Virus record (IMG/VR): IMGVR_UViG_3300027881_000007
Span: 32,001 to 96,000 of that record
From: a virus
DNA length: 64,000 nt
Strand: one strand, 5' to 3'
In this document: positions 1-64,000 of the stretch, piece after piece
Layout: each line of letters opens with the position of its first letter
How positions within the stretch are numbered: position 1 is the stretch's first letter
Made by a program: the position numbers and the translations under genes
The notes under the pieces: generated by a model
Told to the model about the DNA's origin: nothing
Database searches by the model: none
The model's input: the letters and a program-made list of their open reading frames with translations, nothing else

Positions 1-540
1 TGATCTAGTTGACTTCCCTCTAAATACTAATTCGCCTGGACCCAACGGATCTCCAGGCACAGTATACTGTACATCATACTCAACAATATCAATATCAGCT
101 AAACCATAGTATGCTAAGACCTGATAAAGAGCATTGGGAGTCCCCTTGACTTTATACAAGTTGACAAGATCAAAGAAAAAGTTAACTTTAGTTGTGAAGG
201 TTAGTATGTCCACTGGGACATCATAACCAAATGATTGAATCAACTGCTGAACGTGAGTATCAGGCATGGGAAATACTTCAGACACTGAGGCCTCAGTTGT
301 TCCCACAGTCCTAAGTGTAGCATACCAGTCTATAAGGAAGGTGCGTAGTCGTTTGTAATCATCAGAATTGAAGACTGCTTGATCAAGGGTGTTCTCAAAT
401 AGTTGCTCCGATAAACCCCTCTCAGATTCAGCTATATTTTTCGTATTATTGTCAAGTTCAATCGTATCAAAGGTAGGATCTATCCTTCTCTGATAGAGAA
501 AATTCCATATTGTCCAATAGTCTTCAATTTTGAATGCCAT
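1..540 (-). CDS. Baseplate wedge/tail-like structural protein, partial (runs off left end)
   Basis: Manual translation from ATG at 540: MAFKIEDYWTIWNFLYQRRIDPTF...FFFDLVNLYKVKGTPNALYQVLAYYG. The LYKxKGT motif is typical of baseplate wedge (P2 gpI/T4 gp7-like) proteins. No stop before base 1. Confidence 0.6.
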   Translation of the reverse strand, partial: MAFKIEDYWTIWNFLYQRRIDPTFDTIELDNNTKNIAESERGLSEQLFENTLDQAVFNSDDYKRLRTFLIDWYATLRTVGTTEASVSEVFPMPDTHVQQLIQSFGYDVPVDILTFTTKVNFFFDLVNLYKVKGTPNALYQVLAYYGLADIDIVEYDVQYTVPGDPLGPGELVFRGKSTRS

Positions 541-542
541 AC

Positions 543-1202
543 TTATACAATCTCCTCACACGGAGGTATAGGAATCACCTCTCTAGCAGCCACAAAGTCG
601 AAATACAGTTCAATTACAAAGGCCTCATAACAACTTTGTAAGACTTCAAATGGTTGAGAGATAAGAGTTGTAGTATCATAGACTGAAGTGTCCTCATCAA
701 TCTTCAACTTCAAGTACACCCATATCAACTTTGATAAATCAGTACTTAGAGCATCTAGTGAGGCATACAAAGTTATTGACGCAGTTGAATCAACTAGAAC
801 TACTGAGGTTGAATCAACCAAATTAACTCTAGTTGGGTCAATGCGATATGCCAGTAGAGTATTTAGTAGGGTAAAATCATCTGGTTGGAGATGAAATAGA
901 TTAAATGCATTAGTGCTGTCACATACTTCATACACCTTGGCGGAAGCATATACCGTTATTCTCTCCCTTACCATAGCTGGCCACTTAGACTTACTCTCTA
1001 TATCTTGGAAAAGATATTCATACTCAGTAAATGGATATGATTCATCGAACAGGAGTTGAATGAATGATTTTGGTTTTAGAAAGAGAGTGGGAATTTCAAC
1101 AGGATAAGGTATCTTATCTTTATTGAGATTCCTGTAAACGACTGCCCTACTAAACCAATATTGTAATTCATTTACTAAACTTGTGGAAAATGGTAACGTC
1201 AT
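543..1202 (-). CDS. Hypothetical protein, probably structural
   Basis: 219-aa ORF tightly coupled to its neighbours, upstream of the baseplate-like gene. Confidence 0.6.
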   Translation of the reverse strand: MTLPFSTSLVNELQYWFSRAVVYRNLNKDKIPYPVEIPTLFLKPKSFIQLLFDESYPFTEYEYLFQDIESKSKWPAMVRERITVYASAKVYEVCDSTNAFNLFHLQPDDFTLLNTLLAYRIDPTRVNLVDSTSVVLVDSTASITLYASLDALSTDLSKLIWVYLKLKIDEDTSVYDTTTLISQPFEVLQSCYEAFVIELYFDFVAAREVIPIPPCEEIV

Positions 1203-1891
1203 TAAGACTCCTCTTTCGAAATGAAAGAACTAAGTACCATGTAAATATGTCCTTCAAACTCGTGTGGATCCATACCTAATTCATCAGCAAAGGCATGTAC
1301 TTGTTTATCCGAAGGATTTGGATTGGCTTTAAAGAATTTTATAATTTTTGCATGAATGTCTCCACTATCTTCTTGTTCATGCACTGGTTCAGCAGCCTCA
1401 GCTTCAGCTTTAGTTGTCTGTACAGTTCCAGACGGATGATTTGGGGGAGAATAGACTGAATAAAGTTTCAAGTCATCTTCATCCGAGATATTAATAACAT
1501 TGTGTTTAGTTCCAGCTGGTATAACAAATGCTGAACCATCTTCTATTAATATCTCCTTTCCATTTAGGACTACTTTACCTTTTCCTGCTTCAATCCTAAT
1601 AAATTGATCAACATTGGAATGATTCTCTTCTCCAATATCTTCACTAGGCCGAATGCTCATCAATACTAACTGAGATTTTGTAGCAGTATAAAGAACCTTA
1701 CGAAAATTCTTATTTGCTATCGTTTCCTTTTCAATATTAATAAGAAACCCATCAGGAGCTTTATAAATATCAACTTCGTGAGCAGCTTGCTCATACATCT
1801 CACGGATGCATTTTTTCTTAATGGGTCACCACCTCATCCCGGGCGGACAATCTTTCTTCTCAGATAAGTGTTTCAGGTAACTGTCGATCAT
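1202..1891 (-). CDS. Cupin-domain protein with N-terminal targeting-like peptide and in-frame UGA at 1826-1828 (candidate selenocysteine)
   Basis: Cupin motifs IGEENHSNVDQFIRIEAGKG and VIPAGTKHNVIN. A GGAGG RBS precedes ATG at 1891, which is in frame with ORF 1202..1798 and reads MIDSYLKHLSEKKDCPPGMRW*PIKKKCIREMYEQ. Confidence 0.75.
1793..1811 (-). promoter_or_regulatory. Candidate bacterial SECIS-like hairpin
   Basis: AUGCAUC-CGUGA-GAUGUAU, 7-bp stem, starting 14 nt after the UGA. Confidence 0.55.
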
Positions 1892-1897
1892 TTTAAA

Positions 1898-3070
1898 CTA
1901 CCTCCTAAACTTAATATTTGGTAGAGGGTACCATGGATGCATTGGTGTATATACTTTAGGTTCAACATCAACTTCAGTTTCACTCTCCTCTTCCGTTTCA
2001 ACATCAACTATGTGCTGTTTGGCATCTCTTTCAGTTGTAAATTCAATTGAAAGTTTGCTCAGTACATGGGTAATAGGATTTGATAGTGTAGTATTATCTG
2101 AACCTGCAAATAGCAACCCTACAGCATTGTTATCCATATCCAATACTAGGGAGCCAGAGTCTCCACCATCACTCATGGGACCAGACATTATTTGGTCTTC
2201 AAATAGAGCAATAGGTCCACCATAATTAACCTGTGCTGTTACGTGGAGTTGAATGACTACACCTTGAGTATATCCAGTTGTTCGACCACTTTTCTGAATT
2301 GGTGTTCCAAGAGTTGGTTCAGATACTCCCTTGACATAACCAATTTCAAGTATCATCAACTCCATATCTTCAAACTTAATTGGGGTAGCTATGGCACAAT
2401 CGACTAGATTAGGATCACCCGGTTCAGCTTCCTTAGATAGAGAGAACTTATGACTTGAACCAAGTAGTTGTCCTATCTTATTGAGTACCTTCTCAATAGA
2501 ACCAGCTATAGGACATATAGGTACTGTATCACCAGAGAAGGAGATGGGCACATAGTCGAGTAGACTAGCTACGGTGTCTTCTTCACGGCCACCATCAATT
2601 CTCCCTGGTTGAAATATGGCATCACCTATGGCAGCTTCATTCGAGTTAGCGAACACGTGATTATTACTCAATAGGAGAATATCATCTCCACGCTTAACAA
2701 ACGCACCAAGAGTTCCTGCAGTTATATCTTTATGTCCCATAGATACACCAGCGGGATATGGCCTCCACCAATCACTTCGTTCTTTTAACGCAACAAATTC
2801 TCCTGTCTCAGTAACATCTGTCTTCGTGCCATCACCTACTGTCTGTGGTATCACATCCTTAGCCGGCAACTTCTCAATAGGGAGTTTCTGCTTAACAGAC
2901 ACAACAACACAAACCTCACTTGTAGCTACTCCGGCCACAGTTTTTAAACCAACTCCCACCGCCACCACGTTGGCCTTCTTAAGAAGATCTTTCTTACTCT
3001 CATTCACAACGTTTCTGACAATCTCTATGGTACTCATGAGATACTCCTTAATTTCAAAGTAGTCTGTCAT
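1898..3070 (-). CDS. Trypsin-like (S1/Nal1-type) serine protease
   Basis: Catalytic triad motifs LSNNHVFA, VDCAIA and GGDSGSLV; also KSGRTTG. Confidence 0.9.
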   Translation of the reverse strand: MTDYFEIKEYLMSTIEIVRNVVNESKKDLLKKANVVAVGVGLKTVAGVATSEVCVVVSVKQKLPIEKLPAKDVIPQTVGDGTKTDVTETGEFVALKERSDWWRPYPAGVSMGHKDITAGTLGAFVKRGDDILLLSNNHVFANSNEAAIGDAIFQPGRIDGGREEDTVASLLDYVPISFSGDTVPICPIAGSIEKVLNKIGQLLGSSHKFSLSKEAEPGDPNLVDCAIATPIKFEDMELMILEIGYVKGVSEPTLGTPIQKSGRTTGYTQGVVIQLHVTAQVNYGGPIALFEDQIMSGPMSDGGDSGSLVLDMDNNAVGLLFAGSDNTTLSNPITHVLSKLSIEFTTERDAKQHIVDVETEEESETEVDVEPKVYTPMHPWYPLPNIKFRR

Positions 3071-3073
3071 ACA

Positions 3074-3517
3074 TTAAAGAAGAATTTTCGACCAACGAGA
3101 TTCCTCAAATCTTTGCTCAAGGGACGCCTTCGCTTCATCACCATCTGGCGACTTAAGCTCCCCATCCATAATAAGAGACATAAGTTCATGCAGGTCAGCC
3201 TCTCCGATGTTCTTGATAAAGTCCTCTTTAGCAGATTCTGGTATTTTCTCCGATTCTTTGACTACCTCACTAATATATATCCTAAGACTTTCTGTCTTCA
3301 ACTCCTCCACCTTTTTATCATTATAAGCCCTACTTGAATCATCTTCATATTCTGAATCTTCTCCAGTCATAGGATCTTTCTCAGGGGCACCAGCAGGTTC
3401 CCCAGGTGGAAGAGGTTCTTCTACTTCATCGGGATCAACCATCTCAACCATTTCCTGCTCATGTAGTATTTGTTGTTTCTCATCACCGTACAATTCCTCT
3501 AACTTTTTTGTTGGCAT
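3074..3517 (-). CDS. Acidic hypothetical protein, probably virion/prohead-associated
   Basis: 147 aa, E/D-rich, GAGG RBS. Confidence 0.6.
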   Translation of the reverse strand: MPTKKLEELYGDEKQQILHEQEMVEMVDPDEVEEPLPPGEPAGAPEKDPMTGEDSEYEDDSSRAYNDKKVEELKTESLRIYISEVVKESEKIPESAKEDFIKNIGEADLHELMSLIMDGELKSPDGDEAKASLEQRFEESRWSKILL

Positions 3518-3526
3518 ATCATCCTC

Positions 3527-3874
3527 CTAGAACCGAGTCATTTTTAGTTTTGCTTGAAGTTTAGAAATCTTATTAGTCAATTTTGCTTTACATGCCTCAG
3601 GATTCTTATCCTTTCCACACATACCCTTTCCTTTATTAAGAGCACCCATCTTTGCTTTAATCGCTTGTGCTTTGAACCTCTTTAGACACTTGGTCTTATC
3701 CAGACCAGTATAGTCTTTACACGTCCTAGCAGCCTTATCAAAAATAGCCTTATAGGACTTAGCTGCTAAACTAAGGGCCATTGGCACAACAAAGAGAGCA
3801 GTACTCACACCCGCTTCATCAAATACCTTATCTTCTTGTATAAATTGCAAATAGGCATCTAACCTCTCACTCAT
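3527..3874 (-). CDS. Putative virion internal protein, paralog of 10361..10867
   Basis: N-terminal YLQFIQE motif, hydrophobic stretch, 4-Cys Lys-rich C-terminal domain. Confidence 0.6.
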   Translation of the reverse strand: MSERLDAYLQFIQEDKVFDEAGVSTALFVVPMALSLAAKSYKAIFDKAARTCKDYTGLDKTKCLKRFKAQAIKAKMGALNKGKGMCGKDKNPEACKAKLTNKISKLQAKLKMTRF

Positions 3875-3883
3875 ATCATCCTC

Positions 3884-4474
3884 CTACGTAGACATCTTAA
3901 GTATGACAGCGAATAAACCCACAACACCAAGTAGTGCTATGGCTGTAAGTCCAACCTGTGCTAAAGGTGGAAAGAGAGTAGCTAAAAGAATAAATGCACC
4001 TATACCAAAACCATATGCAAAAGCTCCTTCACCAGCCATTGCCTGTTCACCAAGTTTAGCTTTTAATCGTTTCCTAACGCGGCCAAACTTAAGCAGCACT
4101 TCTTTAGTTTTCACATCTGGTTTATCTGAATGACTTGCGCCAAGAGCAATCATTGATGAGAGATATGAGAGAGCACTATCTGGAACATCTGGATATTTTG
4201 TTTCTAGTTGGTTCATAGACATCATATAGGACTGATCAAAACCTTTAGAGGATGCCCTTCTAGCAACCTTTTTAAACTTTTTAGATGAGATAACAGGTAC
4301 AAGGGTAATCGCTTTTTCTATGGTTTTAGCATCTCCTCTCACTATACCCTTCTTCATACCAAGCATTATCTTATCAAGTCTACCTTGTGTCATCTTCCTG
4401 ACAAAGGATGCTACATTCTCGGTGATAACATCAGACTCTTGTAACTCATTCATATACTTATCAATTATCCTCAT
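3884..4474 (-). CDS. Putative virion internal/membrane protein
   Basis: N-terminal YMNELQE motif; two C-terminal hydrophobic helices. Confidence 0.55.
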   Translation of the reverse strand: MRIIDKYMNELQESDVITENVASFVRKMTQGRLDKIMLGMKKGIVRGDAKTIEKAITLVPVISSKKFKKVARRASSKGFDQSYMMSMNQLETKYPDVPDSALSYLSSMIALGASHSDKPDVKTKEVLLKFGRVRKRLKAKLGEQAMAGEGAFAYGFGIGAFILLATLFPPLAQVGLTAIALLGVVGLFAVILKMST

Positions 4475-4536
4475 ATCCCTCTCCTAAATTAATCGAACTA
4501 TCCCTATTTTTAATTTGTTCCACATATTTGAAGTCA

Positions 4537-4926
4537 TCACTGGTCATATTTTGAGACAATCCAACACAGCCTCATCTGTAAAGTAATAGTAGTTAATGGT
4601 ACATTCCCATGCACATCTACAGGGTCCATAGCAGGGGCAAGTTCAGTCTTCCTTAACTCCTCTTCAATTTCCATAAACTCCATATATGCAGCAAGGTCCC
4701 CAACCTCAGGATCATCACCAAGTCTATATTTGTCTCCCTCTTGATGTCCTCTAGGTATAGCAAATATAATCTCGTGATACTCTTCCCTTGTAGGTAACAT
4801 CATATACTCTTCTAGAATAAACTCAGGATAATCACGATGTTCCTTCATCCACTTTTTCTTCTCCTCCAGTGACAGACCCTCCGGCATTTCCTCCAGTGAG
4901 GGCAAACTCCCCGTAAGATCGGTCAT
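4537..4926 (-). CDS. Hypothetical protein
   Basis: 129-aa ORF with AGGAG RBS. Confidence 0.6.
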   Translation of the reverse strand: MTDLTGSLPSLEEMPEGLSLEEKKKWMKEHRDYPEFILEEYMMLPTREEYHEIIFAIPRGHQEGDKYRLGDDPEVGDLAAYMEFMEIEEELRKTELAPAMDPVDVHGNVPLTTITLQMRLCWIVSKYDQ

Positions 4927-4939
4927 CTCGCTTCTCCTT

Positions 4940-5515
4940 CTATTCTACCTTCTCAGATATCACAGTCCATCCTTCTTTCTGTGTTTCATCATCAATATCA
5001 TCTGGTTCTACTGAAAACCAATCTCTTTTGTTAAACTTCAAACCTATCTGGTCTTGCCATGCCATAGCTATAAGAGAGGAGCACACAATACTATTCGACC
5101 TATTCAAGGTAGCCGTAAACCAATTAGTCCTAAACAGGTTGTCCCAAAACTGCCAAAATATAGTCACCAGACTAAACTTCTCTCCCAACTTACTATTTAG
5201 TCGTTCGGCAATACCTGCAGCATCTTCATCAGACAAATCATCTTTCCTCACAATCCTGTATGCTCTCTTGGCCATATACTTCTTGACCTGAAGCATATCT
5301 CGTTTGACAACTTTCATCTGTGCCTCTATCAACATATTAGGTGCTATCATACAAGACACGTGAGTAAACCTAGCAGGGTCTCCTCCTCCCCCATATTGAA
5401 TAAACTTAAGAAAGAAATTAGTAAACCAATTCTTCTTGGCACAAGTCATTATTATATCACCCGCCTTTAACTTGGGTACTTCAATCCCTGTAGATGACGA
5501 TTGTGATAAACCCAT
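4940..5515 (-). CDS. Permuted papain-like amidase (YiiX/YebB, C92 family)
   Basis: LKAGDII...FTHVS...IVCSSLIAMAW...VEPDDI, His-before-Cys order. Confidence 0.75.
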   Translation of the reverse strand: MGLSQSSSTGIEVPKLKAGDIIMTCAKKNWFTNFFLKFIQYGGGGDPARFTHVSCMIAPNMLIEAQMKVVKRDMLQVKKYMAKRAYRIVRKDDLSDEDAAGIAERLNSKLGEKFSLVTIFWQFWDNLFRTNWFTATLNRSNSIVCSSLIAMAWQDQIGLKFNKRDWFSVEPDDIDDETQKEGWTVISEKVE

Positions 5516-5516
5516 A

Positions 5517-6023
5517 TCATCCTCCTATAAATGTTACCTTCTCCTCTAGGTCTGGTTTATATAAACAGAAAGGTATCAACCAACGAAGATTATTTATCAT
5601 AGTAAACTTATTTAGTTCCCTTGTAGATATAATTGATACTCTCTCATCTGTTACAGTCTTAGCCTCATAGAAAGTATCATGCGGCAACTCAATAGAAAGG
5701 AAATACACCCTCCAACCACTACCTTGAATCGTAACCTTATGACGCCATACATATGGATTGGTTTCAATACCTACCTCTTCTTTAAACTCCCTAGATATAG
5801 CCTCATGCATACTTTCACCATTTTCAATATGTCCACCGGGGCCATTTAATGCACCCTTCTGCCAAGCAGGTCTTTGCTTCCTTACTAATATAACTCTCTC
5901 ACCATCTTCTCTAAAAGCAAAACCTACCACATATTCAGTCTTTCCAAATAGCTTTCCTTTCCTCTCAGATGTATTGAGCATGAAAATAGTATCCCTCCAT
6001 TTTAAAGTTAGGTGGATAGTCAA
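5517..6023 (-). CDS. NUDIX hydrolase
   Basis: Nudix box PGGHIENGESMHEAISREFKEEVGI; true start probably internal. Confidence 0.9.
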   Translation of the reverse strand: MTIHLTLKWRDTIFMLNTSERKGKLFGKTEYVVGFAFREDGERVILVRKQRPAWQKGALNGPGGHIENGESMHEAISREFKEEVGIETNPYVWRHKVTIQGSGWRVYFLSIELPHDTFYEAKTVTDERVSIISTRELNKFTMINNLRWLIPFCLYKPDLEEKVTFIGG

Positions 6024-6164
6024 ACCATCTGGGTTTTATCCATACTTGGTGTCTCTTACAGTTTTGATCCCAACAGTAACGACTAGGTACCAATTCTAAC
6101 TCCCCTTTACTGTTTTGTACGGGAACGTATCCATGACCCCAATAATGCCTGTGCCACCACATAG

Positions 6165-6533
6165 TTACCCTCCTTGTGCTCGCCTCTTCACCCATTCACC
6201 TATAGTTATATAATCGCCCTTCGACTTAGGTCCTACAGTCGCCTTCCTAGTATCTGGGTCCACACCACATGCCTCCATTACATCAGCGGGACAACAACTG
6301 TATCCAGCCTCCCTTAATACCCAATGCATAACTTGAAATTTATCAGCATCAACCATCTCATATTGCTGCATCAATAGACCTGTATATCCGCCAAACTGAT
6401 AAGACTCTCCCAACGCATGATATATCATCCTAGCTGTAATCCTAGCTGCCAACCGATTTATGCAGTTACTCTTCAATGGCCACTGAGGATCAATAGGAAA
6501 CTTAAACTTAGGATACATCAGTCTTCTCAACAT
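6165..6533 (-). CDS. Hypothetical protein
   Basis: 122-aa ORF coupled to the radical SAM gene. Confidence 0.55.
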   Translation of the reverse strand: MLRRLMYPKFKFPIDPQWPLKSNCINRLAARITARMIYHALGESYQFGGYTGLLMQQYEMVDADKFQVMHWVLREAGYSCCPADVMEACGVDPDTRKATVGPKSKGDYITIGEWVKRRAQGG

Positions 6534-6534
6534 A

Positions 6535-7497
6535 TCACCTTCCTACAAGAGTGTTATAATAGCAACCAACCTTACAAGACGCCAGAACTGCACACTCCTT
6601 ACACTTCTCAGATAACTCCATAATAGAGTTGGTCTTCATACGAGATCCCCTTTGAATCATATTAGTGATCTCATCCATCGTCTTAACATCACCATTATCC
6701 TTCAATATAGAACCAACTTTTATCCTCGTCTGATTGCAGTAATATAGTTCAAAATCATAGTCGATCAAACCCATATGTGTATCACCACAACAAGTTATCT
6801 TCGCAAAGTGAAGACCATCTAAATCGTGAAAACTTATCACATCCAACATATCCTGAGTATAGAAGCACATAGGCAAAACGTGATCATAACTGTGCGATAT
6901 ATTCCTCTTCCATAAGTTAGGTCCTATAGTAGTAACTACGTCAATCCACGATTCTCTATACTGGTTTAAGATATTGTCGTCAAACAAATCAACCTGTGTA
7001 TCCGGAGACAATATAATATGTACATATGGACCCAACTTCACACACTGATTTACCTTCTCAATCATCTCATCTATACCATTTAAGGGTACAACAAAGTGAA
7101 GGGACATACGACGTATAAGATCACCATACTCAGGGAACACATTGGGGTCAAATACAAAACCATTTACTGTAAACTGTAACTTGCCTTGAAAGTGATTCTT
7201 GACGACCACTCCATGTTTCGTGATCTCTTTCATCCTTGTACCATTGGTAAATATATTAACCATTCCATAGTGCTTACAGGACTCTATAACTACATCTATA
7301 AACCTAGGGTGAAGTGTAGGTTCCCCACCCATAATCTTCAACTCTTCTTGTTTTAAATGACCAGAGTTAACCTGCATAAACTTAATCAATACATCGGCAT
7401 CCATAGACCCCGTCATCCTGGCATCTGCATTGAAGCAGTGTGGACACGATGCATTACACAACTCTGTCAGAACTATCCTGTGGGCTAGTTGAATCAT
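6535..7497 (-). CDS. Radical SAM/SPASM-domain protein
   Basis: CNASCPHC (CxxxCxxC), MGGEPTLHP, IFTNG, and C-terminal CKECAVLASCKVGC (Cx2Cx5Cx3C). Confidence 0.92.
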   Translation of the reverse strand: MIQLAHRIVLTELCNASCPHCFNADARMTGSMDADVLIKFMQVNSGHLKQEELKIMGGEPTLHPRFIDVVIESCKHYGMVNIFTNGTRMKEITKHGVVVKNHFQGKLQFTVNGFVFDPNVFPEYGDLIRRMSLHFVVPLNGIDEMIEKVNQCVKLGPYVHIILSPDTQVDLFDDNILNQYRESWIDVVTTIGPNLWKRNISHSYDHVLPMCFYTQDMLDVISFHDLDGLHFAKITCCGDTHMGLIDYDFELYYCNQTRIKVGSILKDNGDVKTMDEITNMIQRGSRMKTNSIMELSEKCKECAVLASCKVGCYYNTLVGR

Positions 7498-7877
7498 GTT
7501 GTAACCTTACTCTTCTTAGATGGTACCCCATCATATTCATCTAACTTCTCCAAACCCTCTAATATAAGCAAATGTCCTAGATCACGTCCGTCGAGTAATA
7601 TAACATCGGCAACATAGCGATCATACATACCTGCATAATAGGTTCTCAATATAACCTCTTTACCTTCGATGAGGTCTTTGACAAATACAGATGCCTGATT
7701 CCCGTGTGCTTTCTCTGCTTCATTGACAGGTCTAAAGGTCTCAGGCGTATCAACTATGTGAAGTCTAAACCTACCCTTAAACCTAATCCTGAAACCAAGG
7801 TCCACATCAGCGTCATATGTATCACCATCCACAACCCTTGTAATCAACGCCTTATATTCCCATCTAAAATCTTTCAT
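7494..7877 (-). CDS. Thermonuclease (SNase-like)
   Basis: RVVDGDT...RFRLHIVDTPE...YDRYVADV. Confidence 0.88.
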   Translation of the reverse strand: MKDFRWEYKALITRVVDGDTYDADVDLGFRIRFKGRFRLHIVDTPETFRPVNEAEKAHGNQASVFVKDLIEGKEVILRTYYAGMYDRYVADVILLDGRDLGHLLILEGLEKLDEYDGVPSKKSKVTT

Positions 7878-7966
7878 TCACTCTCCTCCATCAATGACAT
7901 TTACAACATATAAACTTACACTTCCCTTTCGGCTTTAGTATAACGTCAGGCATATATATGAAATTC

Positions 7967-8134
7967 TCAATTTTCACATACATTGAGTTTGCCCTCCGGT
8001 ATTCGCATAAATTCATTCTTGTAGAATTGGAAGTGTTCATTACACTCAGGACAATGAACACATATAGTAGCACCTCTATCGGTTTCCCAATAAAAGGTAG
8101 TCTTACACTCAAGGCATGTAAAGGTACATATCAT
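7967..8134 (-). CDS. Small zinc-ribbon protein (55 aa, not in ORF track)
   Basis: ATGA overlap with upstream stop; MICTFTCLECKTTF...VHCPECNEHF. Confidence 0.55.
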   Translation of the reverse strand: MICTFTCLECKTTFYWETDRGATICVHCPECNEHFQFYKNEFMRIPEGKLNVCEN

Positions 8135-8322
8135 ATTTCACTCATCCACTTCTTGATCTCTTCCTCGCTATATCCTTCAGGAAACGAACAATATTTAGAT
8201 GCCCAAGGAGCCATCTTTGCTATTAACTCCTTATCCTTCTTAGACAGGATTATCATTATAGGTTGTTCATTTGAATCAAATACTTTGTTCCCAACTTTCA
8301 CTTCCATATTCAGTTGCTCCAT
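8131..8322 (-). CDS. Hypothetical protein
   Basis: 63-aa ORF in operon. Confidence 0.55.
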   Translation of the reverse strand: MEQLNMEVKVGNKVFDSNEQPIMIILSKKDKELIAKMAPWASKYCSFPEGYSEEEIKKWMSEI

Positions 8323-8347
8323 AAATAGACAGACAGTAGGTTAAAGT

Positions 8348-8662
8348 TTACGAACCGAGTATCTTCTCTATCGTCTTACCCTCATCATTACACAAGTAGG
8401 CATATGTATCGAAGGCAACAGTAAACTCCTCATTATCTGTTCTCCTACAACACAGAACAACGTATTTATACGGTTCAGTTGTAGGTCCATGTATCCTATC
8501 CAACAGAGTTATGTCATAGTCAAGTTTATCTGGGGCAGCAATTTCTAGACTAGTTATCTCCTTGATCTTAGATACACTGACCTTCCTTATTTCATCCAAT
8601 ATCCACCATTCCTGATTGTCTCGCTCTCTCCTTACCTTTAGTATCATGTCTACCTCCTGCAT
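8348..8662 (-). CDS. Hypothetical phage protein
   Basis: C-terminal AYLCNDEGKTIEKI motif recurrent in phage proteins. Confidence 0.6.
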   Translation of the reverse strand: MQEVDMILKVRRERDNQEWWILDEIRKVSVSKIKEITSLEIAAPDKLDYDITLLDRIHGPTTEPYKYVVLCCRRTDNEEFTVAFDTYAYLCNDEGKTIEKILGS

Positions 8663-8698
8663 GTCTGATGTCTACCTACTGTCTGTCTATATCAATAG

Positions 8699-9307
8699 TT
8701 AATGGTTATAATCAGCATTTAGTTCTTTAGAATACATATCAGATTCTGATAATGGTACATCTGGCATATACCTATCCATTAAGTATTCATATCTCGTCCA
8801 AAATTCTCCACCATGCTTATTCCTCTTACCTATACAGGTATCAATGTGAGCTATCTCATGAAGTATCAACCTCTTTATACTCTTTGCCTTAGGGCCTACG
8901 TTTATAACCTTTCTCTCCAACCAACAAAACCCCTCAGAGGAGTCCTTATTATACCACTCTAGAGTCCACCCCCTATGACCAAGGTCTGAGATAACTCTAT
9001 CGAACAACATCCTACCTCTCCACTTATTCACCTCTCTAACTAGTTCGTCACATTGATCATATATAGAGTCCCACACTTTATGAGTTATACTATCCCCTAG
9101 TAACCTATATATCAACCAATGTCCCAACTCATGTAATAGTATAGGTACACGAGTCCATTCACTAGTCGCTAAATCCTTCCTCACAAAGATAGTATTTGAC
9201 GCTGGGTGATATGCTGCCTTTTCATATGGAATCCACTTAGGCAGGCGTTTAACATACAGAATTTTCAGCTTCTTCACTCGTCCATCTGCTCCTATCGCTT
9301 GCCCCAT
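8699..9307 (-). CDS. Tandem HExxH zincin-like metallopeptidase
   Basis: LLHELGH and ILHEIAH...HGGEFW (SprT-like). Confidence 0.7.
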   Translation of the reverse strand: MGQAIGADGRVKKLKILYVKRLPKWIPYEKAAYHPASNTIFVRKDLATSEWTRVPILLHELGHWLIYRLLGDSITHKVWDSIYDQCDELVREVNKWRGRMLFDRVISDLGHRGWTLEWYNKDSSEGFCWLERKVINVGPKAKSIKRLILHEIAHIDTCIGKRNKHGGEFWTRYEYLMDRYMPDVPLSESDMYSKELNADYNH

Positions 9308-9470
9308 AGTTTCCGTTGTCCTTTCATGCCCACATAGGCAAAGTTATCATTCAAGAAAGAGTGTATCTTAAAGGCAATCCTAGGAGGTAAATTAACAATA
9401 CGCCTACCAGATGGGGTATATAGCACACCATTTGAAGAGCAACCACATAGACCGTAGAATAGTTTCAGTT

Positions 9471-9998
9471 TCATATCTCATTAACCTCCTTCTGCACAAG
9501 ACAATGATCAGTCTTTTCAATAATCTGAAATTCTCGAGTCCCCTCCCATGTTAAATCAGAAGAAGGTATATCTTCTAGATAATAGTAACAGCATGCAGGC
9601 GACCATTTCAGTACACTTGGGTCTGTCTTAACCTTACATATAATATGAATCAAACCAAACTTATTATCTGCTGTTTTAACATTCCTTGCCCACCTAAATT
9701 CAAAACCAGGTTTAACCGTCCTCACATTAGTCATATAGAGCATAGGTTGCTTACCAACAATAGGTATATCGCCTTCCTCTTTGGCCCTTGCAATAAAGGT
9801 TGATAAAGTAAGTCCCTCACGCTCAATCAATGGAACATATTGAGGTCTAGTAGCATGATACAAAAACATATGGGATTCAGTTTCAAGTATACGCTTACAC
9901 AGAGTTGCTTGCCTAAGGTCATAGTACTCCAACCACCTAACGACCTCATCTCCAGAGTCTTCCTTTAGGGTATATAGATAATCATCAACAGCCTTCAT
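9471..9998 (-). CDS. Putative ADP-ribosyltransferase-like protein with targeting-like N-terminus
   Basis: FLYHATRPQYVPLIEREGL, MLYMT and YLEDIP resemble the KptA/ART fold; N-terminus MKAVDDYLYTLKE. Confidence 0.5.
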   Translation of the reverse strand: MKAVDDYLYTLKEDSGDEVVRWLEYYDLRQATLCKRILETESHMFLYHATRPQYVPLIEREGLTLSTFIARAKEEGDIPIVGKQPMLYMTNVRTVKPGFEFRWARNVKTADNKFGLIHIICKVKTDPSVLKWSPACCYYYLEDIPSSDLTWEGTREFQIIEKTDHCLVQKEVNEI

Positions 9999-10360
9999 GT
10001 ATCATCCTCCTACTTCCTCAGTTCTATCGCCAGAGAATCACTCCCAAATATGGCCACAGTCTCGTGTTACCAAAAACACAAAAAGCCAAATTGTAAAAGT
10101 TCCATCTTGCTTTTTTAACCAAGTCTTCTTGCTGACAATGAATACACATGATTTTTACTCCTCCTATTTAGGTGGCCAAAAAAACTTCCTCAACCAATCA
10201 AGGAACATAACAATAGTAATGATACCACATATAAGGGATCCCCAAGCCATCACTTCTGCTGATAAAGGAGGAGGTCCTATCTTTCCAATAGGCATATTCG
10301 GATATAGTACACCTTCCCAAAACCTTGTTAGGTGGTCTATAAAGTTCATATATCATCCTC

Positions 10361-10867
10361 CTATACAGTTACCTTTTTCAACTTTCCTCCAACCTTACCT
10401 ATATACTTATTAACCTTGGCCTTGCACTTAGTGGGATCCTTCGACTTATCACATGCTTTGATTGCTTGTTTAAGATCCAACAATTGTTGACTCAATGCAT
10501 TAATTCTATACTGTTTCATACATGCCGTTTTTTCTTCACCTGACCTATTAGCACATGCCTTAGACGCTGGACTATATTTAGCCTTATATAGTTTATATGA
10601 AAGATAGACCAACAACGCTGCTACAGCTATACCACCTATAGCGGTACCATATTTCCCAAAAAATGAAACGGATGATTTAGCATCAGGATATATCTTCCTT
10701 GCATTATCTTCCATTTGCTTAACCCATTCCCAGTCTACCTTAGGGTCAAGGTCTACATCCCCGGGTTTCATTGTTACATCTATTTCATCATAGTCCCACT
10801 CTATCTTTTCATCTAACATTAAGTACATCACATATTGGTCTATAATTAGTGATTCATATGACGGCAT
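10361..10867 (-). CDS. Putative virion internal membrane protein, paralog of 3527..3874
   Basis: TM-like GTAIGGIAVAALLVYL; KACANRSGEEKTAC...KACDKSKDPTKCKAKV. Confidence 0.6.
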   Translation of the reverse strand: MPSYESLIIDQYVMYLMLDEKIEWDYDEIDVTMKPGDVDLDPKVDWEWVKQMEDNARKIYPDAKSSVSFFGKYGTAIGGIAVAALLVYLSYKLYKAKYSPASKACANRSGEEKTACMKQYRINALSQQLLDLKQAIKACDKSKDPTKCKAKVNKYIGKVGGKLKKVTV

Positions 10868-10876
10868 ATAATCCTC

Positions 10877-11606
10877 CTATACTAGTTGCTCCATAGCGTC
10901 AATAATACCTCGTATATTAGTGCGACTATTAAGACAATCACATGGGGGTCTGCCAACACAATCACAAAAGGTTACCACCTGACAGTAAGGACACTTATAC
11001 CATACAGTCAACCTTTTATTACACCTTATACAGTTGACCTCATAATCCCTATCACCTAACTCATTGTCAATCATACGGACATTGAAAAGATGTTCATCCT
11101 GAGTATCAATCATATACATGACCCCTACTAAGTATATCTTCTTTCAACTGTTTAGCTCCACACATTATAACCATATAATTCATACGTTCAATAAGGCATC
11201 TAATTTCTTTAGTCGTGGTCATACACCTACATACATATCCTGTGCAGTCACCACAGAAATATACCTTCTTACATGACGGACAATTAAAGCGATCCCCTGT
11301 ACGCATACCACAGTTGATGCAATATACAATCTCATCAATATCATCTATGATAATTAATTTTGCAGTTTTGCCTTTGATCATATACGACCCCTACAGATTC
11401 AGTTGCTTCATCTCCTCAATAGTCTCTCTCAATATATTAATGAGAGTATCAGAACATCCACACAAAGGTTCTGCATGACAATCACAGAAATATACACTCC
11501 CACATTGAGGACAAGTATACCAATCCTCTACTGGTTCATTACACCTCATACAGTATAGTACAGTATCATCTATAATGGTTAAGTCTGGAGTTTCGCCCTT
11601 GATCAT
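10877..11606 (-). CDS. Three tandem paralogous Cys-rich small proteins (10877-11119, 11106-11381, 11391-11606)
   Basis: Shared CxxC-x8-CPxC-x3-(Y/T)FC(G)DC-x4-5-CxC; two begin MIKG. Confidence 0.7.
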
Positions 11607-11615
11607 ATATGACTC

Positions 11616-12419
11616 CTATATAGTTGGTGCTTTCTCTGGCCACTGCCCCATAGTGGGTTGTCCGGGCGGTATAACTTCTTCCTCTTGGGGTTTTGTATTT
11701 GAGGTTATATTTGTATTTTGTTCCTGTGGGGTATTTATTTGACCTATATGTTCAGTGTGTTCAGGGTCTTTTATGTAGGGTTTGTCAGAATCGAAGGGAG
11801 ACTGTTCCTTTTTGGACCTTTTGGAATTGAAGTATTCCTTTAGTTCAGGCGTGAGGTGGTGTAAACGGTTATTTGCGGATAGCATATCGAGCATATGGAT
11901 GAAGTGTACATATGGGTGGTAATCACGGAAGTTAAATTCGTCGGCATTCTTGACATCTGTAGACCATCGTCCTTGATGGAAGCGTAAACAGTCTTCTAGA
12001 ATGTCGTACATATCATCGGAATATAGTTGGAGGATGATTTCTCGGTTTTTCCTGAGCTTTTGTGCTGCGATCAAGTCGTGAGCATTTGCAGTATGAGATC
12101 GTTCTGTTGGATTTTCTCCATATTTCCAAGCGTCGTGCAACGCAATTGACAGGCATATGATGTCTGCATCAACTGATTTCGGTTCTGCTCCATACATCCT
12201 CATTACTTTAGTTGCTGCGTATAACATTTCATATGTATGCTCGATAACTGTCGGAACTCGCCCATCATCCTTATTGTGGTATTTCCCAGTTGACGAAGTT
12301 GGGCGTTGCCATATCGAATATATCTTAGTCAGCATTGCAGTCCACAACTTGAATCCATCCTCTGTCATGTTCTCTTTCAATAGATCATTCATCTCAGCTT
12401 CATAGTTCATGGTTGTCAT
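11616..12419 (-). CDS. HD-domain phosphohydrolase
   Basis: SSTGKYH...EHT...LHDAWKYG...RFHQGRW...HMLDML. Confidence 0.85.
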   Translation of the reverse strand: MTTMNYEAEMNDLLKENMTEDGFKLWTAMLTKIYSIWQRPTSSTGKYHNKDDGRVPTVIEHTYEMLYAATKVMRMYGAEPKSVDADIICLSIALHDAWKYGENPTERSHTANAHDLIAAQKLRKNREIILQLYSDDMYDILEDCLRFHQGRWSTDVKNADEFNFRDYHPYVHFIHMLDMLSANNRLHHLTPELKEYFNSKRSKKEQSPFDSDKPYIKDPEHTEHIGQINTPQEQNTNITSNTKPQEEEVIPPGQPTMGQWPEKAPTI

Positions 12420-12552
12420 CCTCCCTTTCAGAGTTTCAAATTAATTCTATGTTTGCCTATGGCAACAGGTATTCAGAGTCTCATATCGCGTTATATACGC
12501 CGCTATATACACCGCTATACATAAACAACTGTTTACAAACATAAATTATTGT

Positions 12553-12876
12553 TTATGTCATCTTGTATGGATCAACTATAAGCCATTGCTCATACTCCCA
12601 CCGCCTCATATTAACTAATACATCACAATTGTCGTCGGTTCTAATAAAGATCCATCTTCGGGTGAAACCAGTTATGACCCCACGCTTACCTCTAACCTCT
12701 ACCTTCACATTAATGCTCAGTCTCTTATTGACCATGAAGTAGAAGTATGCGACCATGCTATCAATAAAGTTCTTGAGAGCTAACATGACTCCAAATGCAA
12801 TAAGAGTTTGAAATAGGAACCACCATAGTTGCGGTTTAACTGCTGTCATTATTTCCATCATCTCCTTCTGTCCCAT
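12553..12876 (-). CDS. Membrane protein with MscS-like beta domain
   Basis: Hydrophobic N-terminal half followed by VKVEVRGKRGVITGF. Confidence 0.5.
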   Translation of the reverse strand: MGQKEMMEIMTAVKPQLWWFLFQTLIAFGVMLALKNFIDSMVAYFYFMVNKRLSINVKVEVRGKRGVITGFTRRWIFIRTDDNCDVLVNMRRWEYEQWLIVDPYKMT

Positions 12877-13482
12877 AACATATCTCCTTCTCTCTTAAGT
12901 ATTCTTTTACTATCTGTATAACTCGACTTCGTATGTCATTGAGCATTTTCTTAGTTCTTAGATGTTTTGGTTGATAAAGAGTCTCGTCGTCATAGAATTC
13001 CTGACCAATTCGTGAGTAAATCTCTTTTAAATGCTCACAAGACTCTGAACAGTTTACATATATTAGGCACTGTGAGCAAATTAGGTCATTTATCGGATCT
13101 GATAGGTTTTTCACTGTTGAGTCGATTTTGACCTGCTCACGTGGATCCTGCGTAAAAATTTTCTTTCTAATCATGGTGCATCCAACCGCCGCCTTTTCTA
13201 ACTTTTTATCTGGATGAGATTTTTTTATGGATCGGTCATACCCAATCTTGTATAGCACTAATTTTTTCCATCATGTAAGAGAATGATCCAGATGAAGGGG
13301 ATTAAGATAATAAGGAGCGTCATACAAACAATTAACTTAACGGGTTCCTTTAAAGCTCCTCTTCTCTCCTCTTGTCGCTCATACTTCCTCTTATCCTCAC
13401 AGGATATAGAACAAGCAGATATAATTAAGCAAGCGGGACAAGGATCCCTCAGTCGGGTAAACATCCACTTTTTCATACTCAA
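12836..13482 (-). CDS. Two Cx2Cx5Cx3C family proteins (12836-13258, 13258-13482)
   Basis: CSQCLIYVNCSESC and CPACLIISACSISC. Confidence 0.65.
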
Positions 13483-13710
13483 GATCCCACGAATTTTTTA
13501 GTATCCAATTTTTCACCCTATATAGGAGTTTCAACTCCATCTTCATCCACCTTAGAGTCCATATAGAAAATCAAACCCCCACATATAATCATATGGATAA
13601 AGAAAGCATTCCATAGACCCATAACAGGTAGACTAATGAAAATAGCAATTGCCATATTCAATACCACCAGGGTTATCCAAGGGTAGAACCACATTCAGTC
13701 TTCCCCCTCC

Positions 13711-14145
13711 CTACCTTATACCATTAATTATGTCATAATTCTTCTTCACAAAAGCAAGGGCCTTCTTTTTACCCTTCTCCTCCAACTTCCTCATTAATAC
13801 CTTAACTTTCTCATCCTTGTCTTTCAACCCTTGCATATTTTTATCTAATAGTTCATTATACTTTTTCTTCTTCTCAGGATCTGTGGTCTTAGTGATCACT
13901 TTCTTAAGGGCACTAATGGCACATCTCTGGTGACATAGGATTCCTAACTTGCCACTCTTTGACATATACTGAACATATAGCATCCCCGGAAGGGTACCTA
14001 ATAGGAATCCTGTTGCTGTCTTGGTACTCAACTTTAGTAGTTTATCACACCTTCTATTACATGGTATGACCTCTTTCATAAATTCTTTGCCATAATATGC
14101 TTCATGTATGTATAACTGTTCTAAATAGGTATCCATTATTTCCAT
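13711..14145 (-). CDS. Putative virion internal protein
   Basis: Start reassigned to MEIMDTYLEQLYIHE after a GGAGGAG RBS; hydrophobic segment and paired Cys. Confidence 0.55.
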   Translation of the reverse strand: MEIMDTYLEQLYIHEAYYGKEFMKEVIPCNRRCDKLLKLSTKTATGFLLGTLPGMLYVQYMSKSGKLGILCHQRCAISALKKVITKTTDPEKKKKYNELLDKNMQGLKDKDEKVKVLMRKLEEKGKKKALAFVKKNYDIINGIR

Positions 14146-14365
14146 CTTAACTCCTCCCCCTCCCCCTGTCCTCAATCCAATAAGGGGAATCCTCATCTAT
14201 ATTCAATAGTTTACCACAATGGTTACAGTATGCAGGGTACCCATCCATTACATAGGAAAATGTGTGCATACTCATACCTTTACATAGGGAGCAGACAAAT
14301 TTATCCAACCTCTCATAGTCTACAGCTTCTTTCAATTTTTCACCTCCCTCTCCTTAGAACAATCC

Positions 14366-14821
14366 TTAAATGGTCATCTCTATATTCATTACTGTATCAG
14401 GATGCAATATCATATCGTCTTTGTTTATATGCCAATAGTCTTTAGTAGTACCACCAAACTTACGGGACATACCATCCCAATCTGCAATCATCTGTTTAAC
14501 ATACTTCATTGGCATAGGTATGGGGATTATCTCGTCTTTCCTAGTTACACTGACCCAATAATTCCAGTGGTGTTTATTTCTCTTTTGATGCCTTAACCAA
14601 CCCAACTGAAAGTTCATATTGTGTTCGTCAGACTGTTTGTACTCCTCGGTGCGATTTGTCTCATTAAAAAACCTTGCATATGGAATAAACTCTGACGGCA
14701 GAAACTTTGATAAATCATGGGTTATGCCATGGATGAATTGCCTAGACTTGACACACTCTATAAATACATTCCATTTATGCTCACACACATACCAAAAGTA
14801 TCTCCAGTACATACTACTCAA
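14366..14821 (-). CDS. HD-like conserved phage protein (DUF5662-like)
   Basis: HKWNV...HDLSKFLPSEFIPYA...HQKRNKHHWNYW...MIADW. Confidence 0.7.
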   Translation of the reverse strand: MSSMYWRYFWYVCEHKWNVFIECVKSRQFIHGITHDLSKFLPSEFIPYARFFNETNRTEEYKQSDEHNMNFQLGWLRHQKRNKHHWNYWVSVTRKDEIIPIPMPMKYVKQMIADWDGMSRKFGGTTKDYWHINKDDMILHPDTVMNIEMTI

Positions 14822-14956
14822 CCTCTTGTTCTCTTATATCAGAACAATCCTCACAGGTATATTCCATCTCCTCTCCTACAAGGAAACATACCACAGGTTC
14901 ATTACTTATCATAGGGTCTATCTGTTTATTACAGTCAGAACAGTTCACATTAACTC

Positions 14957-15220
14957 CTATATATGCAGGAACAATGATGCCATAGCTCCACCAAATAATA
15001 TTACCCAAAATATCAACTTCATAGCTTCCACTGTATCAAATAGGTTCTTCCTAATCACACCACACCTACTATTATATAAAATACATTGCTCACACACTTC
15101 AGTACATATAGTTTCAATGAGGCATCTCTCACAGGGGTTTCTTAGTATCTTAACCCTGTTGAGTCCTTCTATCAACTTGTCATCCCATATCCATTGACGG
15201 TCATCCATATTGTCATCCAT
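14957..15220 (-). CDS. Cx2Cx5Cx3C family membrane protein
   Basis: CERCLIETICTEVC plus C-terminal TM segment. Confidence 0.6.
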   Translation of the reverse strand: MDDNMDDRQWIWDDKLIEGLNRVKILRNPCERCLIETICTEVCEQCILYNSRCGVIRKNLFDTVEAMKLIFWVILFGGAMASLFLHI

Positions 15221-15262
15221 CCCAACTCCTACCTTGAAAACTCAGAGTCCAAGTCCGAATTT

Positions 15263-15673
15263 TCATTGAGGTCCATACTTGGGTAATGTGATCCAGGGTT
15301 TTTTGTATTCAGTCTTGCTAAAACTAACCTTCTCTGAATAATAACCATTTGATTCACCTAACCATCTAATGGTCACAGAACCTATAATGGTTGACAACTT
15401 ATAGAATGTCCATGTAAAACTCTCACTACCATACTCCACAGAGTGGTCGTGCTTCTCATTACTAACAACCTCTTCGGCCAACAGTATGGGGTTACCAATT
15501 AAATCCTTTAAATCTCCAACAACATCCACGATGTTGACGGTTTCACATCAGTCTTTGGCATGATACATCTTATATATATCACCTTCTTCGGTGGTAAATG
15601 TCATCTCCGTACTGCCTACATTACCATTGATCTCCTTTATGATCTCATTTTTCATTTCTTCGAACCTTGCCAC
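15263..15673 (-). CDS. Conserved phage protein with in-frame UGA at 15548-15550 (candidate selenocysteine)
   Basis: GGAGG RBS then GTG at 15673 (or ATG at 15655), in frame with ORF 15263..15529: ...[35 protein letters not shown]...TWTFYKL...[12 protein letters not shown]. The family normally reads DCCE (recalled). Confidence 0.75.
15520..15536 (-). promoter_or_regulatory. Candidate bacterial SECIS-like hairpin
   Basis: CAACAUC-GUG-GAUGUUG, perfect 7-bp stem, 11 nt after the UGA. Confidence 0.6.
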
Positions 15674-15963
15674 TTGTCGTCCCTCCGCCTCAATTCAAAT
15701 TGATACTCATTACCGTCCCTGAACTCCAGCCTGTGGATACACAACTCCCACCATAGTAGTTTAATGGACTTCCATTTTAGTTTGATTGTCATCTTCAACT
15801 CCTTGAACTCTTCCATCAACTTAATGTATTCGTCTGCAGCTATCTTATCTATAATATAAGTAGAACTCATGAGGCTGTGTCTTTCTAATCTCTGTATGAT
15901 ATTGTTCTTCATCCTTTCGATGACTCTATCTATTGCATCATTCCATCCTTTGTAATAGTCCAT
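15652..15963 (-). CDS. Hypothetical protein
   Basis: 103-aa ORF; YYKGWNDAID N-terminus. Confidence 0.5.
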   Translation of the reverse strand: MDYYKGWNDAIDRVIERMKNNIIQRLERHSLMSSTYIIDKIAADEYIKLMEEFKELKMTIKLKWKSIKLLWWELCIHRLEFRDGNEYQFELRRRDDKWQGSKK

Positions 15964-15969
15964 AATCCG

Positions 15970-16543
15970 TCACTCTACGAGAGTGTCCACAATATAGTTT
16001 AGGTTTTCTATTAACTCGTCCTCACTAACCTTATATGTACATCCTCCTAACCATCCCATCATTGCTCCATAAACTGTATGATAATTCTGACACGCTCCAC
16101 TACATATAGTGAATACTAGACAGTCTGTGCATATTTCTCTAACAACCAATGTTACTACGGCCATTAAATCCCATCCACTTCGAATGATCTTTGTGTGATC
16201 TTGTGCGGCCAAGTTTATACTGCTATGGTTGTATTTGAAGTCTGCCACACTGGGGATAATGTCAATTTTCTTCATGATTGCTGTCATCTTCTTCTTTAAA
16301 CTCCTTTAATATAGTCCAGAACTTCTCTTCTATTCTCTTTTTAGATACATTTAGGTCAGCTATATCTACTAACCATTTCCACATACGACCATAGACCGCG
16401 TCGAAACTAGGGCAACCTATGGTGCAAGTCGATACCACGAGACATTCCTTACAGAGGTTTTCGTCTATTAGGGGTCTGGTTGTCTCTGTGGCATCTTGAT
16501 ATAATGCCTCGACCCTCACTTCGAGGTCATGTATGTTGGACAT
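15970..16543 (-). CDS. Two Cx2Cx5Cx3C family proteins (15970-16287, 16262-16543)
   Basis: CTDCLVFTICSGAC and CKECLVVSTCTIGC; shared xYGxMxxWL helix. Confidence 0.7.
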
Positions 16544-16925
16544 CCTTTATAATCTCCTTGAAGTCTATTATATTCCAAAAGTCCGTAAAACCTTGACAGG
16601 GTAATTTCCAACCCATATGTGTAGAACGCCAGTTGGTATCACCCCACATACCAATGCTGATTTTAGATTCGCCACACCTCTCACAGTACCACATCTCTCC
16701 GCCACCAATCCATTTGTGGGTACGGTCATATCTATAGACTTCTCTATCACTTATAGTTGTCATACTTAGACTTCCAGGGCTTCCAGTAGTAGGGACAATA
16801 TAAACCTTTTTTACCTGCCTGGGGGCTGTGGCAATAACATACTCTACCTATCTTTATTCCGTGCATACAATAACCTTTTATATTCATTTTATGCCACTCA
16901 CATTCATTTTGTCTACTTTTAAATT

Positions 16926-17213
16926 CTATGATAATTCTCCACTCACATAGTCTAAACCGAGGCACTCCCATAGGTCTTCTCTTAAACTACCATATACCCA
17001 CCAAGTGCAATGCTCTCGTCTTATAGTGTGACAAGTAACACAAGTTTTGAATGTATTGAATCGACCATCCCATTTACCATTAACTCTTTCATACTTCTGC
17101 CCTGGTAGAATCGGTTCACCACATTCACAACACTTATGGGTCTTCCTGGCAACTACAACCTTCTCTGTAGCAAACTCAGGCATATCGCCCGTGTCATTAC
17201 ATACACATTTCAT
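16926..17213 (-). CDS. Zinc-finger phage protein
   Basis: ARKTHKCCECG...GKWDG...KTCVTC. Confidence 0.65.
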   Translation of the reverse strand: MKCVCNDTGDMPEFATEKVVVARKTHKCCECGEPILPGQKYERVNGKWDGRFNTFKTCVTCHTIRREHCTWWVYGSLREDLWECLGLDYVSGELS

Positions 17214-17727
17214 GTTGAATCTCCAATCTCTATTTGCTTGTTCTTAAATAGGTTTTCGTGACCCTGAAAACCAGGGAACAGCTGATAATAAGATAGTCCA
17301 TCTGCCTTAATTTCATCTAATTCAACAGATAAATGTGTAGGTATAAAGTCTCCTGAATATTCAGAACTTTTATTTGAGAGGTATATATTTGTAACTATAT
17401 GTCCAGTCTCTTGATGGAATTTATATAATAGTTGGGCAAGTCGGGATTCAAGTTCACACCTCTTCTTCTTTATTTTCTCTAGGTCTTTCATCTTCTTCAT
17501 TTCAACTCCTTCTCTTTGAGGACTTAGACTTCAGTTTCTTGATTTTGTGTCCCTTCACTTTGTGAGGTGGCAACTTATAACCTACAAGCTCCCCCGAGAA
17601 TCTGCCAAATACATCCATGGGTTTTAGTCTTTTATTGCACACGGGACATCTATATTTCTTATCATTATCGTCGAACCATGCTTCACCAGTACACCAGTCG
17701 CTCATTCTAAATCTCCCATGACCTCCC

Positions 17728-18326
17728 TTACCTTCTCGCTTGCTCAACTAAACCTTCTATTCTGTCTAATATTCCTAAGTAATTTAATTCGCCGGCCGTG
17801 TACTTGTGCTCATTATCATTTAACCACTGTACCATGCTTTTATATGTATCTAAGTACTCTGAACACACAACTTTACACACTGGGTCAACTAAACATTCCC
17901 CACATACTACACCTGATATAACAGTTAGTACTTCTCTAGCCGTGGGACCACACTCAAATTTATAGTTTAAACCTATCATCTTAATATTTACTGTTGGCTT
18001 CTTACATCCCTTTAGTTGTTGGTGTTCCTTCGAACCGGACGGGATGTTTATATAAATGGGGTCTACTGCTGTTAATTTATCTCTCATTATTTCCATCAAT
18101 TCCCCCAAGTCTCTACTAACTCGTCTAGTTTTATTTTGAACTCATCTTCTGTAACATTGTATCCTTTTATCCTGGAGAACCAACTTATCATTGTTCCATG
18201 TATCATGGAGTAGTTGTGACATGACATTTCACATATGAAACCAACCAGGCAGTCCTTACATACAACTTCCTCTATAGCAATTAATATATGTCTACCCCAT
18301 CCCGGTTTCCATTCTACTTGCTCCAC
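17728..18326 (-). CDS. Two Cx2Cx5Cx3C family proteins (17728-18108, 18096-18326)
   Basis: CGECLVDPVCKVVC and CKDCLVGFICEMSC. Confidence 0.7.
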
Positions 18327-18574
18327 GTTTCACCCTTCTTCCTCTGTATTACACTCATTGCCTGCCTGAGAAAATGTTGCTCAACCTTCTTTGTATAGGG
18401 ACGACTTTTGTCTATTCTACCAGTTGCACGTTCCGCCCAATCATACTTTCCTCTGCCGTCACAATGAGGACATACAATTGCCTCTGGTTCAAATGGTTCA
18501 TCATTCGTGGGTGCTAATACTAGTCCAACTCCACTACATTGACCACATAAATATTCACCCTCTTTTAATCTCAC
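18314..18574 (-). CDS. DnaJ-type zinc-finger small protein
   Basis: CGQCSGVG...CPHCDGRG. Confidence 0.65.
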   Translation of the reverse strand: MRLKEGEYLCGQCSGVGLVLAPTNDEPFEPEAIVCPHCDGRGKYDWAERATGRIDKSRPYTKKVEQHFLRQAMSVIQRKKGETWSK

Positions 18575-19463
18575 TAAATCTATCCTTCCATGTTTCGTGT
18601 GTAATCAATATAGCCTTCGCTCGATGTGAGAGTATACCTTTAGCTTCAAATACTTCCCATAGTTCATCACAGACTTCACTACAGTTCATAAACAATATGC
18701 AGTCACTACATTTCTCTTCGACTACCTGAGTTGCCTTGTCGGCCATCTCACTCCAGTCTTGTTTGTTCTTCGTTATTTCTCTTGGGAATAGTTTCACTTT
18801 ATATAATCTCCCCATCTATCAACTACATGTCTCACTCGATGTGCCATACTTACAGGGGTTATGAGATCTAAAGGGATATTGATATTATTCTCCCTTAATA
18901 CCTCGTATAAGTCGACACAGGATTCGCTACATCTGGTGTACAATAGGCATCCCTGACATTTCTCTAAAATAATTTCAACTAATCTTTCAGCTTCTCTCAT
19001 TTAATACTTATTCCTCCACGCATTCCGTATGAGTATACCCATTACTCGATGTGTATAGATTTTCTCCCTTTCAAATTCGCTCCACAACTCATCACAGACT
19101 TCACTACAATTCACTTGTACTATACACTTTTTACAATGTCCTCTAATAAGTTTAAGAGCTCTATCCACTTTTTCATTATCTGATAGTTCACGATCCTTCA
19201 TATGGAACCTCTTCACTTGTAACAGTATGCTTAAGAAACTTAACCATAGTTAGAATGTCTTTTTCTTCCATATCCCCTTGTGCTTTAATCCTCTCTAGAG
19301 AGGTCATGTATATCTCATTAAACTCGGGGCAAATGTCAGAGCATGTTGTACTAACTAAACAATCAGGACAGAGCACTTTGACTATTGTAATCGCCATTAC
19401 TCTTATCGCTCTGGCTGGAACTTGAGGTTGATTCGTTGCTTTGTGACTATAACTATGTCTCAT
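18555..19463 (-). CDS. Four tandem Cx2Cx5Cx3C family proteins (18555-18815, 18794-19000, 19001-19216, 19188-19463)
   Basis: CSDCILFMNCSEVC, CQGCLLYTRCSESC, CKKCIVQVNCSEVC, CPDCLVSTTCSDIC. Confidence 0.75.
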
Positions 19464-19693
19464 TTTAGAGCATCCAGTATGGCAACTACATGGTTGCCCG
19501 TCGCACCACAGTAACCATTATATGCTTCTGGAACATTAATGTCCCACGTCTTAATAACATCCCACACAGCGTTAAATTCAGGTGTCTCCAGTTCTTCTGG
19601 TAGTGGATCTCTCCACTCGATTGGGTTCTTCAGTTCATTCACTTCTTTCACTTCTCTCTTCATTCGCTTGTCTCCTTTTAACCAAATAACCAA
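19460..19693 (-). CDS. Conserved hypothetical phage protein
   Basis: FNAVWDVIKTWDINVPEAYNGYCGATGNHVVAILDAL. Confidence 0.55.
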   Translation of the reverse strand: MVIWLKGDKRMKREVKEVNELKNPIEWRDPLPEELETPEFNAVWDVIKTWDINVPEAYNGYCGATGNHVVAILDALK

Positions 19694-20476
19694 TGAGCAA
19701 AGTCTAACAGTACCATATCTCTAAACTTTAAAATGAATCCATATAATCCGAAAACAATCAAAACTAGATATAAAAATCCTAAGAACATCGCAATAGTTGC
19801 TAGTGCAGATGCCAGGACTGCCAACCAGTGAAGTATTTTACGCCACCAGGGCAGTCCGGCATACCATTTTTCAAATGGTTTAGGATATTTCTGTTTAACT
19901 TTTGCCACTGCAAAATCCTATGCTTATCATTTCTTAAATAAAGATTTAACCCACTCAACAAACTTATCAACGTACTTCTTCACCAACGCTGGTTGTGCAA
20001 TAAAATTCCAACCAACTATTAAACCTATTCCAAAACTAATAATAAGGTCCATAATAATTGCCTCCTAGTATGGTATGATTGTGATTAAATCGGCCACCCC
20101 ATAACCTCCGTGGCCATTGCCCTCGCAGTTGTGCATATTAAATAGATGATCTCGGGGCACTTTGAATGTATTACTAATTAGGACATCCTGTAAAATTTTA
20201 TCTGGTACTATTTTCTCTTCTTTGTAAGTTAGTCCACAGTTTCTACAAGTGTAGACGAACTCGTTTTCCATGTTCCCTCCTCCTTCATTCGTTGTATATC
20301 ACTGACTTTTGTAAGATGACACCCACAAGTACACCATGTGAATCTTTTATCCTTTTCAAATAGTTCATATTCCTTTTCTTGTTTAAATCTTTCTATTGAT
20401 TCTGGAGACCATGTTTGATTACAGTTGTAGCATTTCCATAACCATCTATAATCATCTGGAAGTTTTCCCATTGTTT

Positions 20477-20668
20477 TTACTCCCAATAAATACAGTCAAC
20501 GGGGCACACTTCCATTGCCTCTGCTATACATTCTTGATCAGTACTATCTGGGTCGATAACTTCTGCCAGCTCTGTGGACTCATTAAAACGAAATATGTCA
20601 GGACATACAATGACACAATTTTCACATCCATTACATTCATCCGCATCTATTCTAACTCCTTTAGCCAT
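20477..20668 (-). CDS. fdx: Single-cluster 4Fe-4S ferredoxin
   Basis: CNGCENCVIVCPDIF...ECIAEAMEVCPVDCIYWE. Confidence 0.9.
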   Translation of the reverse strand: MAKGVRIDADECNGCENCVIVCPDIFRFNESTELAEVIDPDSTDQECIAEAMEVCPVDCIYWE

Positions 20669-20679
20669 ACCTAACTCCT

Positions 20680-20907
20680 TTATGTATATTGATGATTCTT
20701 CTGTTCTTTCACATCTCTTGCCATTGATAATAACTCCGCTTTACGTTCAACTGTTCTATCGTGATGTCTAGTGTCTGCACACATTATCATTAGATAATCT
20801 ATGCCTTCACAGTATTCACTACAAGTTGCTCTAACTATACAACCTTTACATACTATTTCTTTAATTGCTTTCTTACATTCATTATACATACGAATATGTT
20901 CTTTCAT
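20680..20907 (-). CDS. Cx2Cx5Cx3C family protein
   Basis: CKGCIVRATCSEYC. Confidence 0.65.
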   Translation of the reverse strand: MKEHIRMYNECKKAIKEIVCKGCIVRATCSEYCEGIDYLMIMCADTRHHDRTVERKAELLSMARDVKEQKNHQYT

Positions 20908-21289
20908 CTACGGTCCTCTGCAAGTTTTCTCTTAAACGCATCTACACATCTTCCGCATATGTCATATTCTTCTTTAAGTTTTTCAATGTATGATTCGCTT
21001 CCGTCCCATACTTGTTTAGAAGGATACAAATCAATACCGCAGCATCCTCGGGATGATCCTCCTTTTATGTGCACTTTCTTAGATTTTGAGGTCTGTTTAA
21101 CAATTAGAACAAGTTTTCTAGTACCAACTCTTGCCTTTGCTCGTCTTTTCCTTCTTCTTTCTTCTAGTATAAAGTCTGGAACTACTCCACCAAATATGGA
21201 TCTACAGGGACCCATGTGTGCCTTTCCACAATCCCAACACCGATCAGTCATCTTCGTCTCCTTCACTATTCACAGATACTCATCTTCAC

Positions 21290-21556
21290 TTATACATATA
21301 CTCCAACAATGATGCCACCGATTGTAAAAAATAAAAGATCTAATGCTGTATCGTCCCAATGACCTATAGGCCATTGATCAATTGTTTCTCGGGGTAGACC
21401 TAATAGAAAACCGCTTATCCCTCCCATGTACCAGTTGGGATTACTAGCTATAGGGTATAATGCAATTGCTGCCCAAGCTAAGTGAAAGAGTTGATCAAGT
21501 CTTTTTCTCCATGTCTTACCAATCAATTCATCAATCTTGTCTTTAATAGCCATCAT
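21290..21556 (-). CDS. Small membrane protein
   Basis: Three hydrophobic segments; DQLFH...E...D pattern. Confidence 0.55.
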   Translation of the reverse strand: MMAIKDKIDELIGKTWRKRLDQLFHLAWAAIALYPIASNPNWYMGGISGFLLGLPRETIDQWPIGHWDDTALDLLFFTIGGIIVGVYV

Positions 21557-21761
21557 CTTCCCCTTTAGTTAGTCCTTTCGCACTATCTATAGCTAATTGC
21601 TTAACCTCATCTGGAGACAACCTTCTACCTATTCTCCCCTCTATTGTATTCATTTGTCTATAAACGGGATTGAAAACTTCGCGATATGTATCGCACGGCA
21701 TATCACAAGTAGCATGAACTATACAACCTTTACATATTATCTCGACGACTTCTTCGATCAT
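21543..21761 (-). CDS. Cx2Cx5Cx3C family protein
   Basis: CKGCIVHATCDMPC. Confidence 0.65.
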   Translation of the reverse strand: MIEEVVEIICKGCIVHATCDMPCDTYREVFNPVYRQMNTIEGRIGRRLSPDEVKQLAIDSAKGLTKGEDDGY

Positions 21762-21994
21762 TATACTTCCTATGGAGAAGGTTTTAAGGCAACTCTTCTG
21801 ATTGCTTCTTCGTTTACAATGTAACTAAGATACTCGGCATTACCCACTAGTTTTTTGCACCCAGTACAATATACTCTAGGAATTCCACTTCCCTCCCATG
21901 CTAAGGGAGTTTCATGGGTCTCTCCACATTTGGGGCATATACACTCAGTAGGCACTTTCTTTAACTCGGGTCCTATTCTCCGCATTACTGCCTC

Positions 21995-22402
21995 CTAGAA
22001 TATAGCACCAAGTTTGCGAACCAGTAGATCCCATAGACTAACCGCTTTATCCCAATAAGCAACTACAAGGAAAAGCGTATTAATCATAGTCATAATGACA
22101 ATGATAGCAGTGTAACCAACAACTTTTCTGGAATACTTTTTAACCATCATAGATGATATAACTGAAGCAACAGCCTGAGATGTAATTATTCTTTGTAGGG
22201 ATTCAACTTCTCCCAAGTAATATTTTACACCACTGTCTGAATAGTAAAATATTCGCCTCAGTAAATCCTCTGGTCCTTCTTTCAACCAGGACTTTGTTAA
22301 CTCCATCGACTCATTGTTGGCATGTACCTTAATATCGTCGGGCACCTCTTTCTTATTTTTATTAATTTCTTTTAATACTTCTTCAAGTTTCTCTTCGCTC
22401 AT
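21995..22402 (-). CDS. Membrane-anchored hypothetical protein
   Basis: C-terminal TM helix. Confidence 0.55.
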   Translation of the reverse strand: MSEEKLEEVLKEINKNKKEVPDDIKVHANNESMELTKSWLKEGPEDLLRRIFYYSDSGVKYYLGEVESLQRIITSQAVASVISSMMVKKYSRKVVGYTAIIVIMTMINTLFLVVAYWDKAVSLWDLLVRKLGAIF

Positions 22403-22517
22403 CGGACGACCCTTTGATTAAAGATTTAAGTCTAGAGAAGAACCTGCCCATATACCTTCCAATTACAATACCTATAAAGGTATAGAGGAGTGGTTCATAT
22501 TCAGCAAATTTCATTGT

Positions 22518-22841
22518 CTACTTTCCCTTCGGTTTCTCCGGAATCTTCGGATGGGCCTTAATTGATTTCCTGACTTTCGCTGGAGATTTACCTTTACCTC
22601 TCCAATAGGTTGACGCATGGACTTCATCTTTAACAGTTGCACAAAACGCTTCAGGATCATCAAGTTTCCCTTTCATCTTCTTCACACATAACTTAAAGAA
22701 ACCGGGGGACTTCGGTCCCCCTTCAACTCCCTTCGAAAGAGTCATTCCAAACTTTTTAACGCTATCTCTTGTCCAACCTTTCGGATAGTTCTTAAAACCA
22801 GATTCTTGTAGATAGTTTAAATATTCATTAAGTACATTCAT
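22518..22841 (-). CDS. Putative virion internal protein
   Basis: MNVLNEYLNYLQES N-terminus; FFKLCVKKM...PEAFCA; basic. Confidence 0.6.
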   Translation of the reverse strand: MNVLNEYLNYLQESGFKNYPKGWTRDSVKKFGMTLSKGVEGGPKSPGFFKLCVKKMKGKLDDPEAFCATVKDEVHASTYWRGKGKSPAKVRKSIKAHPKIPEKPKGK

Positions 22842-22928
22842 AAGACACCTCTCACTTAATTTTATATTTGTTCCAAATTGCAGGAATTATAACGCGGGTA
22901 AAGCATTAGAAATAATATGGAAAATGTC

Positions 22929-23234
22929 TTATGGGCGAGGAATCTGATCTTTATCGTCTGGGGGAGAAGTTTTGGGAGATTTATCTTTAGGATCCTTCTT
23001 TTTAGCAGCAGCAGCCCACTCTTGAATCTTATTTGAACCTACATAAGCACCCCACAAAATTGCAACTAATTCTGGGGTTAAAGAAGGATATGGTTTTTCA
23101 AAATACCAAGCAAATGGAAACATAAATACAACCATACCTGTAAGAATTGTAGCAAAGAATGCAGTCTTTGAGGCCTTGTTATCAACACTCCATAAGAATT
23201 TCATTGTATTCTCCTCACAAAAAGTAATGGCCAT
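22929..23234 (-). CDS. Holin-like two-TM protein
   Basis: Two TM segments and a charged C-terminal tail; near spanin-like genes. Confidence 0.4.
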   Translation of the reverse strand: MAITFCEENTMKFLWSVDNKASKTAFFATILTGMVVFMFPFAWYFEKPYPSLTPELVAILWGAYVGSNKIQEWAAAAKKKDPKDKSPKTSPPDDKDQIPRP

Positions 23235-23932
23235 CTCTCATCGAAATTAGTAAAGTGTCGGTTCAACTGTTTCACTTCTTTTGTATCTGGAATATCTAAT
23301 CTGTTTGGTTTAACTTTATATCTAACATTCCCTGTGAGGACACATCCTTCAACTAGTCCACAAAACTGAGCAACCCGTTTTCCCCTTCTTTTAGGTTTTT
23401 TACAGTAGTCTTCATATCTCACAACCTTATATAAATCTGAAGGTAGTGTTGTTAATTGTGTATTTAAACGAGATAACTGTTCTTCGTGAATAACAGCTCC
23501 AGCCCTAAGATTTACTGAATGTCTTCTCCGAAAAGTTGATAAGACACACATTATAGGATTTCTAACCATTACAACTATTTTTAAATCATCCTTAAACAAA
23601 TCATATACATCATATAGATCTGGAGCGGAACGAGCACTCCCTCCAAAGGGTGCAGACCGTTTATATAGTACAACATCCTTTCTTGGAAATTTTTGAAGAA
23701 GTTTATCAATCATTGGTTGTATTTGACTCTTAGCATCTTGATGTTGTTTAAAGTCGCCTTGGCGATCCCACATTGTTCTTGTCAACTCATTAAACTCATT
23801 AATCAAGGGATCATTAAGTGGTCGATGATTTCCGCCAAGAGTTAAAACATTGCCCGGAGTGCTTAGTATTCTGAGCATCATTGTCGTACCAGAACCAGAG
23901 CAACCAACAATAAAGATAAACTTATAACTCAC
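23201..23932 (-). CDS. Sulfotransferase
   Basis: FIVGCSGSGTTMM (5'-PSB loop), VMVRNP...S, VRYED. Confidence 0.85.
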   Translation of the reverse strand: MSYKFIFIVGCSGSGTTMMLRILSTPGNVLTLGGNHRPLNDPLINEFNELTRTMWDRQGDFKQHQDAKSQIQPMIDKLLQKFPRKDVVLYKRSAPFGGSARSAPDLYDVYDLFKDDLKIVVMVRNPIMCVLSTFRRRHSVNLRAGAVIHEEQLSRLNTQLTTLPSDLYKVVRYEDYCKKPKRRGKRVAQFCGLVEGCVLTGNVRYKVKPNRLDIPDTKEVKQLNRHFTNFDERWPLLFVRRIQ

Positions 23933-23941
23933 TTCAATCTC

Positions 23942-24532
23942 CTATAATACTAAGACAAGAGCAATCCCAACAGCAATTGCTCCTATAACTCCAAGGGTAA
24001 TTTTATTTTCAATTCTTTGTTTCTCTAATTTATATTCCAACTGTAGAACTCTATTCTCGGCATTTACCCATAGAGTCCTGTAACGCTGAATGGTTATATC
24101 TTGGAGTTTGACAACATCTAACATTGCATTGTAAAGTTCAACTTCAACTTGTACTCTCTGAACCAATAGTTCAGAAATTTCAGCCATCATTTTGCCTTGC
24201 TCAATCTTGGCAACTATTTTGTTGTGCTCTTCAACAAGATATCCAACTACTTCAGCACCCTCTGGCACTTCCCCTTCCCAATCAAACTCTGTAGTCTGAC
24301 CTTTTCTTATTAAGATAATGGGAACAGGTTCATTCATTTTATGAACTTTATGAAGTATCTGCTTTAGTTTATCAACTCTGAGTTTGAAGGGGCGTTGGAA
24401 TCTCTCTTCCATTTCAATGGGTTTAAATTCATCTGGAGGCTTGAAATCTTTTGGACCGCTGGCACAACTAGTCAGCAGACCAATTCCAAGCAGCACGTAG
24501 ACGATCCAGGGACTCCTTAGCCGTTTGAACAT
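23942..24532 (-). CDS. Lipoprotein with coiled coil and C-terminal TM (spanin-like)
   Basis: Lipobox LLTSC; overlaps 24468..24848. Confidence 0.5.
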   Translation of the reverse strand: MFKRLRSPWIVYVLLGIGLLTSCASGPKDFKPPDEFKPIEMEERFQRPFKLRVDKLKQILHKVHKMNEPVPIILIRKGQTTEFDWEGEVPEGAEVVGYLVEEHNKIVAKIEQGKMMAEISELLVQRVQVEVELYNAMLDVVKLQDITIQRYRTLWVNAENRVLQLEYKLEKQRIENKITLGVIGAIAVGIALVLVL

Positions 24533-24848
24533 TTTTTATCTCCTTAACGGTTCTATTAAAAGTCCTAATAGACCTACCTAAGTCGATCTTAACCACTTGC
24601 GCCACCTCTTCTCTTTTTGTCATCTTCGTTGCTAGGTTGTCATTTGCAACAGCAAGCTGACTTAGTGCAGTTGTTAGTTGTTGCATTTGAACGAACTGTT
24701 TCATTTCATAGTTGTGGCGGTCCGTTAGCATATCCTTTGTCTCACTACGATAGCTAAGAAATATAATGAGAATAATAATAGCGAGAATGAATATGCCAAA
24801 GTCCTTAATTATTCCTAAGGCCTTGCTGAGTGCATCCATTATACCCAC
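24468..24848 (-). CDS. N-terminal TM coiled-coil protein (i-spanin-like)
   Basis: TM helix followed by helical region; overlaps the lipoprotein gene. Confidence 0.45.
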   Translation of the reverse strand: MGIMDALSKALGIIKDFGIFILAIIILIIFLSYRSETKDMLTDRHNYEMKQFVQMQQLTTALSQLAVANDNLATKMTKREEVAQVVKIDLGRSIRTFNRTVKEIKNVQTAKESLDRLRAAWNWSAD

Positions 24849-25627
24849 TCCTTTATTCTATATCCCAAAAGGTCAAACAGTTTTTCATTTTGTTCTCTGT
24901 AAAAGATATTAAATTCTCTCCTCACCTTTTTCTCCATTGGTTCGAAATTAGCCCCTACCCTTGACCAAACCTTATATACCTTTTCTTGGCTGTCCTTATA
25001 CATATCCCCTGTTTTCTTGCTATACCTTTTAGAAGGATGAATAATTTCAGTGGGAAAGTCAATAGGATCTGCTCCAAGAAATTCGTGTATCTTACTCATC
25101 TCATTAGTGGTATCTTCTTTCATCCTTTCGACAATGTATATATGAACCTGTTCTCTAGGAATATTTATAAAGACATTTTCTGCAAGATGCTTATAATATC
25201 TTCCCAATCTCAGATACATAGTCTTAAATTTTCTACAATTTTCTAAAGTAAATTTCCAGTTCACTTTTTTTGCTTGAACATTCATTCTATAGTGTGAGTA
25301 TGCCCGATCAGTTGGATTTCTAATTCCTATTATCAGTTTTGTGTCAGGAGCATATCTGCCCATAAGTCTCATAGCTTTTCTATGTCCTGCATAATCTGGA
25401 CTTTTTTCACCAGAAATTTTTCCCACAAACTTACTCTTATACCATTTAATTCCTTTATTCCAATTGTGTAAACCCCAAAATCTCATTTCAGTTCCACCGC
25501 CTACACCTGGTCTAACTGGACCTCCCCTTTTAGACATTGTTATATCTGGATGTTTATTCAGGTTTAGAAACAACTGAGTAGTTCCACACTTTAAAAAACC
25601 TGCTATTATAAAATCAGGAAGTTTCAA
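24839..25627 (-). CDS. Sulfotransferase (heparan-sulfate ST-like)
   Basis: PDFIIAGFLKCGTT, GEKSPDY, IRNPTDRAYSHY. Confidence 0.92.
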   Translation of the reverse strand: MKLPDFIIAGFLKCGTTQLFLNLNKHPDITMSKRGGPVRPGVGGGTEMRFWGLHNWNKGIKWYKSKFVGKISGEKSPDYAGHRKAMRLMGRYAPDTKLIIGIRNPTDRAYSHYRMNVQAKKVNWKFTLENCRKFKTMYLRLGRYYKHLAENVFINIPREQVHIYIVERMKEDTTNEMSKIHEFLGADPIDFPTEIIHPSKRYSKKTGDMYKDSQEKVYKVWSRVGANFEPMEKKVRREFNIFYREQNEKLFDLLGYRIKEWV

Positions 25628-26321
25628 TACAATCTCCTATCTCGTAAACTGGTCCATCGAATTTATTAAATACCTTTATAACATCATTAAATCTTGGGTC
25701 AACCCTTTTCAACATAAAACCATTCTTCTTATGGTTGAGTATTCTCCCAACTCTCATAGGTTCTCTGTAATCGAATGGATCTAGATTACAATGTTCATAA
25801 ATTCTCGCTGATATTTCTTTAAAGTTTGAGACCATATTTTCATACTTTATTGTTAAACAACTTTTTAAGTCTGCAATCATTTCAGTGTACTTTGGTATAT
25901 AAGTAATATACTCATCAATCATTCTGGGAATCTGTTTCATCTTTCCCCTTTTACGATATTTCATTTTTATAATCGAATTCCATGAGTCAAGGGGATGTCT
26001 CACTATTTGAATTATTCTTGCATCACTACCAAAGAGTTCATTCCATTTTTCACAATATTCAACAACTGTAATATTTGATAAATGGCGTTTACCAATTACT
26101 CTCTTTTCGTAGATTAGTTTATCTCCATGATTTAACTTAAACTTAGGGTATTTGTTGTAAAGATAATTCTTAGTTGTAAATTGAAATCTAGATGAATATC
26201 TACTTCGTATTATATGCTCTTCATTAAACATACCTGCCATTTGTGGATGTTTCTTACAAGTCCTATATGTAAGTGTAGTCCCACTTCTTGGAAATCCGAC
26301 AACCAAAACCTTTACTCCCAA
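25614..26321 (-). CDS. Sulfotransferase
   Basis: VVGFPRSGTT, IVRHPLDSWNS, IKYEN. Confidence 0.9.
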   Translation of the reverse strand: MGVKVLVVGFPRSGTTLTYRTCKKHPQMAGMFNEEHIIRSRYSSRFQFTTKNYLYNKYPKFKLNHGDKLIYEKRVIGKRHLSNITVVEYCEKWNELFGSDARIIQIVRHPLDSWNSIIKMKYRKRGKMKQIPRMIDEYITYIPKYTEMIADLKSCLTIKYENMVSNFKEISARIYEHCNLDPFDYREPMRVGRILNHKKNGFMLKRVDPRFNDVIKVFNKFDGPVYEIGDCIETS

Positions 26322-26322
26322 A

Positions 26323-27039
26323 TCATCTCCCCCTTAAACGCTTATGAAACTTGTTAACTTCTCTATAGAGTTCTTTTGTTCTTTCAATAACTACTTCTTC
26401 TACTTCTTTACTTATTGGTTTATTAGTTGAGGCTTTTCTGTGATCTACAACATTTATTAACTTTCTAAATGGTCCAACGTCCTGGAGTTTTATATCGTTT
26501 GTCCATTGTTCAAATCTTACAATAGGATTCCCTGACTCCAAAAAATCAAAAACAACATTGTTCCATCTTGTTGTGTACCAGATAGCTAGTTTCTCTGTGT
26601 CTACGCCTCCAAAGCGTTCAGCCTGTTCGGGGTGTCTTCGACTATACATTGAGCAATAAGCGTACACAGGATTTCGTACAATACACATTGCCTTAATAGA
26701 ATTTATTGTTAGAAATGGAGTAAACTTAGAGACCCCACCACTGAATAGAATGGGTTTTTTAGAATTGTGAACGAACCTTACTAAATTATCGTTAAGATTG
26801 ATAGTCATATCAAGGTCAGTCCCAGTACGTTGTTTCCATCTTTTCTGCATAGTTGCTTTTGGCATATAACATATATCACCTGCGGAACCGATAACTGTAT
26901 CTGGTCGCATATGAGCATTCATCAAACGTCTAACAAGAGATGTGGCATGACCACCCCATGGTGCAATTGCTACTTTAATATTCTGGTTCTTCATATTCTG
27001 TACCTTCCCATAACTCTCCAAATGGGAGACAAATTTCAA
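26323..27039 (-). CDS. Divergent sulfotransferase
   Basis: IVRNPVYAYCS, IVRFEQ; degenerate PSB loop GGHATS. Confidence 0.65.
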   Translation of the reverse strand: MKFVSHLESYGKVQNMKNQNIKVAIAPWGGHATSLVRRLMNAHMRPDTVIGSAGDICYMPKATMQKRWKQRTGTDLDMTINLNDNLVRFVHNSKKPILFSGGVSKFTPFLTINSIKAMCIVRNPVYAYCSMYSRRHPEQAERFGGVDTEKLAIWYTTRWNNVVFDFLESGNPIVRFEQWTNDIKLQDVGPFRKLINVVDHRKASTNKPISKEVEEVVIERTKELYREVNKFHKRLRGR

Positions 27040-27310
27040 GACATTCCAAAAGTAGTGATTGTGCCTTCTTCCTCCATTCTCTCTTCGGACTAATACAAGC
27101 GACTACAACTGTAAACCCTTGTTCTTCTAATAATGCAGCAAACTTTGCTATGAGCATTATATTGCTTTCTCGTCCCTCATCTGTAAAATCAGAGGGAAAA
27201 TGTTCTCTTATCCTGTCCCCATCTAAAACAATACCATTAGTTTGTCTAGCAATACGATTTGCTAAAGTTGTCTTACCCGCCCCAGATCGACCTGTAATCC
27301 AATATACCAT
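26975..27310 (-). CDS. cysC: Adenylyl-sulfate kinase, minimal (111 aa)
   Basis: WITGRSGAGKTT, LDGDRIR, FTDEGRESNI, ISP, YEEP. Confidence 0.8.
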   Translation of the reverse strand: MVYWITGRSGAGKTTLANRIARQTNGIVLDGDRIREHFPSDFTDEGRESNIMLIAKFAALLEEQGFTVVVACISPKREWRKKAQSLLLECLEICLPFGELWEGTEYEEPEY

Positions 27311-27322
27311 TTATGTAATCCT

Positions 27323-27838
27323 CTATCTGTTTATATAATCAGTTATCACAGCAGCTCCATGAATAATCTCAACACTCTTCTCAACTATTTCAGCACCCTC
27401 TTCATGAGTTGGAGGTTCAAGTTCTAAGCTCGCTTGCATCCTTTCCATAACAACTAAAGGAAAATCAGATTCGATTGCTCTTTCAATACAAGTTTCATAT
27501 GGAGTTTTTACATAAATAATTGTTACATCTGCTCCATATTCTTTACCTAAGTTGATTACTTTCTCTCTTCTAAATTTTGTTGTGTGTGTTCCATCGAGAA
27601 CTACATCTAGTCCTCTGATCAGACTGGCCCTAACCATTGTATTAAATGTGCCCCAAACAAAGTCTTCTAGTTTTGGATCAAATTCAACTCCAAGTGCAAG
27701 TCTAATATCATCACCACAAATGACTTGGTATTCCCGGAGTTCCCGATTCACTATTGTCGACTTCCCGCTCTTTGGGAGGCCGCACATTATCACCATCGTC
27801 GGTCTTCTCTCTACTCCTTGATCTTTCGGCATTCTCAA
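27323..27838 (-). CDS. AAA_33/polynucleotide-kinase-like P-loop protein
   Basis: MCGLPKSGKST, GDDIR, VVLDGTH. Confidence 0.85.
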   Translation of the reverse strand: MRMPKDQGVERRPTMVIMCGLPKSGKSTIVNRELREYQVICGDDIRLALGVEFDPKLEDFVWGTFNTMVRASLIRGLDVVLDGTHTTKFRREKVINLGKEYGADVTIIYVKTPYETCIERAIESDFPLVVMERMQASLELEPPTHEEGAEIVEKSVEIIHGAAVITDYINR

Positions 27839-28584
27839 TTCCCCTTTGAATTATTGTTTCGTAGTAGTCCATTATTCAAACCTCTTTTTGACCTTCTCCA
27901 TATAAGCATACTGATCTATTCTTGGAGGATTTGGCTTATGATTATATCGTGAAATAATTCTCCAATCCCTAACTTGTGGTTCTCTACATCTTTTACATTC
28001 TCTATACAATCTTGAGTATTCTCCTTCTGTACCGGTGCACTCTCTTGTAATAGTACCATCAGGTTGGGCATATACTACACTAGAGGCCTCTTCCCATTCA
28101 TGTTCTTTTAAACACTTCATCGTGGGATTTCCATTTTTCTCCATTACGCATCTGCCTCCGACCTTTTCTAATCGACTTGAGCAGCTTTCGATTCTGGAGT
28201 ATGCTTTTTGCCTTTTTTGATTTCATTAATTATATGCTCCGATAGAATTTGATCTTGTTTTAGAAATAACCTTATTGCCTCAACAGTGATACACTTTGAA
28301 ATCTCAGAGTAACAGCTTTCCTTTTTGCAATAACTCCTATCACTCTTTACTTCATGGTCATCACATCTTGCGCATGTACCTAAGATCATAGTCCCTATCA
28401 TTTCTATTCCTTTCAATCTTCAAACAACTTCCAAAAGTGCTCATTGACAACTTTTTGAATTTCAGGATCAGGATCTTTTTGCTCCTTAAATAAATTATAT
28501 ACAAACTTTCGATGAATTTTTGCTTCTTCTTCTGTGAGATTTCTATGTCCGGGAAAGAGTTTTTCACAAAACTCAATCCAATTT

Positions 28585-29040
28585 TTATCGCCCGACATCT
28601 TGTACCTCACCTTCAATAGAAGGACCTTCTACAGAAAGAAGTTCTTCATCTGGTATTCCTAAACCAACTGGACTTAACTGCTCCAATTCATATACAACCA
28701 TAGATTTTAGAATACTATTCCAAGTTTTCCTATTGAAGGGTCCATCAGGCAAGTCATTGCCCCTAGTCCAGTCTTCTGCAGCCCTTGGTTTTCTTCGTGA
28801 AACTACACAACCAAGATATCCTTTATTGGGTCTTTCAATTGCTACTATAGCATATACATTCTCAAAAGTATATAGTTTAAATTTAAAGCGATGTTCATAT
28901 TCACCATTGCCGTGACCTTCTCCTTCGTCCTCTGTAATATGGACATAGTTTTCAACGTTTCCACGAGTTCCCAAGTCTTCTTCTATCCACTTTTTTAGAT
29001 CTTTAATTGTATTACTCATAGTTCGCTCCTTTCTTGACAA
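28585..29040 (-). CDS. Conserved hypothetical phage protein
   Basis: GYLGC...RKPRAAEDWTRGNDLPDG. Confidence 0.6.
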   Translation of the reverse strand: MSRKERTMSNTIKDLKKWIEEDLGTRGNVENYVHITEDEGEGHGNGEYEHRFKFKLYTFENVYAIVAIERPNKGYLGCVVSRRKPRAAEDWTRGNDLPDGPFNRKTWNSILKSMVVYELEQLSPVGLGIPDEELLSVEGPSIEGEVQDVGR

Positions 29041-29042
29041 CG

Positions 29043-29432
29043 AAAAAAAATGAGGGGGTTGCGACCCTTTTGAAAAAAAGGCGTGGACCCCCTCAAAACC
29101 ACATCTATCCCAAAGGAGAAGAGTTTAGCAGCCTTTTCCTGTGTGGACCAAACTCTATTAATGCAGGGTCGCAGACAGAATGACATGAACTAAACCACAC
29201 AAACCCCGGCAGATAGAGGCAAAGGCAGCAGGCGCAGCAAGGCACCATCGAGGAGATGCGGACCTTGTTGAAAAGGGGTGGTCTCCCCAAACCACAACTT
29301 CCCTAGGAGTCGGCTAGCACAGTCAGGATTTTCTGGTGCAAACTGTGTTAGGGCCGCAGGTTCGCAGACGGCATGGGCTGGACTCGCACCAACCACTATG
29401 CTGAATCGGAGGGATTTTTTGATGCATAGTGG
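29043..29432 (-). ncRNA. Candidate structured non-coding RNA downstream of tRNA-Gly
   Basis: GC-rich gene-free gap with several stems, an internal 14-nt repeat and a 3' terminator-like stem with U-tract. Confidence 0.5.
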
Positions 29433-29444
29433 AGAAAAAACTTT

Positions 29445-29512
29445 TGGAGCGGGGGAGAGGAGTCGAACCCCTTCTGGACTTGGAAGGTCCTTACCGGCCA
29501 CCCGGCCTCCGC
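29445..29512 (-). tRNA. Non-canonical 68-nt tRNA-Gly(TCC)
   Basis: GCGGAGG/CCCCCGC acceptor stem, anticodon loop CTTCCAA, T-loop TTCGACT, TCCA end; shrunken D-arm. Confidence 0.8.
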
Positions 29513-29518
29513 ATGTCT

Positions 29519-29809
29519 TCATTTCGGAACCTCCAGAGGAGTGTTGTGATTCATTTTTCTTCGAAGCATTTCTTTAACCAATTCATTATGTACATTTATA
29601 ATAAACTCAAACGCTTCTCTAGTCACATTACCTTTTTTATTCCATGCGCCGTGTAGCATATGACATTTTCTATGAAGATCAACTAACTGCGGATTGGTTA
29701 ACTCTCGTACTACCTTCCCGCTCCTGTCCCTCTCAATCTCTTTAAGACGATTATATGTGGAGGGTAATTTTTGTATTATTTTCAAATACCTTTCGATCAG
29801 AGGATTCAT
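29519..29809 (-). CDS. Hypothetical protein
   Basis: QLVDLHRKCHML...HNELVKEMLRRKMNHNTPL. Confidence 0.6.
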   Translation of the reverse strand: MNPLIERYLKIIQKLPSTYNRLKEIERDRSGKVVRELTNPQLVDLHRKCHMLHGAWNKKGNVTREAFEFIINVHNELVKEMLRRKMNHNTPLEVPK

Positions 29810-29821
29810 TTTCTGATCCTA

Positions 29822-30193
29822 TTAGCGAGATCGTTTTAGTCGTCGTTTAGCCTGTTCCTTAAGAAGCTCAGCATAAGAAAATGATGAAACCCTAATATCC
29901 TCTTTTAATTCACCTTTTTCTCTTTGACCCTCGACCCACTTGGCCAACTTAGCTTGCATGCCATCTGCCCAATTGGAGAGAGTTGGGTTTTCCTTCTTAT
30001 TCCAAACATTCAAATTTGTAAGAGCCTTTGAAACAGTTTCCCAACCCTTCTTTTTAATCAGATCTTCGAAGTGACTCATCGAAAGTGTTTCAACATCTTT
30101 ACCCTCAGGCACCTCAAGGACACCAGGATGTTTAACTGGAATTTTTACCTTCTGCTCACTAAGTCCTTCAAGGTAATTGTTTACGGCCTTCAT
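29822..30193 (-). CDS. Putative virion internal protein
   Basis: MKAVNNYLEGLSE N-terminus; TATAAATA upstream. Confidence 0.6.
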   Translation of the reverse strand: MKAVNNYLEGLSEQKVKIPVKHPGVLEVPEGKDVETLSMSHFEDLIKKKGWETVSKALTNLNVWNKKENPTLSNWADGMQAKLAKWVEGQREKGELKEDIRVSSFSYAELLKEQAKRRLKRSR

Positions 30194-30229
30194 ATTATGC
30201 TCCTATTTATAATATGTTCTATATAGACA

Positions 30230-30643
30230 CTATATTATCCCATTCGTTCTGTCGAGTGTAATCTTCACGTCTTGTATGGATTGTCCAAAAATCTGTTTCT
30301 GTAAAAGGAAATTACTCGTAGCAATCTCAAGTCGTTCCATAGACTTATTTGCACAACGATCTTCTCTCAAATATTCTTGAATACCAAGAGCTTCAATAAT
30401 GTCATCCTGGCTGACTTCATAGTTATACATTAATAAGCTCCCTATTCTCCTTTCTGCTCCTTCTGTTTCTTGTATTTTCAGAGCATCTAGAAGTTGCTCT
30501 CTCGTACACTTTCCTCTAATTACAAGGATTTCACCCAAGAGAGCTTTTCCCTTGTTTTCAACTATTTCTGCCTCTGTGTATATACCTAGTTTCTCAAGTA
30601 TCTTTCTTAACATGGTCGTCCACCTCACTTTTATATTTCTCAA
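30230..30643 (-). CDS. MshEN (T2SSE_N)-like c-di-GMP-binding protein
   Basis: Two motifs: LLGEILVIRGKCTREQLLDALKIQ and RIGSLLMYNYEVSQDDIIEALGIQ. Confidence 0.7.
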   Translation of the reverse strand: MRNIKVRWTTMLRKILEKLGIYTEAEIVENKGKALLGEILVIRGKCTREQLLDALKIQETEGAERRIGSLLMYNYEVSQDDIIEALGIQEYLREDRCANKSMERLEIATSNFLLQKQIFGQSIQDVKITLDRTNGII

Positions 30644-31001
30644 ATTCAGTCTCTAGGCGAACAAAGTCCAATTTTATTTTGTCTATCTCCTTTATTTTCT
30701 CCGCTTGTGGTTCCATCTTAGTTTGAACTACAGCCATTTCTTTTGAGAACTCACTCAAACTAGTAGAGCATCCTTCCATAGTACTGGATAGTTTGTCAAG
30801 TTTTCTACAGAGTCGTGCATCACAAGTATTTCTATATTGACTACAAAGTTCTTCCCATTTTTCTCTTGTTAAGACTTCTCTTGCATAATCAAATTTAAAC
30901 TTAAAATAATCCTTGACTAACCATATTAATAGTCCAATACTCGCTGTAGCAATCACTCCAAAAATTATTTTCAGAAAGTCTGTGAAGGTGAATTTATCCA
31001 T
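30594..31001 (-). CDS. TM plus coiled-coil protein
   Basis: N-terminal TM helix followed by heptad pattern. Confidence 0.55.
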   Translation of the reverse strand: MDKFTFTDFLKIIFGVIATASIGLLIWLVKDYFKFKFDYAREVLTREKWEELCSQYRNTCDARLCRKLDKLSSTMEGCSTSLSEFSKEMAVVQTKMEPQAEKIKEIDKIKLDFVRLETEFEKYKSEVDDHVKKDT

Positions 31002-31785
31002 CTATCGTGTCTCTTGGAGAGAGCATTTTCTCTACAACCTCATAGACATCTTCAGGATCGGGTTCAGATGCCATATCCTCTTTGAGGCACATTGTTTTTG
31101 CTCTCTCAAGTAGAGCCTCCTGTGCGCGAGAATTTTTCATCCCTTTTGATTCCATTAAATCAACTACATCTTGATTAGTAATTTGATCCGGCCGAATGTG
31201 CGTCTCAACCACTTTCTTTTTCTTTAAAGTTTTTACTTTTTTAACAACCCTTTTCTTTGGTGGTAGAAATCCCTCAGTCAGAAAATGGTCAACAGCATTG
31301 TGCATACTTCTAAGTCTTTCCTCGGCCATACTTCTCGCTTCACCTTCTTCTTCTTCGTCGTCGATTATGATTTTTCTGTCGTCACCCTTCTTGTGAATGA
31401 TAGTTTCATCATCTACTAATGTAACACTTACTTCTTTCTTCTCAGTTTTAGTTTCCTTTTCATCTTCAGTGATAACCCTTGCTTCTATTTTTACTGGACT
31501 CACTACCCTAAATTCACTTCTCCAAGGATCCATGTAGAATCCATTTCCAATGATCTCCAATTTAGCCATTAACAACTCATCATCTTTCAGAGATCGTCTA
31601 ACAACGCTGTTCAATGCTGGCAAATCAACAGAGATAGACTCACTACGCACTTCGGCCGGAAACCCATATTCAACATTGTCTACTACAACTCGTAGTGTCC
31701 CAACCAATTCTTTGTAATCAATGCCGCCAATTTGAACTTCAAATTGGAGTGTTCTCCGTTCATTGACTTTTAACTTTAGTGCCAT
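30994..31785 (-). CDS. Hypothetical protein, probably virion-associated
   Basis: 263 aa; beta-rich N-terminal domain, charged C-terminus. Confidence 0.6.
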   Translation of the reverse strand: MALKLKVNERRTLQFEVQIGGIDYKELVGTLRVVVDNVEYGFPAEVRSESISVDLPALNSVVRRSLKDDELLMAKLEIIGNGFYMDPWRSEFRVVSPVKIEARVITEDEKETKTEKKEVSVTLVDDETIIHKKGDDRKIIIDDEEEEGEARSMAEERLRSMHNAVDHFLTEGFLPPKKRVVKKVKTLKKKKVVETHIRPDQITNQDVVDLMESKGMKNSRAQEALLERAKTMCLKEDMASEPDPEDVYEVVEKMLSPRDTIDG

Positions 31786-32050
31786 AGCAATATCCTCTCT
31801 AATTAATCCTCATCGTTATTATTATTGTTATCAAACTTAACTTTGGTCACCTCAATCATTGTAAGATCTTCGACTTCTCTAGTTTTCTCTAATTCAACTC
31901 TCTTAACCATGACCAAAGGTCTTTTGATTTCTTCTTCTTCGATACGCAAAACTGCCGTGCCGCCTACATCAGGTATAAGACCTGGACAGGGACAGCATAT
32001 TATCCCTTTCGTAGCAACACTAGTGGCATTCATATATTTGTTCCCTCAAC

Positions 32051-33136
32051 TTATGGGTCACATAGATACAGATGATCAATATGAAACAGGTGACCCGCTG
32101 ATCCATTCGATATATGAGCTATCTGTATAATCACCTGTCCTACACCACTTACATAATCAGCATTTTGAATAGTAAATTTATAACTACTCTTCGCTCCTGC
32201 ACTTGGGAAGTCGTCAACAGCGCCAGTTAAGTCATCAAAGACAGAAGTATTGAAATTCCATGCCCTGATCTTCTTATCATGTGCCGGGTTTCCTTGATAG
32301 TAAGCGGCAAGACAGACGTCAATATTATTTGTTGGTACATCATTAAAATCAAATCTAAAGTCAAATGCTGGGGCCGGCACAGCAGCTTCATTCAATACAA
32401 AATATGTATCATCTTCAGCATAAGTATTGACAAGTGCTCCTGAGTTGATAGATCCAACATTTATAAGAACCGACTTTGCAAGTCTCCAGTCTGGACTAGT
32501 TGTGGTCGCTGTTGTCGTTGTACTGGTTGTTGTCGTTGTGCTAGTAGTGCTTGTTGTAGTTGTAGTTATTGGAGCGGTAGTTGTAGTAGTCGTTGTAGTT
32601 GTAGTCACTACCGGAGTTCCACAAGTCACAACTTTATATGACGTCATTCTGCCTTCGTCATCGTAAGTCGCTTCAATACAATATGTCTCAATAACTCCTA
32701 CGTCTGTTCCCACATTAGCTGCATTATTATAAATTCTAATTCGACCTGTTAGCATACATCCAAATTCATTGAACGTCGTCTGATCAATATAAAAGTTTTC
32801 TTGAACGAGACCCAGGATCCTTCGAAGTATCTCTGTAAAAGAATCAAACGTATTTACGAACACCTGAATAGTATCCGCTTTACCCCAAGGGAAATAGGTA
32901 TCGTGATAAGCAATAAGGTACCAATCACCAATTGCATTTGGGGTAAAACTTGATCTATAACTTCCAGAACCTAATTCTATAAAAGTTACGGGAACTGTTG
33001 CACTTACTTCAGTTCCATTATCATCCCATATATTATATGTAAACGCAGTGGAGTCAATGTTGGGGATTCGATTACCTGCTGTATCAGTAACCGTGAAATC
33101 TTCATGAATAATATCTCCCACTCGACCAATCTGCAT
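32051..33136 (-). CDS. Virion protein with poly-Thr linker between two beta domains
   Basis: Long Thr-rich tract (VVTTTTTTTTTTAPITTTTTS...). Confidence 0.7.
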   Translation of the reverse strand: MQIGRVGDIIHEDFTVTDTAGNRIPNIDSTAFTYNIWDDNGTEVSATVPVTFIELGSGSYRSSFTPNAIGDWYLIAYHDTYFPWGKADTIQVFVNTFDSFTEILRRILGLVQENFYIDQTTFNEFGCMLTGRIRIYNNAANVGTDVGVIETYCIEATYDDEGRMTSYKVVTCGTPVVTTTTTTTTTTAPITTTTTSTTSTTTTTSTTTTATTTSPDWRLAKSVLINVGSINSGALVNTYAEDDTYFVLNEAAVPAPAFDFRFDFNDVPTNNIDVCLAAYYQGNPAHDKKIRAWNFNTSVFDDLTGAVDDFPSAGAKSSYKFTIQNADYVSGVGQVIIQIAHISNGSAGHLFHIDHLYLCDP

Positions 33137-33158
33137 TTATAATTCCCCTTAATTCACA

Positions 33159-35033
33159 CTATGCATACAGTCTCTTCTCAAACAGCATTGCTTGAGCATA
33201 GCGTAATGCTGCAGAGGTTGATCCTCTCAGTCTAGCTCCAATTGTATAAGTGTTTTTTCCATCTCTTAATGCTACATTAGTATCAAATTCTCCAACCACC
33301 CAGTTATCACCAGTATTTGGAATGTTAAGAAGTGGAGTGACAAGTGATACAATACTAGATCCGTCACTATTCAAATCTTCTCCAATTGTTACCTGAACTT
33401 CAGTTCCAACAGTCTTTATTGCTCCCAGTACTCGTATAAAAGCATTTGGTAATCTATTCGATGGAATAAATTGTGTTGGGTCTACAACAACTCCACCTAA
33501 CTCCTGCCATGGTGTTGTTGTTGTGATTTGAACGATTGAGTCAACTAGTTTTGTCTGAGAGTGAAGAATGAAGACCTCCCTCTCTGTACCCAAGTGTGCA
33601 GCAATTACTCCATCGAGTGCATTGTTCTCAGGACCTGTCAAATCTCTGTCAATCCATATATCAACTGTGTCCAAAGCGATATCTTTATTGAGATATAGTA
33701 AGGTTGCAGTTCCTCCCAAAGCAAGAATTTCATAACGCAAATTCGGGAGGTTTACCTTCTGATTTGGAAAGTCATTTATTATTGAATAAGCATACTTTGT
33801 TGCCATTAGTCTATTCTCCTTAGTTCTAAGAATGCTTTGTATATATGCCAGGTCTCTTCTCCAACCACATCCTTGCCACAATCTATATCAATAGCGTGTG
33901 TACCCCTATCCAAGTGTATATTTACAAATCCAGATCTTGGAATTCTTTCACCTGGCATTGCTTGAGATGCTTCCTCAATATACTCCATCTCAGTATCAGT
34001 GCCATCCACTTGGATTCGCATTTTCAGGTTAACACCCACTGACTGTACTCCATAGAGAATAAACCAACTACATCTATAATTCCCATGATCTAGATGTGGG
34101 GTATTCAGAGTAACTACTTCTGTATATGCATCATTATCTGATGCAAATTCGCTAGTTCTTTCTTCTCGTATAATATCACCAATTGCGATACCAGGAGGAA
34201 ACGGGACACCATCATGTGCTGCAACTATTGCATCCAATGCTGTCTCTTCTCCGGGAGGAAGAACATCTGTAAAATCAATATAACAACTATTATTGTGCTT
34301 GGTTACACCAAGAAGAACTACAGCAACTGCCGTAGAGTCCTCTATCTCTAATGCTAACTTATTGCTCGCAACCACCTGATTAGGAAAATCATTTAGGATC
34401 GAGTATGTATATCTTTCTGCCATACTAACCTCCGAAAAGCAACCTTGCCTTAGAAATGTAGGCTGTAGGACTACCTCCTGTATCGTTTACTCTATACTGA
34501 AGTATTATTGTTTTTGGACCATCTAGATCACACCGGCAAAACCCAGTGTAAATTGGTTTTACATCGGACCCTGGTTGCTGATGAATTATATTCTCTATTA
34601 CCATATTTGCAGTTGTATCATACAGCCTGGCTTCTATTTCTCTATTGGCTGGGGCACTACCAAATTTGAATGTCCAGTCGAGTCGGTATGTTCCTGGAGT
34701 CGGATCACCTGTTATATCTAATGTAAGTTTATCTATCCAATCATTCGAAGTAGTCTCTGATTCAGATAATGATTCCACATAAATCGGATCGAGTATATCA
34801 TATGGTAGCCCAGTATGACCTGCAACTATTCCATCAAGTGTAGTCTCTTCTGGTCCAGATAAGATAGACTCAAATTCAATATTACAAGTAGCATCATGGA
34901 CAGTCGAACTAACATAAGGAGTAGTAATCGAAGAGGCAGCAATCTCTACTTCCATTTTCTCAATATCGACTGCCTGATTTGGGAAGTCATTTATAACAGA
35001 ATATGAATATATAGTCACTATGATACCCTCCAA
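33159..35033 (-). CDS. Three paralogous fibre/receptor-binding-like proteins (33159-33881, 33806-34423, 34425-35033)
   Basis: Shared N-terminus YxYSI/VxNDFPNQxV...LDxxxAxHxG. Confidence 0.7.
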
Positions 35034-36628
35034 ATCTCTATTCTTGCTCTCCGAATATATGCAGTTCCAGTATCTATTTGTCTCCAGTTTATCTCTATAT
35101 CAACAGTTCCTGATACATGAGTATAGTAGTAAAACCCGCTAAAATCATAATAGTTAGAACCGTCTTGTGGTTCTAGTACTTCAAGGGCAACTGTAGTACC
35201 TCCTACTAGAACTCTAGCTTCAACACTTCCACTAGTCGATGAATTTCTAATTTCTGCATACCAACCAACTCTGTATTTACCGGCTGGTCCAATGTCAAGA
35301 TTTTCTATTTCAATTTTCTCTTGCCAAGAACTTGACGTTGTTGAAGATTCCCCATCAGAAGATTCCTCATAAAATTCGCTTCCAAATGTACCATCTCCAT
35401 CACCACCGCCAGGTATTGTAATAGTAGCCTCTGATGTACTATCAGTAGCAGTAACACCATCACCAACAAAATTTATTATTGAATGTGGTGTATTAGGTAA
35501 GTTCACTCCCTCATCTTGAATGATTATATTAGAACCCGAACCAGTAGGTCCTGGTTCACCGTCAACGCCAGCAGCACCAGCCACACCATCTAACTTTACA
35601 ACCTTAAAGGTGCCACCAGCAAAAATTGCAGCTGCATCATTTTGATATCTTAACTGTACAGTTATAAAATCTCCACTTGAAAGTGAAGATATAAAACTAT
35701 GACTCAAATGGTTATTTATATCATCTCTACTATCTATTGAACTATCCGCAAAAACACTTGTTTCTGATGGTGAACCATTTAGAACACTGGTATCATTTAC
35801 ACGAACTTGTGCCTCAACGTCCGAAACAGATGGAGTGGAACCAGCATCAATATCAAAGTCATAAAGAATTAGATATAGTCCATCTACCTTAACATCTATT
35901 CTATCTGTATTTGTGTCATTATGCTCTAGGTTGGTGGGAACTGATTCTTCATCAGTTGTGTCAAATGTAACATCGGCAAATGTTGTTCCTAGAGATAATG
36001 TTGTTGTTCTTCTTGCTTGGACTGCTGCAAGTTCTGTAGATACAGCAGCTGTACCATCTCCTCCAGTTTGATCTTCATATTCTAAATTTCCAGATGCAGA
36101 TCTATATACAAGAACTCGACCATCAACAATTGCAGCATCATCAACTACAACTCCTTTAATCTTTTGCGCATCATGGTCTAAGTCTGTAATATCTACCTCA
36201 AGATGAGTATGACCTGTGTCTGATTTTCCAGTTAAAGCTGTATCTACTTCTCCCTGAGTATATTTGTCAAGGTCAGTTACATCAGCTTCAAGATGAGTAT
36301 GAACTTCCTCAGCAGCTCCAACTTGAAGAGCAGTAATCATGTGTGGGTTAGAAGTAGTGTCCGCAACATGGGCATCTACAGGATCTTCAGGTTCAGGGCA
36401 TACACTTCCATCATGAGCAGCAACAACACCATTCAAGGCTGTCACTTCACCACCCGACAGTGTAGAATCAAACTCTATATCAACATCATCTGGACTTGCA
36501 AATGGGGCAACAATTATATGCGTCAAGTCAGTAGTAATCGCACTCTCTGCCAGAATTTCATCTGTCAGTGTTGAAAGGCATACCTGACCACCAAAATCAG
36601 TAGACAGCGAATATGTGTATGTTGCCAT
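35018..36628 (-). CDS. Tail fibre-like protein
   Basis: Related N-terminal module, HTHLExDxTDLD repeats, collagen-like GxY patch, C-terminal RRARIEIWRVS. Confidence 0.7.
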   Translation of the reverse strand: MATYTYSLSTDFGGQVCLSTLTDEILAESAITTDLTHIIVAPFASPDDVDIEFDSTLSGGEVTALNGVVAAHDGSVCPEPEDPVDAHVADTTSNPHMITALQVGAAEEVHTHLEADVTDLDKYTQGEVDTALTGKSDTGHTHLEVDITDLDHDAQKIKGVVVDDAAIVDGRVLVYRSASGNLEYEDQTGGDGTAAVSTELAAVQARRTTTLSLGTTFADVTFDTTDEESVPTNLEHNDTNTDRIDVKVDGLYLILYDFDIDAGSTPSVSDVEAQVRVNDTSVLNGSPSETSVFADSSIDSRDDINNHLSHSFISSLSSGDFITVQLRYQNDAAAIFAGGTFKVVKLDGVAGAAGVDGEPGPTGSGSNIIIQDEGVNLPNTPHSIINFVGDGVTATDSTSEATITIPGGGDGDGTFGSEFYEESSDGESSTTSSSWQEKIEIENLDIGPAGKYRVGWYAEIRNSSTSGSVEARVLVGGTTVALEVLEPQDGSNYYDFSGFYYYTHVSGTVDIEINWRQIDTGTAYIRRARIEIWRVS

Positions 36629-37743
36629 TAACTAACCCTCCAAAGAGCCAATCTTGCCCTGCGTATATCTACATCGTCAGGACTAGATACTGTACGATAG
36701 TCTATATCTATAGTGTTTACACCGGAAAGAGATCTTAATGCAAACCCAGAAACACTTATATACCCATTTAAGCTGCTATCATACCTGTTAAATCCCAACT
36801 CTGTTGTATCATTAAGTTCCACTCTACTTTCAGCATGATCACCGTTACCATCAATTTCATAATTCCACTGTATTATATATGTACCTGATGGAAGACTACT
36901 AGTTGTCAATCTTAATTTCAGTTGATATGTCTCACTAGTAGTTGAACTTTCCCCCTCAGAAGTAGCTTGCTGGTACTCAGGATTAAACTCGCCACCTCCA
37001 CCTTCAATAAACTCATACTGTAGATCGCCCGTTGTAGAATCATATACTAAAACTTTGCCATCAGCAATTGCAGAATCATCAACTGGAACTCCTTGAATCT
37101 TTACGGCATCGTGGTCAAGGTCAGTTATGTCCGCTTCAACATGAGTATGAACTACAGGGGCCCCACCAACATCCGAAAGAGTAACCATATGCGGATTAGA
37201 TGTCGCATCTGCAATATGGGCATCTATATCATCGTGAGTGTTTGTACCTATATCTTGAATGTTCTCATGACTTATGTTTGATTCAGTAAAGTGAATCGTA
37301 CCATCGTCAATGTGGGTATCAATTTCATCGTGTGTATATGTGCCTATATATTGAATATTTCTGTGGTCAATGTCAGTCTCAAAGAAGTGTATTGCTGTGC
37401 TATCTATATGATCTATTATCTCGCTTAAATCAAGGTCAACAAATTCAAGACCATCTGCAGTTCCCTTTACAGCAACAACCTTCCCACCATCTCCAGCATA
37501 TGTATTAGGAGTATCTGCAAGGCCTAAGAAAGTGTCAGCTCCAACCCCACCGCCAATGAATTTCCAGGTAACAGGAGATTCATCTATTAACATCCATATA
37601 GTGTCGTCGTCGGTTTGTCTAGCAAACTTCCCAACATCGGCAGCTTCCAAACCAGTAGCACTTTCTCTTGCAGTTTGATTTGCATAAGTCCATGCATATG
37701 GTATGTGTACATCTGGTGGAGTTGCATCTTTATGCCAGGTCAT
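36628..37743 (-). CDS. Tail fibre-like protein
   Basis: His-rich THDxIDxHI repeats; C-terminus paralogous to 35018..36628. Confidence 0.7.
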   Translation of the reverse strand: MTWHKDATPPDVHIPYAWTYANQTARESATGLEAADVGKFARQTDDDTIWMLIDESPVTWKFIGGGVGADTFLGLADTPNTYAGDGGKVVAVKGTADGLEFVDLDLSEIIDHIDSTAIHFFETDIDHRNIQYIGTYTHDEIDTHIDDGTIHFTESNISHENIQDIGTNTHDDIDAHIADATSNPHMVTLSDVGGAPVVHTHVEADITDLDHDAVKIQGVPVDDSAIADGKVLVYDSTTGDLQYEFIEGGGGEFNPEYQQATSEGESSTTSETYQLKLRLTTSSLPSGTYIIQWNYEIDGNGDHAESRVELNDTTELGFNRYDSSLNGYISVSGFALRSLSGVNTIDIDYRTVSSPDDVDIRRARLALWRVS

Positions 37744-38117
37744 TACAAAATACTCCTCATTACGTGGCCGTTGATATTTATAAATACACTAAAATCAACA
37801 CAAGAAGTAAAGATAGTATTCTCGTGCCAAGCTGTTCCCTCAACATCATCCCTTACCGTTCTAAAACGTACATGAAAAGTTGCGTCCTCTACACTTAGGT
37901 TGCTAATACTATCATTTATTATAATTGTCTCTAAGGTGATTTCAGTCCTTAAATTACCAGAAGCGGAAATCTCCCACAATTCAAAATAATCTGTTAGAGC
38001 GATCTGGTCATTAGCAGGAATGCCAATGCCCAGATCCTCTATAAATATCTCACTAGTTGTATCATTTATAGCAATGATAATCGCTGGTCTTTCATCTAGT
38101 GCCATTAGGCTCTCCAA
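37743..38117 (-). CDS. Virion protein, paralog of the N-terminus of 38105..39382
   Basis: NDTTSEIFIEDLGIGIPA vs NDSTADVFIEDLGINVPA. Confidence 0.6.
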   Translation of the reverse strand: MESLMALDERPAIIIAINDTTSEIFIEDLGIGIPANDQIALTDYFELWEISASGNLRTEITLETIIINDSISNLSVEDATFHVRFRTVRDDVEGTAWHENTIFTSCVDFSVFININGHVMRSIL

Positions 38118-39382
38118 GCAATTTCGATAATCAGAACTGGATCAGGGACACCAGATCCAGCATCAAGATAAGACTGTAGATAGTCACCAGCAGATAAATC
38201 TACGTTTGTTGTAAGGTCGTCGCCTCCTTGAGCAGCTGCGATTGCTAGGGTAGCAATATCGGTTGCTGTATCATTCTTCCTTATTCTCATATTGCAGGTT
38301 CCGACTGCATCAAGTTGTCCAGACATCATCACTATGGTCGCATCTCGTGGAATACGGAAACCAGCGTTGTTTGATGATAAATTCCCAACACCAAAGTTAA
38401 GGTACTGATTCTTTGTATTACCACCTCGACCAAATGTGAGGATCATTCTTTGAACGCTTAGCCACTTGGAGCGATCATCGTCATACTCATAGAGTAGACC
38501 ATTGATCACAGCCATTTGGCCATCAGCGAGACCAGTAGTTGGAGCAGAAGCTAGATCAGTCAATTCTAGAGGAGCATAACCACCTAAAGCAGTTAGTTGG
38601 ACTGCACCAGCATCAACAAAGATTTGCCTACCAGCACCAGCTCCACCTTGATCATATGCTCCGTCAAGAGTGTTTCCGCCAAAGATATCTGCATCAGCTA
38701 TCCTTACCCAGGCAAGCAGAAACTCCTCCTCGTAAACATACATTGCTGGCAATTCTTGACCATCATTATTAACAATGACAGCTGCATTGTCAACTGGTTG
38801 ACCAAGGTCTGTCCAAACACCAGTAGTGAGTTCAAAGATATTCTCCGAAGTTGAATCAAGGTTAATTACTCGATCGCCTTCAACAAGAAGCTTCATATCA
38901 ACCCACGCAGTTCCATCCCACTTATACAAATGATTATCGTCTGTATCTACATAGAAATCATATTGAGATGGATTGGCTGGTGGGGCTGCCTGAATCTTAA
39001 GAACTCGTGCTTCGACTGGTTCCTGCCAATGAAAGTCCCCAAAAGGTGGAGCATTGACAATGTTCTCCCAATCAACTATTGAATCACCAGGTGTCTGTAA
39101 CTCAACCTTAGAGTAATAATTATCCTCTAGATAATAAATATGAACAATTTCTAAGTATGTTGTCCCGTCTGCAGCAGATAAATCGCCGTCATATCCATTA
39201 AGGACTAACTCTCCTGCACCAACAGCAGCCCTTAGATCATCTGACTCTGAGATCTGAGGATATGTAAACTGATCAGCAAAATCAATTGTATCCCCTGCTG
39301 GTACATTTATACCGAGATCCTCAATAAAGACATCAGCAGTCGAGTCATTCCTAACTTGTAATTGCCACATTTCTCCTGCCAT
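38105..39382 (-). CDS. Tail/fibre structural protein
   Basis: 425 aa; TLDGAYDQGGAGAGRQI; C-terminal domain paralogous to 39398..39850. Confidence 0.65.
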   Translation of the reverse strand: MAGEMWQLQVRNDSTADVFIEDLGINVPAGDTIDFADQFTYPQISESDDLRAAVGAGELVLNGYDGDLSAADGTTYLEIVHIYYLEDNYYSKVELQTPGDSIVDWENIVNAPPFGDFHWQEPVEARVLKIQAAPPANPSQYDFYVDTDDNHLYKWDGTAWVDMKLLVEGDRVINLDSTSENIFELTTGVWTDLGQPVDNAAVIVNNDGQELPAMYVYEEEFLLAWVRIADADIFGGNTLDGAYDQGGAGAGRQIFVDAGAVQLTALGGYAPLELTDLASAPTTGLADGQMAVINGLLYEYDDDRSKWLSVQRMILTFGRGGNTKNQYLNFGVGNLSSNNAGFRIPRDATIVMMSGQLDAVGTCNMRIRKNDTATDIATLAIAAAQGGDDLTTNVDLSAGDYLQSYLDAGSGVPDPVLIIEIAWRA

Positions 39383-39397
39383 TTATCTACCTCCCAA

Positions 39398-39850
39398 TTA
39401 TTCTCTCCACGCTAATTCTAATAGTAAAGTGGGAAAATCAACATCCCCTGTTATCGCCTCTAAGTAACATTGTAAGAAATCATTTTCAGTCAAATCAATA
39501 TCAAGGTCATCATTTGACTTTCCAACTTCTGCGGCCAGACTTATACTTGTGATATTCACCGGTGAATTGTTCTTTCGAATTCTAAATGTACAAGTAGCTA
39601 GATTTTGTGTCTGGACTGTCACGGCGGTGATTGTTGCATTTCGGGGGATTCGATATCCTACAACATTTGAATATGTACTAGAGATAAGGGCCATCCATCT
39701 ATCATTTCTTATGTTGCGATGATCTATCCCATACGTCACATTTTCTCTGGCAGCACTTATCCATTTCGACCTATAGGTGTCATAGAATAATAGTAAACCA
39801 TTGTCCTGCCTAAATTGGGACCCGGGTCCAACAAATGTATCTCTTAGCAT
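39398..39850 (-). CDS. Structural protein
   Basis: RSKWIS...GYRIPRNATI...DFLQCYL...LAWRE. Confidence 0.6.
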   Translation of the reverse strand: MLRDTFVGPGSQFRQDNGLLLFYDTYRSKWISAARENVTYGIDHRNIRNDRWMALISSTYSNVVGYRIPRNATITAVTVQTQNLATCTFRIRKNNSPVNITSISLAAEVGKSNDDLDIDLTENDFLQCYLEAITGDVDFPTLLLELAWRE

Positions 39851-40195
39851 TTCGATCCTTCTGTCTAGTCTTCATAAAGGATACTAGACCCAGCGCTTTT
39901 AGTTTCGTCATACAACAAACTTAACTTATTTCCAGGGATTTCATCAACAGATTCTCTTACATAACTATGTAAGTTACCCTCAAGAGTTTTTAGTTTCTCG
40001 AAGAAGTGGTAGATGTTTTGAACCAAATACATTTCAGTTTGCTCTGGATCATTCTTGTTTTCCAACACCTCCACAAGATCTGCAAGACCCTCAAACATTC
40101 CCTTGGAATCTTCAGAAGTTAGTTGTTGAAGAAACTTGTGTGCCATCTTCCCTGTCTTTTCCATTAAAGTCTCCCAGAAATAAGTTATATTTATA

Positions 40196-40707
40196 TCAAC
40201 TAGACCCTTGCCTCTCTGATTGGATTCTCTCTAAATCCTGAATTGCTTGATCAATATATTCTTGTGCATCATCTTCATCGTCTTCGTCTTCAGAGATATT
40301 AAGGATCTGAATTGCTTTCATAATATCCACAGGTCTAATGTCATTTGCCATAACAGTAGACGCTGCTTGCTGTAACAAAGTAACTGGTGATGTCTCAACA
40401 TTAAAATTTTTTAAAATAGTAATAGCATCGTCAAGATCGGGAATTGGCATTAGTAGAGTCCTCCCTTTCGCCTGTCCAAAGTTCTCACTATATCTTCGAT
40501 TTGTTGATCAAGGTATTCTTGGGCATATGCTTCACCGCCTTCTGCAGGCGGGTCGACCAGATTTCTAATTGCATTAATCACATATAAAGGTTTAATATCA
40601 TTCGCATATATAATTGCTGCAGCAAACTCTAAGACTTTAGGATCACTCTCGCCAATTATAAAATCCTTCACTATCTTAACTGCAATCCTTATATCTGGTA
40701 TAGGCAT
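40196..40707 (-). CDS. Two tandem paralogous small proteins (40196-40450, 40450-40707)
   Basis: Both MPIPD...ANDIxP...AQEYxDQ. Confidence 0.7.
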
Positions 40708-40709
40708 AA

Positions 40710-41147
40710 TTAATCCTTAGTTGCTATAATACCTACATTAGCAAATGGACGCCAAGAGCTAGCAGTTGCTCCACCATCACTAGTTTCTATTACACCTGCT
40801 CCTGCCCAACTTCCCGGACCTGTTATGGTTGACCAAGAAACGTCAACTGCAGCGTTTATAATTATTGTATTGACTTCAGATTTATGGGTAACAAGAGTAC
40901 CAGTCTTATCACTTGCCCAGATAGTAACATCATGGTCATGATCTGGTTGTGTCCAGGTCCCCTGCTGTTCTCCACCTCCAGATGAGCCACCATAAGATGA
41001 GGAGCCATGAACCGCTAGAACAGCATCACCAAGGGTCATATCAATTGTCCACCCAGTTGGAGCAGCTGGTTGATAAAACCATTGCTTTACACCAGGATCA
41101 AACTGGATTACACTATCTGGTAAATTTGAACTACTGAGATCAGACAT
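40710..41147 (-). CDS. Tail-fibre tip-like module, duplicate of the C-terminus of 41505..42323
   Basis: FYQxAAPxGWTIDMTLGDAVLAVHGSSSY...WRPFANVGIIAT. Confidence 0.7.
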   Translation of the reverse strand: MSDLSSSNLPDSVIQFDPGVKQWFYQPAAPTGWTIDMTLGDAVLAVHGSSSYGGSSGGGEQQGTWTQPDHDHDVTIWASDKTGTLVTHKSEVNTIIINAAVDVSWSTITGPGSWAGAGVIETSDGGATASSWRPFANVGIIATKD

Positions 41148-41491
41148 TAAGTGTCTCCCTTTACTAGACTTAGTAACTTTTTACCAAAGGTTTTTTTCTC
41201 TGGTTGTAGTGTACTTATAGAGTCTTTCGTTGCTTGAGCAACTCTTCTAAATCCAGTATCTACTGCTGTAGCAACCTGTTTGCCAGTTTTAACTTCTTCA
41301 TTTCTTTGACTCTCAACTGCCGCTTGAATACCTATATGACTCTTCTCCATCCGAAAGAGAGAATCGAGCATTGCTTGAAATCTACAAAGATCAATAGTTT
41401 CTGTCTTTGTAGTTTGACTATCATGCATAGTGAGAGTTATATACTGACCACACTTCTTCCCATCCTTTTCACATTCTCCATCACAAAACAT
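41147..41491 (-). CDS. Hypothetical protein (tail-associated)
   Basis: Cys-rich N-terminus; AAVESQRNE. Confidence 0.55.
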   Translation of the reverse strand: MFCDGECEKDGKKCGQYITLTMHDSQTTKTETIDLCRFQAMLDSLFRMEKSHIGIQAAVESQRNEEVKTGKQVATAVDTGFRRVAQATKDSISTLQPEKKTFGKKLLSLVKGDT

Positions 41492-41504
41492 TTCGACTCC
41501 TTAC

Positions 41505-42323
41505 TTAGTCTCTAGTTGCTATAATACCTACATTGGCGAATGGTCGCCATGTGTTTACTGTTGCATCATTTCCAGTTGCTGCACCGTGGTCATGACTTCC
41601 GTCTGAATCCGTTGTTTCTGTTTTGCCTTTTAATGCTTCAGTGGTAGACGATTCCTTAGACCACGCTATGCCATTACCACCCTCTAAGATAATGTCACCA
41701 GTATAACTGGCATCACTAAGAATAACACCAGTTTTATCACTTGCCCAAATATCAACATCGTGAGTGTGTGTTCCATCAGAAGAGATTGAGTGATCATGAT
41801 CTGGTTGAGTCCAAGTACCCCTTTGTTCTCCACCGCCACCAGAACCATAATATGAAGATGAACCATGAACTGCCAAAACTGCATCTCCAAGGGTCATATC
41901 AATTGTCCAGCCAACTGGAGCGGCCGCTTGATAGAAATACATCTTTGTACCTGTCACAATACCAAGAATGTCAGCAGCTTCATCTGCATCAAGTGGATAT
42001 GCACCAATTACAATAAACTCAACAACATCAGCGGCAAGCAGGGAAGCACCAAATGTAACCGTATAGGGACCAGTTTCTTCATACTCATTTGAAAGAGTTG
42101 CGGCTACCTCTAAAGTAGCCTTCTGACCATTTACATAGACAAAAAGAGTATTTGATCCTGGAGAGTATGGATTAGTGAGAGTGAAGACAGTGTTACCTGA
42201 CGCACCATCTGAACCCACATTTCTCTGATACATTTGAAGACCTGAGATATTAGGATCGTCTCCTTCTGTCTTGATCTTCTCTAAATAGTGTTCTCCACTA
42301 GCGGTCTCTTTAACAATTGACAT
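41505..42323 (-). CDS. Tail fibre protein
   Basis: VYVNGQK domain; HxH metal-binding fibre motifs. Confidence 0.75.
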   Translation of the reverse strand: MSIVKETASGEHYLEKIKTEGDDPNISGLQMYQRNVGSDGASGNTVFTLTNPYSPGSNTLFVYVNGQKATLEVAATLSNEYEETGPYTVTFGASLLAADVVEFIVIGAYPLDADEAADILGIVTGTKMYFYQAAAPVGWTIDMTLGDAVLAVHGSSSYYGSGGGGEQRGTWTQPDHDHSISSDGTHTHDVDIWASDKTGVILSDASYTGDIILEGGNGIAWSKESSTTEALKGKTETTDSDGSHDHGAATGNDATVNTWRPFANVGIIATRD

Positions 42324-42338
42324 TTGGTATACTCCCTA

Positions 42339-42650
42339 TTACGGTTTTGAAAACTTGTTTTTTACACCGTCTATTTGAGTAATATATGCTTCTCCATCCG
42401 GTCCGATGTCCACACCATTGTCCCGCAGATATTTCAAAGTTTTTGTTATTGCATCAAGTTGATCGCCTTCTGATGGATATTCAATAATTCTGTTGTCTCT
42501 ATAGTCATTAAGAGGATATTCAGCTTCAGTAGCATCTCTTACAAAAGATAAATCATCTGGATGATCACTATCTATCCACTCATTACATTCTGCTGTCTCT
42601 AAGCGACTTCTCTCAATTACATTTCCCCCACCATCTCTTTTTACCCACAT
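42339..42650 (-). CDS. Tail fibre assembly-like protein
   Basis: RIIEYPSEGDQLDAI...VKNKFSKP. Confidence 0.65.
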   Translation of the reverse strand: MWVKRDGGGNVIERSRLETAECNEWIDSDHPDDLSFVRDATEAEYPLNDYRDNRIIEYPSEGDQLDAITKTLKYLRDNGVDIGPDGEAYITQIDGVKNKFSKP

Positions 42651-42662
42651 TACACATTCTCC

Positions 42663-43760
42663 TTAAAACTTTATAATAAAGTTTACAACTGCAATTGGAT
42701 TCAAAACGTCTTGAGTTCCTGAACCTCCAGAACCAGTTATACCATGGTTATGTGTATTTCCAGAACCAGCAGTTCCAGTATTAGGGTTGGAACCACGAGC
42801 ATCGCCACCACCTGTGATACTAGAACCAGCAGTAATTACAAAGTTTCCAGCAACAGCAGGGTGTGAGTGAATTGGCATCTCAGCTATTGTTAGAGCATGA
42901 CTACCAGTTGTATGAGTATGTGATATATCTACTGCCTCGGCACCATCAGTGTCGGCAACACTTCGACCACCACCTGGGCCATATGGACCTCTTTGAGCCA
43001 TATCTGGAACACTGAAGTTTGCTCCACCTCCACCCCAAGCATATCCAATAGCAGCAAATAAGTCTGGATAATCAGCAACAAGAACTGAAGCTCCATCACA
43101 GAGCAGAAAACCAGATGGTGTACTGGTTCCACCATGCATTAACATTGTACCAATGGGGACTAGATTGAGTAATTGTTGTGGAGTAGGATCAGGATTATAA
43201 AACACACCCCAACTTCTAACTTCTCCACTCCCTCCACCTGTGAAGCGCATCCTTAAATCAGAACCAGTATTTGAGAAGCTGTGGATTGCCCCATTATCAA
43301 CTGATTCCCAATTAGCTCCACCATCCGCTGTAGCTTCAATTGTGGGAGATCCAGAGTCATCAAAGTCAATATAGACCATACATTCTGTTACTGTAATTGC
43401 GAGAGTTCCATCATATATATCTACACTTTCAAGTATTTCACCTGCTGTAAATTCATACTTATTATCTGTAGCATTATAAGTCATAGTTGTTGAAGCAATT
43501 AAAAGTTCATTGATAAAACCATCCCAGCTACAGTTTAGATATATTGAATTACCGAGCATATCAGCGTACATATCAAATTCAGACCCGCCACCTCCACCTG
43601 CACCGTACTCTCTCCAACCAGTGTCAGTACCGTAGTACCTTAACTTTGTATCTTCTGTATAAACTTCTCTTCCTACATCTGCTGCCGTCCAAGCTGGAAG
43701 AGTTGATACTCGTTGTCCGATAAACGGACCTTGCATATCAGTTCCATAGTTTTTACTCAT
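42663..43760 (-). CDS. Tail collar domain/short tail fibre protein
   Basis: VPIGTMLM...PSGFLLCDGA...YPDLFAAIGYAWGG...FSVPD; LTIAEMPIHSH; VNFIIKF. Confidence 0.88.
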   Translation of the reverse strand: MSKNYGTDMQGPFIGQRVSTLPAWTAADVGREVYTEDTKLRYYGTDTGWREYGAGGGGGSEFDMYADMLGNSIYLNCSWDGFINELLIASTTMTYNATDNKYEFTAGEILESVDIYDGTLAITVTECMVYIDFDDSGSPTIEATADGGANWESVDNGAIHSFSNTGSDLRMRFTGGGSGEVRSWGVFYNPDPTPQQLLNLVPIGTMLMHGGTSTPSGFLLCDGASVLVADYPDLFAAIGYAWGGGGANFSVPDMAQRGPYGPGGGRSVADTDGAEAVDISHTHTTGSHALTIAEMPIHSHPAVAGNFVITAGSSITGGGDARGSNPNTGTAGSGNTHNHGITGSGGSGTQDVLNPIAVVNFIIKF

Positions 43761-43773
43761 TGAGAATCCTCCG

Positions 43774-45021
43774 TTATCCTACTACTACGGCATCGAGAGA
43801 TACGGTATTAACCGGCATCCAAACTCTGAGTTTATAAGGCGGGACTGTGATGAGTTCCTCATTAAGCGGGTAAATCTTATCAACTCCATCGAAAAAAGCA
43901 CTGGTTACTTGTAGACCACCAAGACTAGCTATATTAATATCATAATAATAGTCACCAGCACTTAGAGTCCAATCACCAGGTGCTGTAATTGATTCTCGAA
44001 TTATAGCGGCACCTGCAACAAAGAACATATTCTGTGGGAAGAACCACATACTTATTGTACTTGGTCCAGTGGCTGCACTTATTGCTGTTCCAACTGATTG
44101 ACGAAAAGCAGCAGGTAATACATTTGTAACTGTGCCTGCTTCTGAATCAGATAGATAGAGAGTATCTCCAATAGCAACTATAACTCCGGTTTCAACTGGT
44201 ACATCGTCGGCCCTACCTGCCATTCTGACTTTGCCGCTACCATCAGCCTCAAGACCAACTTGTAGGATTACAGCATCTGCTTGATGGTCAAACGAATCAG
44301 CAAGGGCAGGCACCATTGCTCCAGTTGCATCAATATAGGCCAACTCTCCAACAGTTAAACCAGTTGTATCAACATTATCTCTAATTGCATTGAATGTTTC
44401 CCAGCGGGAAGAAGTGCCCCAATACAATCTATCGGTTGACCTTACATAGATGATTCTTGCTTCATGTTCATCTTGATCAAATGATGGAATTTCATCTTGT
44501 ACACCTGCAAAGAGGGGAGCATAGACTCGTCTGTTTGCTGGGGTGCCTGGATCATAATCCCATACAGCGTCAATCTCAAATGCGGACCCACTCCATGACA
44601 CTTCAACTGCTTTTAGGAATAGGTATCTATCGGCCGTAAATAGAGTTGCTGTTTGACTTGGTAGGATAACTTTGATAGAGGCTTCCGGGGCGGGTCTAGA
44701 TTGTACATAAACATAATCAAGGACAACATAGTAATAACCTATTTCGTTCCACCATCCTCCAGACGGATCAACATAAAAATCACTGTCTTCAAAGTCTACA
44801 GTTAGAATTGATGTCGTCTGAATTAGTACATCGTCCTTGAAACATTGACCCTCTGAGCAATCAACTTCTGTAAGCGATGCTTGTGTAACCTCAATAGAAT
44901 GTGTGCCAAATAAGCAATTAAGTCCAGTGGTAATCATCCTGGTCAGCTTATTTACAACATTACTATGATAAGATGCATAGGGGTCAACTGTTCTTGATTG
45001 ACTTGGTGTTGGATTGCCCAT
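43774..45021 (-). CDS. Tail/baseplate-associated structural protein
   Basis: 415 aa; GDTLYLSDSEAGTVT capsid-cement-like motif; first gene of the structural operon. Confidence 0.6.
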   Translation of the reverse strand: MGNPTPSQSRTVDPYASYHSNVVNKLTRMITTGLNCLFGTHSIEVTQASLTEVDCSEGQCFKDDVLIQTTSILTVDFEDSDFYVDPSGGWWNEIGYYYVVLDYVYVQSRPAPEASIKVILPSQTATLFTADRYLFLKAVEVSWSGSAFEIDAVWDYDPGTPANRRVYAPLFAGVQDEIPSFDQDEHEARIIYVRSTDRLYWGTSSRWETFNAIRDNVDTTGLTVGELAYIDATGAMVPALADSFDHQADAVILQVGLEADGSGKVRMAGRADDVPVETGVIVAIGDTLYLSDSEAGTVTNVLPAAFRQSVGTAISAATGPSTISMWFFPQNMFFVAGAAIIRESITAPGDWTLSAGDYYYDINIASLGGLQVTSAFFDGVDKIYPLNEELITVPPYKLRVWMPVNTVSLDAVVVG

Positions 45022-45126
45022 CTTACCTAATCTCCCCTCTTAGGAATAAAGTCTATTATAGGTTTAAAATTTGTTCTAATTAATATCTATTGTTAGCATA
45101 ATCTAATTTTTTGTATTTGGCACATA

Positions 45127-45143
45127 TACTATATATATTAATT
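45127..45143 (+). promoter_or_regulatory. Conserved promoter-like motif TACTATATATATTAATT
   Basis: Recurs at 45371, 53474 and 57101 at starts of plus-strand units. Confidence 0.6.
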
Positions 45144-45178
45144 TCTGAAGTGATATGGATGTTTTGTTTTTTTGGTGT

Positions 45179-45354
45179 CTCTGGAGGTGGTGCATTAATG
45201 GTTTGCACATAATCGGTTGGAGGACCTCACTACGCCCGTCCTCAAATTCGGGAGGACACCTTTGGGAGTGGGTGAGTTGCGGCCTCCAGAGTTGATCGCG
45301 TAGACCTAGGGCGGAGAGAGTAAATATAACTTCTCTTCGCCCACCTTTTCTTTT
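45179..45354 (+). ncRNA. Candidate small structured RNA with intrinsic terminator
   Basis: CTCTGGAGGT/GCCTCCAGAG closing stem, internal hairpins, terminator 45309-45354. Confidence 0.5.
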
Positions 45355-45404
45355 CATGATTAAACAGAATCCTTATATATATTAATTACTAATTAAGACC
45401 AGGG

Positions 45405-45644
45405 TTGATGTTTTCTTTAAAACGTAGGCAGAGGAGGTTTTCAATCATGAAAGAGCAGGAGAAATTTCCCGACCTTGATGAAGATGTTGTTGAGATGATT
45501 AAATCCAACGATCTAATCAAGGTGAACTTTGAGAAGGGATATGTTGAATTTTATGATGGCAAAACGGAAAAACCTAACTTGGCGGTTTCTTTCCATGCAC
45601 CATCAACATTCATCAATGAAACAATAAGAGGATTTTGTAAGTAA
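45405..45644 (+). CDS. Hypothetical protein
   Basis: RBS GAGGAGG before ATG at 45447. Confidence 0.55.
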   Translation: MMFSLKRRQRRFSIMKEQEKFPDLDEDVVEMIKSNDLIKVNFEKGYVEFYDGKTEKPNLAVSFHAPSTFINETIRGFCK

Positions 45645-45760
45645 TACACAACTTGGTGGGGACTCCCAATTCATAAAATAATACTCCGGCACCGCGCCTG
45701 CTGGAGTTCCCCACCAAATTTTTTATATAGAATTTCTAATGAAAGGAGGGAGGGAAAAAT

Positions 45761-46195
45761 ATGAAAAAGATTTTCATTTTGGTACTAAGTATTTTGTTTC
45801 TAAGTGTGGGGGTTGCAGTTGCTGACATAGACTGGACTTTTACAGGTCCGGATACAAGTGTGACACCTATTGATGGAGGGACGAGGACCACGACTACTTG
45901 GTCAGCTACAGGTATAGGAACATATAATTATTCACCGGATCCTATCAATAAAGGTGAAGATCCTCCTCCAACAACGACGACACCAGTGGATATTCATGAA
46001 AGTGATTCCATTCCCAACAATCCCCCACCTACAACTATTAATACGTCTTCATCATGGAACAATAGCTCTACATTTGGTCCGGTAGTGGGAGGCAGTGGCC
46101 CAGTAGGTGGTAGTAGCAGCTTCTCATTTAGCAATGGGGGTATCCTGTGGGATGGTAGTTTTCGGGTTCCGCCCACTGATACACCATTACCCTAG
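45761..46195 (+). CDS. Secreted Pro/Thr/Ser-rich protein
   Basis: Signal peptide MKKIFILV...AVA. Confidence 0.7.
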   Translation: MKKIFILVLSILFLSVGVAVADIDWTFTGPDTSVTPIDGGTRTTTTWSATGIGTYNYSPDPINKGEDPPPTTTTPVDIHESDSIPNNPPPTTINTSSSWNNSSTFGPVVGGSGPVGGSSSFSFSNGGILWDGSFRVPPTDTPLP

Positions 46196-46247
46196 GTCAA
46201 TAAGTTGTTTCAAGTTTGTAAAATTTTCTAATGAAAGGAGGTAGCCT

Positions 46248-46892
46248 ATGAGGAAGATTTTACTTGTATTTTTCTTTGCTATATCAATTGTACTTTTGCT
46301 CTCCCCTATAGTTTTAGCACAAGATGCAGATGTAGGAGTAGCGCTACTTGAGATGCAATTGGTATCATCTGATCCAATCTTGATAACTCCAGGTGGAGAT
46401 GAAATCAAACCGGATAAATACAATTCTCCATCCGACATTGACACCCGAGTTGTCACTGACACAACTCCAACCTGTGAAGAGATCTTCACAATTATTGACA
46501 TGAAGCAGAAGGTGGGCACACCATTGTCATGGTATGACCAGGCAATGAGGGCAAGATGCATTGAGCAACCTATACCCGAAGATGATGATAAGCAGGATGA
46601 TTACAGACCTGAACTCTCATTAGCAGTGCCTGATACCCTTTCCAAAACTGAGGGAAAACTCACAAGAATCGAAATCAGAGTAACCAAGGACTGTTGCCCA
46701 TCACCTGATATTCCGGACTGTCCCACTTGTGGGGATAGACCATCTAAACATAGTCCGGATGTAACAAGGGCAACACAATCTGCTAACCGTCCACAATCAA
46801 CACATTCAACACAATCAAGTCGGTCATATAATGTTGAGAGAAGCTATCAGAGTACACCCAACGCAGATCGACCGGCTAGACCAAAGAGATAG
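46248..46892 (+). CDS. Secreted protein
   Basis: Signal peptide ending VLA; CCP/CPTC. Confidence 0.7.
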   Translation: MRKILLVFFFAISIVLLLSPIVLAQDADVGVALLEMQLVSSDPILITPGGDEIKPDKYNSPSDIDTRVVTDTTPTCEEIFTIIDMKQKVGTPLSWYDQAMRARCIEQPIPEDDDKQDDYRPELSLAVPDTLSKTEGKLTRIEIRVTKDCCPSPDIPDCPTCGDRPSKHSPDVTRATQSANRPQSTHSTQSSRSYNVERSYQSTPNADRPARPKR

Positions 46893-46897
46893 CAAAG

Positions 46898-47464
46898 ATG
46901 ACCTTTGAAAGGAGGACGTCCATGTGGCGTATGATGTATATATTAATCATTTTTGTTGCTGTCTCCTGTGCACCTAAGATGACCGTTTTGGTCGATGGGT
47001 ACCCTATGAGTCAAGAGCAGGAATACTTATGGGTCCCAGATCCAGAGGTTGGTATAAGGATTCAGTACTATGTTGCTGGGTGGATAAAGAAAGATCTTGG
47101 AGGGGAAGAATTGGAACCGTATCCAATCTACTTCAAGATCAACGAGAAGGAATATCTTCCTGATAACGTTGAAGCTGTGACACTCAACGCTTGGATTAAG
47201 AATCCAAAGAACATTGAATATAAGGTTAACTCTTGGGTTGATGTGTCAAAACCCCATACTCGGCGTGTCAGTAAGATCGAACCTGTTTGCGGACTTACTA
47301 GCAAACTTAACAACTTCATTACCATTCATGGTCCTGTTGATTCTGGTTCAACTGTAAGATTAAGAGCAGTTCTCTATGATAACCAAGGGCTTCCTTTAGT
47401 TGCTATTGGTGATGCATATTACAAAGTAAAAAAACCAAAGAACGAAGAGCTCTATTCTCAATAA
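46898..47464 (+). CDS. Lipoprotein
   Basis: Lipobox VAVSC. Confidence 0.7.
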   Translation: MTFERRTSMWRMMYILIIFVAVSCAPKMTVLVDGYPMSQEQEYLWVPDPEVGIRIQYYVAGWIKKDLGGEELEPYPIYFKINEKEYLPDNVEAVTLNAWIKNPKNIEYKVNSWVDVSKPHTRRVSKIEPVCGLTSKLNNFITIHGPVDSGSTVRLRAVLYDNQGLPLVAIGDAYYKVKKPKNEELYSQ

Positions 47465-47574
47465 TCGACAGTGATCAAATCTAAATTTGAAAGGGGGTGG
47501 TCAACAGTAGTGCGTAGGTAGAGGTAGTTACATTTTCAACTAATTATATTCCCCTTGAAAGGAGGAATAAAGAA

Positions 47575-48609
47575 ATGAAGAAGACTATGGTATTATTGTC
47601 AATTCTTGCACTTCTATGCTGGGTCCCGAGTGCCTTCGCCATTGAGGGTGTAGGTGACTGGGATGGCGCAGCAGCGCAAGGCCAACTGATGGACCAGACC
47701 CAAGGTGGCCAGGCTGTCTTTGATGCTGATGGAAATACCATTGGCGGTCTCATGGGTCAAGAGTCTGAAATGATCCAAGAGATGAAGGCCGGTGGAATCG
47801 CCACCGCCAGTGTTGACCCCTGTGTTGACTGTCCAGATGACAAGATAGCCATTGGCGGCGCCTACGCTCATTCCGAGATGGGTGTCTTCATGGAAGAAGG
47901 TCAACGTCAGGGTCAGGCTCAGATTGGTGTCTTCGGCCATATTTCCATCGACAAGCAAGAATGGTGGGAATTGAAGACCACCAAGAAGGGCGAGTTCAAC
48001 TCAGATGGAACCAAAACTTTCAGTCTGAACAAGACAGAGACTAGTGATTATGACAAGACTTTTGACTTGACGAAGACTGAGAGTCATGACTCCGACTGGG
48101 ACTTCCATGCTGACGTCGACGCAAACAAAACCTTCGACGTTGAAGCGGACGCCACTTTTGTCAATGAGAATGTAAACAAGACAGAAAATGAGTCCGAATC
48201 AGATGAAGGTCCTCCGGCAACAGAGTCATCCTCTGAAACCAACACCAACACCAACACTCATTCCTTCGACGGTGCCTTGGGCGTTGATAAGCATTTTGAT
48301 GCAGAAATCAATGCTGACGGTTCCCGTTCAGATGACTGGAGCAAGACTGTTGATGTTGACAAGACTGAGGACTTGACCGAGACAAAGACTGTAGAAGTCG
48401 TCAAAACTTGGGACAAGCACAATGACTTCGAGCTTGAGTGTACAGTCGTCGAGCACCACCAGAAAACTCTGACCTTTGATGGCAACGGTGTTGCTGGGGT
48501 CCAGTATGGTGGAGGCTATCAGTATGGAACGATCCAAGGGTATGCTAATGCAGGTGCCATGGGTGGAAGCCTTGACTACAACCCCATCGTCAGGCCTACT
48601 CTAGAATAA
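47575..48609 (+). CDS. Secreted acidic beta-strand-rich protein
   Basis: Signal peptide ending AFA; KT(F/V)D repeats arranged around a central EGPP. Confidence 0.75.
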   Translation: MKKTMVLLSILALLCWVPSAFAIEGVGDWDGAAAQGQLMDQTQGGQAVFDADGNTIGGLMGQESEMIQEMKAGGIATASVDPCVDCPDDKIAIGGAYAHSEMGVFMEEGQRQGQAQIGVFGHISIDKQEWWELKTTKKGEFNSDGTKTFSLNKTETSDYDKTFDLTKTESHDSDWDFHADVDANKTFDVEADATFVNENVNKTENESESDEGPPATESSSETNTNTNTHSFDGALGVDKHFDAEINADGSRSDDWSKTVDVDKTEDLTETKTVEVVKTWDKHNDFELECTVVEHHQKTLTFDGNGVAGVQYGGGYQYGTIQGYANAGAMGGSLDYNPIVRPTLE

Positions 48610-48651
48610 TCTCCAGACCTGAGAGAAACTAGTTTTTCTCTTAGAAGGAGG

Positions 48652-49209
48652 ATGGCAATGAAGAAGCTAGCAATCTTGCTTGGATTCATTGCCTTCGCTC
48701 TCTTTGTATCACCAGTCTACGCTGATACAAGCGTAGTTGCAGACTGGGACGCAGAGTCCTCTCAAATAATGGTGTTTGATCAGACCATTGATCTGATCAA
48801 CCGCTCAGAAGTTGATGGACTCGTAATTAATAAGGATGTGGATGATCTGTTTAATAAGGAAACGCAAACTATTGCTGCTCCTGTTCAGGCTGGTTTTTTC
48901 GACCACAAAGAATTCCAAAGACTCTGGAAGGAGGGGGAGGTTGTAGACCTTTCTGAACTTATAGAGTCGAAAGGAATGGAGCAGGATACAGAATCGTTAG
49001 CTGTTCAGCAGATTAATACGAAAACTGAAGTTAGCGGAGCAGACTGCAACAATGACAAATCTAGTGCTAGTACAGGAGCATCTGCTGCTCTTGTTCAAGG
49101 ATATGACGCGTCACAGGCTGGATATGGGAGCGGATTTATTGGATACCAAGCAGGAACTAGTCAATCAGCAACTGCCAGTAGTGTCAACTCGACTACTACT
49201 AGTCAGTAA
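48652..49209 (+). CDS. Secreted protein
   Basis: Signal peptide ending VYA; Ser/Ala/Gln-rich C-terminus. Confidence 0.7.
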   Translation: MAMKKLAILLGFIAFALFVSPVYADTSVVADWDAESSQIMVFDQTIDLINRSEVDGLVINKDVDDLFNKETQTIAAPVQAGFFDHKEFQRLWKEGEVVDLSELIESKGMEQDTESLAVQQINTKTEVSGADCNNDKSSASTGASAALVQGYDASQAGYGSGFIGYQAGTSQSATASSVNSTTTSQ

Positions 49210-49221
49210 GGAGGAACACGC

Positions 49222-49998
49222 ATGAAGAGAACGTTATTTGCGTTACTCTTGGTTGTTGTTTTGATTTTTGCCTATACCCCTGTATGGTCTGGGGAGGCCA
49301 GCGAGAACTCCAATGAAGAGCAAGTGGAGGCTCTCGGTGAGGCCGGAGGCAGTGTGTTCAACGAGCAGGATACCTATGGAAGTAACTTCCAGATGGATCT
49401 ATACATCGAAAAGTTCGAGATGGACCAGACGACAAACTGGAATCCTCAGTTGGATGCAAAAGTCGAAATAATCAAAACCATTAACATTAACAAAACCAAG
49501 ACTGTCGATGTTGATATAGATGTCAATAAGACTGAAACGACCAACGAAAACAAAACTGTGGACGTGGACGTGGACGTCAATAAAACCGAGACCCAAGGTG
49601 AAGGTGGAGAGGTTCTTCAGGCAACTAATGAAGTTCTGAACTCCTCCAACGGTAACGGTCATGGTAATGACATTGAGGTTGACATTGACTGGTACCCAAT
49701 GTGTTGCACAGAAGTCGACATTATAATGGAGAATGTCCAGATTTCCATGATGTCCCAAACGGGTGGACAGTACTCTGATATGGGTGTCGATAATGCCTAC
49801 GCAGTCGGAGAAGGTTCCTTCGAGATGCGTGGTCTGAATCAGAACTTAGTGCAGCAGCAACTCAATGCTTCCAACGGAGCAGTTGGTGTACAGCAAATTG
49901 CGACCAGTTCCGCTACCGAGGTTCTTATCAATGGTGGTGGTGCTGTTGTAACTACTGATACCTACGAATCCTCAGGAGGCCTTGGCATCGTCGACTAA
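49222..49998 (+). CDS. Secreted beta-repeat protein
   Basis: Signal peptide; KTVDVDxDVNKTET repeats. Confidence 0.75.
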   Translation: MKRTLFALLLVVVLIFAYTPVWSGEASENSNEEQVEALGEAGGSVFNEQDTYGSNFQMDLYIEKFEMDQTTNWNPQLDAKVEIIKTININKTKTVDVDIDVNKTETTNENKTVDVDVDVNKTETQGEGGEVLQATNEVLNSSNGNGHGNDIEVDIDWYPMCCTEVDIIMENVQISMMSQTGGQYSDMGVDNAYAVGEGSFEMRGLNQNLVQQQLNASNGAVGVQQIATSSATEVLINGGGAVVTTDTYESSGGLGIVD

Positions 49999-50022
49999 TA
50001 GCAGGCAAAAAAGGAGCATAGG

Positions 50023-50823
50023 ATGAAACGTTTCCTATATATTCTAGTTGTCCTGTTCGCCTGCTTAACCATGGCGATCCCAGCTTATGCTGGAGATCTG
50101 GACGCTAGCGGGCAAGTCGGCGATCAGAACAATAACAACACGGAAAACAATGTTGCAAACGCCAATCAGAATGCGAATGCTCAGAACCAGTTCATGATTG
50201 GAGGTTCTCCGCAGTCAACCATCACAACGCATGGTTCGGAGATTCCCAGAAGCTTCCCAGTACCGGGTTCCGTTAACTATCCCGGTTATCCACAGTACTT
50301 CGGCCAGCCCACAGAGGACTACAACTTTCAGAAAGCAGGCGTTATGCTGCTTTTCAAGAAGGTGTGGACTCGGGCTGAACTGGAGGCCATGGTAGGTGGC
50401 AGGGTTAGGCTCAACTCGAAATCTTTGGTTCCCCTGAAGAAGAAAGATGAAAGACTTCCTGAGGATACCATTGAGATCATAATCAAGCGGCCGCAGTACC
50501 CTGTACAGCAAGTAGGTCTCATTTATGTGTCAAGCAAAAATGTAGACTCCACTTCAATGGAAGTTTTATCCAAAGCTGCTCTATCTGCTCTGGACATGGG
50601 AGCCAAAACACTATTTCTGACCGCCGAAGGTTACTCACGAGTAATCAAGGCATTTGGGTGGGGTATCGGTTTGAACTACACTCAGGCCTGGATTCAGAAT
50701 TCCGGCAAAGGACAGAATAATGGTGGTGTTGGTTCCGGTGGTACTGGAATCTCTGGTGGTGAAGCTGGATATAAGAGCAAACCCTGGATTCAAATGTTTG
50801 CTCTGAAACCCCTAGCGGAATAA
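50023..50823 (+). CDS. Secreted protein with N/Q-rich N-terminus
   Basis: Signal peptide ending AYA; QNNNNTENNVANANQNANAQNQ; Gly-rich C-terminal hairpin. Confidence 0.75.
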   Translation: MKRFLYILVVLFACLTMAIPAYAGDLDASGQVGDQNNNNTENNVANANQNANAQNQFMIGGSPQSTITTHGSEIPRSFPVPGSVNYPGYPQYFGQPTEDYNFQKAGVMLLFKKVWTRAELEAMVGGRVRLNSKSLVPLKKKDERLPEDTIEIIIKRPQYPVQQVGLIYVSSKNVDSTSMEVLSKAALSALDMGAKTLFLTAEGYSRVIKAFGWGIGLNYTQAWIQNSGKGQNNGGVGSGGTGISGGEAGYKSKPWIQMFALKPLAE

Positions 50824-50847
50824 CCAGCCTATACTAAACCATTAACC

Positions 50848-50890
50848 CCCTACTGACGAGTCAATCTCGACTTGTCAGTAGGGCTTTTCT
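50848..50890 (+). terminator. Intrinsic terminator
   Basis: CCCTACTGACGAGTC/GACTTGTCAGTAGGG stem followed by T-tract. Confidence 0.8.
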
Positions 50891-50914
50891 TAATTTTTTT
50901 TATGGATAATAATC

Positions 50915-51472
50915 ATGGACCTTTGGTTAGAAGAATACGAAATTTCCAGATGGGCGTTTGAGTATTGTCGAGATACCTCAAACTCATTTGAAATCGCTGA
51001 TCTAATTACAGTTTCCAAATGGGCATATGAATACTGTAGGTGGGTTAAAGATGATATTAGGATCAGACGCAGAATAACTAAGTCAGAACATGCCTACTTC
51101 TACTGTAGATTCGTTATGGACTTTCCAAGTATACGAAAATACATAACGGAACCAGAGGATGCATATTATTATTGTAAAGAGCGTGAGAATCGTCCAGAGG
51201 TGAGGAAGTACATAACAGACTCATACTGGGCATACATTTATTGTAGGGAAATTGAGAATGATCCCGAGGTAGCAAAGTACATAACAATTCAGAACCTCTC
51301 AATGGTCTACTCAGTCAACATGGCCACAAACGCTAACGAGTTGATATTAAAGGAGACCGAAGTTCTTGAACTGTTAGACAAAGAAACAAAAGAGGCGTGT
51401 ATAGACTCTGCAATTGAGAACCACAAAAAACTGAAGCACAATAAGGCGGGACAACGAAAAAAAGTGGGGTGA
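50915..51472 (+). CDS. Helical repeat protein
   Basis: Five ~24-aa repeats IT-x2-(W/H/D)A(Y/F)xYC(R/K). Confidence 0.7.
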   Translation: MDLWLEEYEISRWAFEYCRDTSNSFEIADLITVSKWAYEYCRWVKDDIRIRRRITKSEHAYFYCRFVMDFPSIRKYITEPEDAYYYCKERENRPEVRKYITDSYWAYIYCREIENDPEVAKYITIQNLSMVYSVNMATNANELILKETEVLELLDKETKEACIDSAIENHKKLKHNKAGQRKKVG

Positions 51473-51554
51473 TACCATTTTAGCATCACCCCGTAACTGA
51501 ATAGTAACTCTCTCGTTATGTGAGATAGTAAGTTTATTATTTGTTCTGCATTTC

Positions 51555-60349: not shown

Positions 60350-61077
60350 TTACACTCTTGCAAATCTTTTACTTACCATGTTTGTTATTTCCCTCAATTG
60401 ATGGTTTAACTTTTCCTCAGATAAATTTTCGACTATCTTTAAGAGAACCACCATTTGGTTTCTCATAGCCCCTTCGTGAACTAATCCAGTTGAGACCAAC
60501 TTTGAAATTTTTTCAACTAGATTTTTTATCCTTTTCTTTCTTCGGTGTTCAATCATTAATTGTTCAAGTTCCTCTTTTCGCCTGTGAACCTTTTGCCTAA
60601 GGACCTTATAATCGTCCTTAAACTCTTCTAGTTGTTTTGTCTTTTCTCGATAAACATCGTCAAGCAAAGGGTGAATCCCTTTAACTATTTTTTCAGCAAG
60701 ATTGAGTTTCGATTTATCAATATTTTTAATATTAATATCGGGAATTGAAGTTTCGACTATTTTCATAGTTCACTTCCTAGAGATTCAAGAAGCGTCTCTC
60801 TGAGACTTAGAGTGTCTTCATCAAGTTCAGAAATCTTTTCGGTTACTTCAGTTTTAATTCTATCGGCCTCACTTAACAGACCCTCTTGTCTAGTAACCTT
60901 CTTTCGCTGATTTTCAAGTTGGTTCTCTACTGATTGGAGTTTTTCTCTGACTTTGAAATTCTGATCATTCATGCAAATTAGGAAAATTCTATCTACCACT
61001 TCCGAGATAAAGCTCTCGGAGGATGGATTTTTGTTTTGTTCTAACTTTTCGCCTAAACTAGTTTTTTTGATCTTCAT
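60350..61077 (-). CDS. Two coiled-coil head-module proteins (60350-60766, 60763-61077)
   Basis: Helical charged ORFs between the prohead protease and the capsid gene. Confidence 0.6.
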
Positions 61078-61129
61078 AAGTTGATTCCTCGGATCCCATC
61101 TAGATAAAGAAATTTACCTAGATAAAATC

Positions 61130-61798
61130 CTATACCCACCTTTCGAAGAATTGGATCATTCTCGTTTCAACTAACTTATCAAAATAACTTGCTAAATAGC
61201 AAGTTCCGTCTGCTGTACAGACAGTTCCACAATCACAATTTTCAATTAGCATAGATTTATTCTCAAATTTCATTTCTTTGAAATCAACAACAGCCGCTGT
61301 GTGGCTAGGTAGTGACACTGAGTCGTAAGTAATAATCATTAAAGGACCTTCAACCTCATTATGCTCTTTCGTCCTTTTCAAAGAGGCCAATCCTCTCATA
61401 CTCATTCCAATACCGGAGCGATCTTTTAACAGACCTAAGAGTATTCCCCCGTTAGGAGTATTAGTTGTTTCCAGCTCTCCTACCAATTGTTTTCCTCTCC
61501 AGTCATAGTCACGAATCAGATGAGAGACCTCTTTCAACATGACTGTCGTCTGTCTAACTTCATCGAACTGATTACCAGTTGGAACTGGATGATCAAGTTC
61601 TCCCAGAAATGCACGACGAGTCATACGAGACTCTACTTCTTTCATACCTTCGGCCAAAACAGCCTGTGGATATAATCTTTTATTTTGATTGACTTGATCA
61701 GCAGTTTGAAGGACCATACGAAAAATTGCTTTACCTGGTTCTTCTTTTACTATTTTTGCTTCCTGAATAATTGCACTCTCGACAAAAAAGTGTGACAT
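61130..61798 (-). CDS. Prohead core protease (T4 gp21-like)
   Basis: NQNKRLYP, LGELDHP, VSHLI, TPNG, GMSMRGLAS, TYDSVSLPS. Confidence 0.92.
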   Translation of the reverse strand: MSHFFVESAIIQEAKIVKEEPGKAIFRMVLQTADQVNQNKRLYPQAVLAEGMKEVESRMTRRAFLGELDHPVPTGNQFDEVRQTTVMLKEVSHLIRDYDWRGKQLVGELETTNTPNGGILLGLLKDRSGIGMSMRGLASLKRTKEHNEVEGPLMIITYDSVSLPSHTAAVVDFKEMKFENKSMLIENCDCGTVCTADGTCYLASYFDKLVETRMIQFFERWV

Positions 61799-61809
61799 AT
61801 TAGCACCTC

Positions 61810-62808
61810 TTATTTTTTCTTAAGCATCTCCTTTGTAACATTAATATCTTTTACAGCCCAAGCATCCCAGCAGAAATCATTAATATAATTGTAAGGGAGA
61901 TAACCATAACCTTTCTCTCCCCAATTTGTTCCCCAAGAATTCTTGAACTTTACTAGCTTTTTATTTGAATCATATCCAACAAAGCAAATAGCGTGACCTC
62001 CATAGAGAACTTTTGGATTTGCTGGATATGGAACATAACCATCATCTCCGACATGGAATATCTCTTCATAGCAACCAATGCCGGCAAGACATGGACCGAC
62101 GTTTTTCAACGACCATTCAATTTGTTCTATGTTCTCTAGTCTGTAATAGTGACCACACATTGTCCAAAGGGAAATCATTTTCGCCCATCTCTTTGGACTC
62201 CCTAACGTCCTGTCGCTATACGGCCATGCCTTCTCTGGCGGAACTCCCATTTTCTGAAGGATTTTGAGTGCAAACCTAAAACTTGTGCCTTCTTGATTTG
62301 GCCAGGAATCAATTTCTTTCGACTTGTGATAAAGCCACTGTTCTGATAAGTCGTAGTGTTTTGCTTTTCGCCTGTACTTCTTCCCCATGAGCATTTCATC
62401 AATATGCTCCTTTTGCTCTTGCCATTCTTTCATTGAAACAACTGCAAAACCAACACAAGAACCTTTACGACCTTGATCTTTCACTGGAGACATTTCACCT
62501 GTATAATCTACAGATAAAGAATAAGTAAGTGGTAGTTCGGTAATGGTAGAAGCCTTATAATCTCTCGTATCAAGAGGATCTGGTTTATAATTAAGTAAAT
62601 ATGGAAACGAACTAGTTCTCCCCCGCTCTCCAACTCTTTGAATTACAATAGGAGTATCAATGACATAATCAGTAATTCCGGCTGCTCTTAATTGGTTAAA
62701 TATCAAATCCCGATTATGGTCATTAAAGTCTATTATACATGGGGTTCTCACTTGACTGTGGTCCAAATTCAGGAGACTCCCCTTCTGGTTTATCCGTAGT
62801 TTCGGCAT
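61810..62808 (-). CDS. Papain-family (C1A) cysteine protease
   Basis: VKDQGRKGSCVGFA, LSEQ, GGHAI, KNSWGTNWGEKGYG. Confidence 0.92.
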   Translation of the reverse strand: MPKLRINQKGSLLNLDHSQVRTPCIIDFNDHNRDLIFNQLRAAGITDYVIDTPIVIQRVGERGRTSSFPYLLNYKPDPLDTRDYKASTITELPLTYSLSVDYTGEMSPVKDQGRKGSCVGFAVVSMKEWQEQKEHIDEMLMGKKYRRKAKHYDLSEQWLYHKSKEIDSWPNQEGTSFRFALKILQKMGVPPEKAWPYSDRTLGSPKRWAKMISLWTMCGHYYRLENIEQIEWSLKNVGPCLAGIGCYEEIFHVGDDGYVPYPANPKVLYGGHAICFVGYDSNKKLVKFKNSWGTNWGEKGYGYLPYNYINDFCWDAWAVKDINVTKEMLKKK

Positions 62809-63667
62809 CCTTTTTTTCCTTTTTCGTGTCCTCTTTCTTTTTAAGTGAATAGTATTTCTTTAAGAGACCATATACTCTTTCGAGAAACTCATAATATAGG
62901 ACGATTATATCGTCTACCTGTTCTTTAAATAAATCTATATTAGCTATCATCACTTCAAAGACTTCAATTGATTGACCCACTATTTGTCTTAATTTCAGAA
63001 GAGTACTATCAGTTGATTCAGCTAAATGTTTATCAATAGAAATCAAACGTGAATATATCTTCTTTAATTCATAGATACGACCAACTTCTCCTGGTGTTTC
63101 GGGTCCTGTATCTTCCTCACCCGGCATACCCGGGAAACCTCCCATACCTTCATCACCACCTGGCATACCTTCTTCTTCCCCAGGCATTTCTGGCATAGCC
63201 TCTTCCTCTCCAGCGGCTGCTGGATCTTCTTCTGGCATAGCCTCTTCCTCTTCTTCTTCCTCTTGTTCTCTTATATCTGCTAAATCTGATTTCTTTACTT
63301 TTTCTTCCTCTTCTTTTTCTTCCTCTTCTTCTTCAAACTGTCCAACAGAAGGAGGCTGCTGAAGAGGGACTGGTTGTTCTGTCGCTAACTTGTCATGTTC
63401 TATTTCTTCATCTTCTTGCTCTTCAACTTTCTTATTTGTCAATCCATATCCTTCAATTGGTATAGAACTACCGATTGAAGTAGCAGGAGGACCCACGGCA
63501 CCAATCGACTGGTGGGTTGTGTAGTCCTCCCAACCAGTAGCATATCTAGGGTCATAATAAGACATCATGTTCTGACTTTGACGTCTAAATCCTTGTGGAC
63601 CCCAGAACAGAGTGCTGTTCATCGTACTTATTAATTCATTAAGTATTTGATTGAATCTCTCAGACAT
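62723..63667 (-). CDS. Acidic prohead core/scaffold-like protein
   Basis: Glu-rich tracts; position between portal and proteases. Confidence 0.6.
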   Translation of the reverse strand: MSERFNQILNELISTMNSTLFWGPQGFRRQSQNMMSYYDPRYATGWEDYTTHQSIGAVGPPATSIGSSIPIEGYGLTNKKVEEQEDEEIEHDKLATEQPVPLQQPPSVGQFEEEEEEKEEEEKVKKSDLADIREQEEEEEEEAMPEEDPAAAGEEEAMPEMPGEEEGMPGGDEGMGGFPGMPGEEDTGPETPGEVGRIYELKKIYSRLISIDKHLAESTDSTLLKLRQIVGQSIEVFEVMIANIDLFKEQVDDIIVLYYEFLERVYGLLKKYYSLKKKEDTKKEKKDAETTDKPEGESPEFGPQSSENPMYNRL

Positions 63668-63679
63668 AACATTATCTCC

Positions 63680-64000
63680 TTAGAACGTACCGCCTCCACC
63701 AAATCCTGTTTCCTCTTCTTCTTTCTCAGTACCTAAACCTTTCTCAATATCTTCTTCGGTTGATACTTAGCAACATCAGACCAATCAATCTGACTGAGGT
63801 ATTTCCTCTTGGCATACTCTTTTGGTATACCTATTCTTTCCAATGTATCAATCATGTTCGCTAGATCACTTAAATATCTTGCTTCTCTTTCAAACTGGAG
63901 GGATTTAGGTGGTGCAAAAGCAATTAGGACTGCATCTAGTATCTCTATTGCAATATCTGGTTTAACTATTTCTATGACCTTATAAAGCAGACTATTTACT
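63680..64000 (-). CDS. Probable portal protein C-terminus (partial; possible frameshift near 63760)
   Basis: ...IAFAPPKSLQFERE...GIPKEYAKRKYLSQIDWSDV; head-module position. Confidence 0.5.

Follow-up and report, generated by a model that had tools for sequence, protein, structure and literature searches.

The region between positions 1891 and 1202 (minus strand) of the phage DNA analysed here is probably one gene, whose internal UGA would be read as selenocysteine inserted by the SelB protein of the host. Comparison with related sequences makes it very probable that this UGA is translated and is not the end of a gene. In the mechanism proposed, ribosomes would start at the GGAGG-led ATG at 1891, the UGA at 1828-1826 would be decoded as selenocysteine, and translation would then continue into a cupin. 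Host SelB with Sec-tRNA(Sec) would be recruited by a short hairpin 14 nt downstream, acting as a bacterial-type SECIS. The product would show an N-terminal tag, a 14-residue C-x6-U-x5-C mini-module, the cupin and a helical C-terminal domain, and the mini-module would be portable: at the N-terminus, in the interior or at the C-terminus of unrelated proteins, each with its own hairpin. The selenocysteine reading is preferred because the site-specific pattern of the TGA, the hairpin, a Cys form of the module and a second UGA gene of the same phage (DUF7448) fit the bacterial SelB/SECIS mechanism. The initial annotation had already proposed read-through of the UGA as selenocysteine, by means of the hairpin, to give one leader plus cupin protein; this core is well supported by the comparison, and the part that loses strength is its argument from a Cys slot.

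The window, that is, the whole stretch of 64,000 nt analysed, corresponds to positions 32001-96000 of an IMG/VR virus record with a length of 113 kb. CheckV gives this record a completeness of 36%, and it is therefore a fragment of an uncultured marine jumbo phage. The window has a G+C content of 40% and most of its genes are in the minus strand. A complete relative of 277 kb with terminal repeats (G001) is syntenic with the window phage and shows a nucleotide identity to it of roughly 70-80% (~75%). The sequencing runs containing the whole stretch are labelled seawater metagenome, and marine-sediment runs from other studies contain partial relatives; the sequencing runs listed include no RNA run. 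Megablast of window positions 1-6000 against GenBank phages gives no match.

The proposed read-through gene and the conservation of its UGA

A Shine-Dalgarno sequence, AGGAGG, is located at 1906-1901 (minus strand), within the 3' end of the upstream protease gene, and a 9-nt spacer separates it from the ATG at 1891-1889. An equivalent GGAGG precedes the leader ATG of G001. From the ATG at 1891, the frame on the minus strand shows MIDSYLKHLSEKKDCPPGMRW, the TGA at 1828-1826, the residues PIKKKCIRE and the ATG at 1798. Twenty-one codons precede the TGA, the last seven encoding C-P-P-G-M-R-W, and both leader and TGA are in frame with a 198-aa cupin ORF, which stops at 1204-1202. The full read-through ORF (1202..1891, minus strand) contains 229 codons, with the UGA as codon 22, and its translation comprises the leader, the Cys/Sec mini-module, the cupin and the C-terminal helical domain. 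As called by gene prediction, the cupin starts at the ATG at 1798 (Met32), which shows no GGAGG-type site, only an adjoining GTGAG. The minus-strand sequence and its translation bear out two statements of the initial annotation: that the GGAGG-led ATG at 1891 is in frame with the cupin ORF, and that the cupin's own ATG is without a strong ribosome binding site.

The Cupin_2 domain (Pfam PF07883) is encoded at 1451..1663 (minus strand) and corresponds to residues 77-147, a profile match above the gathering score (55.4 bits, cut-off 27.2; E 5e-15). In the AF2 model the cupin beta-barrel shows a pLDDT of ~95 and the C-terminal helices are also confident; the leader and the module have a pLDDT of ~60, so the model gives no information on the Cys/Sec geometry. 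Among solved structures, the cupin body is closest to PDB 2OA2 (E 6e-31), the BH2720 cupin of Bacillus halodurans, itself uncharacterised, which differs from the phage protein in having neither leader, nor Cys/Sec module, nor C-terminal helical domain. This last domain (F-F-K-x-N-P-N-P-S-D...H-I-Y; 1205..1363, minus strand) was delimited by alignment and has no Pfam name. In relatives the helical N-P-N-P domain is N-terminal to the cupin, or is encoded apart from it, in fusion with DUF5661 (Pfam matches of L132 and L002); G001 encodes it as a gene of its own.

The in-frame UGA (1826..1828, minus strand), the proposed selenocysteine codon, is kept in G001 and in contigs of three other sediment runs, which belong to different studies. 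G001 shows the leader M-M-E-S-Y-L-K-F-L-S-E-K-G-K-C-P-P-G-M-R-W, followed by TGA and P-V-R-K-K-C-I-R-E-M in the same frame. Between the window and G001, 11 codons differ before the TGA, six of them synonymously; after it there are three synonymous and two conservative differences. The pN/pS ratio is 0.27 for the part preceding the TGA and 0.13 for the part following it, the latter over the nine codons from TGA to ATG. The sediment contigs show two differences in the leader, both synonymous, and in these same contigs the stop codon of the upstream protease gene has changed from TAG to TAA, a switch typical of real stops. Altogether, the TGA pattern goes beyond chance, with its flanks conserved in a diverged relative, its presence in independent assemblies and its presence in six other protein contexts. 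Of the 80 phage cupin loci found by an alignment-based scan, only those of the G001 lineage contain the leader. Scanning viral contigs with the cupin protein as query gave no close relative, and a word-index protein search with residues 1-40 gave no candidate, so that protein databases yielded no further Cys forms.

The leader contains the motif SYLKHLSE (Y-L-x-x-L-x-E; 1859..1882, minus strand), whose counterpart in G001 is SYLKFLSE. In a motif census of the window, Y-[LM]-x-x-[LI]-x-E also opens five other ORFs, with ATGs at 3874, 4474, 9998, 22841 and 30193, making six ORF starts with the cupin leader; the motif is common to other proteins of the phage, as the initial annotation had described it. 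By analogy it may serve for targeting or as a propeptide. A tag at the N-terminus needs a cargo downstream, and therefore fits read-through. In phage T4, the capsid-targeting tags of internal proteins, which are also prohead-protease tags, end in L/I-x-E. The likeness is a short N-terminal tag ending in L-x-E and present in several otherwise unrelated small phage proteins; the difference is that the protease adjacent in the window phage is trypsin-like (phrog_20754) and not of the gp21 type, and that the tag is known here from sequence alone. The cupin protein is possibly packaged in the virion, the one basis for this being the recurring N-terminal motif that resembles the T4 tags. In the initial annotation, read-through of the UGA was also put forward as a possible switch, which would be selenium-dependent, for the synthesis or packaging of the protein.

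The 14-codon module and its hairpins

The mini-module C-P-P-G-M-R-W-[UGA]-P-I-K-K-K-C occupies 14 codons (1808..1849, minus strand). A search of related phages for this module, which the initial annotation had suggested, was performed with degenerate DNA patterns over IMG/VR and JGI metagenome contigs, with TGN or any codon in the slot. The TGA form, C-P-[PE]-G-x-x-W-TGA-P-x-x-x-K-C, was found in 11 distinct sequences and seven unrelated phage protein contexts, although the presence of P, K and C after the TGA is partly by construction, as the patterns demanded them. The first context is the N-terminus of the cupin, in the window phage and G001. The second is the interior of a small acidic-tailed protein (L113 and L120), and the third is the C-terminus of a protein containing the helical N-P-N-P domain and DUF5661 (L115 and L132). 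Another N-P-N-P protein (L149) and an unrelated protein (L116) contain the module at their C-terminus, and a second (L119) and a third unrelated protein (L150 and L151) contain it at the N-terminus. All four Pro codons are used after the TGA, both Cys codons close the module, and synonymous variation is present on both sides. The use of all the Pro codons and both Cys codons points to selection on the protein and not on a DNA motif. In L150/L151 and L113 the bulk of the protein is downstream of the TGA, without a nearby ATG. Across 185,579 representative prokaryote genomes the module is absent, the two matches obtained being chance ones in non-coding frames.

Non-TGA forms of the module are rarer. 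Six were found: one with Cys (L114, from a TARA ocean scaffold) and five with Asp or Asn (L144-L148). The latter five belong to proteins of 770-930 residues in which, alongside DUF6582, the two-cysteine hairpin C-P-x-G-x-x-[WF]-[DN]-x-x-x-x-x-C is repeated many times. Their modules share the backbone C-P-P-G-x-x-W-x-P-x-x-K-K-C and the length of the phage module, but they show Asp/Asn at slot 8, have no TGA, and form multi-copy arrays where the TGA phages show single grafts. These two-cysteine hairpins show a weak likeness to CBM_14/peritrophin-A: against this six-Cys profile the multi-module protein of L145 gives only a partial match (profile positions 28-46), with no stretch passing alone, and P0001 gives none. 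The initial annotation had placed the UGA in a middle Cys slot; the Cys homologue L114 agrees with this, and the Asp/Asn of the five other non-TGA forms does not. The Cys-slot argument for the module is weaker than had been stated, and the slot is apparently not a classic catalytic-Cys position.

Downstream of the UGA of the cupin gene, folding shows a SECIS-like hairpin at 1811-1793 (minus strand), AUGCAUC-CGUGA-GAUGUAU, with a 7-bp stem and the loop CGUGA. The UGA is 14 nt upstream of the hairpin and 21 nt upstream of its loop, and the ATG at 1798 lies inside the 3' arm, paired with the CAU that spans the Cys and Ile codons of the 5' arm. The position of the hairpin and the CAUC..GUG..GAUG core that it has in common with a hairpin at 15520, both put forward in the initial annotation, are confirmed by the sequence. 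In G001 the pairing survives two one-sided changes relative to the window, and between the hairpins of L150 and L151 there is a compensatory change from C-G to U-A. A SECIS is a stem-loop immediately downstream of the UGA with a conserved G in the apical loop (PMC1976440).

For the comparison between contexts, a compact hairpin was defined by at least five consecutive base pairs (at most one of them G-U), a loop of 3-7 nt, a G in the first two loop bases, and a distance of 16-37 nt from the UGA to the loop start. The thresholds are modelled on the consensus of the bacterial SECIS; the consensus model of bSECISearch is reportedly due to Zhang and Gladyshev in 2005. A compact hairpin is present in six of the seven TGA contexts (binomial ~2e-5 against a frequency of 11.9% for 22,540 background positions of these loci) and in one of the six non-TGA forms, the other five being without it. 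The hairpin of L113 falls outside the definition by one mismatch. The loops in the TGA contexts are CGUGA, GGU, CGGGUA, GUU, GUU, GGC and CGGGU. Local-MFE folding gives a Fisher p of 3e-4 over five contexts, and in the Cys form L114 the downstream sequence folds to 0.0 kcal/mol, with no structure. The stems are short across contexts (5-8 bp), the hairpin of G001 is weak (p 0.16), and the z-scores of whole 63-nt folds are individually weak (-0.1 to -1.1), significance being reached only in the local and comparative tests. On these comparisons, the hairpin is associated with the TGA forms of the module.

Decoding of the UGA

TGA is the stop codon of 20 of the 93 ORFs of at least 100 aa in the window, ATGA overlaps included, and four other records that contain the module (G004-G007) commonly use it as a stop too. 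Genome-wide reassignment of TGA (tables 4 or 25) was rejected, since TGA ends these 20 long ORFs. Screening the whole genome for stops flanked by conserved coding sequence gives a noisy result, as antisense frames share third positions; a TGA/TGT pair at 52111 was dropped because it is antisense to a 252-aa ORF. In the comparison of G000 with G001, no other conserved in-frame TGA was found on a coding strand.

No tRNA with a UCA anticodon and no tRNA-Sec was found in G000, in the complete G001 or in the partial records G004-G007, and no SelB in G000 or G001. The only tRNAs of G001 are those for Pro, His, Cys and Trp, and G005 contains only a tRNA with CUA (amber). Read-through by a suppressor tRNA was rejected, there being no phage tRNA with a UCA anticodon in any of these six. 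A tRNA-like small-RNA gene at 53279-53421, common to the window phage and G001, shows a geometry like that of tRNA-Sec: the acceptor stem has 9 bp, the T stem 4 bp and the D stem 6 bp, closed by a loop of 4 nt. The conserved loop triplet of this RNA reads CUA instead of UCA, and the place of the triplet in its loop differs by one base between the two phages. The Rfam tRNA-Sec model gives it only 18 bits, ARAGORN detects nothing, and it was not found in G004-G007. As a decoder of UGA this RNA was set aside, with no tie to UGA decoding.

A second gene of the window, encoding a DUF7448 protein (15263..15658, minus strand), shows an in-frame TGA at 15550-15548, and the Pfam match spans this TGA from end to end. 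The TGA corresponds to the first Cys of the family motif Y-H-x-Q-D-C-C-E, a site with Cys in 13 of the 14 full-length homologues aligned and Trp in one (P0127). Eleven nt after the TGA there is a hairpin, CAACAUC-GUG-GAUGUUG (15536-15520, minus strand), with a perfect stem of 7 bp and the loop GUG. As called, the gene starts at a GTG after the TGA, and in each of the seven closest homologue clusters (76-81% identical) the called start is just past the TGA site, as expected if the stop is common to them. DUF7448 is absent from G001 and G004-G007, and a viral scan gave no close relatives. A published criterion for selenoproteins asks for two or more Cys homologues and for a majority of TGA/Cys pairs (PMC1976440); DUF7448 shows this, and the cupin module shows one Cys and five Asp/Asn. 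From its alignment DUF7448 appears to be a textbook Sec/Cys pair in the window phage, which therefore gives better odds that the host decodes UGA as selenocysteine.

The main rival of the selenocysteine reading is ordinary programmed read-through, unlikely overall, in which a near-cognate tRNA, likeliest that for Trp or Cys, would read UGA-C at low frequency, perhaps helped by the hairpin, to give W-W-P or W-C-P without selenium. UGA-C is the leakiest context for ordinary read-through, and all the TGA forms of the module show it; G001 contains adjacent tRNA-Trp(CCA) and tRNA-Cys(GCA) genes, both near-cognates of UGA. The best argument for this rival is the tolerance of the slot for Asp and Asn, since with Asp, Asn and Cys all accepted its chemistry may not matter. 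A Trp at the equivalent site of DUF7448, in P0127, would also agree with it, but may be the mere translation of a TGA with code 4, and Trp is unlikely to work at a site where Cys is kept in nearly all the full-length homologues. In addition, no TGG form of the module was found in scans allowing TGN or any codon, and G-containing apical loops at a SECIS-like distance fit recruitment of SelB better than a generic roadblock. In a further rival, which would resemble the tRNA(ReC)-type systems of some anaerobes, a tRNA-Sec-like adaptor carried by SelB would read the UGA as cysteine or another residue, and the tRNA-like RNA shared with G001 might participate. The displaced CUA triplet of this RNA, its low Rfam score, the silence of ARAGORN and its absence from G004-G007 make this very improbable.

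It is also improbable, if a little less so, that the UGA is a true stop, releasing a 21-residue leader peptide, with the cupin made by re-initiation at the ATG at 1798 through translational coupling or leader-peptide control. The ATG is 27 nt after the TGA in both the window and G001, and the closest homologues (P0002) are gene-called from it; however, the nine codons in between are under in-frame purifying selection, the P-x-x-x-K-C tail follows the TGA also where there is no downstream ATG, the ATG at 1798 is buried in the stem, and a targeting-type tag on a 21-mer would have no cargo. An assembly error at the TGA, an objection that the initial annotation had foreseen, was checked together with sequencing error and a recently broken gene, and the probability of these is negligible. 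Nothing beyond the bare stop speaks for them, and against them the same TGA recurs across independent assemblies and studies, in the relative with ~75% identity and in the six other gene contexts. Assembly error is therefore excluded by the independent sediment contigs. For the selenocysteine reading, we infer from the comparison the identity of the inserted residue, the supply of the machinery by the host and a redox or metal-binding staple role of the module, whose C-x6-U-x5-C spacing suggests a selenylsulfide or a metal staple.

Consequences and comparison with known systems

The wider proposal has somewhat more in its favour than against it: that phages encode selenoproteins, some by means of a portable 14-residue C-x6-U-x5-C module with its own SECIS, grafted onto unrelated proteins. 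Their synthesis would then depend on the Sec machinery and the selenium of the host, and the module would serve as a selenol-based redox or metal staple, possibly in the virion. If this is true, phage gene callers systematically shorten such genes, as with the cupin called from Met32 and DUF7448 called from its GTG, and the Sec trait of the host could constrain phage host range, which would offer a new marker by which to predict hosts in sediments. With its 14 codons and a hairpin of ~20 nt, the module would represent the smallest portable Sec cassette in nature, of interest for engineering site-specific Sec tags, and its short and diverse SECIS hairpins would form a defined set to probe the requirements of SelB.

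In bacterial selenoprotein genes, of which fdhF of E. coli is the prototype, a SECIS within the ORF is read by SelB. The phage genes resemble them in a UGA kept among homologues, in coding that continues beyond it, in a downstream stem-loop with a G in the apical loop, in the existence of a Cys-form homologue and in the use of TGA as a stop elsewhere. They differ in being encoded by a phage, with tRNA-Sec and SelB not found in G000 and G001, in a putative Sec that belongs to a portable 14-residue module and not to an enzyme active site, in non-TGA relatives that mostly show Asp/Asn and not Cys, and in stems of only 5-8 bp.

The literature searched describes no selenoprotein from a bacterial virus, the only viral cases being those of two poxviruses: the glutathione peroxidases of molluscum contagiosum and fowlpox (PMC8310308). 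Like these, the phage cupin would be a virus-encoded UGA-Sec gene reliant on the insertion machinery of the host, as proposed here. The poxvirus enzymes are captured cellular genes with eukaryotic SECIS elements, whereas the phage case shows bacterial-type signals, no cellular selenoprotein counterpart and a bacteriophage as carrier. Another comparison is the A1 protein of phage Qbeta, a phage protein likewise extended past a UGA, which is read by tRNA-Trp. There, the residue inserted is irrelevant and the stop shows no conserved motif frame, whereas the UGA studied here always has the same position within a conserved Cys module, across many unrelated proteins.

Internal stop codons and the upstream protease stop

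The gene encoding the DUF7448 protein (window 15263-15658, minus strand) shows an internal TGA at the first Cys of a D-C-C-E motif, followed by a perfect hairpin 11 nt 3' of the TGA. In the aligned set, 13 of the 14 full-length homologues contain Cys at this position, and one homologue (P0127) has a Trp, which may be a TGA translated under code 4. In the seven nearest homologue clusters of the protein database, the annotated start is immediately past the TGA site. Upstream of the leader-cupin gene, the TAG stop of the protease gene (window 1898-1900, minus strand) shares the frame of the leader, both in the window and in G001, the complete syntenic relative. Since a sediment variant shows TAA instead of TAG together with a 3-nt deletion in the spacer, the protease stop, judged by sequence comparison, behaves as a genuine stop.

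Domains associated with the TGA module

The leader-cupin gene also encodes a helical domain without Pfam name, F-F-K-x-N-P-N-P-S-D...H-I-Y (window 1205-1363, minus strand), which is also found in the metagenomic loci L002 (5640-6068) and L132 (1154-1666). This domain is shuffled between relatives: it is C-terminal of the cupin in the window, N-terminal in many phage cupins, and in G001 and L132 it is encoded by a gene apart from the cupin and joined to DUF5661. In L132 and L149, the gene of the helical domain, not the cupin, bears the TGA module. Loci L144-L148 contain phage proteins of 770-930 residues in which DUF6582 is repeated and the two-cysteine hairpin C-P-x-G-x-x-[WF]-[DN]-x-x-x-x-x-C-x-P-L occurs 6-10 times (for example, L145 3130-5928). 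The TGA module appears to descend from this protein family, which shows a weak partial likeness to CBM_14.

tRNAs and a tRNA-like small RNA

G001 contains only four tRNAs, among them tRNA-Cys(GCA) and tRNA-Trp(CCA), the two near-cognates of UGA, whose genes lie next to each other (G001 78662-78817). The partial 86-kb phage record G005, to which locus L119 belongs and which also has a TGA module, contains 19 tRNAs and a tmRNA (2980-3340); one tRNA (14299-14376) has the amber-reading anticodon CUA, and TAG may be recoded in some G005 genes. The window contains a conserved gene encoding a tRNA-like small RNA (53279-53421, plus strand; G001 counterpart 220852-221087, minus strand), which has a TATAAT box and an intrinsic terminator (53424-53461) of its own. 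The acceptor stem of this RNA has 9 bp, the T stem 4 bp and a TTCGATT loop, and the D stem 6 bp and a loop of 4 nt, a geometry similar to that of tRNA-Sec. The RNA also shows a conserved CUA in a hairpin loop and an additional domain of about 67 nt backed by a compensatory change. ARAGORN gave no match to it, the Rfam tRNA-Sec score was only 18 bits, and no tie to UGA decoding was found.

A shared N-terminal tag

The pattern M-x(2-5)-Y-[LM]-x-x-[LI]-x-E opens six ORFs of the window, against a roughly estimated chance expectation of about 0.1 among 238 ORFs: five start at 3874, 4474, 9998, 22841 and 30193, all on the minus strand, and the sixth is the leader-cupin gene (1891). This candidate tag resembles the capsid-targeting and prohead-protease signals of T4.

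Follow-up and report, generated by a model that had tools for sequence, protein, structure and literature searches.

We describe a phage gene of the DUF7448 family in which an in-frame TGA stands where its relatives have a conserved cysteine, and which probably encodes a selenoprotein: judging from the gene and its homologs, selenocysteine (Sec) would be inserted at the UGA by SelB and tRNA-Sec of the host. TGA occupies the homologous codon in nine family genes with available DNA, belonging to about seven divergent groups. A UGA at a conserved Cys together with an RNA hairpin, common to several phages, is the standard signature of selenocysteine; we infer both the identity of the residue and its insertion by the host machinery.

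The gene lies in a stretch of 64,000 nt (the window), bases 32001–96000 of a linear 113,344-bp IMG/VR virus record that is ~36% complete (CheckV) and whose DNA was found in seawater metagenomes. The record encodes a Gp23-type major capsid protein with ~25% identity at most to that of any cultured phage, the nearest being those of phiR1-37 and of Staphylococcus jumbo phages; near the capsid gene lies an ORF weakly similar to IS110-family transposases (E = 9e-4; window 55854–57017, plus strand, and 58860–60317, minus strand). Four kilobases of the window gave no megablast match in phage records, and the sequencing runs matched to the stretch included no RNA run.

Organization of the gene

The first-pass annotation, made from the DNA letters, had described a frame that runs from a start with a ribosome-binding site to YHAKD, a UGA and then Cys-Glu, with a perfect hairpin 11 nt beyond the UGA. 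All of these elements were found as described, on the minus strand (Table 1), the stem beginning 11 nt 3′ of the TGA and the loop being spaced 18 nt from it. In the annotation produced by gene callers, only the last 88 codons appear as a protein (P0002); the analysis thus exposes an annotation error, by which gene callers shorten TGA-form genes to a fragment of 88–95 residues. The gene is surrounded by many small paralogous ORFs with a Cx2Cx5Cx3C motif (window 12836–21761, minus strand), among them those at 14957–15220, 15970–16287 and 16262–16543.

Table 1. Elements of the putatively recoded DUF7448 gene (window positions) and family genes carrying TGA at the same codon
Feature	Position	Strand	Description and basis
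Whole recoded gene (proposed)	15263..15673	minus	136 sense codons + stop; DUF7448 / phrog_2650; proposed Sec is residue 42; translation
Ribosome-binding site GGAGG	15682..15686	minus	8 nt before the GTG start; sequence read directly
GTG start	15673-15671	minus	sequence
N-terminal 41 codons, GTG to Asp41 (...YHAKD)	15551..15673	minus	aligned to the family's N-terminal strands; dN/dS
In-frame TGA, proposed Sec codon	15548..15550	minus	opposite the first Cys of D-C-C-E
SECIS-like hairpin	15516..15540	minus	7-bp upper stem, loop GUG, 3-bp lower stem across a U-U mismatch
Hairpin upper stem	5' arm 15536-15530, loop GUG 15529-15527, 3' arm 15526-15520	minus	perfect 7 bp
C-terminal 94 codons, from Cys43-Glu44 (Cys-Glu-Thr-Val...)	15266..15547	minus	conserved WTFYK and GESNGYYSE blocks (alignments A1, A2)
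True stop, also TGA	15263..15265	minus	internal control: a second UGA ends the same mRNA
TGA-form genes	window, L082, L083, L085, L087, L090, L029/L103, L105, L106		DNA read

A conserved cysteine lies opposite the TGA

When the TGA is read through, the protein is a full DUF7448 domain (PF24240; 86.7 bits, E = 1.7e-24, profile positions 2–104 of 104, cut-off 27) and matches phrog_2650 with E = 4e-42. The family comprises 3,110 representatives at E ≤ 1e-10, and tblastn matches in 159 phage records span the position of the TGA; cultured Bacillus and Pseudomonas phages with a Cys-form homolog are among them. Its consensus, ...YKLYHxQDCCESV..., agrees with the motif MYHxQDCCExV given in the first-pass annotation, and the TGA aligns with the first of these cysteines. 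That annotation had also proposed looking for a Cys opposite the UGA in homologs: both Cys of D-C-C-E are at least 90% conserved in an alignment of 60 sequences (A2), and Cys-Cys is found in ~144 of 150 representatives (a 50%-identity set).

TGA recurs at the same codon in divergent relatives

Among 75 distinct family genes with DNA, an unbiased sample, 66 read TGY-TGY at this site and nine read TGA-TGY; L088, an additional match cut by the end of its contig, stays outside the count of nine. Cys-Glu follows the TGA directly in all nine, and in all nine the upstream frame is open, with a start 38–44 codons before the TGA behind GGAG-type sites, the exception being L090, whose first in-frame start lies 151 codons upstream. 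Two of them, L082 and L083, are JGI metagenome contigs found with a pattern for the C-terminal tail shared by close relatives. Both carry TGA at this codon, preceded by a ribosome-binding site and 41 intact codons, and both share the hairpin of the window gene. In viral contigs the tail pattern had no match, and a single-protein search found no related loci there. In IMG/VR, a first DNA pattern (TGA-Cys-Glu in family context) recovered the more distant members L085, L087, L090 and L088, four of its six matches being true family genes, and a second TGA-Cys-Glu pattern recovered L103/L104, L105 and L106, likewise more distant, with true family genes in all six matches. Eight more database proteins, 72–82% identical, are ORFs of 89–95 residues that all begin at the same residue and therefore share the break.

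A search for Y-H-x-x-D-TGA-C-E in 185,579 prokaryote genomes (596 Gb) gave 12 matches, all due to chance, and no TGA form, and therefore no tie of the TGA form to a Sec-using host. On the family tree the TGA forms correspond to six label changes, only one of which is forced by well-supported branches; as the tree is poorly resolved, an independent origin of the TGA forms is not established.

These data bear on the reading in which ribosomes pass the UGA but insert a standard amino acid, either Trp by a near-cognate tRNA, with the hairpin stimulating readthrough, or Cys by a tRNA-Cys that reads UGA together with a SelB-like factor; recoding of UGA to Cys has reportedly been proposed for some Deltaproteobacteria. 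We regard this reading, taken with both of its routes, as unlikely. It accommodates the Cys-Glu retained in every TGA form, which indicates that translation continues past the UGA, and two further observations that also weaken the Sec reading: the failure to find Sec machinery in the phage fragment (see below), and the D-W-C-E present at the site in P0005, P0006 and P0007, the closest full-length database relatives, from ENA contigs of 626–827 bp. However, Trp is an unlikely functional substitute at what is the best-conserved Cys of a large family, and none of the 150 representatives has Trp at the site. The Trp forms come only from these short contigs, where gene prediction may settle on a code with TGA = Trp; the Trp may be a TGA read under a table-4 gene model, which we suspect to be its source, or a true TGG.

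The segment upstream of the TGA is under purifying selection

Across the 41 codons before the TGA, comparison of the window with L082 and L083 gave dN/dS values of 0.09–0.19 at dS 0.3–1.7. The selection estimate was taken from these codons, since a variable linker that does not align inflates the C-terminal dN/dS. The 41 codons encode a working part of the protein and not a dead leader. Conservation upstream of the UGA and decay in close relatives had been named beforehand as observations that could decide for or against the gene; the former was found, as purifying selection, and of the latter there was no sign, close relatives keeping the TGA.

It is accordingly quite improbable that the gene is broken or split, that is, either a pseudogene or a 41-residue peptide and an 88-residue C-terminal protein made separately, the latter from a restart at a GTG six codons after the TGA. 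A split gene would agree with the C-terminal ORF of 88–95 residues that is all the gene callers give in the window genome and its eight relatives, and an in-frame GTG does exist at 15529–15527. This GTG, however, is the loop of the hairpin and is without a ribosome-binding site before it, and no restart codon is conserved across the other TGA groups. Moreover, the codons between the TGA and the GTG are conserved, the near-invariant Cys-Glu included, and its retention after the TGA in every TGA form contradicts termination followed by downstream restart. A broken gene is opposed by the low upstream dN/dS, and decay would not place TGA at one codon in some seven divergent groups while sparing all other codons.

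A SECIS-like hairpin follows the TGA

By RNAfold the window hairpin has a free energy of −9.7 kcal/mol, with a z score of −1.49 against dinucleotide shuffles, 16 of 200 of which fold as well; alone it is only modestly above chance, and its significance therefore rests on the comparison with relatives. Each TGA form has a stem-loop with its apical loop 15–24 nt after the UGA; most carry a G at the first or second position of the loop, and sequence and register vary between the stems. Shuffling of synonymous codons over the next 45 nt, with the protein held fixed, gave a mean z of −2.08 (−0.07 to −3.93) in the nine TGA forms versus −0.10 (sd 0.85) in the 66 Cys forms (Mann-Whitney p = 3e-5); a smaller set agreed. 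Three of the nine come from the window's own group and cannot count as independent, but the other TGA groups show the same hairpin signal. The hairpins of the TGA forms are thus not explained by the protein sequence. Consistently with this, there is not one synonymous change between the window and L083 in the 30 nt around the hairpin, versus a dS of 1.1 in the 41 codons upstream of the TGA, and L082 carries an A-to-G change in the hairpin that keeps the pairing as G-U.

The published rules for bacterial SECIS (bSECIS) elements ask for a loop of 3–9 nt, an upper stem of 4–16 bp, a G in the first two loop positions, and a distance of 16–37 nt from the UGA with an MFE ≤ −7.5 kcal/mol (PMC13188914). 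The window hairpin passes all four in our own strict script (GUG loop, 7-bp stem, 18-nt spacing, helix of −8.6 kcal/mol), in agreement with the SECIS-like nature ascribed to it in the first-pass annotation; in all, four of the nine TGA forms pass versus five of the 66 Cys forms (Fisher p = 0.01). The Sec reading is weakened by the modest z score of the window hairpin and by the five TGA forms that miss at least one rule, most of them narrowly. Relative to readthrough as a standard amino acid, delivery of the SelB type needs a conserved hairpin with a G-containing loop 15–24 nt after the UGA, as is seen here.

One Cys form, L001 (TGT TGT, near 3001–3351, plus strand), has an 11-bp hairpin at the place where the TGA forms have theirs (z = −2.7) and is the only outlier among the Cys forms; it may carry the relic of a SECIS element after a switch from Sec to Cys.

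The TGA is present in three assemblies and TGA is a stop codon elsewhere in the genome

Confirmation that the TGA is real had been asked for at the outset. Logan contigs of three seawater runs, at 12–18x, are identical to the window over 15000–16500, TGA included, and a fourth run yielded an identical 175-nt contig across the TGA (runs X1–X4 in all). The codon is thus unchanged in the contigs of three assemblies; these runs may be the source samples, and their agreement rules out an assembly slip rather than offering independent biology.

Of 184 ORFs chosen greedily from the 113-kb genome, 52 end in TGA (~28%), which bears out the earlier observation that there is no genome-wide reassignment here, under table 4 or table 25. 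It is hence most improbable that TGA is a sense codon throughout in the phage or its host (table 4 or 25), a reading for which the in-frame TGA itself speaks and nothing further. The TGA-terminated ORFs include the DUF7448 gene itself and its upstream neighbour, whose TGA stop lies at 15654–15652, inside the first codons of the DUF7448 gene; genes are densely packed under table 11, and in every one of the related loci TGA ends ORFs. A scan of the coding strand of the 113 kb for stops with at least 35 open codons on each side turned up no further in-frame TGA that was convincing.

A second in-frame TGA, at 1828–1826, was noted within window 1202–1891 (minus strand): an ATG at 1891 with a GGAGG site opens 21 codons (...CPPGMRW), followed by the TGA and an in-frame cupin ORF (Cupin_2, phrog_13536), with a 6-bp hairpin (loop CGUGA) ~21 nt downstream of the TGA. 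The cupin homology is limited to residues 46–168 and we found no homolog with a leader upstream of this TGA, which could be a Sec codon or else the end of a short upstream ORF.

Search for selenocysteine machinery

In the 113-kb record, itself only ~36% complete, we found no SelA, no SelB winged-helix domain, no SelD-type AIRS_C domain and no credible tRNA-Sec; ARAGORN called no tRNA gene in it, and Rfam gave no match at gathering scores. Nor was a tRNA-Sec found in five further phage records, which include a complete genome of 43.9 kb bounded by terminal repeats. The phage of L087 has an ordinary tRNA array, in which ARAGORN also lists one tRNA whose anticodon has four bases (taga) and to which no amino acid is assigned (L087 2984–3060, plus strand).

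The window contains a tRNA-shaped RNA at 53279–53422 (plus strand; RNAfold z = −4.8), followed by an intrinsic terminator at 53424–53461. The acceptor stem of this RNA has 9 bp and its D stem 6 bp, with a 4-nt D loop; the T arm closes with the usual TTCGATT loop, the anticodon arm is odd (CTA, G at position 33), and there is an insert of ~67 nt. In Rfam it matches tRNA-Sec best, but with just 18.2 bits versus a gathering score of 47, ARAGORN makes no call for it, and no relatives were found in phage records or viral contigs. Just after it begins a repeat-spacer-like array of the 10-mer AGTGAACCAA, with 16 copies on one strand at 53527–55013 (plus strand; 0.2 expected by chance), mostly 36–37 nt apart or at multiples of that distance.

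A phage with a selenoproteome of its own and a partial decoding apparatus, in which this RNA would help to decode the UGA of the DUF7448 gene and that at 1828–1826 and Sec use would not be wholly host-dependent, seems to us a very doubtful proposition. The Sec reading of the DUF7448 gene draws on neither this RNA nor the second in-frame TGA. If selenocysteine is supplied by the host, as we propose, the phages exploit its SelB system, and a Sec codon common to several uncultured phage groups implies dependence on it; the gene would then serve as a host marker, because the host of such a phage must decode Sec.

Fold and probable active site

The AlphaFold model is confident (pLDDT 87.9) and mostly beta-strand, with residues 42–43 between strands 33–37 and 45–52. 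The best fold matches were weak ones, to PIM7, an immunity protein of polymorphic toxins (8owu_E; Z = 6.4, with an rmsd of 2.9 over 88 residues; Foldseek E = 0.036), and to an uncharacterised Neisseria protein (5v77_B; Z = 5.0), both below the level that separates such matches from common arrangements. A PDB sequence search with the family profile gave no match, a protein-atlas search with the Cys-form homolog P0015 gave no functional lead, and the literature searched contained no publication naming DUF7448.

In almost all cases Sec takes the place of a Cys that is catalytic or binds a metal, which makes the first Cys of D-C-C-E the likely active residue, as a redox or metal-binding site that would include the Sec-Cys pair; a selenenylsulfide might form between Sec42 and Cys43. 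The TGA would in this way pinpoint the probable active site of an uncharacterised family with thousands of members.

Discussion

In the course of events that we propose, translation would begin at the GTG at 15673 and proceed for 41 codons up to the UGA at 15550–15548, where the downstream hairpin, with its GUG loop 18 nt after the UGA, would act as a bacterial-type SECIS. SelB of the infected cell, with GTP and Sec-tRNA(Sec), would bind this hairpin and deliver Sec at the UGA in competition with release factor 2, after which 94 further codons would be translated up to the ordinary UGA stop. The predicted product is a 136-residue DUF7448 protein in which the vicinal Cys-Cys pair becomes Sec42-Cys43; when Sec is not delivered, only the 41-residue peptide would be made. 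Zhang et al. (PMC1088965) set out the criteria by which new selenoprotein families are defined in metagenomes; all three hold here, and by those criteria the TGA forms of DUF7448 are, at the level of sequence, a selenoprotein family. DUF7448 / phrog_2650 was not found among the described selenoprotein families. In the literature searched this is the first selenoprotein signature for a phage gene, and it places a selenoprotein of bacterial type in a new setting, phage genomes.

Ribosomes also pass a UGA in another phage gene, A1 of Q-beta, where programmed readthrough inserts Trp and gives a longer product, which is the likeness to the gene described here. In A1 the identity of the inserted residue is irrelevant and the extension is an added domain, whereas the UGA of the DUF7448 gene interrupts one conserved domain at the position of a conserved Cys.

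The first-pass annotation had remarked that selenoproteins are barely documented in bacteriophages, and our searches agree: we found no description of a phage selenoprotein gene in the literature searched, in which the viral ones are only the glutathione peroxidases of two poxviruses, molluscum contagiosum virus and fowlpox virus (PMC8310308). A 2026 review (PMC13188914) and the BSepDB paper (PMC13326102), both on prokaryotic selenoproteins, leave phages and viruses unmentioned. In huge wastewater phages, tRNAs have been annotated as Sec tRNAs and selenoproteins speculated upon, with no Sec-containing phage gene named (PMC10747093). Both that report and the TGA-form gene suggest that phages engage with the Sec system; there the evidence is tRNA annotations only, whereas here a gene is identified and no credible phage tRNA-Sec was found.

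The poxvirus glutathione peroxidases are virus-encoded and wholly dependent on the Sec machinery of the host, as we propose for the DUF7448 gene, and the fowlpox SECIS lies inside the coding region, as here. They differ in being host-captured genes of known function with a SECIS of eukaryotic type, whereas the element here is of bacterial type and the family is specific to phages.

The closest parallels are bacterial selenoproteins with a SECIS inside the ORF, such as E. coli fdhF and the marine Sec/Cys families (PMC1088965, PMC2398784). As in these systems, the UGA stands opposite a conserved Cys and is followed directly, within the coding sequence, by a stem-loop with a small apical loop, G first and then U, at a spacing of 16–37 nt; the TGA forms, too, are few and dispersed among the Cys forms. 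Unlike them, the DUF7448 gene is carried by phage genomes, its protein family is a phage one, and its putative Sec would form a vicinal U-C pair instead of the CxxU or UxxC thioredoxin-like motif that is common in bacterial selenoproteins.
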